64,000 nucleotides of DNA from assembly GCF_006345805.1 (NCBI RefSeq), contig NC_042997.1:111352001-111416000 (forward strand), given 5' to 3'. This document shows, in pieces, positions 1 through 64,000 of the stretch (within the stretch, counting starts at the first letter, position 1; each line of letters opens with the position of its first letter). A program made the position numbers and the translations under genes. The notes below the pieces were generated by a model. The model did not search any database, had not been told where the DNA came from, and worked only from the letters and a program-made list of their open reading frames with translations. This stretch comes from Octopus sinensis. Lineage: Eukaryota.

Positions 1-483
1 GAACGCACAATGAATGAAGATAACACAAAGGAAGTGGGGGGGGGGGGGGCGTTTATTCGTGTGTAACAACCAGGAAATGCGTCCTCACTCACATCCTGCT
101 TGTTTGATAAATTCTCTCCAACTCTTTGCTTTAAGTTGTCCCATTTCTAGTGCATTCGACTTCCAGATGGTTCATTGACTGCGCATGTTCTCTGGTATTA
201 TTTGCATCAGATGACAGCGACGTGGTGACTGTTAACGTTGTCGTTATGACACAAGGAGAGACAAAACAAACGGGAGAATGGTGGTGGCTGGCTTTGTTCT
301 CAATGGACGCCATGCACCAAGTGTCTTTTTTTTTGTATTTTTTTGCCAACATAAGCCACTACCACTTACACCTCCACAACGACTGATACCACCACCACCA
401 CCATTCTTATAATTTGCAAAAGAAAAGAGAGCTTACAAGTAACACAAATTAGGTTTTCCTTCCATCCACTGACACATACAGGT

Positions 484-532
484 ATGTGTGTATGTGTATG
501 TAGGTGTGTATATATATATATACATACATACA

Positions 533-563
<31 letters not shown>

Positions 564-578
564 GTATATACATACACA
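484..578. repeat. Compound (TG)/(TA)/(TACA)n microsatellite
   Basis: Directly visible simple repeats. Confidence 0.95.
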
Positions 579-1028
579 CAGGTGCATGTTTCGAGACATA
601 TATAAAATAGTAAGCAGGTATGTCAGTATACACACGTACCCATACAGGTGCATCTTAAAAAATTAGAATAGTTTGTAAAACTTGTCTATTTATAATCAGT
701 CAAGTGAGACGGTCAACATTTTCCACGAATGTATTTTCAATTCACTAAATTCTAATGAAATCGTATTAGAACTCGGCAGCCCACAAAAACAAACCTGTAA
801 GTTTACCTGTTTGAAGTCTAGTATCCAGTTCTCTTACGTGTAGTGAATGGTTTAAAGTGCCAAGTCATACACAGGTGTCGGACCATTGTATCTCTTTGGG
901 ATCATAGTCAAAGAAACGGCCACGTTTCCGTCAACTGACAGCCTCTTTGGTGCTAAATCTATCTTGAATTTTTGTTCCAGTGCCCAAATAACCTTTGATT
1001 GACTAAACTTTACAACATCATATTCCCC

Positions 1029-1070
1029 TGGTCAAGTAACTCACCTGACCTAAATCCCATAGAGAATTTA
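1029..1070 (+). pseudogene. Tiny Tc1-like (DD34E) transposase remnant
   Basis: Translates as WSSNSPDLNPIENL, matching the WPxNSPDLNPIENLW third catalytic motif; flanks not recognisable. Confidence 0.65.
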
Positions 1071-1769
1071 TATCCTAGATTCTATGGGATACAGTTAACA
1101 AGACCACCCAGCGTCCTTTCTAGCGATCGCGAGCTCAGTGCTGTCTTAAAGCCGGGCCCAGTTCCGATCTATGTTGTGGTTTGCTATCAATAAAAATAGA
1201 GGGCCCAGATCTCTTCAGTTTGGCTCATAGATTTTTTGATTATTTTTTTAACTTAGCAGTTTGAAACTTTGTCTACTGGAATTTCTCACTCTGACGTCTG
1301 TTTACTTTCAATATTTTTGACAAAATTTCGTATTTTAGAAGTTATTTTTGTGTTAAATTTGTTGTATTTGGGTAATTTTAACCGATGAACAATGTGTATT
1401 AAACTGAAGAAACCTACTGCTGAAAATAACGTAACCAAGTCGAGTAATTTTACATTATTATCATCTGTAAAAAAAAGAAGAAAAAAAGAAAAAGAAAAGA
1501 AAAAAATGGAAAGCATTTTGTTTAAAGAATCGACTGCTGCCTGTCCGTTGGTGATCGGCTGTCGTCTGGTTATTTCTACAAATGTCTGCAAAACAAACAA
1601 ATGAGTGTTTGCGGAATCAAATAATATATTGAAGCGCTCCAACATCAACCAGAATATATTCTTTATGTTTTTGACCCAAATAATTGATGTATTGTCTCTG
1701 AAGGAAACATGGCCATCACTGGCGAACGAGTTTTGAAAGAGTGTTACCTTAGTATTGTTAATTGCTTAA

Positions 1770-1962
1770 CCTGTTGGCATTTAAACTGACAACATCCGAC
1801 CTAAATATTCTGTTTATGTTCAGACCAACCACATCCGGTGTCTCACACCTATTCTACAAAGCCATTCTAAAACTAAACATTGAAACCCCGAAGCTATGAG
1901 ATAAAGCATGACTAATTCCAAACAATATGAATAAATAAGCATCACATTTGAATGCTAAAGGG
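1770..1962. mobile_element. piggyBac-like MITE
   Basis: TTAA|CCTGTTGGCATT ... AATGCTAAAGGG|TTAT: degenerate TIRs and TTAA-like target; related partial copy at about 57722-57880. Confidence 0.6.
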
Positions 1963-2189
1963 TTATGGTTCAGTGTGGACGTGAGGAGATAGACACACTC
2001 TCGCCCATTACATCCTTGGGCCAGTGGAGCATCGACGATCTGACAGCGAGGACCTCCCTACTTCCACGCACTTAATGACACAACTACTATAAATTACTGC
2101 ACAAAAGATTTTCAATAAGAATGGGCCATCATTCTCAACACAAACTTTGGAGTCTTATTCCAACTCGTCGTAGTTGTGTAATTATGTAG

Positions 2190-2430
2190 CAACTGGATTT
2201 GAGCGTGGTCGTTGCCAATACCACCTGACTGGCCCTCGTGCCAGTGGCACGTAAAAGCACCCACTACACTCTCAGAGTGGTTGGCATTAGGAAGGGCATC
2301 CAGCTGTAGAAACTCTGCCAGATCAAGATTGGAGTCTGGTGCAGCCATCTGGTTTGCCAGTCCTCAGCCAAACCGTCCAACCCATGCTAGCATGGAAAGT
2401 GGACGTTAAACAATGATGATGATGATGATG
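2190..2430 (+). mobile_element. RTE LINE 3' UTR fragment with (GAT)n tail
   Basis: Matches the 3' end of the RTE at 54700-54888 (ggcacgtaaaagcacccactacac...ggacgttaaa(tga)n). Confidence 0.9.
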
Positions 2431-2555
2431 AATAAAATCTGTATCGAAGCCCACAGCTATTTAATGTCGTGCCAAAACATCTGAGAGAGCCACATAGAGT
2501 AGGGGTAGATGTGTTCAAGAAACAGCGTGACTTCCTGCTGTCCAAGACCCCAGAT

Positions 2556-2827
2556 CAGTGATTCTCAACCATTTTTATTCTATAGACCCCGTTTGATTCC
2601 TATTTTATTCGGATGGACCCCGGTAGCCATTTGATGTTTAAAAAGTCCTATTTTTGAATTAAATATTATGAGGAAATGTATTTAAAAAAATTTAATATTT
2701 TGTGTATTGTAGAAAGTAACCAATTTATTAGAAATAAATTTTAGCAACAAAATCTTATGTGGACCCCCAAGGACCATGTGGAGCCTTGTACCCCGAAGGT
2801 CATATGGATCCCAGTTAAGAATGACTG
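2556..2827. mobile_element. hAT (Charlie-like) MITE
   Basis: TIRs CAGTGATTCTCAAC / GTTAAGAATGACTG, CCCAGAT repeated in both flanks; second copy at 16731-16963. Confidence 0.75.
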
Positions 2828-3100
2828 GTCCCAGATGAACCTACAGCACAGTAAGAAACTAGAAAGAAGGAGGTGATACCGAACTCCCTTCTTCATCAAA
2901 AGCTAATCACCAAAGAATGGCCACTGGAAAGGAGACAATATTAGCAGTGCCCCAGCATGGTCACAGCATTTGCACTGAAATGCATAAAAGAATAAAAGAA
3001 TGCAAGAATAAATATAGACTCTCGTTCGCCTGTCCATTTCAGGCAAATCCAGAAATCATCTCACTGGTTATGTATGTATCAACCATTATTTTGTTCATTG

Positions 3101-3468
3101 TGGGGGCACAATGGCCTAGTAGTTAGAGCTGTGGACTTGCTGTCATAGGATCACGGTTTCAATTCCCAGACTGGTCGTTGTCTTGGAAAACGCCTAAAGC
3201 TCCACGAGGCTCCAACAGGGAGTGGTGGCGAACCCTGCTGTACTCTTTCACCACAAGTTTCTTGCACACTTTCTTCCTGTTTCTGCCGTACTGTATTTCA
3301 AAGGGGCCAGCCTTGTCACATTCTGTGTCACGCTGAATCTCGTCGAGAACAACGTTAAGGGTACACGTGTCTGTGGAGTGCTCAGCCACTTGCACATTAA
3401 TTTCCTGAGCAGACAGTTCCATTGATCGGATCAACTGGAACCCTTGTCATCGTAACCAACAGAGTATC
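3101..3468 (+). mobile_element. tRNA-derived SINE, family R (body1 + tail alpha)
   Basis: A-box TGGCCTAGTAG, B-box-like GGTTTCAATTCC; homologous to 50425-50778. Confidence 0.85.
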
Positions 3469-3574
3469 CCGATTTTGTTCATTGTCTAGTTGTTAAGATT
3501 TCTGGTTTTTATCCAAATGAGCTGGGTTCAATTGCCAGCCTGGAAATGCATCATCTTTGGGGCAGAATTGTTTG

Positions 3575-4046
3575 TGTGTCAGGCAAAATACTAAGTGGCA
3601 TTTCTTCCAGATCTTTACATTCTAAGTTCAAATTCCGCTGTTGTCAACTTTGTCTTTCATCTTTCCGGTGTCGATAAAATAAGTACCAGTTAAGTACTGG
3701 GGGAGGGGGTGTCGATATAATCAACTATCTCTCCCTTAAAATTACTGGCTTTGAGCCAAAATTTGAAACCATTATTATGCTAATTATACTTGTCTCACGA
3801 GGCAAGTGTAATAGTAACGAAATACGTATTTCTAAGGTGACGAGCTGGCAGAAAGGTTAGCATGCCAGGCGAAAGACTTAGCAGTATTTCATCTGTCTTT
3901 ACATTCTGAGTTCAAATTCAGCCGAGGTCAACTTTGCCTTTCATCCTTTCAGGATCGATAAATTAAGTACCAGTTGCATACTGAGGATCAATCTAATCAA
4001 CTGGCCCCCTCCCCAAAATTTTGTGCCTTGTGCCTAGAGTAGAAAA
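3575..4046 (+). mobile_element. Two tRNA-derived SINE family B copies (about 3575-3770 and 3835-4046)
   Basis: gagctggcagaa...ttctgagttcaaattc...gccttcatcctttc...aagtaccag consensus shared with many copies. Confidence 0.85.
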
Positions 4047-4236
4047 TACATACCTATTTCTACGCATTGTGGTCTTCTCGTAAAGGGGGAGATAAGCTTC
4101 GATAACAAAAGGCAACAGCGATCATCATATTCACGATCGAATTCACCATATTGGAAATGAATATAAGATACGTTATTGTTAAGATTATCACTGTTTCTGT
4201 GTACATCTCAGGAATTATTATTAGTTTGATTTACCT

Positions 4237-4360
4237 CTGTAGAAACTCTGCCAGATCAAGATTGGAACCTGGTGCAACCATCTGGCTCGCCAGTCCTCAG
4301 TCAAACCGTCCAGCCCATGCCAGCATGGAAAGCAGACGTTAAACGATGATGATGATGATG
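4237..4360 (+). mobile_element. RTE LINE 3' tail fragment
   Basis: ctgtagaaactctgccagatc...gacgttaaac(gat)n. Confidence 0.85.
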
Positions 4361-4374
4361 ACACACACACATAT

Positions 4375-4538
4375 GATAGGCTTCTTTCAGTTTCCGTCAA
4401 CCAAATCCACTCACAAAGCTTTGGTTGGCCTGAGACTATTGTAAATGGTACTTGTCCAAGGTGCTATGTAATGAGACTGAACTCAAAACCATGTGGCTGG
4501 GAAGCAAACGTCTTACCACATAGGCACACCTGCACCTA
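4375..4538 (-). mobile_element. SINE family A, head half
   Basis: Reverse complement of the 5' half of 6741-7130. Confidence 0.85.
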
Positions 4539-4848
4539 TGCAGCTACGCCTGCGCCTGCACAGCCACGCCTGCGCCTGCACAGCCACGCCTGCGCCTGCA
4601 CAGCCACGCCTGCGCCTGCACAGCCACGCCTGCGCCTGCATAGCCACGCCTGCATAGCCACGCCTGCATAGCCACGCCTGCATAGCCACGCCTGCATAGC
4701 CACGCCTGCATAGCCACGCCTACATAGCCACGCCTGCACCTGCACAGCCATGCCTGCGCCTGTGCCTGCACAGCCACGCCTACGCCAACACAGCCACGCC
4801 TGCGCCAGCACAGCCACGCCTGCGCCAGCACAGCCACGCCTGCGCCTG
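4539..4848. repeat. GC-rich minisatellite (20-mer GCACAGCCACGCCTGCGCCT and 14-mer GCATAGCCACGCCT)
   Basis: Tandem units visible; unit equals the extreme 5' end of SINE A. Confidence 0.95.
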
Positions 4849-5399
4849 TTCATATCTCCCTCATTCGATGCCTTCTTATTGGTAAACTTTCAATGTCTCA
4901 CGTGACGGGTGTAAAAGTAAACAATACTAAACGATGCTTTGGTAAGTAATTTCCCCGAAGACGTTCCTTGTAAAGAATGTGAAGACGTTGCAGATATGTA
5001 CCGGCCTCATTTCATGCCTGGTTTCACATAGTGTTCCAAATATGGCCCAGAAAATACGGAGATGTTACTGACTAGCAGCCTGCCTGGGACATCATGAATT
5101 AAGTTCGCAATATGGCGATCAGTTTTAGCTTTATAAATTTAGTAGCCTCGGGGTGACAGCTTTTTTATTATTGGCGGGATGGGGTACGACTGGGGGGAAA
5201 CGCTAGTGATTATAGGGTACATTTAGATTTGGTGATATTGTGAGGGTAACACATGCACACGCACACGCACACACACACACTGAAAGAAAATATAACATCC
5301 TAAGTTGCTTTGAGTGATGTATACATATTTATATATTCATTGCTTGCTTACTTTCAAGTATGTATATATGTGTGTGTATACACACATACAAACACACAC

Positions 5400-5860
5400 A
5401 CACACATGACGATTCTTATGATAAAAATGATGTCATCAATTGCAATAGAGTGAATGTGTGTGAGTATGCGTGTGTGTATGTGTGCGCGTGTGTGTGTGAA
5501 TGCGCGCGTGCGTGTGGTGGTGCCATATAAATTAACAATTTATACTTGTCAGCAACAATTTGTAACCAGTCAACCGATATACATATATATATATATATAT
5601 ATACATACACACACACACACATATATATATATATGCATGTACATGCACACACACATATGTATATGTGTATATGTATATATATGTATATGTATGTATGTGT
5701 GTCTATATATATATATATATAAGTACATATATATATATATGTATATATACACACACACACAGATACATACGTACACATGTACGTGTAAGTATGTGTGTGT
5801 ATATATAATTACATATATGTATTTATGTTTATGCATATATCTTTGAGTGTGTGTGTATTT
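5400..5860. repeat. Compound (TG)/(TA)/(CA)n microsatellite region
   Basis: Directly visible. Confidence 0.9.
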
Positions 5861-6519
5861 CTTTTTCTAGTTCACATATTTTAAGAGCAAAACCTGCTGT
5901 TTAGACGCAAAAAACCTACTCCATTTTATTAAAACCACTGATCCGGTAAAAAAAAAAGAAACAAAAAAGAAAGAAAGAAAGAAAACGTGGTGCAAACCGG
6001 TATTTTGTGTCTGTTTCTGCATCTGTGGTTGCTTCGGGGTCTCTGGAGTGCTATTAGGACCCACCCCGAATGGCCAAGCAGCTCCTCAATCGCTACGACC
6101 TCGACCTCTGAATCAGATCATCGCAGCAAGCTTTGCTTCCTTCCTTGTTGTTATCGATTTGCAGGAGAGCAGAGCCTCACTGGCTACATTTTCTCGTTCA
6201 ACTGTGAACACAATGTACGGCGATCGATAATTTTAACTGTACCACACCGTATTTTACTCCACTCAGCAACGTAATTATTTCTTGGAAAAATGAACGATGA
6301 ATATTCACCGATCATAAACAAAAAAATTGTACAAGAAATATGGTTAAATGTATAAAAGTATATAGAATAGACTCTACACATCTCGGAACAAATAACGACT
6401 TTCGTCAATTAACTAAACTACGGTGTGTGTATTAAGGCATGTACTTAGATTATATGCGTTCAACACACAAATATAAATATGTGTATATATGTGAGTGTGT
6501 GTGTATGTATGCCTTTATG

Positions 6520-6720
6520 CTTTTACTTGCTTATATTATAGCCATGCTAGGGCAGCCCCTTGAAGAATTTTAGTTGAACGAATCGAGCCCACTGCTTTTA
6601 TTTTTTTTTTCAAATCCTTGTACTTATTCTATCCGTCTCTTCGGCCGAACTGCTAGCTTACGGGGATGTAAATACAACAACACCGGTTATCAAGCGAAGG
6701 TGTCAGGACAAACACCCACA
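6520..6720 (-). mobile_element. SINE family A, tail half, diverged
   Basis: Inverted match to 6960-7130. Confidence 0.7.
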
Positions 6721-6740
6721 TAAAAAATAGGTGAACACAC

Positions 6741-7130
6741 AGGCGCAGGAGTGGCTGTGTGGTAAGTAGCTTGATTACCAACCACATGGTTCCGGGCCCA
6801 GTCCTACTGCATGACACCTTGGGCAAGTGTCTACTACTATAGCCTCGGGCCGACCAAAGCCTTGTGAGTTGATTTGGTAGACGGAAACTGAAAGAAGCCC
6901 GTCGTATATATATATGTATACGTTTGTGTCTGTGTCTGTGTCTGTCCTCCATAACATCGTTTGACAACCGATGCTAGTGTTTACGTCCCTGTAACTTAGC
7001 AGTTCGGCAAAAGAGACCGATAGAATAAGTACTAGGCTTACAAAGAATAAGTCCTGGGGTCGATTTACTCGACTAAAGGCAGTGCTCCAGCATGGCCACA
7101 GTCAAATGACTGAAACAAATAAAAACAAAA
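6741..7130 (+). mobile_element. Full-length tRNA-derived SINE family A
   Basis: GGCGCAGGAGTGGCTGTGTGG head, internal (TA)/(TG) tract, tail ...aaatgactgaaacaa + A-rich end; many copies in the window. Confidence 0.92.
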
Positions 7131-7439
7131 AAGAACACACAGAAAAGAAGGCACCGTGATACCTACCAAACAATTTTAAACTCATTTCTCTTATAATAGG
7201 CGAAATATTTCATTAGATGCAAGACACATAACTGTTTTCCTACTTAAATTAATTTCATGTTTCAGTAACGATGTCACCATGTATGAAATTTTTCATACAT
7301 AGTGACATTTTACGAGTGATGTAAGAAAGGAAAAAAGTTTTCAAAAAATTGCAGAAAAGGCACCAATTTTGGAAAATGTGTTCAGGACGGTAGCATCACT
7401 TGCTCTGGTCCCCTGTTAGTTACGCTTCTGGGTCTATAT

Positions 7440-7622
7440 AAGTGTGTGTGTATGTAAGTATGTATGTATATATGTGTGTATGTATGTATGTATGTATGTA
7501 TGTATGTATGTATGTATATATATATATACACATATATATATGTGTGTGTGTGTGTATATATATATGTATATATATGTATATATATATATATAATATATAT
7601 ATATAATATATATATATATAAT

Positions 7623-7692
<70 letters not shown>

Positions 7693-7700
7693 ATATATAA
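7440..7700. repeat. (TATG)n/(TA)n microsatellite
   Basis: Directly visible. Confidence 0.95.
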
Positions 7701-8503
7701 TGGAATAAAAACGCAATGGAGGAGACTAAAACAACCGGACAGATAGACGATACAAAGGCGGACAGGAAAAACAACAATCAGAAGGACAGGGATAAAAGGA
7801 CAGGTCATTCATGGCCTTCTTTCGTCAGTCAAGTTACCAGATGTCCTTACAGTTTCGGGTAGTTACACTTGAGACTGTTCAATCTGGTTTCTTCATCCCA
7901 CACCACCCCCAAAAGTCTAAGCTAAGAGCATTAGATTTTTTTGTAAGAAAGCTAGCGAATGTGTTCTACAACAAAGACAAAAACACAGAGAACATAGTAC
8001 GCAATTACAAATACAAACAACAAGAATATAACAACAGGTGTCTTTCGACTGAGGATGAATCAAACTGAACTGGCATGTTTATAAAGGCAGAAGGAAGTCT
8101 CCCTTCAACTCAGTCGCACTCCTGTGTTTCGGTTATATTTTGTGTGTTTTACCTCATAAAGGTCAACAATTGCCTACTCTGAGTAAATACTGACAGACTG
8201 TGCCTGATATAAGTAAGTTTATCTTATGTATATATTTATATATATTGTTGTATTTCGGGATGGTCATTTTGTTTTTTGCCAAATAAACACAAGCACTATA
8301 TATTTGTTCTTCTCGTTTATTACTCTTCTTCTTTTTTATAATTTCAATTCATGTCCATTGTTCGGAAATTAGTCATCACACATCTGTGACCTCTTCAGTG
8401 ACACTCTTCATTTTCATGTGTGTTCTCGCTCCAATTACTCCATTTTCAGTATATCGCTGGCAGAAGCTGATCTTAGCTATCACTCCCTTGCACAGATGCA
8501 CCC

Positions 8504-8544
8504 GGCTGATGAAGAACCAGCTAGCTCGAAACTGGGTCAGTCCC
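8504..8544 (+). ncRNA. Minimal type-I hammerhead ribozyme motif
   Basis: GG-CTGATGA(8506)-AGAACCAGCTAGCTC-GAAA-CTG-GGT-CAG-TC|CC: core intact, stem III CTG/CAG, GUC site; stems I and II short or imperfect. Confidence 0.7.
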
Positions 8545-8729
8545 ACAATCCTGTTAGCTGAAGGAGGTTAGTAGGGTTTCAATCCCCCTGCTAGCGATAT
8601 ATTGTATATAAGGGTGCAGAACATTGCACCGAAAACCAGCTGGTGGAGAATCTGCCTGGGGTTAAACTAGTAGTAACATTCACCGGCCACTTTGATGTGG
8701 CGATTCACTTTACTGTTTAGTATACGTGC

Positions 8730-8984
8730 TGCTGGTCTGGCTCCTGTGCAGGTGGTACATAAAAAACACCATTTGAGTGTGGTCGTTGCCAGTAGCACCT
8801 GACTGGCCGTCATGCCGGTGGCACGTAAAAGCACCCACTACACTTTTGGAGTGGTTGGCGTTAGGAAGGGCATCCAGCTGTAGAATCTCTGCCAGATCAG
8901 ATTGGAGCCTGGTGCGGCTTTCTGGTTCACCAGACCTCAGTCGAATCATCCAACCCATGCTACCGTGGAAAGCGGACGTTAAAC

Positions 8985-9014
<30 letters not shown>
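8730..9014 (+). mobile_element. RTE LINE 3' UTR fragment with (GAT)n tail, followed by partial SINE B to about 9120
   Basis: Similarity to 54620-54888. Confidence 0.9.
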
Positions 9015-9015
<1 letters not shown>

Positions 9016-9214
9016 TTCTGAGTTCAAATTCTGCAGAGGTCGACTTTGCCTTTCATCCTGTCGGGGTTGATAAATTAAGTACCAGTTGTGTACAGGGGTT
9101 GATCTAGAGTAGAAAAGAATATAATCTCCGTATTGTTGCTGATGTTGCTGTCAGAATGCAATTTTGTTATACAAATTTATGATACAATGCAGAATAATGT
9201 TTAATTGTAAAAAT

Positions 9215-9445
9215 ATAATAGAATTACGAAGATGTACTTGCATAGCAAGTGACCTAATCTGAGATCATGTGCTGGAAAGAAAACAATTGCAGCATGGAAG
9301 GTATTTTTAAGCCATTTAAGAAACACACAAAAACCGTTAGATTCACTTCAACATTTAAATTTAATTTGCCAAAATATTTTCATCACTTTGAGACCGCGAC
9401 CCGTTCACTGATAAAATTCCAATGCAGCACGGAATTTTATGATAG
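9215..9445. mobile_element. Half copy of a palindromic TA-flanked element
   Basis: Same family as the 26052-26390 inverted repeat (gatgtacttgcatagcaa...ttcacttcaacattt). Confidence 0.7.
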
Positions 9446-9780
9446 AATATTTTTTTATAAACATTGAATGGGTGTGAATGTGCAGTGGGGGTAAAATGGG
9501 AATGAAAGGGGTCCAGAGGTAAAAAAAAAAAAAAGAATGGTTGAGAACTACTGAGAAATAGAAAAGATTTTAGTCGTCAAAATGGTGTTGCCTTTAAATT
9601 TGTATATATCTCTGTGTGTATTGTGTGCGCATGTGTACGTGCGTGAGAGAGAGAGAGAAGAGAGAGGGAGAGAGGGGAGAGAGAGAGAGAGTGAGTGTGT
9701 TTGTATACATAAAAATAGCATTTACCAGTTTGTATATACTCTGGTAATTGTTTATATACATGTATACCTACACAAATCCA

Positions 9781-9824
<44 letters not shown>

Positions 9825-10139
9825 ACTTGTCTTATCTCAAAATAATCTGCCAGGACGTTGAACTGCGCTAATTATTTTATTTTGATGGCGACAACATCCC
9901 ACTTCTCAGACAGAGTTTTACTCTTTTCTTTTTCTGTTTTCCTTTTCTACCGAATTAAAATTCCAATTCTGTTCAATTAATAATCTTAGAAAATCTACAC
10001 CTTTGGGAAAAATACCCAGTATACAAGAAATCCAAAGTCTGGCGCTACAAAAAAGTAAGTAGGACTTGTTCAAACAATTCCAATGATAAAAAGAAAATAG
10101 GCTCCACCCGGTTTTGTCTTGTTAAATTAAAAGTAAATT

Positions 10140-10595
10140 GCACCAGAAATGACGATAGTGAAATCCAATAACTTCATAAATATTTGCATCGAAAATATCA
10201 CAAGGATAAATAGCATAAAGGGAATTGGATGTTTGTTGCAGTAGAAAGGTGGTGAACTGGCAGAAACGTTAGCGCGCCGGGCGAAATGCTTATTTCGTCT
10301 GTCTTTACGTTCTGAGTTCAAATTCCACCGAAGTCGACTTTGCCTTTCATCCTTTCGGGTTGATAAATTAAGTACCAGTTGCGTACTGGGATCGATGTAA
10401 TCGACTGGGATCGATGTAATCGACTGGCCCCCTCCACCAAAATTTCAGGTCTTGTGCCTAGAGTAGAAAAAGAAAGGGGCACAGGAATATGCAGCCTGAT
10501 TAAGATCCCCGATCGTATGTGCAAAGTATTTTGGCCCATTATAACGCAATGGATATCACCAGGGACGCATTTGATATCCGATCGGTTAGGTTTCT
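10140..10595 (+). pseudogene. Merlin/IS1595 (ISXO2-like) transposase remnant split by a SINE B (10248-10470)
   Basis: HRKYHKDK*HKGNWMFVAVER before the SINE and ERGTGICSLIKIPDR...IITQWISPGTHLISD after it match Merlin motifs RKYHRG..G.WVFG.VER.TG...PDR...I..WI.PGT.IISD. Confidence 0.75.
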
Positions 10596-12160
10596 TATAT
10601 TAGTTTAGGTCAAATATATAGTGGTGAAATTGTGGGCCATTCTTTAAAGCTTGCTGACCAAACGATGATGGTCTTGCTTGGGTGTTCATTGGCTGGTTTG
10701 TGATGGTGACTGGTTGAGTTGATGAATGAAAATGTTTGATGGGCTGCGTGTAGAAGTACCTCAACAACACCAACGAACATTTAACAGAAGATTTTATTAT
10801 TGCACATAAAAACAAACTATGTAGGCCTTTTACAGATAACAATTCTTATGTTCTGGGAGAGAGATACTGCTTGGAATATACGGCAAACCAACTGATCCAG
10901 CAACATGTAACTTGCCCAACATAACTGGAAACAATGGTGCTATATTCATGGCAGTGAAGGTTCTTGGTCATCAGTCTGAGCCATCTGGAGTGTGGCAAGA
11001 ATGGAGACACGTCTCATTCGGTAGCCTCGACATACTGCAATTAATTACCGCCAAAAGCGGTCTTTTATAGGGTATAAAATGAAGATTCTAGAAGATTAAC
11101 ACATGCAATGGCTTAACGCTGACTGGTTGTTTAATAAACTGATCACCGGAAAGTATTGTGGTTTGCTTGTGATGTCTGATTGTGTATCCAGGGATTCACT
11201 TTCAAAACGTCACTACGACTTCCATTCACAGAATATCGAAGAGCATGGATACTGACCAGAAAGAATTTCAGAAGAGAATGTGGAACGAGTGATGCTTTAT
11301 TAACAACGTATCTTTAAGAGCAAAATAGGTTCAGAGGTTGTGAAAAAGTTATATGTATGTCCGATATGCAGACAAATATGTGAGAGGAGTGGGTGAGATA
11401 TTTAATCCTCGTAAACAAGAATTGGTTCAAATTTGGTAAATAATTGGTTTGGAACAAGGATGTTTATTTAGTATTAGAAATATCCTCTTAGATCTGGAGA
11501 TCTGATGAGTTTCAACTTTATTCTCTTATCGTTTCATGTTAAATGAATACAACGAAATTATGTCATCCCAGTAGTTGCACTTCCGGTTTGTATCAATTTA
11601 CTTTAATTTTTTTTTCTTTCTTTTCAGAACACCAAACTGCATGCAAAGCATCTTGGTAGACACGGCGTCTCCAAAAGGCCACGAGATAACAGCATGTGTT
11701 GGACGTTTTTGACAAAGAAAACCAGTAAATAGCATCAAAGGAACTTAGAAACCTCTCTGTACTCTGACATGGAAATAAATGTATAAAACGTGAGAGTAAA
11801 CAACATTTATTGCTCGGATCGTCGGCTTCAATGAGCTTTTATTTGTAGCTGTCTGCTCACATTGCCAGTTTAAACTGCCTTTATCTTTTGTTTGCACTAT
11901 AAAAATATTTTCTACAAATCTTTATCGTCAACATTACTATGGAACATGAGAATTTATGACTGGCCAACTAAACGAATGAATGAATGCAAAAGTCAATGAG
12001 ATACATAAATAAATGTATAAAGAAATGAATTATATCAAATATTATTTGTTAAGAAAAAAAGAACTGTTCGCATTTATCAATTGTGTAACAACCGCGTGAT
12101 GTATTGATAGAGGTGCAATTCAATAAAACGGTTCGAGAAGATACTTGAATGCCATTTATA

Positions 12161-12161
<1 letters not shown>

Positions 12162-12193
<32 letters not shown>

Positions 12194-12197
12194 ACAC

Positions 12198-12229
<32 letters not shown>

Positions 12230-12251
12230 ACACACACACACACACCACACA

Positions 12252-12334
<83 letters not shown>

Positions 12335-12345
12335 TGCATGCACGC
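12162..12345. repeat. (CA)n microsatellite
   Basis: Directly visible. Confidence 0.97.
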
Positions 12346-12399
12346 ACACATTTCCATACACACGAAAGACTGTTAAGAAGAAGCAACGAAAATCCGCCG

Positions 12400-12560
12400 A
12401 AATGACTGTGGCGAAGGAATTCACCTTGCAGCCTCAGGGTTTCAGTTTCAGTCCCACCACACGCGGCACATTGGGCAGATGTTTTCTTCAAAAGCCCTGG
12501 ACTAGCCTATGACTTGTGAGTGAATCTGGTGAACGGAAACTGTGTGGAAGCCCATCGAGT
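12400..12560 (+). mobile_element. Old SINE family A head half
   Basis: Diverged match (cttgtgagtgaatctggtgaacggaaactg). Confidence 0.7.
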
Positions 12561-13377
12561 ATATATATATAAGATCAAAATAAGCAACAGGGTATCAAGT
12601 AGTTATGCAGTATGACAGTTTCAAGCGACTCTATTTAATTGAACAATGCAATCATTACACCAATTTAAATGCAGTGCCATCTTCAGCTGCACAAATAAAT
12701 AAATAGAATTTTAACCAGTTGGACACATTGATATAATTTTTAACAGAGCAAGAAGATGGATCAAATTAATATTGTCCCTATTGTAGCCAAGAATACACTA
12801 CACTTCCAAGAATGGCATGAAACCCATTGGGGTCATGGCGTTGCAAAGGATTGTAATTCATTTCTAATTCATTTATCTCTTTATCAACTACTAAATCTAA
12901 GACTAGGAGACTGTGTCTGTTTTGAATAAACGACAAGAGTGAGTTGATAGCTCATGGCTACGTATGGTCATAAATATTTGTCATATGTATCCCTTTTCCT
13001 CAGGGAGGAAAAATGACATTAGGAGTAGTCAATTGGATATAGAGTAACTGTCCATAAAAAGAGGCTGGGTAGGGGAATTAACACCCTAGGTTTCTTAGTG
13101 TCATGCTCCTTTAACTGGTAGTTAACATCATGATTAAAAGTCTTCCCCTAAATACTTTTCCCCCCTATACTTTTAGTTATATTTCTAGTTCATATGTTCT
13201 GCTGAATTTTGGAAAGAATATAAGTGAAACACAAGTGAAAACAGGTTGCAGAGCACTGGACTAAACCTTTGAACGTGGTGCCCCAGCATGGCCGCAGTCC
13301 AATGACTGAAACAAGCATTAAAATATAAGAAGAGAGATAAAAGCACAAACAACTGACCAACGATTTACCATTGCTGC

Positions 13378-13733
13378 TTGTTTGTTTGTTGAGTGAAGCG
13401 GACTTCATCCCAGGGTTGTAATGGGAGAAGTCCAAAACGTAGCTATTCGTAAGACCCGCAGAAAGGAAATCAGGTCAACCCCTGACACCGAGAGCATCGA
13501 CGGATGGATGAATGCGCATCCAGGCTCAGCGGTTGCATAGGAAGTCAGGGACAAGAAACAGGAAGAAAGAGTGAGAGAAAGTTGGAGCGAAAGAGTACAA
13601 CAGGGGTCGCCACCACCCCCAGCCGGAGCCTCGTGGAGTTTTAGGTGTTTTCACTCAATAAACACACAACGCCCAGTCTGGGAATCGAAACCGCGAGTCC
13701 GCTGCCCTAACCACTGGGCCATTGCGCCTCCAC
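13378..13733 (-). mobile_element. SINE family R (body1 + tail gamma) with 12-bp TSD
   Basis: tRNA-like head at 13680-13733; TSD TACC(A/G)TTGCTGC at 13366-13377 and 13734-13745. Confidence 0.88.
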
Positions 13734-14269
13734 TACCGTTGCTGCCATTCACATCCAGATAACAGTTATATAATACGATAAAAGAATAATGTTGCAACAC
13801 AACGGAACTTCAAATCTAAGTGGATTTTTCTGATACTAACAAAACCTCCTTGTTCCAAACCAATTATTTACCAAATGTGAATCAATTCTTCTTTCGAAGG
13901 ATTAAATATCTCACCCATTCCAGCAACAGAATTGTTTACTTCTCCCTTCCGACTTCAAAGAACTTTAATACGTAGAAACATACGATTTCTTTTCATCATT
14001 TTTGTCGATTTTAAAGGTAAAGAAACAAAAACATTGATCGCAAGATTCCTAATTGATTGAACTACACTTTCCTACTTCTTTCTTTCATTCTTTCGTTCTT
14101 TCATTCTTTCGTTCTTTCATTCTTTCCTTCTTTCTTTTTTATTGTTTCTGCTAAATGTTAATCAAATCAATACGAAAAAGTCAATCGATGCAAATTATTT
14201 CTAAAAGAAATCTGCTTCATTGATACTTCTACCAGAATTCACGTGAGAAAGCAAACATGCTAATATTCA

Positions 14270-15226
14270 TGCATACATACATACATATACATACGTACAT
14301 GCATGCATACATACACGCATACATTCATACATACATTCATACATACATACATTCATACATACATACATACATACATACATACATACATACATACATACAT
14401 ACATAATACATACATATATACAAACATACATTCATACATACTTAGATACATACATACATACACACATACATACATACATACATACATACATACATACATA
14501 CATACATACATGCATACATTCCTGCTTACATACATATATACATACATACATACATACATACACACATTCATACATACTTACATACATTCATACATTCATG
14601 CATACATACATACATACATACATACATACTACATACATACATACATACATACATTCATACATACACGCATACATACATACATACATACATATATACATAC
14701 ATACATACTTACATACATACATACATTCATACATACATACATTCATACATACATACATACATTCATGAATACATACATACACACATTCATACACACATAC
14801 ATTCATACATTCATAAATACATACATGCATACATACATACATACATACATACATACATACATACATGCATGCATACATACATTCATACATACATACATAC
14901 ATACATACATACATACATACATACATACATTCATACATACTTAGATACATACATACATACATACATACATACATACATACATACATACATTCATATATAC
15001 ATACATACATTCATACATACATGCATGCATACATACATTCCTGCATACATACATACACACATTCATACATACATACATACATTCATACATTCATAAATAC
15101 ATACATACATGCATACATACATACATACATACATATATTCATACATACATTCATACATACATACATTCATACATACATACATACATTCATACATTCATGA
15201 ATACATACATACACACATTCATACAC

Positions 15227-15259
<33 letters not shown>

Positions 15260-15440
15260 CATACATACATACATACATACATACATTCATACATACATTC
15301 ATACATACATACATACATACATTCATACATACATACATACATTCGTAAATACATACATACATACATACATACATACATACATACATACATACATACATAC
15401 ATACATACATACATACATACATACATACATACATACATGC
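14270..15440. repeat. About 1.2 kb (TACA)n/(TTCA) microsatellite
   Basis: Directly visible. Confidence 0.98.
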
Positions 15441-15649
15441 GTGCAGTTGTCTATTAAACTGATGGTAATTCATGCAGTACACGTAGAGGATCAAGAATCC
15501 AAAAAATAACGTATCTGTTAATTCTCAATATATTTTGCCTGATTGAAACAGGAATATGCTAATTGCTGTTGTTTTCCTTCATCAGAGCGCAATACCTTTT
15601 GGTGAATCACATGTGTTCATAATATATGGGATTCACCGATGTACGGGGA

Positions 15650-15697
15650 CTTCGAGACACCACAGTTTCGGTCTTTTGTATCTCTTCTCAGTCAAAG
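15650..15697 (-). ncRNA. Variant hammerhead motif (family 2) in a repeat spanning about 15530-15770
   Basis: Minus strand CTTTGA-CTGAGAA-GAGATACAAAAGACC-GAAAC-TGTGGT-GTC|TCGAAG; core has G8>A; homologous to 40425-40470 and 40641-40687. Confidence 0.55.
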
Positions 15698-15812
15698 TGA
15701 CCCCAGACCGATGAATTTAACAAGAGCACGCACTCTTGTTTATAGGAATCAACAAACAAATTATTTGCGGATGCGTTATATTACAGATGAATACACCACT
15801 TATATATTACAA

Positions 15813-16073
15813 TAAATAAATAAATGCGCCCTTTTAAAGCCTAGCCAGGTTCATGGGCCCGGTCTCCGGTTTCTATGGCGTATGTGTTCCCCAGCTGGAC
15901 GGGATGCCAGTCCATCGCAGTGTTACTCATTTTTGCCAGTTGAGTGGACTGGAGCAACGTGAAATGAAGTGTTTTGTTCAAGAACACAACGCGTTGCCCG
16001 GTCCAGGAATCGAAACCACAATCTTATGATCATAGTGCTGACACCCTAAACGCTAACTCAACTCACGCGCCTC
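15813..16073 (-). mobile_element. SINE family R (body2 + tail beta)
   Basis: Head ccaggaatcgaaacc; body gagtggactggagcaacgtgaaatgaagtg; homologous to 42605-42840. Confidence 0.85.
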
Positions 16074-16730
16074 GACCTATATATTACAATAACATTTCAT
16101 AATTTTATCTTTGTGATTATATTCCGCAATATTTTGATCAGGAAATCATACCATAGAACTATATAATAACGTATTTGATATTTTCAATCAAGTTTATAAT
16201 ATCAGTGTTGAATTCCACAGTCAATATCGTTTCTGTTTCTCTTAGGTATACACTTTTGTGCAATCAAATATTTTGTGGGTATTTCCAGGTACTGTTTACC
16301 CGTCAAAACGGCAGCAAATGAAGTGCTAAAAGATCTTATCCAACAGACTCCTTTCTAACTCTCACAATGCCATTTGTCTCAGGTGTAATTGAAGTATGAA
16401 CACACTTCGACAGTTGGTGCTTAACAGATGCAGGTAAACAGCATGATGTGACATTCAAAATCAGTCTGAATTGGTGCTAACCAAAAACATAACTTGGGGA
16501 GGGATGAGGGGGCGGTCTGCCACGGGTAACGCTTTTAACGGGGCAGCAGTTTGGAGTCAGCTTTGTAAGCTTGTATGGCCTTGGGTACCGAAGGTAGAGT
16601 GTGACATAGTCGAGGGTTGTTCCTGGCTCATCCTCCTTTTGATTTAAATATGGGTGGTCTCTATCCTTGTCGATGTGGACACATCTGAAGTCTTCAAGTT
16701 TAACATCAATAGCCCAGATATCACCTAGAT

Positions 16731-16963
16731 CAGTGGACCCTTTTTATTACTATTTTGCATTAATGGACCCTCATAACCATTCAATGATTAAAAAATTCTA
16801 TCAGAATTTTTATAATTAAATGTTATAAGAAATTGTATTTAAAAAAGTTGTTAAAATATTTTCTGTATTGTAGAAATATCACCAATTTGTTGGAGAAAAA
16901 TTTTAACAGCAAAATATTACGTGGACCCCTGAGGCTCACATGGACCTTGACTGAGAACCCCTG
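16731..16963. mobile_element. hAT MITE (same family as 2556-2827)
   Basis: CAGTGG... / ...GAGAACCCCTG ends and internal similarity. Confidence 0.7.
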
Positions 16964-17719
16964 ACTGAACTGGTTTGTTGGATTTGCTGGTTTTACCATC
17001 ATGTGGGGCCTTTATCCATACTCCACCCCTATGTTAGAGATTGTTAGAAAATAGTTTTCATATTTTTGCCAAATATCTTCAAACTGCCAAAAGATATTTT
17101 AAATGCTTCTTTGACAAACACACCTGTAATATGTTATCCAATCAGAGACGATAAAAATCACTCCCTGTGACTTCAGAATGGCAACACAGGATGAAGCCAG
17201 GTTGTCTATGGTTTTCAATGTGGTCTCTGGAAGTTTAACACGTCTAATAGTGTCAATTCAAATGCTTTCTTCTAATACAGCTAGATTGCGACCAAATTCT
17301 TCCTGTGAATTAATGCAATGTGTATATACATGTAATATTTCTATATATGTACTATACATGCAAAGTATGTATAAATATGTATACATATATATATGTTTAT
17401 GTATATGTATGTGTGTGTGTGAATACGTATGCATGCCTGTGTGTGAATATATGTTTGTGTGTGATTGTGTGTGTGTGTGTATGTTGTGCACGTGTGCATG
17501 CGCTCCCACGTATGCACGTATCTGTGTATGTGTATATAAATGGTTATTTGATGCCATCGATTTCTTTAACTGGAATTCTGAATTACTTTCATCTGAAAAT
17601 ACCTCTGCCCTCTGCTATACCGATACCAGAACAGTAAGAGTACTTATCGAACATCTACATACATACACACATACATACATATTCACCCACGACCCCACTC
17701 TCGCTACATTACTATTATT

Positions 17720-17732
17720 AATAGTGTATGTG

Positions 17733-17763
<31 letters not shown>

Positions 17764-17779
17764 GAGTGAATATTATATA

Positions 17780-17811
<32 letters not shown>

Positions 17812-17840
17812 TTGTATGTATATATATATATGTATGTACG

Positions 17841-17922
<82 letters not shown>

Positions 17923-18086
17923 CATGTAGGTGTGTATGTGTGTGTTTGTATATATATATATATATATACACACACACATACATACATATGCATATATATA
18001 TATAAGCACATATATGAATATATATGCATATATACACATACAGACACATATATATATACATATATATATGTGTGTATATATATATG

Positions 18087-18133
<47 letters not shown>

Positions 18134-18160
18134 TGTGTGGATACACGTGTGTGTGTATAT
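17720..18160. repeat. Compound (TA)/(TG)/(TATG)n microsatellite
   Basis: Directly visible. Confidence 0.95.
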
Positions 18161-18473
18161 TGGCCTGCTTCTAGCTAACATGAAGGTTATTGATTGATTG
18201 CCTCCAAGAACACTTCACCGATTCTAGCGAATTAGGAATCTATAAGAGTTTACGTTTCTTCTAATGGCATCGGAATATATGTATATATGTGTGCATGTAA
18301 GTGTTTGTGTATATTTGTGGCTGCAAGAGTATGGATGTGAGTGTTAACATGAATTAATGTCCATATGCATAAATGTTTGTACGTATGTGAGTGTGTGTGT
18401 GTGTGTATACTGTATGTGTGTGCATCAAGGCACACACTCACGCACATATATACACACAAACATATATACATAC

Positions 18474-18715
18474 ATCATCATCATCAGCATCATCGTTTAA
18501 CGTCCGCTTTCCATACTAGCAGGGGTTGGACGGTTTAACTGGGGTCTGGGAAGCCCGAAGGCTGTACCAGGCCAGTCAGATCTGGCGGTGTTTCTACAGC
18601 TGGATGCCCTTCCTATCGCCAACCACTCCGTGAGTGTAGTGGGTGCTTTTTTGTGTGCCACCGACACAGGTGCCAGACGAGGCTGACGAACGGATGGTAT
18701 TTTTTACGTGCCACC
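18474..18715 (-). mobile_element. RTE LINE 3' UTR fragment
   Basis: (CAT)n then reverse complement of the RTE tail. Confidence 0.88.
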
Positions 18716-18717
18716 GC

Positions 18718-19342
18718 ACTCCCTTTTACTTGTTTCAGTCATTTGACTGCGGCCATGCTGGAGCACCGCCTTTTAGTCGAGCAAATCGACACCAGGTCTT
18801 ATTCTTTGTAAACCTAGTACTTATTCTATCGGTCCCTTTTGCCGAACCGCTAAGTAACGGGGACGTAAACATGCCAGCATCGGTTGTCAAACGATGTTGG
18901 GGAGACAAACACAGACACAACAAACACACACACACATATGACCTCATGTGTACCGTTGGCGATTTTTTTCCCTCTGTCTTCCCTTCTCTGAATCTTTCCT
19001 TCTCCTATGTTTCCGACGAAGAGCTCTGCTCGAAACGTTAAACCCTCCTTCTTTCCTTCTTTCCTTCTTTCCTGAGCGTCCAATAATACTATATTTGTTC
19101 CACGTCCTCGCGTTGTTGTGTTTTTTTTGTGCTTTCATGTTTGGATTAACTTTAACTACATATATATATACATATATACGACAGGCTTCTTTCAGTTTCC
19201 GTCTACTAAATCCACTCACAAGGCTTTGGTCGGCCCAAGGCTATAGTAGAAGGCACTTTCCCAAGGTGCCACGCAGTGGGACTGAACCCGGGACAGTGTG
19301 GTTGATAAGCAGGCTACTTACCACACAGCCACTCCTGCGCCT
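18718..19342 (-). mobile_element. SINE family A with about 220 bp inserted in its internal microsatellite
   Basis: Tail half 18718-18937 and head half 19175-19342 flank unrelated sequence. Confidence 0.9.
19009..19043 (+). ncRNA. Minimal type-I hammerhead motif (CCGACGA variant)
   Basis: GTTT-CCGACGA-A-GAGC-TCT-GCTC-GAAACGTT|AAAC: stem I GTTT/AAAC, stem II GAGC/GCTC, palindromic AACGTT stem III. Confidence 0.78.
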
Positions 19343-19382
19343 ATATATATACATATAAAACATACATATACAGATGCATGTG

Positions 19383-19660
19383 AAGATGCGTAGCCCAGTG
19401 GTTAGGCATGCTGTACTCATGATCATCTGACCGTGGTTTCGATTCCCAGACCGACTGCATGTTGTCTTCTCGAGCAATTCACTTCATCTCATGTTTCTTC
19501 AGTCCATTCTGCTGTAAATGGGTTCACCCTGCGATGGACTGGTCTTCCAGTCAGAGGGTATGTTGGCATCATTCGAAAGCTAAAACGATGCAAAGTGCTT
19601 TGTGACTAGCAATGTATAACAACGGCTGATAGTCTGGTGGGTCACGTGATCATGTGATAT
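19383..19660 (+). mobile_element. SINE family R (body2 + distinct tail)
   Basis: A-box TAGCCCAGTGG, B-box GGTTTCGATTCC, body2 similarity. Confidence 0.7.
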
Positions 19661-19844
19661 GTACACACAGGCACACACACGAAAACACACACATATCCAT
19701 GCATTTATGGGTAGGTGTACTTACATAAATTAGTCTGTATGTATACCACTGTTTGTATCTATGTATGTGTGTATATATATACACACATTATCAACCACAT
19801 ATTTAATGTATATGGTTCTTGTGTGTACACACACACACATATTC

Positions 19845-20228
19845 TTTTATTATTTCATTTGTTTCAGTCATTTGACTGTGGCCATGCTGGAGCACCACCT
19901 TTAATCGAACAAATCAATCCCAGAACTTATTCTTTGTAAGCCTAGTGCTTATTCTATCAGTTCTTTGTCGAACCGCTAAGTTACGGAGACATAAACACTC
20001 CAGTATCAGTTGTCAAGCGATGGTGGAGGGACAAACACAGGCACACAAACACACACACAGAGATATATATGCAACGAGCTTCTTTCAGTTTCCGCCTACT
20101 AAATCCACTCACAAGGCTTTGGTCAGCCTGAGGATATAGTAGGGTTGCCTAAGGTACCACACCGTGGAACTGAACCCAGAATCATGTGGTTGGTAAGCAA
20201 GGTTCTTACCACACAGCCACGCCTGCAT
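19845..20228 (-). mobile_element. SINE family A
   Basis: Reverse complement of the consensus. Confidence 0.9.
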
Positions 20229-20431
20229 ACATATTTATATTATTTATTATATATACAATAATGCTTCAAGTATCGTGGGTGTTACGTTCTAAAAAATCCT
20301 GTTTTGGTGAAAATCTGCAAAGTAGAAACACTACTGTACTGTGTATCTTTTTATTATTATTTTTATAATTTGTATATATATATTTTATTATAAATGCAAA
20401 ACAACACCACGGAGGAATCAATGTAAGCTTA

Positions 20432-20797
20432 AACAAGAGCACTGAGAGAGTGCAAACCTCTGCCTAAACAACACTAATGTCCTCTCAATGATTAGCCAGA
20501 GACGATTTTTAAAATGAAAATTTCTGAAATAAACTTGACTGCTCTCACAAACGAGAATACTAAGAATGAATCCGACCGCGCTCAAAAATTTTAGTAAAAA
20601 ACCAAAAAGATAATCCAGAATCCTTGTCCAGTACCAGATCGATCCCCAAATCCGAGCAGTTTGTGCCTTTTACAAGGCCAAACATCCCTGAAATTTCATC
20701 CAAATCCACCCAGCAGTTCTTGAGATATGTTGACCATGGACAAACAAACAAACACGACTGAAAACAATACTTCCACCTTTGCTAAAGTGGAGGTAAT
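20432..20797. mobile_element. Helentron/HINE-like non-autonomous element
   Basis: Starts AACAAGAGCACTGAGAGAG..ACCTCTGCC, ends with hairpin TTCCACCTTT-GCT-AAAGTGGAGGTAAT complementary to the 5' subterminal motif. Confidence 0.5.
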
Positions 20798-20882
20798 AAT
20801 AAACTGCAATAGGTGAACCATGATAGGGTGAGGGATTACTGTATACATATATATATTATATATATATATATATATCTATATA

Positions 20883-20930
<48 letters not shown>

Positions 20931-20959
20931 TATATATATTATATATATATATATAAATT

Positions 20960-21350
20960 TTTTCATAATATGATAAATAACCGAGGCTGTGTAGATTTTA
21001 GAACATTTATAGATAGAAGGTCTTACAGCTGTTTCCATGATATTTATTATATTCCTTAATCGGAGACTGTGTGAGAGGATGGTTAAGAAACAGTTAATTT
21101 AGATAAGATATAAAATAGAGAGTTAGGTGGAGGAAATGAAAGAAAATAGTTGTGAGATATGTAGGGATATTGCATTTGTAGATCTATTTTTTTAGGCAGA
21201 ATGGAATACATATAAGATTCCAATACTTTGTGAGTGAAGTCCAATAGTATTTAAAATTGATCATTCCAAGTATAGAGTTTATACAAAGTGTCTTTGAATC
21301 AAGGGTTTTATTTAAATTGACCGAAAAAAAATAGGGAATTTACTAGTAGG
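20960..21350 (-). mobile_element. Hammerhead-bearing Penelope-pLTR-like repeat (family 1) next to (TA)n
   Basis: Minus strand GTCT-CCGATTA-AGGAATAT..ATATCATG-GAAACAGCTGTA|AGAC at 21020-21067 (degenerate core); homologous to 24105-24400 and 48061-48565. Confidence 0.7.
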
Positions 21351-21359
21351 GTCAAATCC

Positions 21360-22405
21360 AAACACCTACACATGCACCATCACTCGAATTAGAGATAAGT
21401 TTGAAGCCGATGGAACTGTTCAGAAGACCACGAACATCAAGAATGCCAACAAAGCAAGAAGGAGTACTGGAAACGAATCATCAAAATCCAAGAAAATCTG
21501 TGTGGCAAGCGAGTCATGAGGTAGGTATTCCAAAATCGTCTGTTCAACGCATTTTGATGTGTTGTCAATGGAAAAGTTACGTTCCATGATTAGCCCGTGC
21601 TATTAATGACGATGATCCAGACCGAAGACTGCAGTATTGCGAGTGGTACTTGGCACGATGTGTAGAAGATGCACACTTTCCAACAAAGATTGTGTGGAGT
21701 GATGAGGCCACATTCAAATTAAGTGGTTCAATTAACCACCACAACTGCACCTTGTGAGGATCTGAGAATCCACATGTTATGGTGGAACACCATGTTAATT
21801 TACCAGGAGTTGCAGTGTAGTGTGGCTCATCATCAAGAGAATTACGTGGACCATTCTCTTTTGATGCTACTGTGACTAGTTCTGTTTACTTGAATTTGCT
21901 GCAACAGTCTGTCATGCCAAGCATCAAAGAAGACTTTGAAGATGAAGAGTTTTTATTTTCAGCAAGATTAGGGCACCCCCACACCCTGCCATCGCTATGT
22001 TAGATCCTTCCTTGATGAGATCTTGCCAAACAGGTGGATTGGACGAAGGGGTTTCATTAAACACCCTCTGCATTAACCAGACCTCACACCACTAGACATT
22101 TTTTATGGGAATACCTAAAAGACAAAGTCTACACTATGAAGCCTGCAACAGCTGCTGATTTGAGAGCAGCCATTGAATGAGAATGCATAGAAGTACCAAA
22201 CGAATTATTTCATGATATTTGCGATTCCATTGATTTGCGTTGTCAGCAGTGCCTGGACCAGGCCAGACGTCAGTTTGCAAACAGGTATTGACAAAACAAT
22301 AAAATAATGTCTGTAGATTCTATTAATTTTGAAAATGATATGCCTTTTAATAAACACCTAATTTACAATTATTTAAAGTGTGTATACATTTTGGGGGACA
22401 CCCCA
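21360..22405 (+). mobile_element. 5'-truncated decayed Tc1/mariner DD41D (rosa-like) transposon
   Basis: Fragments [15 protein letters not shown](G)APPH, LPNRWIGRRG, PDLTPLD; about 41 residues between second and third Asp; right TIR ...GGGGGACACCCCA|TA. Confidence 0.85.
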
Positions 22406-23339
22406 TAGAGAGATTACGTAAATAAATATGATCTAGCAGCAGTGTACCGGCACGACGTCAGGTGAGTTGCTTTGATAGCATTCCTAGATCACGTTCAGTT
22501 TCCCATGTACGTATATACAAAGATACATGCATACATATGACAATGCCCAAGCGATATATTAAAGTGTGTGTGTGTGTGCGCGCGCGCATGCATGCGTGTG
22601 TATGGTGTTTTGTGTGTATGTGTACGTAAAACGATATATTTTTTAAAATTCAACTAAGAATTTATTGTATTTCTAAGAACATTAACAGCATTTCCTAATT
22701 TCCTATGCAAGAAGATGAAAAAAGCAATTCTACAACTTTCCTTTCTTATCTTTCCTCCCCAACAACACCACCACCACAACCACCTCCCACCCCGTCCCGT
22801 CCCGTCACCCACCCGTTCTCTTTTCTCTTTTTCCATATTTATTCACCAAATTTTATTTTTCATTCCCTGTAAGCAAGTTTAAATATTATTCATGACTCCT
22901 TTCCCTCCACCTTCATTTCTCGCTTTTATTCATTTGTCTATTATTTATTTATTCATTTATTTATTTTGTGAATTAAACCCCCTCAGCAGCCATCGATCCG
23001 GTTATCTTCCCTTTGTCGGCATTCTCTTGTTTCCAAACAAACCTCCTTCCTTTTACCTCCCTTTAATGAACTCAAAAACAAAAACCGTCGGCTCAGATGC
23101 GATAATGGCCGCCTACTTGGGGAGACTTGGGGAGGGCAACACACTCGAGCACCCGTTCCCCTTTTATCTTCCTCTACAAGACACATATTCTGCTTTTTGC
23201 CTTCCTTCCTCCCTTTCCCCATTCCTCTATTCTTTTATTTGTTTGTTGGGTTGTTTTTATTTATCTCCCTCCTATACTTGGTATTACCTTGTGTTGTTAT
23301 TCAGATGTTGTTGTTGTTCTTCTTCTTCCACTTTTTCCA

Positions 23340-23420
23340 TTTCTTCTTCTTCTCCTCCTCCTCCTCCTCCTCCCCTTCTTCTTCTTCTTCTTCTTCTTCT
23401 TCTTCTTCTTCTTCTTTCTC
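23340..23420. repeat. (CTT)n/(CCT)n polypyrimidine repeat
   Basis: Directly visible. Confidence 0.95.
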
Positions 23421-23956
23421 CACTTTTTTTCTTCAGATATTTTGAAAGACAGGAGAGATAGACAGATAGATAGGTAGATAGAGACAGACGGGGAAGGAGA
23501 CAGAGAAAGAAAGTGTGTCATACAGTAAAATTATGCCCAGCCATTAATCCTTATAATGTTGACCCTCAATTTACAAAGAAGAATGCTTCAGAGATAGATA
23601 CAGGTGTGGTTCTCTCCAAAGAATTTTGTTCTCCAACCACATGGTTCCGGGTCAATTGCCGTTGCGTAGTACCATGAGCAAGTGTTTATTTGAACTATAT
23701 ATATATATATATATATATATGCTCGGGATTAAAACGACATAGTTTTTTTTATTAGTAAAGTAAAATTATGTGGCCAAATGGCAGTGCCCCAGCATGGCCA
23801 CATCTTATGAGCTGAAACTAGATCAAATCAAATCATATACATATATATGCATGCATACATACATACATACATACATACATAATTACATACAACATACATA
23901 CATACATACATACATACATACATACATACATACATACATACATACATACATACATA

Positions 23957-24400
23957 GGTTATGAGAGGTAATGGTGTCAATAAGACCCAAAAGTGTCAGG
24001 TAATGCTGAGTAAGTGCTATGGATAGACCATAGTTAAGCACCAGGTTTTGTGATTATGCGAACGGTGATTATGTCCAACGCAGGTCATATATCAGCATGT
24101 GTGTATATAAAAAAAAAAATTTTCAGAATGAGATAAAAAACCAAAGTTGTGAAGATTTTAGAACATTTATAAATAGAAGGTCTTACAGATGTTTCCAGGA
24201 TATTTATTATATTCCTTCATATATCTTATCTTATATCTTATCTAAATTTACTATTGTTTAACCATTTTCTCCCATCGACTCCGATGAAGGGATATAATAG
24301 ATATCGTGGAAACAGCCGTAAGACCTATTTATAAATGTTCTGAAATCTTCACAGCCTTGGGATTTTTTCTCATCCTGAAAAAACATTATATATATATATA
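23957..24400. mobile_element. Composite element: about 145-bp module plus inverted pair of family-1 hammerhead repeats
   Basis: Module ggttatgagaggt...cagcatg recurs at 47920-48060; inverted arms about 24105-24220 and 24230-24400. Confidence 0.8.
24277..24324 (+). ncRNA. Minimal hammerhead motif (family 1)
   Basis: GACT-CCGATGA-AGGGATATAATAGATATCGTG-GAAACAGCCGTA|AGAC. Confidence 0.65.
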
Positions 24401-25164
24401 GTCACTGCACTAAATCATTTTCTGCAGTATTATTTTCCGGTAATTTAGCGTGCCAAAATGAGGACTTTTGAAAAATAACACAAGTGTAATAGGTAGAACT
24501 AGATACAGATCCAACGTCGTGCAGACGTCCCTGTGTATAGTTCTGCAAATTATATTTGTATTGATGATCATACTGAAGATCTATGGACAAATTGCGTAAG
24601 TAAAATTATGTAATCTGTTAATAGTGAAACATTGTTTGTGAATAATCAACATTTTTGTTACTTTTCATTTGTCTTGCTCGCCTACGTTCTGGTGTTTGCT
24701 AAATTTTTCTTGAGAACATTTCTTAGTGGTAAGACCATAGCGGATCTACTTCTAGCATAAGGTTTGTCCACATAGTGGTTATCCTGCTCATATGTATATA
24801 ATACAATTTACTGAACCTTCAGATTTTAATATGTTAGACCACTGGTGTTAAATTGATGTTAATTAAATTAATATCCAATTTCTCATCCTCATTTTAAATG
24901 TATATATATATGTACACACACACACACTCACACACACACACACACACACACCACACACACACACACACACATGTATATATATATATACACATTTATAAAA
25001 AGAGATATTGTGAAATCTATCAAAGATATACACAGGATTCTTAACCATAGATTTCTATGAGAAAATACATTCTGTCTTCGAAATACATATATTCCATAAT
25101 GAAGTTGTTTTCAAGATTGTGGACCATTCCAGACTATTATCAATAATTAAAAGACAATTTCACC

Positions 25165-25395
25165 TAGGTCGACTTTGCCTGTCACCCTTTCAGGGTCGAT
25201 AAATTAAGTACCAGTTGCCTACTCGGGTCGATCTAATCGACTGGCCCTCTTCCACAAAATTTCGGGCCTTGTGCCTACAGTAGAAAGAAAAAAATGATAA
25301 TAATTAAAAGACAAGAACGAGCTGGCAGAATGGTTAGCATGCCGGGCGAAATGCTTAGTGACATTTAGTCCGTCTTTACATTCTGAGTCCAGATC
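25165..25395 (+). mobile_element. SINE family B fragments
   Basis: Tail part 25165-25290, head part 25316-25395. Confidence 0.75.
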
Positions 25396-25512
25396 CCATC
25401 CAATCAAATTTTCATTTATTTATATTAATAACGTGACTCAGATTTTAATTCTAAAATTTTCACAGGGGAAAGAAAGAAAGTGAAGAATTTGAAGAAAGGG
25501 GTTGTTATCGGA

Positions 25513-25543
<31 letters not shown>

Positions 25544-25580
25544 TATATGTATGTATACATGTGTGTGTGTGTGTGTATAT

Positions 25581-25751
25581 ATCATCATCATTTAACGTCC
25601 GTTTTCCACGCTGGCATGGGTTGGACGGTTTGACCGGGGTCTGGAAGCCATGGAGGCTGCACCAAGCTCTAGTCTGATTTGGCAGTATTTCTACAGCTGG
25701 ATGCCCATCCTAACGCCAACCACTCCGTGAGTGTAGTGCGTGCTTTTTACG

Positions 25752-25755
<4 letters not shown>
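25581..25755 (-). mobile_element. RTE LINE 3' UTR fragment
   Basis: (CAT)n plus reverse complement of the RTE tail. Confidence 0.88.
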
Positions 25756-25836
<81 letters not shown>

Positions 25837-26051
25837 GACACATTTTTATGTATGTGTGTACGTATATATATATATGTGTGTGTTTGTGCTTGTATGTGCA
25901 TGTGTGTTGTTTAATTTTAGTTTTAAGCAGATGTTATGGGATATATTATCAGTGATGTTTCTGTGTGTATACATACATACACATACATACATACATACAT
26001 ACATACATACATACATACATACGTACGTACGTACGTACATATATATATCAA

Positions 26052-26387
26052 TATATTATGGAGATGTACTTGCATAGCAAATGACTTGATCTGAGATTGT
26101 GTGCTGAAACAAATTTAGTTGACGCATGAAGGTATTTGTAAGCCATTCAAGAACAAACAAAAGCCGTTAGTTTCACTTCAACATTTAATTTTCATTTGTG
26201 TCGCCAAATTTTGTCAGGGGTTTCAAAGGGATGAAAATATTTTGACACAAATGAAAAGTAAATATTGAAGTTGAACTAACGAATTTTCTGCGTTCTTGAA
26301 TGGCTTACAAATAACTTCGATGCGTCACCTGTTATTGTTTCAGCACACGATCTCAACTCAAGTCACTTGCTACGCACATACATCTCG

Positions 26388-26390
<3 letters not shown>
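26052..26390. mobile_element. Palindromic MITE-like element between TA-rich microsatellites
   Basis: Inverted arms of about 145 bp (26052-26201 and 26245-26390). Confidence 0.8.
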
Positions 26391-26450
<60 letters not shown>

Positions 26451-26630
26451 ATATATATAATATATATATATAATATATATATATATATATACTCCACCGA
26501 GGTCGACTTTGGCTTTCATTCTTTCGGGGTGGATAAATCAATTACCAGTTGCGTACTGGTTTTGATCTAAACGAATGGCCCCTTCCACATAATTTCGGGC
26601 CTTGTGTCTAGAGTAGAAACGATATATATA

Positions 26631-26700
<70 letters not shown>

Positions 26701-26738
26701 AATGTAATATAATATGTAACAATTATTTGGTTGCCATA

Positions 26739-26797
26739 ATAAGACTCCGAGTTTCGGATGTCGGGGCGGAAAACTGCTCCGGCATCTCGTCGGTTAT
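26739..26797 (-). ncRNA. Type-I hammerhead motif with long stem II, in a 220-bp insert inside (TA)n
   Basis: Minus strand ATAA-CCGACGA-GATGCCGGAGCAG-TTTT-CCGCCCCGACATC-C-GAAACTCGGAGTC|TTAT. Confidence 0.75.
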
Positions 26798-26923
26798 CGA
26801 AGCAATAAAAAAATGCTATGAAAGGGAAATTACTATGTAATTGACCGTTATTAAGACAAAAATATATAACTATATGAAAGAATGGAGTTCTTCATAAGAT
26901 AATTCATTCAAATACTCAAATAT

Positions 26924-26989
<66 letters not shown>

Positions 26990-27194
26990 TATATATATAT
27001 ATATATATATAATTGATTAATGGAGACATTACATCATTCGAAAAAATACTTTATATCTTTCTGCTTGTACTTCGCTACCCGCATAATTTATTCCTCTATT
27101 TCTGGTGTGTACTCATTTTACTTTCCGATCTAAGCTGGTGCCTTACCATTTCAATACCTGGTTTACTTTAATCTTGATCTATTATATATATATA

Positions 27195-27492
27195 TTCAGT
27201 CATAAGACTGCGGCCATGCAGGAGCACCGTCTTTAGCCGAACAAATAGAGCCCAGGACTTATTCTTTGTAAGCCTAGTACTTATTATTCTATCGGTCTCT
27301 TTGGCCGAACCGCCGCTAAGTTACGGGGACGTAAACACACCAACTTCGGTTGTCAAGCGATGGTGGGGGGATGAACACACACACACACACACACATATAG
27401 GACGGGCTCTTTCAGTTTCCGTCTACCAAATCCACTCACAAGGCTTTGGTCAGCCTGAGGCTACAGTAGAAGATACTTGCCCAAGGTGCCAC
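27195..27492 (-). mobile_element. SINE family A, 5'-truncated
   Basis: Reverse complement of the consensus. Confidence 0.88.
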
Positions 27493-27501
27493 CTTATACA
27501 T

Positions 27502-27760
27502 ATAAAGGTAAAGACCGACTTCAGTCACAACTGACCATGGGATTGTATCTAGAAAGTTACCTTCCGAGACTCAACTTTGGGCAAGGTTGTTTATGGAAGA
27601 CCAACAGTCACCCATGCACACCAGCCTCCTCTCTCCACACCACTGATATTATCCAAGGGAAAGGCAAAAGCCAATGCAGTTTGGCACCAGTGGTGCTGCA
27701 ATTCACTTCTACAGCTGAGTGGACTGGACCAACGTGAAAGTGTTTTGCTCAAGAAAACAT
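27502..27760 (-). mobile_element. SINE family R fragment (body2 + tail delta)
   Basis: gagtggactggaccaacgtgaaagtgttttgctcaag body joined to a different tail ending in aaaggtaaag. Confidence 0.6.
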
Positions 27761-27763
27761 CAC

Positions 27764-28160
27764 AGGTGCAGGAGTGGCTGTGTGGTAAGTAGCTTGCTTA
27801 GCAACCACATAGTTCCGGGTTCATTTCCACTGTTTGGCACCTTGGGCAAGTGTCTTCTACTATAGCCTCGGGCCAACCGAAGCCTTGTGAGTGGATTTGG
27901 TAGACAGAAACTGAAAGAAGCCCGTCGTATATATGTATGTGTGTGTATATGTTTGTGTGTCTGTGTTTGTCCACCCAACATCGCTTGACAACCGATGCTG
28001 GTGTGTTTACGTCCCCGTAAACTAGCGGTTCGGCAAAAGAGACCGATAGAATAAGTACTAGGTTTACAAAGAATAAGTCCTGAGATCGATCTACTCGACT
28101 AAAGGCGGTGCTCCAGCATGGCCGCAGTCAAATGCCTGAAACAAGTAAAAGAGTAAAGAG
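27764..28160 (+). mobile_element. Full-length SINE family A
   Basis: Near-consensus copy. Confidence 0.92.
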
Positions 28161-29026
28161 TATAGCCTGGTCCAGGAATCGAACTCACTACCTCATGAAC
28201 TGAGTCCGACGCTCTAACCACTGAGCCATGTGCCTTCACTACATACATACATACATACATACATACATACATACATACATGCACACATACATATACACAT
28301 ACATATTGCAAAGTTGAATAATACGTTGGAGGGGAAAGATTACCGTAATCTTTAATTGTTCTTAATCTTCAATTTTTAAACGGCTGACAAACTTGATCTA
28401 TTACATATTGTATTTATTACCTCTTTATTATATATCTATCGCCATCTTAGATCCAATCTATAAGTTGTTGAAATTATCCACTGGAAAGCCTTCGCCGCAT
28501 CCACACGTGAGACTGAAGATATCTTATCCAAGATGGACGACATATGTTTTCCAGAAATTTTCTCTTTTCTTTGATCTTAAATCTTAAATCTATGCACTCA
28601 CAGACATTATGATTATCCGATAAACACACGTTCGTTTCAGTATGTTTCTAAGAGTTATTTATAACTACAAATACTTTTGGGTCATTGACAAAGATATTTA
28701 AGATAAATAATCTGCCTTTGTTCTTCGATTTTCGCCTGCTCAGTCATCTTATTAGTATTTCGAATAATCTGATTGATTTTTAATGGTTATATCGATATTT
28801 CGTTGCAATTGACGTCCATTTGACAAGTGTTGTTCACTTCCTGAAAATTGCTGGTCTTCGTGAAACAAAGAAAATTATTCGAAGTTCGTCACAAAGACCC
28901 AAACCCAGACAATCCGTCTATAATTGCACGTGATTAATTCTGAACTTATTAGCCATTCCTTGCTATTCCTAAGTCATAATGCCATATATCGTTTAATAAC
29001 ATCTGTCTGTCTACCTGCTTGGTTGC

Positions 29027-29071
<45 letters not shown>

Positions 29072-29873
29072 GGTATGTGTATTTTGGGTGTATGTGTGCG
29101 TGTGTGTGTACATACATACATCTGTCCACTTGCCTATCCATCTCTCTCTCTCCCTCTCCCTTTATCTCTCTCTCCCCCCCTCTCTCTCTCTATCTATCTA
29201 TCTGTCTGTATGTGTGTGTGTATATGTGCGTGTGTGTGTGTGTGGGTGTGTGTGTGTGTGTCTACGTACATTTGTCCACTTGCCTATCCATCTCTCTCTC
29301 TCTCCCTTTATCTATCTATCTATCCATTTCTTTGTTCCTTCCACTTTCTCCCTTTCTCTCTCTTTCTCTGTCTCGCTTCTTTGTCTCTCTGCGTTAATAT
29401 CTCTTTATGTATTTAATCGTTATTTGGATGAAATTCGGTGAATGACAAAATGATTTCTGTCTCAAATTTATTCCAGACAACAAAGGCACTTTTCGCCTTG
29501 CTTTTGTTTTCTTTCTTTCTTTTTGTCGTTACTTACCGTAAATAGATTCTTGAACTTCGACCAATTTCTAGACATAACCTTTATCAAAAATGTTACAAAA
29601 CGAATGAATAAGCATTAGAATTTTCTCCGATTCTTCTCCACCCCCGCTTTGCCTGTGAGGAAACCTGTTAATTGCTTTCTAGAACAAAGTATTACTTAAA
29701 TATTACGAAAAAAAAAATGGTTTCTAATTCTGACAGAATGATACCAGTTTTGAAGGGGTGGGGGATTACTCGATACCCTCAATCCCAGAATATGACTGGT
29801 ACTTTATTTAGTACCACTTCAGTGTGCAATCTAACCCTAGCTCTAAATCCTGACGCTGTCACTAACTTTAAAT

Positions 29874-30301
29874 CAGTGGTTCCCCATACTTCTTCGAGCT
29901 GTTACCCCTTTGGCGCCCAGGTCACTTATCTGGCGCCCCCCTCCCACAACACACCAGCACACACATAAACCGTTCAAAAATTTGGACCTGGAGATCTCCA
30001 TTTCCAGCGACTTCCAAGGTCTGGGGTCTCCCGCCCCTAAGCCCTAGACCATCACCTAATCACCCTTACACGTCTTGTTGCTTAACAACAACAACATAGA
30101 CCACTTTCTGAAGCAAATTCAAAACAACTGCATTTTCACAAATAAAACAACCTGATAAACCCATTATTTTGTTGTGTTTTACATTTGTGGCCCACTTTAA
30201 GCCACCCCACTACTGCCTTCACTTGTCTTCAGCCCCCCCCCCCCATCTGCATATTTCCACCGTTCCCAGAGGGGCAATAGCATCCACTTTGGGAACCACT
30301 A
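29874..30301. mobile_element. hAT MITE nested in an older element carrying CCCTAA-like motifs
   Basis: TIRs CAGTGGTTCCC / GGGAACCACTA; degenerate 8-bp TSD CTTTAAAT/CCTTAAAA. Confidence 0.7.
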
Positions 30302-30479
30302 CCTTAAAACCTAACCATATTCCTAGCCCTAATGCGGGCATGTCACAGCGTGGACTAGGGATACTGTGGCAGACCACACACTAAAGTAGCACCCTTTATT
30401 TTATCAACCCCTTCTCCCCGGAAAGAATGAAAGGCAGAGTTGATCAGGGCGGATTTGAGAAAGTAGAAAGCAAACTAAA

Positions 30480-31118
30480 GCGTGACTGTTTAGTTCCCAA
30501 TCAGATGGTTCCAGGTTCAATATCACTACGCGGTACCTTGGGCAAATGATTATTGCTATAGCCTTAGGCCGACCAATGCCATGTGAGTAAATGAATTTGG
30601 CAGACGGAAACTGAAAGAAGCCCGTCTTATACATACATACTACATACATACATACATACATACATACATACATACATACATACATACATACATGTATGCA
30701 TGCATGCATAAGGAGCACTCCTTCGGTTATGACGACGAGAATCCCAACTGATAAAATCAACGGAACAACTTGCTCGTGATATTAACGTGCAATTGATGGA
30801 GCAATCCACAGACATGTGTACCCTTAATGTAGTTGTCAGGGAGGTTCTGTGTGACACAGAGTGTGACAAGGCTGGCCCTTTTTTGAAATACAGGTACAAC
30901 TCATTTTTGCCAACTGAGTGGACTGGAGCAACGTGAAATAAAGTGTCTTGCTCAAGGACACAACGCGTCACCGGGAATTGAACTCACGACCTTACATGCA
31001 TAATACATGTGTGTATGTATCTGTGTTTGTCTCCTACCACCGCTTGACAACCGATGTTGGTTTGTTTATGTCTCCGTGACATAGCGGTTCAGCCATAAGA
31101 CACTGATAGAATAAGTAG
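30480..31118 (+). mobile_element. SINE family A interrupted by (TACA)n and a minus-strand family R SINE (30710-30995, body2 + tail alpha)
   Basis: A head 30480-30625 and A tail 31005-31118 flank the insert. Confidence 0.8.
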
Positions 31119-31430
31119 TTTTTTAATCTTCAGAGACATTTAACTTTCACTCGTAACATTAGTGGATTATTAACGGCGTTACTTTCGTCGGATAATCACA
31201 CACATCAGTTGCTAATCTGATGGCAACGTTGTCGCTTATCAACACAATTTGACTTTATAATCTGATGATAGGACTAATAGCTGTTCTTTGTTAACGGAAC
31301 CTACGTAAGATAATGTTACTAAATATTTTATAAACAATCTCTTGTGTTTTGTTCTATGTATGTATGTGTGTATACACACACACACACACACACACACACC
31401 ACACACACACACACCACACACACACACACA

Positions 31431-31461
<31 letters not shown>

Positions 31462-32178
31462 TACACACCCTATATTTTCATCGGAACTTCAATATACGAG
31501 GTTGAGTCAAAAAGTAATGCCATTTTGTTTAGGACAGGTATAATTACCAACACAGGAACATGTATCATACATCAAAATGAAGCTGGTCCTCTCTGGATCA
31601 CATCCCTACTCAGCCATTTGCATGTTAATATCACGAGCAGGCTGTTCCGTCGAACGGATCAACTGCTACCCTCATCATCATAACCGACGAAGTGCCATTT
31701 TATATACATATATACATACACACATCACAATATTACCTGTAATCTATTGTGAACACACACACACACCGTTGGCAACACTCCTTGATCCTTTTATTGATTT
31801 CGTTTCACTTTCATCTTTTCTACAATTCGTTTCTTCTATTTGATAAAATAATTTTTTGTCTCACATCCACTGGACCCTATTTTATTTATACAAGAACCCG
31901 TCAATATTCTGCATAAATTATTAATATTTAATGGATGAAAAATACGATGGAACTTTGGGAGTTTTGCGCTCACCAGTATTGGAGAAGTGGAGTAAATATT
32001 GTAAGGAATCGATACAGTTACTTTGTCTTACAACTCTCACCTTGACGACCATTGTATCTCCAATACATTTGACATTCATCTGAATCAACATTATGTCTGT
32101 TAGTTCTATATTTAAGAGATGAGGGATTATGTACATTATTTACATTTGACGATATTCGTCCTCATCTTGTTTGTTATT

Positions 32179-32224
32179 AACACAACATTTCGGCTGATAT
32201 ACCCCCTAGCCTTCATCAGGTGTC
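32179..32224 (-). ncRNA. Minimal hammerhead in the Penelope inverted pLTR
   Basis: Minus strand GACAC-CTGATGA-A-GGCT-loop-AGCC-GAAATGTT|GTGTT; stems I and II pair; C15.2>T. Confidence 0.8.
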
Positions 32225-33130
32225 TTGGCTGCGCTATGTTGATGACACCTTTATACTCTGGCCCCACCAGGAAGATGTCCAAGTGCTGATAGATCATGTG
32301 AACTCAATAAAGCCATCCGTACAGTTCACAATGGAAAAGAAAAAAGACAATCAGCTAGCATTCCTGGGTGTATTAATAACACGCACCAAGTATGGATTCA
32401 AGACATCCGTATACCGCAAGCCGACCTTCACTGGACGATACCTCAACTTCAGTTCCCACCATCCACACAGTATAAAGAGAGGGATTGTTCAGTGCCTAAA
32501 ACATCGAGCAAAGAATATAAGTAGCGATCGTGATACACACCATCTATTAAGCAACAATTACCCCAAAAGCATACTCTCCACTCCAGTTATGAAGAAAAGA
32601 GAGGATGAAACCACTAAATTATCCATTGTCTGTCTACCCTATGTGAAAGGCCTCCCCGGAAAGATACAAAAGATATGTGGCCCATATGACATCAGATCAG
32701 TATTCAGGACTTCGCAAATATCTCCTTCAGGTAAAACCACCAATAGTAGGGAATATGGCCAAAAACTGCGTGTACTCCATCCCATGCAACTGTGGTAGGT
32801 TATACAAAGGCGAAACATGCTGCCCCGTCAAAATAAGGGTAGAGGAACATTGCAAAGCTGTGACACGGAGAGATATTGATAAATCGGGTATAGCTGATCA
32901 TGTATGGAAAAATGGAGACCACCTTCCCCTGTGGGATGAAGTTAAAATAATAGACAGAGAACACCACTGGAAAATACGAAAACTAAATGAAGCAGCACAT
33001 ATATTAGGACACAAGAACCTCCTAAGCAGACCGAGTGCAGATATGGGTAGCATATGGGAACTGGTATTAAGGAAGGATAGGAAAATATTAGATTTATAAG
33101 TCCTAAAAATTCACTCAATTATTGCCCACG

Positions 33131-33200
33131 GGCTTATGGCGTAGTGGTTAACAGCGTGGGCTACTAAACCTAAGATTCCGAGTTAGATTCCAAGCAGTGA
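33131..33200 (+). promoter_or_regulatory. tRNA-like internal Pol III promoter in the Penelope 3' region
   Basis: A-box TGGCGTAGTGG (33137-33147) and B-box-like GAGTTAGATTCC (33180-33191) at tRNA spacing. Confidence 0.65.
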
Positions 33201-33339
33201 CCTGAATAATAATAATGATAATAACATCGAAAGATACCTTAGGAATTAGAACTCAGGTTCGAAATTTCCCCAAGACACCTGATGAGGACAAATATCCGTC
33301 AAATGTAAATAATGTATTATGCCTGTCTACTACCATATA

Positions 33340-34616
33340 TTGGGTTGGCAACTAAGTTCCCGCCGTTTTTTTAAATTTAAATCTTTTAAAAAGTTTAATG
33401 AAAAATAACAACTAATTAATCAATAATGTATTCACCCTTGTTGTTTTGCAATTTCTTTCCAATGTTCAACAAGATTTTCAATACCTCGTTGGTAGAAATC
33501 ACCCGATTTCGACTCGAAAAATTGATCCAACCAAGCTCTCAATTCTGCATCAGTATTGAACGAAACTCCGTACATAGCATTTGAAAGAGATCGAAAGAAG
33601 TGGAAATCCGTTGGTACCAAATCAGGAGAGTACGGCGGGTGTGGCATCACTTCCCAGCCATGCGTTTTGAATGGCTTCCTTGGTCATATTGGCGATATGA
33701 GGGTGGGCGTAATTGTGCAGCAGAAGAGCTCCATGCTGCCGATTAGGTCTTTTCTCTTGAATAGCCGTGTCGAATCTTCCATCTGTTGAACATAGAGTTC
33801 CGCATTGACCGTTTGGTTCCGTTCAAGTAATTCGTAATGGATAATCCCTTCCCAGTCCCACCATACGCACAACATCGTTTTACGCGGATGAATATCTTGT
33901 TTCACGCGCGCTGTCGCTTGTTTACCGGGGCCAAGCCATTCCTTACGCTGCTTCATATTGATGTACAGGCACCATTTTTCGTTGCCAGTAACGATTCAGT
34001 AAAGAAATCGTTGCTTGTGTCCATGAGTTGAGCGGTGACGAGCAAGCAAACCAGTGGAGACGGTGGCTCGTTGATTTTTGTTGTTATCACTTAAAGCATG
34101 CGGAACCTATGCTCCACACTTCTGAACCTTTCCCATCGAGTGAAGATGCTTCTCTTTAGCAGTGTGGGAGCATTCCATTTTCTCTGCCAGTTCCCTTGTT
34201 GTTTGACGAGAATTTTCGTGCAAAAGTTGATTTAATCGCTCTTCATCGAACTCAACTGGACAGTCAGAACGAGGTGCGCTTTTGAGGTCAAAATTTTCAT
34301 TTTCGAACTTGGTATACCAATCACGAGCGGTTCTTTCAGCTATGGCACCCTCTCCATACACAGCACAAATGTCGCAAGCAGCTTTTGCGGCCTTAGAAGC
34401 TTGATTAAAAGCAAAAAGGAGGTGTCGAAAATGCTCGTTTTTCTTAACTTGACATTCCATTTTAATGATCTGAAAATAAACAAAAATTAAGTAAAATTAA
34501 CAAGAAAAAAAAAAAGATTCTAAAACGATTCAAAAATAGAATTCTTGAAAAAAAGATTCCAAAATTTAAAAACTCAATAAATTTTTTAAAAAACGGCGGG
34601 AACTTAGTTGCCAACC

Positions 34617-34619
<3 letters not shown>
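33340..34619 (-). mobile_element. Full-length (about 1.28 kb) decayed mariner (DD34D) transposon
   Basis: TIR of about 30 bp TTGGGTTGGCAACTAAGTTCCCGCCGTTTT at both ends with TA flanks; HTH N-terminus, (W)VPHAL, MLCVWWDWEG, HPPYSPDLVPTD; stops and frameshifts. Confidence 0.96.
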
Positions 34620-34650
<31 letters not shown>

Positions 34651-34653
<3 letters not shown>

Positions 34654-34814
34654 CGCATGAGTGGCTGTGTGGTAGCTTGCTAACCAACCACATGGTTCCG
34701 GGTTCAGTCCCACTGCGTGGCATCTTGGGCAAGTGTCTTCTACTATAGCCCCGGGCCGACCAATGCCTTGTGTGTGGATTTGGTAGACGGAAACTGAAAG
34801 ACGCCTGTCGTATG

Positions 34815-34845
<31 letters not shown>

Positions 34846-35050
34846 ATGTGTTTGTGTTTGTCCCCCTAGCATTGCTTGACAACCGATGCTAGTGTGTTTA
34901 CGTCCCCGTCACTTAGCGGTTCGGCAAAAGAGACCGATAGAATAAGTAGTGGGCTTACAAAGAATAAATCCCGGGGTCGATTTGCTCGACTAAAGGCGGT
35001 GCTCCAGCATGGCCGCAGTCAAATGACTGAAACAAGTAAAAGAGTAAAAG
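34651..35050 (+). mobile_element. Full-length SINE family A
   Basis: Near-consensus copy flanked by (TA)n. Confidence 0.92.
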
Positions 35051-35054
35051 ATAT

Positions 35055-35099
<45 letters not shown>

Positions 35100-36746
35100 C
35101 TTGCGTCGTTGATTGACAGTATTGCAGAGACTTTATTCCTTACGTCCGCTTTGTTCACTTAACTTGTTCGCGAAGAACACCTTTCGAGGCTGATAAGTCC
35201 TATGTACACTCGAAATGGTTTTTAATCAATAAAAGCTAATTAAGATACCGCATTCAACATGCCAAGACAGTTACATAAGTGCACGACAGTAGTAGACTCG
35301 TCTGCCTGTTGTACTGCAGGTATTGGAAGTTCTTAAAAATCTTTAGAGCGCTTAAATGTTTTTTGTAGCTCCACATGTATGTAATTCAAATTATAACGAA
35401 TAATAAACCATAAAATAAATTTTATATTTTTCAAAATAAACCAAAACTAACATTAAGATGGAAAATAACGCTTATTTTTGTAATACTTCCATTTTATTTA
35501 TATTTGAAAAGTTTTCTCTGACTTTTTTGAAGTGCGAAAGTTTTGATCAGATTCTCCAAATTGATCTTACTTAACGCATCTTGTTCCATAAATAATAGAG
35601 ATAAGGCATCCTGAATGTTATTTTAGCAAGTTTAAAGCGATTTGTTTTGTGCCGGACACCATTTACTATTTCTGTGGTGCTCCACTTCTCTTGATGCCCT
35701 AAACACATGCTTATTTTGTTCAATGAATTACCCAGCGTTGTTTGGTCCAATGAAGCAGACCAATAACCAAAGATATTCCACCGTTGACCAACCCGTCTAT
35801 TTCGATTTCGAATATGTTTATCTTTTAAAGATGGTAGAGTCTGGTTTAAAGCAGGGTCGTCTTTGTACCATTACAGGCCCCGACCCCTGGCCAAATCAAT
35901 ACTCCCCCCCCCCAGTACTATGTATTGACGGCAAGCCACAGCATTTTTAGATTAGAATTGGGCACTTAGATCCGTGAGACTCTCGTGCAGTGTGTTCATG
36001 CCCGAAAACAGTTCTAGTTCAAGGCAGATTTGGCGCCTATTTCTTGCACGTCTGATTTAAGGGAGATTTGGCACATATTTCATGCATGCCGAACGAATGC
36101 TTGCATTCGAATGGACTCTTCTAAAACTACCCATGATTCCATGCGGTGCTGGTATTAAACTACGCGACGGATTATGGCGATTTTCCCGCTAAAATTTGAG
36201 ATGCTTTAAAAAAGTGATTTCCTTATGCTATCGAGTCTTTTTACCTGGAGACATTTCCAGAAACTTCTCAGGTAAGAAAAAATTGTATTTAATTCTAAAA
36301 CAAAGCTAGTTTAATATTAATCCCCTTTCGTGTACGCTCAAACTGAATGAACATACAATGTTAGAGTTGGAAATAATCTTGAAAACATTTTTAATAATCT
36401 TTTTTAGTGAATTGGTAGTCACCAATGTTCTGGTTTTAATTGTAATACTTTCTGTGTTGTAACGGAGCTGGTTGTTGCGTGTTCGAATGTAGCAATGTCC
36501 CAATATAACGTGGAAGTAAGTGTATACAGAAATAAATGTCAGAAGGCACGTTTTGTTTTTAAAGCATAGTAATTTATTTGGGATTGTTGACAAGTGCGGA
36601 GTAAAGTGAGCGTAGAATATGTAGGAGTCCGAGGGAAGCCATGAAAACTTACAATTGCAGAATTAGGTTAGAAGTTTGCAGTGCTAAGGATGTAAGTAAA
36701 GGGTACAGGCAGTAACCGGCGGATACGATGGCCGCTGTGAATTGTC

Positions 36747-37163
36747 TATTTCTTTACTACCCACAAGGGGCCGAACACAGAGAGGACAAACAAGGACAGA
36801 CAAACGGATTAAGTCGATTACATCGACTCCAGTGCGTAACTGGTACTTAATTTATCGACCCCGAAAGGATGAAAGACAAAGTCGACCTCGGCGGAATTTG
36901 AACTCAGAACGTAGCGGCAGACGAAATACCTATTTCTTTACTACCCACAAGGGGCTAAACACAGTGAGGACAATAAAGGACAGACAAACGGATTAGGTCG
37001 ATTACATCGATCCCAGAGCATAACTGGTACTTATTTAATCGACCCCGAAGGAATGAAAGGCAAAGTCGACCTCGGCGGAATTTGAACTCAGAACGTAACG
37101 GCAGACGAAATACGGCTACGTATTTCGCCCGGCATGCTAACGTTTCTGCCAGCTCGCCGCCTT
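36747..37163 (-). mobile_element. SINE family B with tandemly duplicated 3' part and 16-bp TSD
   Basis: TSD GCCGCTGTGA(A/T)..GTC at 36731-36746 and 37164-37179; block of about 184 bp repeated. Confidence 0.9.
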
Positions 37164-37647
37164 GCCGCTGTGAAATGTCAAGATCTGTCCGCTGACGGTT
37201 CGATGGCGAGTTGTGCATCTATGCGCCAGGCGATACGATTGGCTGCACACTGGCCACAATGCAAAGATGAAAGTCCATTACACTTTCTATTTGGAATTTT
37301 TTTCTGAATTTTTTTTTTCAATTAAATTTACGTGTTAAACGTCTGACATTATTTTTTAAAAAATGCATAATATTTTAAAACATAAATCTGAAAAACAGGT
37401 CGAAACTTAAGAATTACAGGAAGGAGATAAATTCCTGCGAATTTTTAAAATTCAGAATCGTAATTTACGATGCTTTAAGACCTGTAAATTCGAAGAAATT
37501 ACAGTTTTTAATTCGCCGGATATTTTCTTCTCTATGGGACTGTCCAATGAAGATTTAACGTCTTCCAACGTAATGTTTGTAGAACTGTTATTTTTTTCTC
37601 TATTTAATCTCTGTTCATAATCAAATGAAAAATTATCCCTGTACTTA

Positions 37648-38572
37648 TAGGGGTAGGGCAAAATGAGGTGTTTCTACTGCATTTTTAACTTTTGAGACAA
37701 AATGTAATTTTTACAAATGTTAACTCCTTTCCAAAAACTATATCAGCTATGCAAATGGCCTTCTCTGAATGCATTAAAAGCATTATCTGATCACTGTTTT
37801 AGAAAATAACTGCCGTTCTCTTTGAGAATGTAAATAACAAATTTGGCTGGGGCAAAATGAGTAAGTCAAGATAAGGTATATTTGCCGCTTCACTTCTCCA
37901 GAGACTCGTACACATTAATATCCATCCTTAGACATCAGAAAGATTAGAAGTGCTAAAAAAAAATTAAAAATCTAGGTTTAATGGAAGAGGATGAGGGGGG
38001 AAAATGGCACATGATATAAAATCAGCGAAACTCCACTAAATAAAAACAAAAACAAAAAAAAAACTCAACATAAAATATTTTTCGGTAGCTTCTTCACGAT
38101 CTGCTGGAGTGTTTTCTTCGTGATATATTTACTTACCATGCGTTAAAGAGAAGAAATTATTGAAATTAATCATTATTTTATTCCATTTTAGACACCATTT
38201 TTTGAAGCTTGAAAATAATCAATTAGACATAAGTGTGGGGGAAAAAACTAACTTGGAATCCAACAGAGAAAAAAAATTGATTGTTAAACACCAAAAATTA
38301 TCCGGATATTTTATTAGTTATCTCAATTACAATCGGGTGAAAAAGCTGAGGGAAGATTTCTTGAAGAAAGAGGACCTCATTATATTTTGGACTCCCTCAG
38401 CTTCAACAACAACAACGATGCCGACCAATTTTTACTCCTAAATATAATATAACGATGCAAAATGATGACGCAATACATGCACTGTAATAATTTCAAACAG
38501 GTAAGGAGAAAATAACGAGAAATCAGAAATTACTTTTTTGACCCCAGTTACTAATTTTGCCCCAACCCACTA
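37648..38572. mobile_element. Possible old non-autonomous DNA transposon
   Basis: Short degenerate TIRs GGGTAGGGCAAAAT / ATTTTGCCCCAACCC. Confidence 0.35.
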
Positions 38573-38909
38573 TCTCAGGCTGGAGTTGAACTCGCGAATA
38601 TATTCTTATAAACCTCCTGTATATATTTTCTCCATTTCACTTATTTTGTTTTCCTTTCGCTACGTAACTTTGTGTCAAAGAGCTTTCGTGACCCAATAAC
38701 GAAGACCAAAGGTTAAAAAAAATCTAAGTTTCTGTAAACAATTCTCTGTAAACCTTTAATGTAACACCTCCAACGTGACGGTGTTACGCTAAAAAAAATA
38801 CATCAACTCCTCAGAGGTTTGCATGAAGACGTCTAAAAAATTGGAGAAGTTACTGTTACTAGTCTACGAAGTCCTGCAAAGGTCTTGAGCATCGGTAACC
38901 CTCCCTTGG

Positions 38910-39338
38910 GATCTTTTCTCTTTGAACGGCAGTTTTCAACACAACTTCTAGTTAACTAAACACTTTAAACTTCGTATACTGGTAGAATGTGTCAAAATAA
39001 AACATTTTTTTCTCTTAGCTTTCTTGAGAAAATTGTAATTTGTAAGTTTAACGTAGTTTAATTTTTCGAATTTTAACCAATCGATGGCTTCTATTTAGCT
39101 AAAATCATTTGCTGCGTCTAAAACTGAGACAACATACTGTCACTGACCCTAACCCTAAATTTTAGCCTTTCTTTTTTTTTTTTTCTTAATTGTTAAATTA
39201 ATTTAAAATTACAATTTTCTCAAGAAAGCCTAAAGAAAAAAAATGTTTTATTTTGACACTTCTACCAGTATACGAAGTTTAAAGTGTTTAGTTAACTAGA
39301 AATTGTGTTGAAAACTGCCGTTCAAAAGGAAAAGATCT
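38910..39338. mobile_element. Foldback MITE with long TIRs (about 130 bp)
   Basis: GATCTTTTC..TTTGAACGGCAGTTTTCAACAC... and its near-perfect reverse complement. Confidence 0.9.
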
Positions 39339-40299
39339 GAAACATTCTCTGTGAGATTAAATGTTTAATGAAAGCTGTTAAAATTTTACCAGGAAATATT
39401 TCGTTTAGTCTAAGGAATTCCTTAAAACTTTTCTTTCTACTTTAAATGCTTTATCAGTGATTGTTTGATCATTTCTCATTTGAAACCTGGAAAATTTATA
39501 AAACTGTGAAATGTGAATATTTGTTCTTCGTGCTACACGTGGACAATATTTTCGTGACTGCGAAACGGGTGGAAGTGACAAAGTGAGATTGTTTTAAGAT
39601 GAAGACCAAAACAACAGACGATCAAAAATGAAGCGGTGGGGGAGACGGAGAATCGTAGGTTTTGAGTATAGATGAACAAAAAGCGATATTCTTACAAAAT
39701 TAAAGTTAAAATTTTGAAGATTTTATGATGTTGAGCTTAATCCAAAAAGTTTAGATTTTGGCTACATATATTGATATACTTGCGTTAGAATCAATATGAG
39801 TTTGTGGGTCGTGTAGCTGTTTATTACAGTACACGCTCTAGTATTTACCACAATATGAATATAGACACAGAAAAATTCAATCTTTTATACGTTTGCTTGA
39901 TGTAAATGTCTGTTTGTCTGTCCATTCATCCGTCTATCTGTCTATCCATTTTATTTACATCCACGTACAGCTTAAATCCATTAAAGTTTTCATAAAACTA
40001 CTTAATCTAAAACTAATTTATTACGACTTTATTGAACGAAGCGTCTTTATATCAACTTTTAACACCATTGTAGTTAATTCGCCATAAATATCATTTTTGC
40101 TATTCTTTCTCAAACAATGGAACTAATGGCCGAGGTAGAAAATAACCTTTTCTGCTAAGAATAGACTGCTAAGCACTAACTTTCCCAATATTGAGCGATC
40201 TTTTAAAAAAGTCTAGCAACATTTTGGTCAAAGTTGATGTCAAATACATTGAATTAATGTTAATTCACTTCCATAATTTAAACATTCAAGTATCGATTC

Positions 40300-40800
40300 A
40301 TCCTCAATATATTCTGGCAGATTTGGTCATGAATATGGTCGTTGGTGCTTTTCGTCATCGGAGAACATTCACCCCTTTTAGATTACGTGTGTACGTAACA
40401 CACTGCTCATTGTTGTAAGGGGATTTTGAAACACCGATGTTTCGTCCTTAGTATATCTTCTCAGTCAAAGCTACCCCACCAGACTGATGAAGCTAACAAG
40501 AGTTCAAGCTTTTCTTCATAGAAATCACCAAATGGATTTCTGCGAGTACTTTTTCAATAATCTGCTTGTCAGAAATTGTTTGCTGTTTTTAGGAATAAGA
40601 ACCTGTACAATTATTGAATTCACAGGTCCAGTAGGGTAACTTTGACTGAGGAGACACATTAAAGTCGAAACACCACGGTATCTCGGTCCCCTTATGTTAA
40701 TAAATCCTGTTACGAACACATGTTGTCCAAAGGGGAAGATATTCTCCAATGACGATACCCAACAGTGATTAGTATATTTACGTTCGAATCTGACAGACTG
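40300..40800. mobile_element. Diverged inverted pair of family-2 hammerhead repeats
   Basis: Arms about 40300-40545 and 40567-40800; minus-strand variant hammerhead at 40425-40470. Confidence 0.7.
40641..40687 (+). ncRNA. Type-I hammerhead motif (family 2)
   Basis: TTTGA-CTGAGGA-GAC-ACATTAAA-GTC-GAAAC-ACC-AC-GGT-ATC|TCGG; core intact, G16.2>A mismatch. Confidence 0.72.
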
Positions 40801-40999
40801 AATGGATAGGTTAACGTTTGGATTCTTGCTGTTTCTCTGTGCACCTCGTAAATTTTCTTTTTTTTTTTGTTTTTCATTTTCATCTAGTTTCAGCTTACGA
40901 GCCGTGGCCATGCTGGGGCACCGTCATTCAAATTGTCCATAATTCAAAGAATTATAAAGAAATATTTTCAATTCGAAATTGGCTATCCACTTCCCCTTA

Positions 41000-41368
41000 T
41001 CTTTTACTTGTTTCAGTCAAACTGTGGCCAAGCTGCAGCACTTCCTTGACGAATCTTAGTCAAATGAATCGACCCCTGTACTTATTCTTTTAAAGCCGGG
41101 TACTTATTCTATCGGTCTGTTTTGCCGAACCACTAAGTTACAGAGATGTAAACACACCAACACCTGTTATCCATCGGTAGTGAAGGACGTGTGTGTGTGT
41201 ATGTGTGCGTGACAACGAACTGCTTTCAGTTTCCTTCAAGTAAATCCACTCACAAGGCTTTGGTCGGTACGAGGCTATAGCAGAAGCTACTTGCCCAAGG
41301 TAGTATGCAGTGGGGTTGAACCCGGAACTATGTGGTTGGGAAGCAAACTTCTTACCATACAGACACGT
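41000..41368 (-). mobile_element. SINE family A (older copy follows at about 41520-41840)
   Basis: Reverse complement of the consensus. Confidence 0.85.
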
Positions 41369-42604
41369 ATTAATTTGCTTTCCGCATTTGCTTTCCCTCT
41401 TTTCTCACCTTCACCAGAGAATTCTCCATTAAATTCTGGTCATCTGCTACATCACTACACAAATCTATTTTCGCAATTTATTTTGTAACGTTATTTTGGT
41501 CTCACCTTCTGGCAGATATTTGTTTAATTAGTTTCTTTCATTGGACTTTGGCCATGCTGGCGCACCACCTTCTATGTAATCTTTTTGTCAAGCATATCAA
41601 CGACAGTAACCATTATGGTACTCACTTTTTTCGATCTCTGTTTATTGGGTGTTGTCTTTTTTTTATTTAAAATCTATACACTAGAATAGACAGGCACAAT
41701 ATATAAAATATGTCTGTGATGGGCTTCTGCACAGTTTCTGCCAACCAAATTTCACTGACAGAATATTTATTAGCGAAATCGAGGCTATCGTGGACACTTT
41801 GCTAAAAGTACCACGCAGCGGAATCGAACACTGAACCAGGTCGCGGCTAACATTTGAACTTCTTTTTGTTGATTCACATTCAAATCTCGTCTGAGAGATT
41901 TTGTACTGATGTTTGTTTGATTTCTAAGTGTTTCCTGTACAAATATATCTAAGAAAATTATGAAATATTAAAGAGGAAATTAAAGAATACCAAAAACTGT
42001 GTGTATTTGTTATGGATGTGTCAGTATTACTATATTCCAGTCTTCATAATCTAACTTTGAGAAGGATTACTGTAGGTTAATGAGTCTAAAAGCAGATAAA
42101 TATGTGAATTCTTCATCACACACACACACACACACGCGCGCGCTGATATAAATGTTGGTTGATTTCAGTCACACCTTACATTATAGAGATACGGAGAGAG
42201 TCAGTGATACAAAAAAAACGAAATAAGAGATGTGAAATGAGTGCACATGCTAGGCTTAGTGGTAGGCAATGAGTGAAGGAACACTACACATATACATATG
42301 CACACAGAGAGAATCATAGGCAAGAAAGGAAGAGAATAATTGAAGTAGTTATGCGAGGAACTTTCAATTTTGCGTTAATATTTTTCTCTTAAAGAATTAG
42401 CATTTTTTTCATTATTTTGTAATAAGCACAAGAAATTTGATAAAAATTAAATTGTAATTATTGTATGTATGCCATATTTCCTGATATTACCCATGGTATA
42501 TACATAGACAGTTATGCCTCACCATATCGCGGTTCACCTTTCGCAGCTTATCATTTAAGCTTACATTGATTCCTCTGTGGTGTTTTGCATTTATGATATA
42601 ATTT

Positions 42605-42840
42605 TTTAAATGTCCCTTCTCGAACCATGCCAGGCTCATAAGGGCTGGTTTCCCGGTTTCAGTGGCGTAGAAATTCCTCACATGGACGGGACGCCGGATT
42701 ACTCATTTTTGCTAGTTGAGTGGACTGGAGCAATGTGAAATGACGCGTTTTGCTCAAGAACACAACACATCGCCCGGTCCAGGAATCAAAACCACAACCC
42801 TATGATCATGAGTTCAACACCCTAACCACTACGTGCTTCC
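42605..42840 (-). mobile_element. SINE family R (body2 + tail beta)
   Basis: Homologous to 15813-16073. Confidence 0.82.
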
Positions 42841-43769
42841 ATTATAATAAAATAAGTATATACAAATTATAGAAATAATAATAAGATATACAGTACTGTT
42901 TCTACTTCGCGGGGGGTGGGAGTGGAACGTAACACCCACAATAGTCGAGGGGTTACTGTACTTTCAAAATTACCCATAGTATGATGGATAACAGATGCAC
43001 AAGCACGCAAAAAGTTGCTTGTGTTTCAATTCTGAGTGTCACCTTTGATCTACCAATTGTCCAAAAGACCGTCGTTGACACACTCCGCAAAGACGAGGGA
43101 CTGAAGATTTTTGCTGAGAAACTAGTTGCTGCCGGAGCTGTGGATTGAAGTGGCTTTCTGGATTGTCGTCAGGACGAACAAGGTGGAGAGATAGAGATAG
43201 ATAGACATAGAGAGAGAGAGAGAGACAGACGCAGAGAGAGAGATGATAGCGATGTTATTACTCAGTTTCGTTATGTTCAATCATTCAAGGGACAAAAATG
43301 CTATGATATGGTGAGAAACTCTGAGTAACAAGCAAATCATCAACTTGGAACGAATAAATCTTGACTTCAACGGTTACTTTTTCTCCTGGTGTGGATATGT
43401 ATGCGTGTATATGTAAGATTCTTATTAGTAATCTCTCTAAACTGTGCGCACACGTTTTTTCACACGCGCACAAGACATCAATATACGCGCAGATGGTTAA
43501 TGACCGAAGACAATTATTCATTCACTACATGTAGACATTTGTTACAGGAAGCAAAAAACAATAGAAGTTAACGATTTCTGTGCATCTTATTGTTAACTCG
43601 TAAATTAACAGGAGGTGTGTGCGTGTGTAAAATTGTGGGTGTTTACAATTGCAAACATATAGAATATTCAGTTGCGTCTAACACTCCCATTCGATGATTG
43701 TTCCATGTATCATTGTGTACCAAATGTGTGCATTTGTTGTCCTTGTGGCAAATAAATTCCTTATAATTG

Positions 43770-43986
43770 CTTCAAATTTCGGCACAAGGCCAGCGAATTT
43801 GAGAAGGGAGAGAGTCAGTTGATTACATCGACTCTAGAGCTTGACCGATATTTTATTTTATCGATCCTGAATGGGATGAAAGGCAAATTTGACCTCAGTG
43901 GAATTCGAACTCAGAACATAGAGCAGGAAGAAATGTTGCTAAGCATTTTGTCTGATGCGCTCATGATTCTACCAGCTCATCACCTT
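43770..43986 (-). mobile_element. SINE family B, diverged
   Basis: Reverse complement of the consensus. Confidence 0.78.
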
Positions 43987-44019
43987 AATAATCTATACCA
44001 TGGTAAACTGTGCAAATAA

Positions 44020-44241
44020 GGCGTCGAATTGGCAGAAAGGTTAGCACGTCAGGCGAAATGCTTAGTGGTATTTCATCTGCCGCTATGTCCTGAGTTCAAA
44101 TTCCGCCGAGGTCAACTTTGCCTTTCATCCTTTCGGGGTCGATAAATTAAGTACCAGTTGCACACTGGGGTCGACTTAATCCATTTGTCTGTCCTTGTTT
44201 GTCCCGTCTGTGTTTAGCCCTTTGTGGGTAGTAAAGAAATA
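44020..44241 (+). mobile_element. SINE family B with perfect 18-bp TSD
   Basis: GGTAAACTGTGCAAATAA at 44002-44019 and 44242-44259. Confidence 0.93.
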
Positions 44242-44827
44242 GGTAAACTGTGCAAATAATGATTACAAAATGAATGAATTTTTTTCTTCTGGGCCTCCAC
44301 TTCACCTTTTCCTTTATTAAATCTCTCTCCACATTGAAAACTCTGTACAATGATATCAAAACAGTCGACAAAAACAGATGCTGCGTTAGAGAACAGCTGC
44401 TGCAGTGTTGCATTGAGAAGTCTGCACTTCTTAACAAAGGGGCGATAAGTCGTAATCACTTTGCAGATAGAAAAGTCTGCCAGACTACTACAACATATGC
44501 ATTGCTTCTAAGATATCTTCAGGCAGAAATTATCAGGAATAAAAAATTTTTTAAAAATGATTTTTTTGCAATTACCGTTACAAACAAATTTAGGGCATTT
44601 AAATAATTAAATTTGTTTCTGCTTGTAACGACACCAAGTCTGAGATTTTAATCAAATTTTCAGAGCTAAATTAAAACCAACCACCGATTATTGTGTTGTC
44701 TTTGCTGTTTGTTTAAATGTCTAAATCAGAGGAGTTGTTATAAGTTATAATTCTGCAAGCTATTCTGGAGTTTGTGGTATATTTTCATAATATACATTAA
44801 TAATATATATTCTTTCATTCAAGTATA

Positions 44828-45031
44828 TGAGGCGGTGTTGAAAAGTTCCTGGCTTTGGGTAAAAGAAAATACAGGAGGATCAGTTAATTACGGATTTAAC
44901 ATATTTCCCTCTCAGACTCACACACTTATTGCAGCAGGCCTTCAGTTTTTCTAAGTCCTGTAAAAGAACTCAGAAGGTTTGGCCTCCAACCAGGCCTTTC
45001 GTGATATCAGGAACTTCTGAGCACCCTCTTG
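44828..45031. mobile_element. Mariner-derived MITE
   Basis: TA|TGAGGCGGTGTTGAAAAGTTCCTG ... CAGGAACTTCTGAGCACCCTCTTG|TA. Confidence 0.75.
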
Positions 45032-45754
45032 TATATGTTTAAAATCTTGTACCTACATTTTCCAACCTTTTATTTCCTGATAGTTCCAGACTAGAATAGA
45101 ACTAACAACCTTTACTTTTAAACTAAAGACAGAAATATCCATATTTAGGGAACTACATACTTGTTTTATAAAAGGGATTTGACCAAATGGCTCACTCTCT
45201 TAGAGGCGGTATCATAGCCAAGGAAGATTATCCCAAGTGTGGTTATAGCTAATTGAAAACTATTTTGCTTTATCGGGTTCTGAAATAAAAACCTTTTCCA
45301 GTGGCGGCTCGAGTATAGAAACTGCATCACCCCCTATTTCCACTCAATATTATCGATAACATTTGATATAATGAGTCCTTTTTTCTTTAATTCTGTCTTT
45401 ATACTTGTACATTATATCATCCTTAAGCTTAATGTCAGTAGCCATCCCCTAGTTTCTGAAAAAAATACAAAAATCCTTGTATAGAACTGTGCACTTCACA
45501 GTTCCAGCAACACAGTGTTTGGCTAGTGTGAAGATAGGAAGCTTCACACTAGGGAAAGAGAGCACTCTGTAAACGACAGGGCCGGGTGAAAGGTAGTGTT
45601 TCTTTTAGACTCTGCGTGTGTTATACTTAAAAAAACAAGTTTATATTCTTGAATGAGAAAAAGTGTAGAATTAGATTATTATCCTGCTTCCAGCTTCAGT
45701 CTTGCTGACAGGATTTGAAAAAAAAGAGCATATCTCCCACCCCTTATTTTGTGA

Positions 45755-47549
45755 TGCAGAGATGCTCAAAATATCTGGTAGTGTCGGCTATAGCCTAGTC
45801 ACCCGTATAGTTAACCAGGTGATACACGAAGGAGTCATACCCAATGACTGGTGTAGCAGCATAATAGACAACTGCTACAAAGGTAAAGGTGACACCCTAC
45901 ATACAAATAATTACAGAGGTATCAAGCTGTTGGATCAGGTAATGAAGGTTACGGAGAGGGTCATAGCCCAACTAATTAGAGAGGGAGATAGTTTAGATGA
46001 GATGCAGTTTGGGTTCATGCCAGGGAAAAGCACCACTGATGCCATATTCCTGGTAAGACAGCTGCAGGAGAAATATCTAGCCAAAGATAAGCCCCTGTAC
46101 CTGGCTTTCATTGACATGGAGAGAGCCTTCGACAGGGTCCCCCGATCCCTTATCTGGTGGTCAATGAGGAAACTAGGGATAGATGAATGGTTTGTGAGAG
46201 CTGTGCAAGCCATGTACAGGGACGCTGCTAGTAAGGTGAGGGTTGGCAACAAGTACAGTGAAGAATTCCGGGTAGAGATTAGGGTCCACCAAGGCTCAGT
46301 CCTCAGCCCCCTCCTATTTATCGTAGTCCTCCAGGCAATAACGGAGGAATTCAAGACAGGATGCCCCTGGGAGCTCCTCTTCGCTGATGACCTTGCTCTA
46401 ATTGCTGAGTCACTATCGGAACTGGAGAAGTTTCAGGTGTGGCAGCAAGGATTAGAATCAAAGGGCCTTAGAGTCAACCTAGCTAAAACCAAAGTCCTAA
46501 TAAGTAGGAAGGTAGACAAGTCACAAACGCCTTCAGGTAGATGGCCTTGCTCGATCTGTAGAAAAGGCATAGGTAGAAACTCTGTAAGATGCACCAAGTG
46601 TAAGCTTATGGACACATAAGAGGTGCAGCAATGTCAAGGGAAGGCTAACTAGGAAGATAGTTTTTTGTATGTGGCAGATGCTCGGGAGCATTAACCTCTG
46701 AAAATCTGCAGAAAACAACTTCCGTCACTTTCCAGGGAGAAAAACTAGAAATAGTTGATAGCTTCCATTACCTAGGTGACCAAGTCAGTAGCGGGGGTGG
46801 GTGTGTTGAAAGTGTAACTGCTAGAGTAAGAATAGCCTGGGCAAAGTTCAAAGTGCTCTTACCTCTGCTAGGGACAAAAGGCCTCTCGCTCAGAGTAAAT
46901 GGCAGACTGTATGACGCATGTGTACGAACAGCCATGCTACATGGCAGTGAAACATGGGCCGTGACTGCTGAGGATATGCGTAAGCTTGCAAGAAATGAAG
47001 CCAGTATGCTCCGATGGATGTGTAATGTCAATGTTCATACTCGACAGAATGTAAGTACCTTGTGAGAGAAGTTGGACCTAAGAAGCATCAGTTATCATGT
47101 GCAAGAGAGACGTTTGCGCTGGTATGGTCATGTGGTGAGAATGGATGAAGATAGTTGTGTGAAAAAGTGCCACACCCTAGCGGTTGAGGGAACCTGTGGA
47201 AGAGGTAGACCCAGGAAAACCTGGGATGAGGTGGTGAAGCACGACATTCGAACTTTAGGTCTTACTGAAGAAATGACTAGAGACCGAGACCTTTGGAAGT
47301 ATACTGTGCGTGAGAAGACCCGGCAGGACAAGTGAGACCATAACCCATGGCCTCAGTCCACTTATGCATACCTTTCCTTCTTGGGACACAAAACTCTACT
47401 TGTGAAGACCTGTTGAGACAAGTGAAAATCAAAATCAAACCAAAATTGATCAACATCAATGGAAATTGTAGCTGTGATACAGACCCCAGTTGCACCGTCC
47501 AACCCATGCCAGCATGGAAAGCGGGGGCTAAACGCTGATGATGATGATG
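45755..47549 (+). mobile_element. 5'-truncated RTE-clade LINE (RT domain + shortened 3' UTR)
   Basis: NYRGIKLL, QFGF, AFIDMERAFD, VHQGSVLSP, LFADD motifs; (GAT)n tail; frameshifts and stops. Confidence 0.96.
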
Positions 47550-47919
47550 AAGGGGATGGTGTTCAGTGAACAAATTACACACACTACCCAGCAGTGGCTA
47601 AAACATGAACTGGTCAAGCTTATGTATGAATATTCTTTCTAAATGTTTGTTTCCTTTACACAAAATTAAGACAACGGCTAAAAATGTTCCGAAGCAGCAC
47701 CCGAACTAATTTTATCTACGAACCCGCTGTTGCTCTTTTCTCTTCAAAGTCCTTACAATCCATTCAAATGTATCTCGAGTTCTCGTTTCAAAATATTTCA
47801 ATGTTAAACAGCAAGAAAACTCGTAGAATATTACACAGTACTTACTTAAACTTCATTTTGAGTTCAAATCTTACCAAGAGCAATCTTGCATGTTTCAGTC
47901 ATATATATATATATTTCGA

Positions 47920-48565
47920 GGTTATGAGAGGTATTGGTGTCAAGAAGACCTAAAGGTGTCAGATAATGCTGAGTAAGTGCTTTGGACAGACTACAGTTAA
48001 GCTCTTGGTTCAATAACGATATGAATGAGGAGTTCAATGTAGGTCATGTATTAGCATGCATATATATAAAAATTAACAGAATGAGATAAAAAAAAATCCA
48101 GGCTATGAAAATTTTCAGCGAAGGTCTTACAGCTGTTTCTGGGATATTTTATATATCCCTTCATCAGAGACGGTGCGAGAAGATGTTTAAATAATTGTTA
48201 TTATAGTGAAGATATGAAATACAGAGTGAAGTGGAGGAATGAAAACAGACGTGAGATATGTAAGGATATTGTATCTGCAGTTCCATTATTTAAGCAGAAT
48301 GGTGTATATGTTTCCTACCATTCTGTTTAAATAATGGAACAGCAGATAGAATATCCTTACATATCACACTTCTGTTTTCATTCCTCCTCTTCACTCTGTA
48401 TTTCATATCTTCTCTATAATAATTATTACTTAAACATTTTCTCGCACTGTGTCTTATGAAGGAATATATATAAAATATCCCAGAAACAGCTGTAAGACAT
48501 CTTTCTAAATGTTCTGAAAACTTACACAGCTTTGGATTTATTATTTCATTCTGTTTATATATATA
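47920..48565. mobile_element. Composite element: module plus about 500-bp palindrome of family-1 hammerhead repeats
   Basis: Arms 48061-48303 and 48317-48565; module shared with 23957-24100. Confidence 0.88.
48124..48171 (-). ncRNA. Minimal type-I hammerhead with fully canonical core
   Basis: Minus strand GTCT-CTGATGA-A-GGGATAT-ATAAA-ATATCCC-A-GAAACAGCTGTA|AGAC; stems I and II perfect, palindromic ACAGCTGT stem III. Confidence 0.88.
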
Positions 48566-49331
48566 ATCAGGCATGTGTCGTCAGTAATTACTCAGGGTAG
48601 GCAGTTGGTGACCTTTATGTAGTAAAACAAAAAAATAAGCAAAACATAGGCACGACTGAGTTGTAGGCAAATATACACTCTGCCTTTATAGCGCATAAAG
48701 AAAACGTTGTAGGAGTGTACGCAGCACGTATACTACAGCAATACTATGCATAGCTTTAATACTGAGATTGAAAGGCAGGGACGAATTATGCCTACCTAAT
48801 CTACAAAAAATAAAATATTCTGTATATTATGCATAATAATCAGAGTAACCTTCATAATTTTATTGAATTAGGGCCATATTTTGCCAAAAAGGGAAAATGC
48901 TGCTATCAATCTATTTTATTCAAGGTAGGCACTGCCTACCCAAGTGGCTTGTCCCTGATATATATGCTCTTACACATTTATAATCTCATGCATGGATGTT
49001 AAATCCCAGTAGGCTCTGCTTAACCCTACAAACTTGTTACCAGTTCAAATATACTTGAGGCATGTATCCAATCCCGTAAGAAAACCATTCACTGTATTTT
49101 TCCGTAGCGAAAATTCCTTGCTGTAGACAAAGAGGTGTAAATACATCAAGTCAGCTAACCAGATTGTTGGCTGCATATTACATGAATGATTAAGGACAGA
49201 TCCTAAAATATGATTTTTACTGAAAGACAGGTGTTTTTACTATGAAAATCCAAAGCTGAAATGTAAATCATTGGAGTTTTTTTTCACCTAAGTGTGAATA
49301 TTTGTGTATTTTGAGCTTTGTTAATTTAAAG

Positions 49332-49648
49332 CAGAGGTTCTCAAACATTTTGGGCCACCACCCCGTTCATGACCATATAATACCCTCAGCACTCGACCTC
49401 TATTTTTATACATAAATATTTTATATTTTACTAATTTATATGTTATGAATCATTTGATATTTAAGATTATATAATTTGTATAGAATATTATAATAACATT
49501 ATAATAAATTCATAGCATCCCCCATTTCACTGCCTCCTTCCCAACACCTATTTCTCTACCGGCCACCTTAGACACCAGCGCCCACCTGGACCCTCTCAAT
49601 GCCTACCGGGTGGGGGGGGGACATTAGCGCCCACTTTGAGAACCTATG
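49332..49648. mobile_element. hAT MITE with perfect 8-bp TSD
   Basis: ATTTAAAG|CAGAGGTTCTCAAA ... TTTGAGAACCTATG|ATTTAAAG. Confidence 0.9.
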
Positions 49649-49769
49649 ATTTAAAGCAACAGTATTCAAAGAAGGTAAATAAAAGCAAGTCGATTAAATA
49701 CTTGAAATGTAATTTATTATTACATCAAGGTTATCAAAACATACAAACGGTAAAATAGTGGGAGAAATT

Positions 49770-50372
49770 GCGTAGGAGTGACTGTGTAGTAAGAAGTTTG
49801 CCTCACAACCATATGGTTCTGTGTTCGGTCCCATTGCATGGCACTTTGTCATGAGTCCAACTGAATAAGTACTTGGCTTGAAAAAATAAGTACCGGGGTT
49901 GATTCATTAGTCTAAAACCCTTCAATGTGGTGCCGCAGTCTAATGACTGAAACAAGTAAAAAGGATAAAAGATACTTTTATCTTTTACTTGGTTCAGTCA
50001 TTAGACTCCGGCCATGCTGGGGCACCACCTTGAAGAATTTTCAGTCAAATGAATCGACCCCAGTATGTATTTTTTTTCAAACCTAGTACTTATTCTGTTG
50101 CTGTCTTTTGTCGTGCCACTATGTTACAGGAATGTAAACACATCAAGACCAGTGTCAAGTGGTGGTGAGGGGCACGTGCGCAATATATATATATATATAT
50201 ATATATACATACACACGACGGGCTTCCTTCAGTTTCCATCTGCCAAATCCATTCACGACACTTTGGTTGGCACAAGGCTATAGCAGAAGACACTTCACCA
50301 AGATGCCACGCACTGAAACCAGAACCTTTCCGTTGGGAAGCAAGCTTCTTAAAACACAGCTACACCTGCACG
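49770..50372. mobile_element. Tail-to-tail pair of SINE family A copies (+ 49770-49972, internally deleted; - 49975-50372)
   Basis: Consensus matches in opposite orientations. Confidence 0.8.
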
Positions 50373-50424
50373 CTGTTGTCAAGCTTTACAGTTCCAGTAT
50401 TCCATCAATATGTCTCTGTGCATT

Positions 50425-50778
50425 GTGGATGCGCAATGGCTTAGTGGTTAGGGCTGCAAACTCGCAGTCATAGGATCGCAGTTTCGATTCCCAGACCGGG
50501 CATTGTGAGTGTTTATGAGCGAAAACGCCTAAAGCTCCTCAACGCTCTGGCAGTGGGTGGTGGCGAACACACCACAACTTTCTTCCTGTTTCTGTTGTAC
50601 CTGTATTTCAAAGGAGCTGGCCTTGTCACACTGTGTTATGCTGGATTTCCCCGAGAACTATGTTAAGGGTACACATATTTGTGGAGTTCTCAGCCACTTG
50701 CACGTTAATTTCATGAGCAGACTGTTCCGTTGATCCAATCAACTGGAACCCAAGTCGTTGTAACTGATGGAGTGCCAA
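50425..50778 (+). mobile_element. SINE family R (body1 + tail alpha)
   Basis: A-box TGGCTTAGTGG, B-box AGTTTCGATTCC; homologous to 3101-3468. Confidence 0.87.
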
Positions 50779-50976
50779 ACGCATTGTTATTTTGAAGTAA
50801 AGAAAATAGGTTTTTGCTGCAAGGCCTTAACATTTAGGACTCCCATTCAAAAAGCAAAATGGCTGTTTCTTGTAATTAATACCATGAATTTAAGTATTTT
50901 TTGGTCTGTTGCTTTAAATGCACAGCGCACAATATCGGGCAACCAAGAGTTGTAAAACACTAATCTACAAAAAGTA

Positions 50977-51270
50977 ACCAGGGATCAGGTGGTGGTAAAT
51001 CCTAGTAGACCCTGATACAGGTTACTAGGGACCAGTTGGATGTATTAAACCCTAAGTGACACTGCAAAAGCTACCTGAGAACCACGAGGTGGTGTTATAC
51101 CATACTCTGCCAAGGGTATCCAGGGGCCTGGGGACGTAAAATACTAGATACCCAAATACTCGGTTATGGAGCTGAACCACGATAGTTTGCTAAAGATGCC
51201 CAGGGATCAGATGATGTTAATCTCTAAATGTACCCAAATACCAGATGATGGTGTTTAAACCAGACGCCAG
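50977..51270 (+). repeat. Degenerate tandem array, unit about 45-50 bp
   Basis: Recurring CAGGTG..AAACCCTAG..GACTCTGCTAAAG.TACC.GGGAC units; inverted counterpart at 54923-55110. Confidence 0.6.
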
Positions 51271-51345
51271 ATGAAGTCCCTTGCTCATGAGCAACAAATT
51301 GTTTTCGTCTACCGAATTTCACTTAAAGGAATTTAAGACATGGGG

Positions 51346-54300
51346 GCATGCAAGAAATAAGGTGGAGAGGAGGATCAGCTAGGTTCCTCACAGGCAAGGA
51401 ACGCAGGTACAAGATTTTCTGGGCAGGGAACACTGACGGGGTTGGTGGCGTGGGTATACTTATCGCTGAGAAATGGGTAGATAAAGTAATTGAGGTAATC
51501 AGAGTAAGTGACAGAATACTTAAGATTAGATTAGTGCTTCATCATAGTTTAGCAACCATTATATCAGCCTATGCTCCTCAGTCGGGGCTACCCGATGGAC
51601 AGAAAGACCGATTCTATGACACTCTACTGCAGACTACCTCATTGACGAACGACAGAGACCTTATCTTTGTGGCTGGTGACTTCAATGGTCACGTTGGACG
51701 ACATGCTGGGGGCTTCCATGGCGTACATGGAGGCTATGGCTCCCGCAACGAGGAGGGAACCAGGCTGCTGGAGTTCTGCGATGCAAATAATCTTCTGATT
51801 TGCAACACTAACTTCAGGAAACCTACCAGCCACCTAGTCACTTACCAATCGGGCCAACATACCAGCCAAATTGACTACATCCTTACAAGGCAAAGGGAGA
51901 GATGGCTGCTTATAAATGCCAAAACCTTCCCAGGTGAAGAATGTACCCCACAACATAGACTGGTAGTTAGTGACTTTAGGATCAGGACTAGGAGGACAAC
52001 CAGAAGACGACAAATATGGAGAAGAAGGATCTGGAAGCTTAAAGATCCTGCAAATGGACAGAGATTTAGGGACATATTACTTGAAGCCTCTGACGAAGTA
52101 GAAGGGGATAGAGCATCACAGGGGGTAGAAGACAGCTGGACGTTTCTAAGGGACAACCTGCTGAGAGCCACTGACCAGATCTGTGGCTGGTGCAAAGTCC
52201 CCTCTCGACCTAGAATAACGTGGTGGTGGAACAATATTGTAGACAGGGCTATTAGAGAAAAGAGACAGGCTTGGAAGGTCTGGAAAAATGGGGGTAGCAG
52301 GGAATTGTATCAGACTGCCAAAAAGAAGCTAGGAGACAGGTTTATTTAGCCAGAGGGGAAGCAGATAAGAAAAAATTTGCCAATGTTCTGCGCCGTGAGG
52401 ACCAAAGACTGGAGGTGTTTCGTGTTGCAAGACAGTGTGTGAGAGAGAATCGTGATGTGGTAGGAGAGAAGTGTGTTCGCATGGAAGATGGTTCACTTGC
52501 GCTAAATGAGGATGCAAAGAGAGAGGTTTGGAGATGCCACTATGAAAGGTTGCAGAATGAAGAAAATGAATGGGATAAAGAGAGTCTGCCCGAATGTTGA
52601 CCCAACAGAGGGACCAGCTATCCGAGTTGATAGTTCTGTGGTAGCTAAGGCAATTAGAAGCATGAAGACAGGGAAAGCCCCAGGCCCATCAGGAATCACT
52701 GCAGAGATGCTCAAAATGTCTGGTAGTGTCGGCTATAGCCTAGTCACCCATATAGTTAATCAGGTGATACACAAAGGGGTCATACCCAATGACTGGTGTA
52801 GCAGTATAATAGTCAACTGCTACAAAGGTAAAGGTGATGCCCTAGACACAAATAACTACAGAGGTATCAAGCTGTTGGACCAGGTGATGAAGGTTACGGA
52901 GAGGGTCATAGCCCAACTAATTAGAGAGAGAGTTAGTTTAGATGAGATGCAGTTTGGGTTTGTGCCAGGGAAAAGTACTACTGATGCTATATTCCTGGTA
53001 AGGCAGCTGCAGGAGAAATACCTAGCCAAAGATAAGCCCCTGTACCTGGCTTTTGTTGACATGGAGAAAGCCTTCGACAGGGTCCCCGATCCCTTATCTG
53101 GTGGGCAATGAGAAAACTAGGGATAGATGAATGGTTAGTGAGAGCTGTGCGGGCCATGTATAGGGACGCCGCTAGTAGGGTGAGGGTTGGAAATGAGTAT
53201 AGTGAAGAATTCCGGGTAGAGGTAGGGGTCCACCAAGGCTCAGTACTCAGCCCCCTCCTATTTATCATAGTCCTCCAGGCAATAACGGAGGAATTCAAGA
53301 CAGGATGCCCTTGGGAGCTCCTCTATGCTGATGACCTTGCTCTAATTGCTGAGTCGCTATCAGAACTGGAGGAGAAGTTTCAGGTGTGGAAACAAGGATT
53401 AGAATCGAAGGGCCTCAGAGTCAATCTAGCTAAAACCAAAGTCGTAATCAGTAGGAAGGTAGACAAATCACAAACACCTTCAGGTAGATGGCCCTGCTCG
53501 ATCTGTAGAAAAGGTGTAGGTAGAAACTCTATAAGATGCACCAAGTGTAAGCTATGGACACATAAGAGGTGCAGCAATGTCAAAGGAAGGCTAACTAGGA
53601 AGATGGTTTTTGTATGTGGCAGATGCTCAGGAACAATAAACACTGAAAATGCTCTGAGACCAACTTCCGTCACTTTCCAGGGAGAAAACTAGAAATAGTT
53701 GATAGTTTCCGTTACCTAGGTGACCAAGTCAGCAGCGGGGGCGGGTGTGCTGAAAGTGTAACTGCTAGAGTAAGAATAGCTTGGGCAAAGTTCAGAGAGC
53801 TCTTACCTCTGCTGGTGACAAAAGGCCTCTCGCACAGAGTGAAAGGCAGACTGTATGATGCGTGTGTACGAACAGCCATGCTACATGGCAGTGAAACATG
53901 GGCCGTGACTGCTGAGGATATGCGTAAGCTCGCTAGAAATGAAGCCAGTATGCTCCGATGGATGTGTAATGCCGGTACTCACACTCGGCAGAGTGTAAGT
54001 ACCTTGAGAGAAAAGCTGGACCTAAGAAGCATCAGTTGTGGTGTGCAAGAGAGACGTTTGCGCTGGTATGGTCATGTGGCGAGAATGGATGAAGATAGTT
54101 GTGTGAAAAAGAGCCACACCCTAGCGGTTGAGGGAACCTGTGGAAGAGGCAGACCCAGGAAAACCTGGGACGAGGTGGTGAAGCACGACCTTCGAACTTT
54201 AGGTCTCACTGAGGAAATGACTAGAGACCGAGACCTCTGGAAGTGTGCTGTGCACGAGAAGACCCGGCAGGACAAGTGAGTCCACAACCCGTGGCCTTCT

Positions 54301-54888
54301 ACATGGGATGGAGCCAGCCTACGTATGCATACCTTCCCTTCTTGGGACACAAAACTCTACTTGTGAAGACGTGTTGAGGCAAGTGAGGATCAGAATCGAA
54401 ATCGATCAATGGAAATTGCGGATGTGCTACCAGTGCCGGTGGCATGTCGAAACTCTGCTTGTGAAGACCCATTGAGGCAAGTGAGGATCAGAATCGAAAT
54501 CGATCAATGGAAATCGATCAATGGAAATTGCAGATGTGTTACCAGTGCCGGTGGCATGTAAGAGAACTTTCCGTTTCGCGACCGTTGCCAGCACCGCCCC
54601 GTTTCGTGTCCGTTGCCAGCCTCGCCTGGCCCTCGTGCCGGTGGCACATAAAAAGCACCATCCGTTCGTGGCCGTTTGCCAGCTCTGTCTGGCACCAGTG
54701 CGGGTGGCACGTAAAAAGCACCCACTACACTCACGGAGTGGTTGGCGTTAGGAAGGGCATCCAGCCGTAGAAACACTGCCAGATTTGACTGGGCCTGATG
54801 AAGCCTTCTGGCTTCACAGACCCCAGTAGAACCGTCCAACCCATGCTAGCATGGAAAACGGACGCTAAATGATGATGATGATGATGAT
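51346..54888 (+). mobile_element. Near-complete RTE-clade LINE (APE endonuclease + RT + PHD finger + 3' UTR), slightly 5'-truncated
   Basis: QEIRW, SAYAPQ, GDFNGHVG, SQIDYIL, QHRLV endonuclease motifs; RT motifs with YADD; four frameshifts; (GAT)n tail. Confidence 0.97.
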
Positions 54889-56059
54889 GTGGTACCCTGC
54901 AAAGGGATTTGAACCCGAAACTTTAGCAAAATCTACCTGTATTTCACATACCCTGCATCTGGTCCCTTGGTATCTTTAGCAGAGCCCACTAGGGTTTACA
55001 CCAATACATGGGTCTCGGTACCTTTAGTAGAGTCAACTAGGGTTTTTCCAACAACACCTGGTCTCTAGATATTTTTAGTAGTCCTCGAGGGTTATGAAAA
55101 CCAACACCTGAATTTCGAAGTCAATCTCTTTAACTACAGAACCATTTCCACATCTATACACTTAAACTGTAGAAGAATTTTATTTAGTGTGAAAGTAGCC
55201 AGAATCACTTTACTAATTTCGGGTAGAATCCTCTTTTTACTTTAATAGTGCGACAATCCTTTCTAAGCCATTATTGTCAATTTTAACAGATTTAAAATAT
55301 TTGGTCCATGCCGACAGCTTTGATGTTTAAAGAGCGATAAAATAATTGGAATATAAATTTCATTTTAGAGAGAGAGCTTGTTGTTTGTAACCAATCACTC
55401 ATGCGATAAATAATCGATTGATCTTTCTCGATTATTGATCTTTCTAGATCACAACTGCATTGATTTTAAATTATTGACCTTTTTCTGCAAAGAACTTAGT
55501 AACTCAGGCAAAGCAGAATAATATCCTATCCAGGATTTAAAAACGACAAAAAAACACAGCTCGAACGTGGAGGCCACTACGTGGACACTTCACCGGCTTG
55601 AAATAGAAGTCATATCTGTCAAACCACATTTCTACTGTCTTATATAAACAATAGGTACATTGTGTGATGTGACCTTAGATGCAATGCTTTTAAAAGTGAC
55701 GATCACGGCTGGAATAGTACACTGAATCAAGGTTAACTTGGGGGTAAATAAAAACCGCCTATGTGACCTGTAGATCTATGGACAGACAGGCATCAATATT
55801 TTATCAATTCAACCGTTTTAGTTGTACTTCTCAGAGCAGACATTAAAGAGAGAAGGCAAGTTATGGAAAAGGTTGCGAATAGCGATGAAAGGACGTTGAC
55901 TCACAAACAACCGATTGATTGTTTAATGATCAGTTAGTTAGTTGGCTATATATTTAACCAATGGTCTAACAATGAAGTGACATCTAACCAATGCGTGTGT
56001 TAATATAGGTGTAATAACCCTCCCAAGACATTTTTAGTTGTGTTTGTAGAAAAAATAGA

Positions 56060-56330
56060 GATCGCTGTTGGGCTAACAAATTTGTTTCGTTATGGCGAAG
56101 TGTCAGGTTCGGTTCCATTGCATGGCTCGTTGGTCAATTGTATTCTAGCGTAAACTCGGTCGCCAAAACCTTATGAGTGGAATTTGGTTGATAGAAACTG
56201 TAAGGTGGCAAGCTGGCAGAAACATTAGCACACTGGGCGAAATGCTTAGCAGTATTTCGTCTGCCGTTACGTTCTGAGTTCAAATTCCGCTGAGGTCAAG
56301 TTTGCCTTTCATCCTTTCGGGGTCAATTAA
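56060..56330 (+). mobile_element. Old SINE A fragment followed by SINE B head (56203-56330)
   Basis: Consensus matches. Confidence 0.75.
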
Positions 56331-57925
56331 AATTATTTTTTAAATCTGTCAGTCAAAAGGTAAAGATCCATACTTGGTTGTGGGATGATGAAAATTGTAT
56401 GCTGGAAAAAAAATCAGTGTTTCAACTGTGTGAATATATATGTGTGTGTGTATGTGAAAGGGGGGTTATGTGAATGTGCATGTGTGTGCGCGCGCAATGG
56501 AAGTGGGATTTTTTGTGAAGTAGTATTTCAGTTATTTGTTTTTCAGTTTCAGATGTTTTTTCTTTTGGTTTTTAAATTTGTGTAATATTTTGCATTGAGA
56601 TTGAGGTATTTAATGTTTTTCAGTTATTTTTTTGTTGTTTTTTTTTTACCCCTGAAAATCTAAAAAGATTTTTTACCTATTTTTTAATATTGTTGTTTTA
56701 TTTTTATGTTTCTTTCTGTTGTTTTGCAACTTTATGCTTTGCATTTTTGTTCGCTTACTATGTGGGTTTTTAACGTTTGTCAAAAATTGTTTGTTAACGT
56801 AAGCGTGCCCAAACAAGTCGAATGCTTACACAGAGCAGGTTTTACAGCCATATCATCCAAACCGACTGGGTGGAACCGGGCTTAGCTGCTAGTATATATA
56901 GTAAAGAATGCAACTTGTAAAATACGGATTAGGAGCCAATGGTGTATATTTCAGTAAGCATATTGTGCCAGTTTTACCTAAATTCGATTGGTAATATTGC
57001 GATGTGTGTGTATGTGTGTGTGTGTCTAAATTGAATCTACTGGTGCCTCCCCAGTTTTTGTCGCGTTCCGATACATAACAAAAGGAACTATATTTGTTTG
57101 ACCTTAATACTTTGAACTAAGAATGAAACTGAAAGATGTTTTCTTTGTATTCAGTACAATGGTTACAATAAAGATTGTATCACTATATCACTCACTACCA
57201 TAGCTGTGTGTGCGAAAGAAACTATTTCCATTGTTAAATAGGCGCGCGTGTGTGTATGTGCGTGAATGTATTTCTATAGTCGAATGTGTGTGTGCGATAC
57301 CGATTTTTATATAACCTGTATTGTCTTTGCATTTCGTTTTTCACGTAAAGATTTCGTTTTTGCCGTCGAGCCTGCAAGGTCATGGCACGAACAATTTGCT
57401 AACAGGCCAAAACTTCAGCAAAGAAAATAAAACTATGCGTGGATATGAGTATGTATTTATACGTGTATGTGTGTATACGCTTGTATGTTTGTATATGTGT
57501 GTATGTCTATATGTGTCTGTATATGTGTATATACGTGTATGTCTGTTTGCATACATGTGTTGATAAGGATGTGCGCGTTTGCGTGTAGTTTGTATGTACT
57601 GTTGAGTAGACTGGGGAATGTGATGTGAAGTGCCTTGCTCAAGCATACAATGTGTCTCCAGTCTCATAATCTTTGAGCCCAACACCTTAACCGCTCAGCC
57701 ATGTATCCCTACACATCTCAACCCTTAAGCATTGAAACCGGCCATATCCGGTCCAAATATTCAACCTGTTTGAATGTTCAAACTGACCAGATCCGGCCTC
57801 TCACAACAACGCTACAATGGTATTCTCTCTCAGAGCAACAAGGTAATGCTTGATTAATTGAAAACAATATGAATAAATGAATCCAGGTAAAAAAAAAAAA
57901 GCTACACGAAAAGAAGTCACAGGGG

Positions 57926-58236
57926 TGGAGGCACATGGCCTAGTGGTTAGAGCAGTGGACTCGCGGTCGAGGGATCGCGGATTCGAATCTCAGACCGGGC
58001 GATGTGTGTGTTTATGAGTAAAACACCTTAAGCTCCACGCGGCTCCGGCAGGAGGTAATGGCGAACTTCTGCTGACTCTTTCCCCACAACTTTCTCTCAC
58101 TCTTTCCTCCTGTATCTTGCAGCTCACCTGTGACAGACCGGCGTCCTGTCTAGGTGGGGAACTTATACGTCAATGAAACCGGGAAACCCGCCCTTATGAG
58201 CCAGGCGTGGCTCGTGAAGGAACAAACAACAACAAA
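57926..58236 (+). mobile_element. SINE family R (body1 + tail beta) with TSD
   Basis: tRNA-like head TGGCCTAGTGG...GATTCGAATC; TCACAGGGGT on both sides. Confidence 0.9.
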
Positions 58237-59059
58237 AATTCACAGGGGTTTTGTCCGGGGGGAAGGTGTCCGAGAGGGTTTTATCCAAGGAGGTGGTTTT
58301 GTCTAGATCCCATAAATTGTGACTTTTATTTCCTAGCCAAAATTTTAACTTTATTACTGTGACTTTTTTTTCCCTCTGACTTTATTACCGGTCACCGAAC
58401 AAATAAGCATTACATTGTACAGAATAATCCGAATGCTGAAGGTTTCAATCATAAAACACCGTCAAACACGAACAGCCTCCCCCCATACACACACATTCCA
58501 GCAATTCTTTCACGCAGCTTCTGTCAACCAAATTTCATTCACAACGTTCAAATCAACGCCAGGCCTCGAAAGAAGACACCCAAGACCCTTACCCAAGGTG
58601 TTACACAATGGGATTGAACATGAAGCAACGTAAATGACACATGAACGTCTGAACCACACAGCTAGTTATGATTGTCTTTAAGTAAAGGAATGTTAAAAGC
58701 TCTCGTTCGTCATGTTTCCTGTGTCGAGTGTTTCCATATGTTTAAGATGTGTTTATTGGCTTAATAAGTTAAAAATAGTATCTATTATCTCTGAATTTAC
58801 CTATCAGTTTTATATTATATAGAGCTACTCGTCTTTTCTCTCTTTGTTGTTCTTGTTATATTCTATTGATTCGTAAATCGATCGAACCATTGATCTGTCT
58901 GTCAGAACGACTAGAATATTTCCAAGGTTTCGATTTTCCCCTCGTGTCTATAGACTTAAAACCTGCTCTGCACTATTAGTTTATTGTTGGATTAACAATA
59001 CACACACATCTCTCTCTCTCTTCTCTCACTTATGTGTATAAAGTATGTGGATTATATAT

Positions 59060-59458
59060 ACTCTTTACTCTTTTACTTGTTTCAGTCATTTGACTGCGGC
59101 CATGCTGGAGCACTGCCTTCAGTCGAAGAAATCGACCCCAGGACTTATTCTTTGTAAACCTAATACTTATCCTATCGGTCCGTTTTGCCGAACCGCTAAG
59201 TGACAGGGACGTAAACACATCAGCATCGGTTGTCAAGCGATGTTGGGGGCACAAACACACACACAAACATATACATACATACATACATACATACGACGGG
59301 CTTCTTTCAGTTTCCGTCTACCAAATCCACTCACAAGGCTTTGGTCGACCCGAGGCTATTATAGTAGAAGACTTGCCCAAGGTGCCACGCAGTGGGACTG
59401 AACCCAGAACCATGTGATTGGTAAGCAAGCTTCTTACCAACAGCCACTCCTGCGCCTA
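59060..59458 (-). mobile_element. Full-length SINE family A
   Basis: Near-consensus reverse complement. Confidence 0.92.
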
Positions 59459-59634
59459 TATATATATATATATATATATATTTTATATTCAACATTTCAT
59501 CTATTCAATAAGACAATCAATACTTCATTTCATTTTATTATATATATATTATTTATACTATATATTCTATATTCTACGTTAATATTATAAAGAATATAAA
59601 TAAAACATAAAACATGGAATTTCTTTGAATAATA

Positions 59635-59662
59635 TGTATATATATATATATGTGTGTGTGTG

Positions 59663-59698
<36 letters not shown>

Positions 59699-59719
59699 AT
59701 ATATATATATATATGTGTG

Positions 59720-59750
<31 letters not shown>

Positions 59751-59757
59751 ATGTGTG

Positions 59758-59788
<31 letters not shown>

Positions 59789-59850
59789 ATGTATGTATGT
59801 ATATATATATGTGTGTGTATATATATATATGTGTGTGTGTGTGTTTGTGT
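59635..59850. repeat. Compound (TA)/(TG)n microsatellite
   Basis: Directly visible. Confidence 0.95.
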
Positions 59851-60257
59851 TGTGAATATTATTTGGCTGTGTATATGGTTGCTGAGAAAGACTCTGCAAC
59901 ATGCTATTTCATGAATGATGTTGTTTAGCCCCGGGTCAGGTCGCGATTGAGTAGATATAGGATCAAAGAATTCCAGCCGTGATCATCCAGTTTCTTTTTA
60001 TTTAGGTATAAAGCATAATCGCTGGTCGGGCCACCATATTTCGTTATGCAACCACGATATACTCCCAAGTCTATGAAAGACTTATAAATCTTTACTGTAT
60101 CCCATATGTGTTAGAAATTCGATTCAATCACTTTTTTTAAGTGTTCCTCTACAGATTTTTCTACAGAATTTAGAGGCAGTATTGAAAATTATGACGTTTT
60201 GTATACGAATACATCTATGTAAACAATGCGATCGAACATGAAAAATTAGGTAATGGG

Positions 60258-60302
60258 TGTATATACAGGTTTCGGGAGTTTTTGCTCCCTTCTTCAGCAT
60301 TA
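60258..60302 (-). ncRNA. Hammerhead motif, inverted copy of the 114-bp unit
   Basis: Minus strand TAATG-CTGAAGA-A-GGGAG-CAAAAA-CTCCC-GAAACCTGTA|TATAC. Confidence 0.78.
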
Positions 60303-60397
60303 CATCCAACCCATTAATTGCCTGGAATGTGTTTAATATGTAAAACTGACATATCCAATTGTGTTACACCACTAAACTTAGTGGTTCATTTAAGCAA

Positions 60398-60744
60398 CGA
60401 GTTTCGTGGATGATTAATGGGTTGGATGTGGCACTGACGAAGGATCAAGAACTCCTGAAATATGTATATACTCCTCCATTACCTATTTTTGTATATTCGA
60501 TCGCATTGTTTCGAGTTTCGTGGATGTTTAATGGGTTGGATATGGCACTGATGAAGGATCAAGAACCCTTGAAATATGTATATACCCCTCCATTACCTAT
60601 TTTTGTATATTCGTTCGCATTGTTTCGAGTTTCGTGGATGTTTAATGGGTTGGATGTGGCATTGATGAAGGATCAAGAACTGAAATATGTATATACATCC
60701 ATTACCTATTTTTCTATCTTCGATCGCATTGTTTCAAGTTTCGT
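60398..60744 (+). repeat. Three tandem 114-bp units, each with a hammerhead-like core
   Basis: Unit starts 60398, 60512, 60626; cores CTGACGA (60434), CTGATGA (60548), TTGATGA (60662), each followed by AGGA..GAAATATGTA. Confidence 0.9.
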
Positions 60745-61385
60745 ACGACGGGCTTCTTTCAGTTTCCGTCTACCAAATCCACTCACAAGGCTTTGGTCGG
60801 CCCGAGGCTATAGTAGAAGACACTTGCCCAAGGTGCCACGCAGTGGAACTGAACTCGGAACCATGTGGCTGGTAAGCAAGCTACTTACCACACAGCCACT
60901 CCTATGCTTTCGGTGCAAATGGTTTTGTTATACGACGCCGTATTTTACAATCCTGCAAATAATAATAATGGTATTTTTATATAAGCTTAAAGCTTATGGA
61001 GATCACTGTGCAAATGACTAAGGGAAATAGTCTAATAAAGGGGCATATAAGCCCTCGACAGAAAAAAAGAAGGCTTTCCCATCCGCGTGTGAAGGTAACC
61101 TTGTGAGTGGATTTCGTACAGGGAAATGGAAAGAAACGGAAAGAAGACTGTCATATATGTGTGTATATTTGTGTATGTGTGTGCGTGTTTTCTTTTTGTA
61201 CCCCCACCATTGCTTGACAACTGATGTTGCTGTGTTTACATTCCTGTAACTTAGCGGTTTGGTAAAAGACATTGACAGAATGAGTACAAGGCTTAGAAAG
61301 AATAAATCCTGTGGTTGATTTCTTCGACCAACGACGGTGCTCCAGCATGGCCGCAGTCACATGACTGAAACAAGTAAAGCAATAA
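60745..61385. mobile_element. SINE A head half (-, 60745-60905) and SINE A tail part (+, about 61095-61385)
   Basis: Consensus matches. Confidence 0.85.
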
Positions 61386-61435
61386 AAAATCTATGCCATT
61401 TTAATCCTGAGCAAGGCCGGGTATCTCTGCTAGTG

Positions 61436-61500
<65 letters not shown>

Positions 61501-61505
<5 letters not shown>

Positions 61506-61597
61506 TGCATTAAAATACAGTTATGCAGTCTTTGACAATTTCTTAACATTTTTTTATCATTGTCAAAGACTGTATCACTGTGTTTTAATACATCTAT
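61501..61597. other. 97-nt hairpin with 39-bp arms
   Basis: 61501-61539 pairs with 61559-61597; two mismatches and two G-U pairs on the + strand. Confidence 0.85.
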
Positions 61598-62657
61598 GAT
61601 AACCATGTTTTAACATAACAAAGGCTACACATTTTACTTTTGAAAATCTTTTTTTAAAAAGAAAATGAAACCGGTCAAGTCAATAAACATCTTTAAATGA
61701 CCTCTGCATTTTAAAAATCCTCTCCCCTCTACACACACACACACGTACATGCATACTGTGTACAAAAATCCAGTGAAATCTCGATGTAAATAACCACTAG
61801 CTAAAGCGTAGAAACTGCTTCAGTCATAATAATAATAAATAACGACAATAAACTTGGTCTGTTCAGTCACTGCAAACAACGACCACAAACCATGAATGAA
61901 ACGAAATGGCTGTCCGTTTAAATATATTAACAACTATTGAGTGAAATCCAAAACCTAAATGGAGAATGAGCAAGAACTATAACTCTTCATTAACGGCTGT
62001 AATTATATGAGCATCAACTGTTGTTATTATAGTCTTAAAAATAACGATACGTATACATAAAAAGTATCTATGGTAACAGTGCTTGCTACATGGTAACTGT
62101 TTGGCACATATATATAACACATGATCAATAACAAATCAATTGGTTTATCTTTCCAGTGGGTTCACGTGATTTTCTGTTGGGATATTGTGTAGTTTAGCGT
62201 TCCGTTTGTTTTGTACAGAATTTGTCGTTTATCTGTTAAAGTTGTTTAAGGGAGGAGAAAAATGTGTTTGGTCATCGTGACGTAGACACCTCAGCCAGTC
62301 ACAGCGGAATGGATGGATACGCACGCACGCACACACACGATAGGAAAGTATACAGCAAAAAACGTATTATACAGTCAATAGTTGAGCAGACTAGATACTT
62401 AAAATCTAACGCCGAACGAAGGCAGACAGGATCAAAGGAACAAAGAATTAGCTCAACTATTTTAATACTCTTGTATATAACTATTCTATAAATGCTTTGA
62501 TGCAATTCACTACTGCCTGCCCACCTTATCTTTATAACGTTCAGAAGGCTATATAGGTGTCATTATCGGTTAGCACAGTTATTTAGTTACGATCGTTTCG
62601 ATAGCTGGTGGAATTATTTACATCAATCAACATGCTGAATCACGTATACGAAAATTA

Positions 62658-63300
62658 CACTGGTCAATAAAATTTGAACTTTTTGCTGTCCCATGACCTA
62701 AAGAAAGTGAAATTTATAATACTTTTAACGCAGATTTCGAATCTGTTTTTAGAATTTTTCTATCAGACATGGTTTTTATGTGACGGTAATTAAATTATAT
62801 AATAAATGTACTATATTAATGAAGAAATAAGGCTGGTCAACAGAATTAATGAAAAACTCTGTCCCACAAACAAAAGTAGGTGAACCCAGTAGAATGTTGT
62901 CTGCAGAATTCAAGAGTGTTTTCAGATTCTACAAGTCATAGTTTTTCTGTGATAGTATATGTAAATTGTTAAACAATTGTATTTCATGAATTCAAAAACC
63001 AGGCTCATATTACAAGGAAACTTGCCTTTAAAATGTAGAGACGTGATTTTCGACTGTATTTAGCTTCTGGAACGTCCCTTTTAGTCGCCAACATAGAAGA
63101 GCTCCACTTTCCTTGGTACTAGGTTTCCTTGTTGAGAATCTCCTGGTGAAACCTCTTGCCGTGCTCGTCACTGACAGCCCCAAGATTTGCATGGGGAAAA
63201 GTTCAAGGGAGAGTTCAAGAAGTGGATTTTTAGACTCTTATTGCATCCCAAGGCCTTGTATGATGTCAGTAGTTGTTCTGTGATCCCCCAAAACGTTTTG
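62658..63300 (-). mobile_element. 3' remnant of a Chapaev3-like (CMC) DNA transposon
   Basis: Minus strand YKALGCNKSLKIHFLNSPLNF / NLGAVSDEHGKRFHQEI..KYQGKWSSSML; terminus TTA|CACTGG; family assignment is from recalled motif similarity. Confidence 0.75.
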
Positions 63301-63347
63301 CAAACTTCCTTAAATGACACCAGAGACAAATAGAGAAAATGAGAATG

Positions 63348-63382
<35 letters not shown>

Positions 63383-64000
63383 GATGACGACATAGAGGAT
63401 GGGAGTAAAAGAATAAGGAGATGGAAAGTGAAAAGAAAAAAGAAGCATAAAAGTTCATAGTTCAACTTTCCTAAGTTGAGTCCCTGTGTGTGTGATTCTA
63501 ATTTAGATACAAATCCAGCAATTTTTAGGCCTGGAATGTGAATCGATTCCTTCCATCCTAGTATATGACTGGTACATTATTTTATCGGCCCCGACAGCCA
63601 AGTTGGCCTTGGCAGGGTTTGAACTCAGAACGTAGAGAACTAGGACACCGCGAAGCAAACATCAACCGGATGTCTGTCTGTCCACTCGTACACACTTTCC
63701 CTTCTTGTATATAATATTCTCTCTGTAGTGTGGAAAGAAACTTGGAAATAACTGCGTGACCAGGGCCATGTACATAAGCAACAAACGAATAAAGGTATGT
63801 TAAATACCATACAAAAATCTTTCGTTTATTGAAATCATCTTTGCTCTCAGTGAAGTCACAACAACCATTCGATCCCCACTGGTACAAGAGGAGATAATTT
63901 CAAGAAACAAGAATTCTCCAGAATCGACGCACCATTAAGGAAGAAAATGACTGTCTCTTTTACATATATACATACCTATATGTATACATACGCGATAATT

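Follow-up and report, generated by a model that had tools for sequence, protein, structure and literature searches.

Autonomous non-LTR retrotransposons are usually Pol II transcripts and SINEs Pol III transcripts, a division outlined in PMC10886601. In the Penelope element of D. virilis the promoter lies in the pseudo-LTR and is described as TATA-less, internal like that of LINEs, and associated with an intron (PMC2377424). For Anolis Poseidon, in vitro work is reported in which RT primes internally on uncleaved RNA as its main substrate; the ORF of that element starts in the hammerhead, and RT initiates at two sites that define the tail (PMC11167929). The element examined here resembles D. 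virilis Penelope and Anolis PAc, as far as they are described in PMC2377424 and PMC11167929, in its single RT and C-terminal GIY-YIG ORF, its pseudo-LTRs, the inverted 5'-truncated partner, the one-sided tail, two groups of 3' ends, an ORF start that lies over a minimal hammerhead, and the position of the putative promoter in the pseudo-LTR. Unlike those two elements as described, it has a 3' UTR that consists of a tRNA-Arg head and an (AAT)n tract, and its sense strand is free of TTTT.

Both halves of this arrangement are already known from other elements: Schistosoma Sm-alpha combines a Pol III promoter with a hammerhead, and Cassandra, Helenus and Ajax have small-RNA genes built into their terminal repeats. 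In Sm-alpha and Sj-alpha a tRNA-related Pol III promoter is followed by a hammerhead, as here; these elements are described as non-coding and often tandem, with canonical hammerheads that free monomers (PMC6765202, PMC2770079), whereas the present cassette forms the terminal repeat of a predicted autonomous element, its ribozyme is protein-coding and the ribozyme cut does not coincide with the ends of copies. Cassandra, Helenus and Ajax likewise carry a small-RNA gene (tRNA or 5S) inside a retroelement terminal repeat but are presented as non-autonomous LTR elements (PMC10886601), whereas the carrier here is an ORF-bearing Penelope-like element (PLE). Metazoan non-LTR retrozymes (PMC7761336) and non-autonomous Chlamys such as MRC1 (PMC8557442) are, like the short copies described below, short and non-coding, and their movement is attributed to PLE proteins; the accounts of them in these two sources mention no tRNA promoter, and the short copies here are identical to their partner's pseudo-LTR. 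Full-text searches, mostly at abstract level and with supplements, Repbase and SINEBase outside their scope, returned no PLE with a tRNA-derived pseudo-LTR and no retrotransposon mRNA made by Pol III.

The octopus SINEs OR1 and OR2, described by Ohshima and Okada in 1994, are reportedly of tRNA-Arg origin and, compared by description only, probably share their type of tRNA head and their host group with the present family. They are cited as CORE-SINEs (PMC4758252, PMC4824008). Between the tRNA part and the start codon of the PLE there are about 40 nt, mostly AAT, which leaves no room for the 60-bp CORE of SINEs of the OR1/OR2 type.

Results and Discussion

The stretch of Octopus sinensis DNA that was analysed (the window, 64,000 nt) contains a single insertion at 32102-33315, made up of an inverted pseudo-LTR piece, a truncated ORF and a 3' pseudo-LTR. 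An 11-bp TSD flanks it on both sides, ATTATGTCTGT at 32090..32100 and ATTATGCCTGT at 33316..33326 (both on the plus strand, 10/11 identical); the preliminary description had seen no TSD around the tRNA-like segment alone, and indeed the duplication encloses the insertion as a whole. The inverted piece (32102..32228, minus strand) is a 5'-truncated pseudo-LTR copy of 127 nt with a one-sided tail, which forms inverted arms, is 94% identical to family unit positions 148-275 and holds a near-intact minimal type I hammerhead (CTGATGA at 32219-32213 and GAAA at 32191-32188, minus strand). It adjoins a Penelope-type ORF on the plus strand (32226..33099, 91% identical to the family unit), which is 5'-truncated and frameshifted, covers RT from the YVDD motif, the thumb and the predicted GIY-YIG endonuclease, contains no TTTT on its plus strand and ends with the TAA at 33097-33099.

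Downstream of this stop codon, and also on the plus strand, a spacer with an imperfect hairpin (33113..33139) overlaps a tRNA-Arg(ACG)-derived head (33130..33203). The head contains an A box (TGGCGTAGTGG, 33137-33147) and a B-box-like motif (GTTAGATTCC, 33182-33191), in which the invariant C is replaced by A at 33185 in the window copy, and is followed by an (AAT)n tract at 33205-33225, whose length varies among copies from 12 to about 500 nt. Both boxes and the tract had been noted beforehand behind the stop at 33099 and are present as claimed. The start codon position of the family ORF lies inside the pseudo-LTR at 33245..33247, where the window copy reads ATT. The hammerhead that had been placed at 33279 proved to be a remnant, consisting of the 5' strand of helix I and CTGATGA (33274..33285); the 51 nt deleted after 33285, which are flanked by two GATGA microhomologies, comprised helix II, the GAAA and the cleavage site, and the remaining 33286..33315 is the 3' end of the pseudo-LTR without a tail. 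As judged from its sequence, the window copy is dead, with a truncated and frameshifted ORF, a mutated B box and start codon and a deleted ribozyme. The 51-nt deletion recurs in copy L022 and in contigs of two other organisms (joint 1166-1218), which is consistent with repeated template slippage at GATGA; copy L145 was left out of this alignment, since its inverted partner had been aligned.

The tRNA origin of the head was assessed with a joint A and B box score trained on tRNA genes of the same genome. The window scores 19.2 bits, and 200 shuffles of the region average -0.8 and do not exceed 11.2; the family majority, in which the consensus of both boxes is perfect and the acceptor and anticodon arms have drifted, reaches 25.2, compared with a median of 33.2 for genuine tRNA genes. 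The 3' regions of 39 other Penelope-like ORFs, scored as controls, all stay below the window's 19.2 bits, the best of them at 16.8. When aligned with tRNA genes of the genome, the head majority is identical to tRNA-Arg(ACG) at 52/73 positions (score 71; shuffle maximum 40.5) and to tRNA-Arg(TCG) at 51/75, and nine other sampled tRNA types score 36-60, in keeping with the earlier suggestion of a captured tRNA head. The 3' strand of the acceptor has diverged, and the head does not show the cloverleaf with paired acceptor stem of a functional tRNA; ARAGORN and Rfam gave no match in the window because the head is too drifted. At G000:C2:3121896-3150439, tRNA-Arg(ACG) genes are repeated in tandem by the dozen, at a spacing of ~206 bp, and this array is a possible source of the captured head.

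Exact matches in the genome number 3,847 for a 21-mer of the head, 575 for a 20-mer of the ORF end and 11,407 for a 21-mer of the 3' end. Scaling by the rate of exact matches in fetched copies (16/57 for the head, 12/53 for the ORF end and 60/151 for the 3' end) yields estimates of roughly 14,000 heads, 2,500 ORF ends and 29,000 3' ends. The head directly follows the stop codon in 26/29 other loci picked by ORF sequence alone; two of the remaining three end before the stop and one is interrupted, and none has a different sequence at this place. Contigs that bridge ORF and head were found in three further organisms, and reads of a fourth cover both. The preliminary description had weighed the chance that only the window copy carries the segment, as a one-off truncated SINE insertion. 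The thousands of exact head matches, the contiguity at ORF-selected loci and the bridging contigs of the other three organisms refute this reading, which is vanishingly improbable. By these comparisons the head is tRNA-derived and fixed in the family. Annotation pipelines would divide the ~14,000 head-bearing copies per genome into 'SINE' and 'Penelope', although they belong to one family.

The full-length unit of the family spans 2,928 nt and comprises the head, (AAT)n, an ATG, a minimal hammerhead, a tail, the RT and GIY-YIG ORF, and the pseudo-LTR again. A direct pseudo-LTR precedes those copies that reach the 5' end of the ORF. This upstream repeat starts at the head in L240, L248, L258 and L300 and is cut inside the pseudo-LTR in eight others; L304 extends further upstream, with its head deleted. 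The ATG at nt 123, downstream of (AAT)n and some 35 nt short of the ribozyme core, opens a frame of 835 codons that runs through ribozyme and tail, and an ATG occupies the family start position in 182/201 counted segments. In a real copy, L247, the frame is open from the pseudo-LTR ATG into the ORF, and a 9-nt length variant keeps the frame; the peptide encoded by the ribozyme is preserved in a relative at 57% identity (P0005).

The 835-aa majority frame holds DKG, YVDD and VYSIPCSCGRLYKGET, and a real, longer copy matches PF00078 (RT) with E=3e-10. Identity to related proteins is 40-76%; across the RT core, an Anolis protein is 44% identical. Pfam gave no GIY-YIG match in the family protein, and the predicted GIY-YIG assignment rests on the motif together with PF01541 in some homologs; no extra CxxC linker motif was seen in the ORF translations of the window. 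The motifs and anatomy, namely a single ORF that joins RT to a C-terminal GIY-YIG domain, direct or inverted pseudo-LTRs and a one-sided tail, suggest an EN+ Penelope-like retrotransposon of the Penelope/Poseidon type. The majority ribozyme folds with a 5-bp helix I, a 6-bp helix II, a CUGAUGA/GAAA core and an AACGUU palindrome, and this predicted fold matches the minimal type I architecture, with a palindromic helix III, in the pseudo-LTR; by a strict pattern the hammerhead is complete in 8/71 copies. The genome also contains five other Penelope-like families (L446-L481), several of which retain intact frames of 500-800 codons. In the 17 copies of these families that were listed, the 600 nt following the longest frame contain no canonical hammerhead.

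The ends of individual copies were analysed in the first 90 of the 3,847 head matches in genome order, from which four duplicates (L103, L113, L115 and L116) were removed to leave 86. Only 22 of these copies are linked to the ORF; the other 64, about three quarters, start at or within the head and lack the ORF, so that copies combining head and hammerhead without an ORF, a class considered in the preliminary description, are abundant. Ungapped extension places 12/86 5' ends on the base that matches 33123 and 36 within the nine bases up to the tRNA start; the seven bases upstream of these hold 2 ends, and a further 21 bases hold none (36 vs 2, P=2e-7). This sharp edge, 6-7 nt before the tRNA, corresponds to a pile-up of short-copy 5' ends at 33123-33124 in the window, the presumed Pol III start site. 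TSD-like pairs were found in 8/24 simple copies (chance 18/184), and five of the eight put the start 1-7 nt before the tRNA. An inverted copy lies directly upstream of 35/70 short copies, and partners are mostly inverted and do not form head-to-tail arrays.

A hairpin coincides with this edge (TGCCC-AC-GGGCA, 5 bp, -5.2 kcal/mol), its outer base being the peak end position, and together with the inverted copies on half of the short copies it means that fold-back could also produce the edge. The tRNA piece might accordingly have been captured once into the 3' UTR with no use as a promoter, the 5' pile-up reflecting RT stalling or cDNA fold-back at the hairpin before the head, and inverted 5' ends are described as typical of Penelope-like elements (PMC8557442). 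We regard this explanation as quite unlikely: inversion-free copies start at the same place, five of the eight with TSD-like pairs having their bounds at -7 to -1; the ends thin out at once on the upstream side, as they would at the end of an RNA; and the perfect boxes and the lack of TTTT would be left unexplained.

In 74/86 copies the 3' end lies at profile positions 1176-1209; the ends form two groups, 50-85 nt beyond the cleavage site, and no copy ends within 1120-1135 around the ribozyme cut (near 1126). This distribution bears on the earlier proposal that the mobile or functional unit is an RNA of about 190 nt, started by Pol III and terminated by the ribozyme. The distance from the presumed start to the cleavage site is indeed ~190 nt in the majority, and the ribozyme has the minimal type I architecture (as presented in PMC4209133). 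Since no copy ends at the ribozyme cut, a cut RNA of 190 nt is not the template; cleavage would also part the ATG from the ORF, and uncleaved RNA is reported as the main substrate for Anolis Poseidon (PMC11167929). We consider such a unit very improbable. The ribozyme-set unit ends and head-to-tail arrays of Sm-alpha-like elements and retrozymes are not a feature of this family. Among ORF-linked copies 19/22 run past the ribozyme, which, together with the extension of L304 beyond the head position, indicates that multimeric or circular templates must also have existed.

Short copies (90 segments) and long copies (74 segments) have an identical majority over head and pseudo-LTR and a divergence of 5.6% each, thus indicating that the short copies do not constitute a separate SINE lineage, and the separate SINE-like derivative that had been envisaged does not find support. 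No diagnostic substitution is fixed between the two groups, and the differences seen are CpG decay and deletions tied to locus selection. As in a SINE, a tRNA-derived head with A and B boxes stands at the 5' end; unlike a SINE, which forms a lineage distinct from its partner and has only the 3' tail in common with it, these copies carry a head that belongs to the autonomous element itself. The tail is present in 33/55 short vs 7/19 long copies (raw counts, on which no conclusion is based). A longer (AAT)n tract was considered as the mark of a SINE subfamily and rejected (medians 30 and 36 nt, P=0.2). The tract has grown to several hundred bases in L063, L177 and L143, and the family thereby seeds microsatellites.

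A run of TTTT is the terminator of Pol III. TTTT or a longer run follows 57/58 sampled tRNA genes of this genome, with exactly four T in 32 of them. The majority sense strand of the family has no TTTT in 2,928 nt, and decayed family copies have 28 in 67 kb (0.35-0.42 per kb). The genome's five other Penelope-like families, whose T content is similar (19-26%), contain 173 TTTT runs in 68,985 nt from 36 copies (1.86-3.52 per kb); their rates predict about 5-9 runs per ORF (Poisson P0 0.002, or 0.009 at the lowest rate), in a comparison of a majority sequence with single copies that is not strictly like for like. Related ORFs from metagenome contigs (80 ORFs, 52 families) have a median of 3.5 TTTT per kb, and none of 52 such ORFs of at least 1.5 kb is free of it. 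TTTT occurs in 21/25 control 3' UTRs and is absent from the 3' UTR of the head-bearing family.

Within the family, null models give P=0.028 (synonymous-codon shuffle), 0.06 (order-1 Markov) and 0.2 (order-2 Markov); a null with equal codon usage (P=0.0007) was set aside because it over-predicted A runs too. LINE segments of the genome are TTTT-poor as well (0.64 per kb in 10 segments), with 4 runs in 3.9 kb in the window, where two copies that we take to be RTE-like LINEs (45675-46619 and 51327-54279, with long, partly open frames) served as a control. The headless control ORF L340 has one TTTT run in 2.3 kb (0.43 per kb), and TTTT is absent from two short controls. The TTTT depletion is therefore a good but not conclusive signal.

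The head forms the fixed front end of the pseudo-LTR, and we think it rather probable that an autonomous element of Penelope type is transcribed by Pol III, ORF included, with stubs arising from internally primed reverse transcription. A tRNA-Arg fragment would have been captured where relatives typically have a T-rich 3' UTR, and since this UTR also acts as promoter for the copy downstream of it (PMC2377424), the element would thereby have come under Pol III. Transcription would start at the G that matches 33124 and read through the ORF because no terminator is present, and translation of this uncapped RNA would begin at the ATG that follows the (AAT)n leader. On uncleaved RNA, RT would prime internally at the junction of pseudo-LTR and ORF. 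Priming at the first junction would copy ~280 nt back to the start site and could have produced roughly 10,000 SINE-like stubs, often with fold-back; as this copying runs to the 5' end of the transcript, we infer that the 5' pile-up marks the start site. Priming at the downstream junction would give ORF-bearing copies, and stubs in which both boxes survive may in turn be transcribed again and mobilised in trans.

Alternatively, the Pol III promoter could work for the short copies only, as a SINE moved by a Penelope RT, with the coding RNA made by Pol II from its own or a host promoter and the lack of TTTT due to chance or another cause. The absence of the ORF from three quarters of the head-bearing copies, the retention of both boxes in 26/86, the P values of merely 0.03-0.2 from the within-family nulls and the precedent of Pol III hammerhead SINEs in Schistosoma (as reported in PMC6765202) are all compatible with this explanation, which we hold to be unlikely, if still the most credible of the alternatives. 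Short and long copies differ neither in diagnostic substitutions nor in age, full-length copies begin at the head, and all five other Penelope-like families of the genome have TTTT runs. Nor do the splice joints listed from RNA-seq of a related organism include one for an intron between head and ribozyme of the kind known from D. virilis Penelope, which also speaks against a coding RNA made in this separate way. These reads, three unstranded runs from one study, reveal neither start nor end sites and weigh neither for nor against Pol III use; contig depths were left out of the evidence.

Transcription of the whole element by Pol III fits into a broader evolutionary scenario, to which we give about an even chance on the present sequence comparisons. 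An autonomous protein-coding retrotransposon would have switched to Pol III when its T-rich 3' UTR and promoter were replaced by a tRNA-Arg fragment; TTTT would have been purged from 2.9 kb, translation of the uncapped RNA would run through the element's own ribozyme, and the element would shed SINE-like stubs from its own 5' end. If true, a single unit would combine a SINE with its LINE-like partner and represent a route of SINE birth opposite to the usual fusion of a tRNA with a LINE tail. Control of a Penelope-like element by a tRNA promoter would also break the division between Pol II and Pol III elements and mean that an uncapped Pol III RNA is translated in nature. With genome data, the 5' edge of the copies supports the internal-priming model, which has been demonstrated in vitro for one PLE, and it supplies a defined start site for testing the role of the minimal hammerhead.

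The search of viral contigs found no relative of the family. Among named proteins, those of the barnacle Amphibalanus amphitrite (P0007 cluster) are the closest relatives, at about 60% identity, far above the roughly 30% of the other Penelope-like families of the genome; the closeness to A. amphitrite hints at horizontal transfer into the host lineage.

Several further repeats adjoin the locus. The segment at 33335-34624, which begins 19 nt past the Penelope element and has 41-nt terminal inverted repeats and transposase-like frames on the minus strand, is presumably a decayed DNA transposon of Tc1/mariner type. Additional abundant SINE-like repeats, which we take to resemble octopus SINEs, flank the locus at 34653-35000 and 30420-31110.

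Follow-up and report, generated by a model that had tools for sequence, protein, structure and literature searches.

A 114-bp tandem hammerhead array in Octopus sinensis, very probably a local duplication within a fossil retrozyme-like repeat of about 407 bp

Non-LTR retrozymes of metazoans consist of monomers of 170-400 nt, as in a mussel family of 350-390 bp, and their mobilisation by Penelope has been proposed (Cervera and de la Pena 2020, PMC7229834). Penelope-like elements (PLEs) carry a tail of 30-40 bp and an inverted 5' copy, and form complex tandem and inverted insertions (PMC8557442). In vitro, a PLE protein starts reverse transcription at two internal RNA sites, and cleavage by the hammerhead ribozyme (HHR) is not needed (PMC11167929). 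In a preprint (bioRxiv 10.64898/2026.07.22.740005), non-LTR retrozymes are regarded as non-autonomous PLE derivatives, and PLE terminal sequence is proposed to be locally amplified into tandem repeats by unequal crossover; the tandem HHR repeats reported there have consensus units of 51-972 bp and are mostly inactive as dimers (one of nine predicted dimers was cleaved).

The stretch of Octopus sinensis DNA analysed here (64 kb; hereafter, the window) contains a 114-bp tandem hammerhead array, which is very probably a one-off, DNA-level duplication inside a fossil retrozyme-like repeat mobilised by Penelope. The 114-bp unit is an internal piece of a dispersed, non-coding, hammerhead-bearing repeat of about 407 bp, the parent family. 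Like metazoan non-LTR retrozymes (PMC7229834), the parent is non-coding, AT-rich and about 400 bp long, which places it among non-coding repeats of about 170-400 nt with a type I hammerhead; it has one such hammerhead, with a short palindromic stem III, and wrap-around head-to-tail copies among hundreds to thousands of copies. Unlike them, it is old, reaches about two units at most in the loci seen and is known here from DNA alone, and the 114-bp array, whose helices are broken, duplicates part of the unit at this one place. Like PLEs (PMC4209133, PMC8557442, PMC11167929), the parent shows 5' truncation, partial tandems, a head-to-head (inverted 5') arm, AT-rich flanks and, downstream of the hammerhead, a choice of two 3' termini. 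This situation is different from that of PLEs in that the parent has no ORF and its termini are offset by about 115 nt, which exceeds the 30-40 bp described for PLE tails. Its hammerhead, with A10.1-U11.1, a stem II of 5 bp and no extra base after A9, also differs from the minimal PLE hammerhead (extra base after A9, G10.1-C11.1, stem II of 7-8 bp). Short tandem hammerhead units and a proposed unequal exchange are shared with the retrozymes of the preprint, where the evidence, from vertebrates, consists of co-occurrence and pLTR homology; here it is insertion anatomy, and no homologous coding partner was found among the loci compared. The parent likely works, as judged from its sequence, like a non-LTR retrozyme mobilised by Penelope enzymes.

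The array itself is of little weight, being a decayed local duplication, and shows that short tandem hammerhead repeats obtained from tandem-repeat scans can be accidents within longer elements. The parent's insertions end at two fixed termini, which differ between the arms of an inverted pair and lie apart from the predicted cleavage site; this looks like a footprint of Penelope-type internal priming. Genomic anatomy thereby supports the proposal that Penelope enzymes mobilise animal retrozymes, in this case for a fossil family.

Structure and state of the 114-bp array

A reading of the window from its letters alone (the sequence-only reading) had described three head-to-tail units of 114, 114 and about 109 bp as a candidate miniature retrozyme. 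The tandem structure was recovered by TRF (period 114, 3.1 copies, 91% matches); the units measure 114, 114 and 109 bp, and after 9 nt of a fourth, overlooked in that reading, the array is cut off by half of a SINE. The features of the locus are as follows.

60005..60318, minus strand: inverted arm of an insertion of the ~407-bp family (family positions ~99 to ~410), ending at the second fixed terminus, T405
60262..60297, minus strand: hammerhead of the inverted arm, with intact core letters, a 5-bp stem II with an inserted G, and a broken stem III (C.A)
60319..60397, plus strand: start of the forward arm (family positions ~4-85)
60398..60511, plus strand: unit 1, with intact core (60434-60440) and GAAA (60457-60460), 4/5 stem II pairs and a C.A mismatch in stem I
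60460-60469, plus strand: near-palindromic stem III of unit 1, with predicted cleavage after 60468 or 60470
60512..60625, plus strand: unit 2, with intact core, 3/5 stem II pairs and the stem I mismatch of unit 1
60626..60734, plus strand: unit 3, with core C3 changed to U and a 3-nt deletion in stem II
60735..60743, plus strand: 9-nt start of a fourth unit; nothing more of the forward arm is present, and its T290 terminus is absent
60744..60903, plus strand: 3' half of a SINE-like repeat, which is abundant and adjoins the array

The array had also been credited with a diverged upstream inverted copy of 98 bp with an intact core. There is indeed a copy at 60221-60318 (80% identical to unit 3) that keeps all ten core letters, but the second pair of its stem III is a C.A mismatch, and the arm, far from ending after 98 bp, continues to about 60005. 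The 79-bp "spacer" between copy and array (60319-60397) proved to be 407-bp family sequence. On this sequence anatomy, the "inverted copy" is shown to be the other arm of one family insertion, with the minus arm running from 60318 to about 60005 and the plus arm beginning at about 60319. Its different stem II was taken for natural covariation, which is not confirmed; it consists of a single G insertion plus a T>C substitution. The closing pair is A/T in 50, A/C in six and G/T in three of 65 copies, and the inverted arm alone (1/65) combines the inserted G with the C, which six other copies carry uncompensated.

The units keep 10/10 (unit 1), 10/10 (unit 2) and 9/10 (unit 3) core letters, and the stem II pairs present fall from 4/5 through 3/5 to 2/5. 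All three share a G>T change in stem II that is seen in only one of 75 family copies; unit 2 has lost one further pair, and in unit 3 the C3U change and the 3-nt deletion are as suspected from the letters. The weakness of stem I noted there is also real: it is mismatched in all three units, by a C.A pair in the first register and by two mismatches in the second. The C responsible is not private decay of the window units: it occurs in 22 of 99 family copies, where it does not seem to mark a subfamily, and may have been tolerated. Cleavage is predicted after unit position 71 or 73, and both registers are broken in the window, where none of the hammerheads retains both core and helices in either register; the array therefore offers no complete type I hammerhead in consecutive units.

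Tandem hammerheads with such a stem III act as dimers, the double hammerhead being the working form (PMC4209133). Folded together as a double hammerhead, units 1 and 2 can form a 10-bp stem III between them, but five (register A) or seven (register B) of the other required pairs cannot form. The predicted 114-nt circle folds at -16.9 kcal/mol, no better than 100 shuffles (z +0.39), and is thus unlike a highly self-paired circular monomer. Folding energy was dropped as a test of activity, because it does not separate the window units (hammerhead folds 10-23 kcal/mol above the ensemble) from well-paired family copies (5.7 to about 15).

When both strands of the 64 kb were scanned for the core, stem II was paired at five sites: in units 1 and 2, in the inverted copy (minus strand, CTGA at 60297), in a hammerhead at 32219 (minus strand), which is unrelated to the array, and at 40646 (plus strand), a lone CTGAGGA...GAAA with a stem II of just 3 bp that is probably due to chance. 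No Rfam match reached the gathering score anywhere in the window, and the 223-codon open frame spanning the array (60350-61021) has no Pfam match. Another tandem, of 184 bp (2.0 copies, 91%), lies at 36746-37113; a tandem of the same period (2.9 copies) occurs at 438-967 of a family locus, L013, no hammerhead core being flagged in that array.

Three probable DNA runs (X1, X2 and X3; kind unrecorded; 1.5-3.8 Gb, from two studies) were compared with the assembly, of which X1 may itself be the source run. Their unit-specific contigs differ from it at 0-1 letters and have about single-copy depth: 36-46 on the array units against 48-51 on neighbouring pieces in X1, 5.3-6.8 against 4.2-6.9 in X2, and 8.8-9.2 for units 2-3 in X3. 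The array is therefore not a longer array collapsed in assembly. No contig of X1-X3 spans a unit junction with 31 letters on each side (the best has 30). In X4, a guessed RNA run, the contigs are pieces with 3-6 other letters per 42-55 nt, that is, other family copies; they leave 60490-60675 uncovered and have no bearing either way on expression.

The junction between units was found only at this locus. Two exact junction patterns gave two matches each, both inside the window. A 116-nt query centred on the junction, in which a daughter insertion would rank at the top, was matched across the junction in the window alone among the best 40 of 143 candidates; the other 47 of 51 matches stop at query position 57 or start at position 59 or later. 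TRF found no sub-unit hammerhead tandem, and no 114-bp array, in 89 other loci. Elsewhere the unit was found only within the ~407-bp monomer, which is the DNA part of what the sequence-only reading had named as refuting its candidate. The class assigned there is roughly right, a type I hammerhead in a non-coding, partly tandem retroelement akin to non-LTR retrozymes and Penelope pseudo-LTRs; a miniature retrozyme of 114 nt is not supported. By these searches, the array does not represent a dispersed, mobilised monomer family, and its 114-bp repeat is no mobile-element unit.

The parent family and its insertions

In other loci, the sequence of 60319-60397 lies before the 114-bp unit and the reverse complement of 60016-60220 comes after it; because the same family sequence flanks the hammerhead piece, the unit belongs to a longer repeat, with a period of about 407. 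Depending on the query, 883-2072 first-look candidates were obtained in the 2.72-Gb genome, of which the 40 best per query were scored: 883 with unit 1 (the top match outside the window being 89% identical) and 1989 with a natural copy of 405 nt, which also gave wrap-around tandems. A 33-nt core pattern matched 25 times, always in separate loci (control, 0). Three of these 25 were among 61 copies already collected, which gives roughly 500 copies as a low estimate by hand. Best non-self matches are 82-89% identical, and the top matches of a third query did not exceed 82% where they aligned. Copies differ from the column majority by a median of 11.7% and from one another by 20.5% (75 copies), and by this divergence the family is an old one. 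An arm of at least 430 nt is present in 21 of 74 loci, the longest being 809 nt (about two units). No multimers were seen among the loci examined, and a 401-bp dimer is the sole hammerhead-core tandem besides that of the window (TRF, 90 loci). No published description of the family was found in the literature, although it may already stand in supplements or repeat libraries; the portion of PMC13282606 consulted does not mention ribozymes or retrozymes.

The family hammerhead has a 5-bp stem II with an A-U closing pair and a stem III within a 10-nt palindrome. Conservation reaches 96% in its ten core columns and 88% in the remaining ones (99 copies), with variation at N7 (73%), at a position in loop II (58%) and at the centre of the palindrome (62%), a pattern that suggests selection on the ribozyme in source copies. 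Outside the window, the whole core is kept in 43 of 61 copies, and the helices as well in 10 (first register) or three (second register). When 29 natural unit-length arms were folded as circles, the median z was -0.68 and four fell below -2 (12 shuffles each, on copies decayed by about 12%).

Before counting, duplicate loci were dropped (11 in one set, three in another). The third query supplied 30 loci, of which 16 were new and were used solely in the 5'-flank, TRF/terminus and 99-copy conservation analyses. Loci L042 and L051 have flanks that are 93% alike and contain a near-dimer of the unit; they are likely a segmental duplicate or a haplotype pair, and both remain among the 74 loci, L042 being omitted from the 99-copy count. 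Together with L008, L015 and L019, they carry unrelated later insertions at about the same AT-rich, partly palindromic place of the unit, family position ~350, a possible insertion hotspot; a longer family variant, considered because of gaps near position 350, was rejected since the gaps are these insertions. An apparent internal inverted repeat was likewise an artefact, the query L100 itself being an inverted pair.

Among 84 arms from 49 loci picked by hammerhead alone, 33 end at T290 (family position 270-310; 8.5 expected, binomial p 2e-12) and 19 at T405 (392-15; 6.4 expected, p 1e-5), in bins chosen after the histogram had been inspected; 5' starts show no such piles there (eight and four). 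The two termini are about 115 nt apart, and neither is at the predicted cleavage site, T290 lying about 135 nt past it. Near that site there are only four 3' ends and four 5' starts of the 84 arms (7.4 expected), whereas 29 of the 33 T290 arms pass through it. Because these arms cross the site and ends do not collect there, the template is inferred to have been circular or uncleaved. Head-to-head pairs were found 23 times in 74 loci: nine have one arm at each terminus, eight combine T405 with another end (the window locus among them), three combine T290 with another end, and three have neither. In no pair do both arms share a terminus (0/23), and arms at T405 are more often paired (12/19) than those at T290 (10/33; Fisher p 0.04). 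Insertion flanks are AT-rich (0.69 vs 0.62).

Coding Penelope-like elements for comparison

A control is provided by the window itself, in a younger family:

32080-33330, RT-thumb and GIY-YIG-like frames on the plus strand: 5'-truncated PLE of another family

In this element, the inverted pLTR carries a minimal hammerhead (minus strand, CTGA at 32219), and a deleted pLTR lies near 33275-33310; its RVT_1 match is weak (E 0.0086), and the other frame is GIY-YIG-like by eye. The family gave 2426 first-look candidates with 88-95% identity. Judged by eye, at least 12 of its 29 loci have opposite-strand arms whose ends are about 25-30 nt from each other, and in two of 29 both arms reach the long end. 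This agrees with the tail and inverted 5' copy of PLEs (PMC8557442) and with the two priming sites inside the RNA seen in vitro (PMC11167929). The 407-bp family and this coding family thus share the two-terminus insertion pattern.

No coding partner with shared sequence was found for the 407-bp family in 30 GIY-YIG loci (PF01541; 150 matches scored of 5029 candidates), and its sequence is absent from the 29 loci of the control family. A weak AT-rich match to one GIY-YIG locus, L081, was judged to be chance. The GIY-YIG matches often lie in long open frames of 780-883 codons, several of them equal-scoring (for example L069, L070 and C6:12733272), and on these frames a young coding GIY-YIG family is present in the genome; 19 of the 30 loci form one DNA cluster, in which a strict scan found no hammerhead. 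The window also holds LINE fragments, at 45675-47065 and 51327-54279, comprising an RT frame and a series of endonuclease, RT and PHD finger split across several frames.

Origin of the array

Compared pairwise, the units differ from one another at 7/114, 6/109 and 6/109 positions (about 6%), and they differ from the inverted arm at 16/97, 21/97 and 17/94 positions (17-22%), with unit positions 1-5 ignored in the unit comparison as alignment-edge artefacts. Being about three times closer to one another than to the inverted arm, the units were likely duplicated long after the insertion; by this measure, the duplications would have about a third of the insertion's age. In the 3' half, units 1 and 2 have derived changes in common (a 2-nt insertion and two substitutions, at positions 94 and 98), and units 2 and 3 share two derived changes in the 5' half, at positions 16 and 41, where unit 1 matches the family copy L005. 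We infer from this pattern an unequal exchange with a break between unit positions 42 and 74, an interval that rests on two sites, one a transversion and the other a CpG transition. It covers 33 of 114 positions and contains the predicted cleavage site, which would be expected for 29% of random breaks. The array could instead have been made during insertion, by template jumps of a Penelope-type RT, with later gene conversion keeping the units alike; PLE insertions are indeed complex, tandem and inverted (PMC8557442), and the unit junction has no clear microhomology. We consider this improbable, because the threefold closeness of the units, their common derived changes (above all the insertion and two substitutions of units 1 and 2) and the lack of a sub-unit tandem in all 89 other loci speak against it.

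Most improbable of all is a working miniature retrozyme, in which units 1 and 2 would cleave as a double hammerhead to give a remobilisable 114-nt circle. The intact cores of these units, their near-palindromic stem III, the possible 10-bp inter-unit stem III, the size range of tandem HHR repeats in the preprint and the position of the cleavage site within the break interval are all compatible with it. However, junction searches of the genome found no daughter copy, the five or seven missing dimer pairs and the shuffle-like circle argue against function, the units are decaying, with the core of unit 3 changed, and eight of nine predicted dimers in the preprint went uncleaved. It is equally hard to credit a newborn form, not yet spread, whose hammerheads 114 nt apart would, the stem I mismatch notwithstanding, act as a cleaving dimer; if true, its circle would be shorter than the ~170-400 nt reported for invertebrate retrozymes. 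Likely, then, the 114-bp units make no mobile 114-nt RNA. Rather less remote, though still unlikely, is that the array arose by duplication as proposed, with the 407-bp repeat being only an old coding PLE's pseudo-LTR and not an independent non-coding element. The insertion pattern resembles that of the coding family, where most copies are short, 5'-truncated pLTR pieces with the coding body in just four of 29 loci. Against this, the long arms wrap into the 407-bp unit and not into an ORF (21/74 loci), 79 unpaired 5' flanks have no common sequence at a fixed family position, and tblastn of PLE frames at the arms gives just short matches from the first 26 residues of a frame, overlapping the pLTR of the control family.

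For duplication within a Penelope-mobilised, retrozyme-like repeat, the following course is proposed. In the parent family, the 407-nt unit would be present in RNA as a circle or an uncleaved multimer, which a Penelope-like RT/GIY-YIG enzyme would copy into DNA in trans. With priming fixed to two places within the RNA, T290 and T405, the products would be arms truncated at the 5' end, partial tandems and head-to-head pairs whose two arms stop at different termini. Once inserted in the window, the copy likely lost a stem II pair from its plus arm, which would then have been copied two or three times over 114 bp, through slippage or unequal exchange. Its end would have been lost last, through a deletion beside the SINE: since the locus has no family sequence beyond the SINE half, a deletion likely removed the end of the array, including the T290 terminus, together with the 5' half of the SINE. 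As to the source, L005 (G000:C1:110396427), about 1 Mb from the window on the same chromosome, has several of the rare letters of the window units, which suggests a close source relationship between the two.
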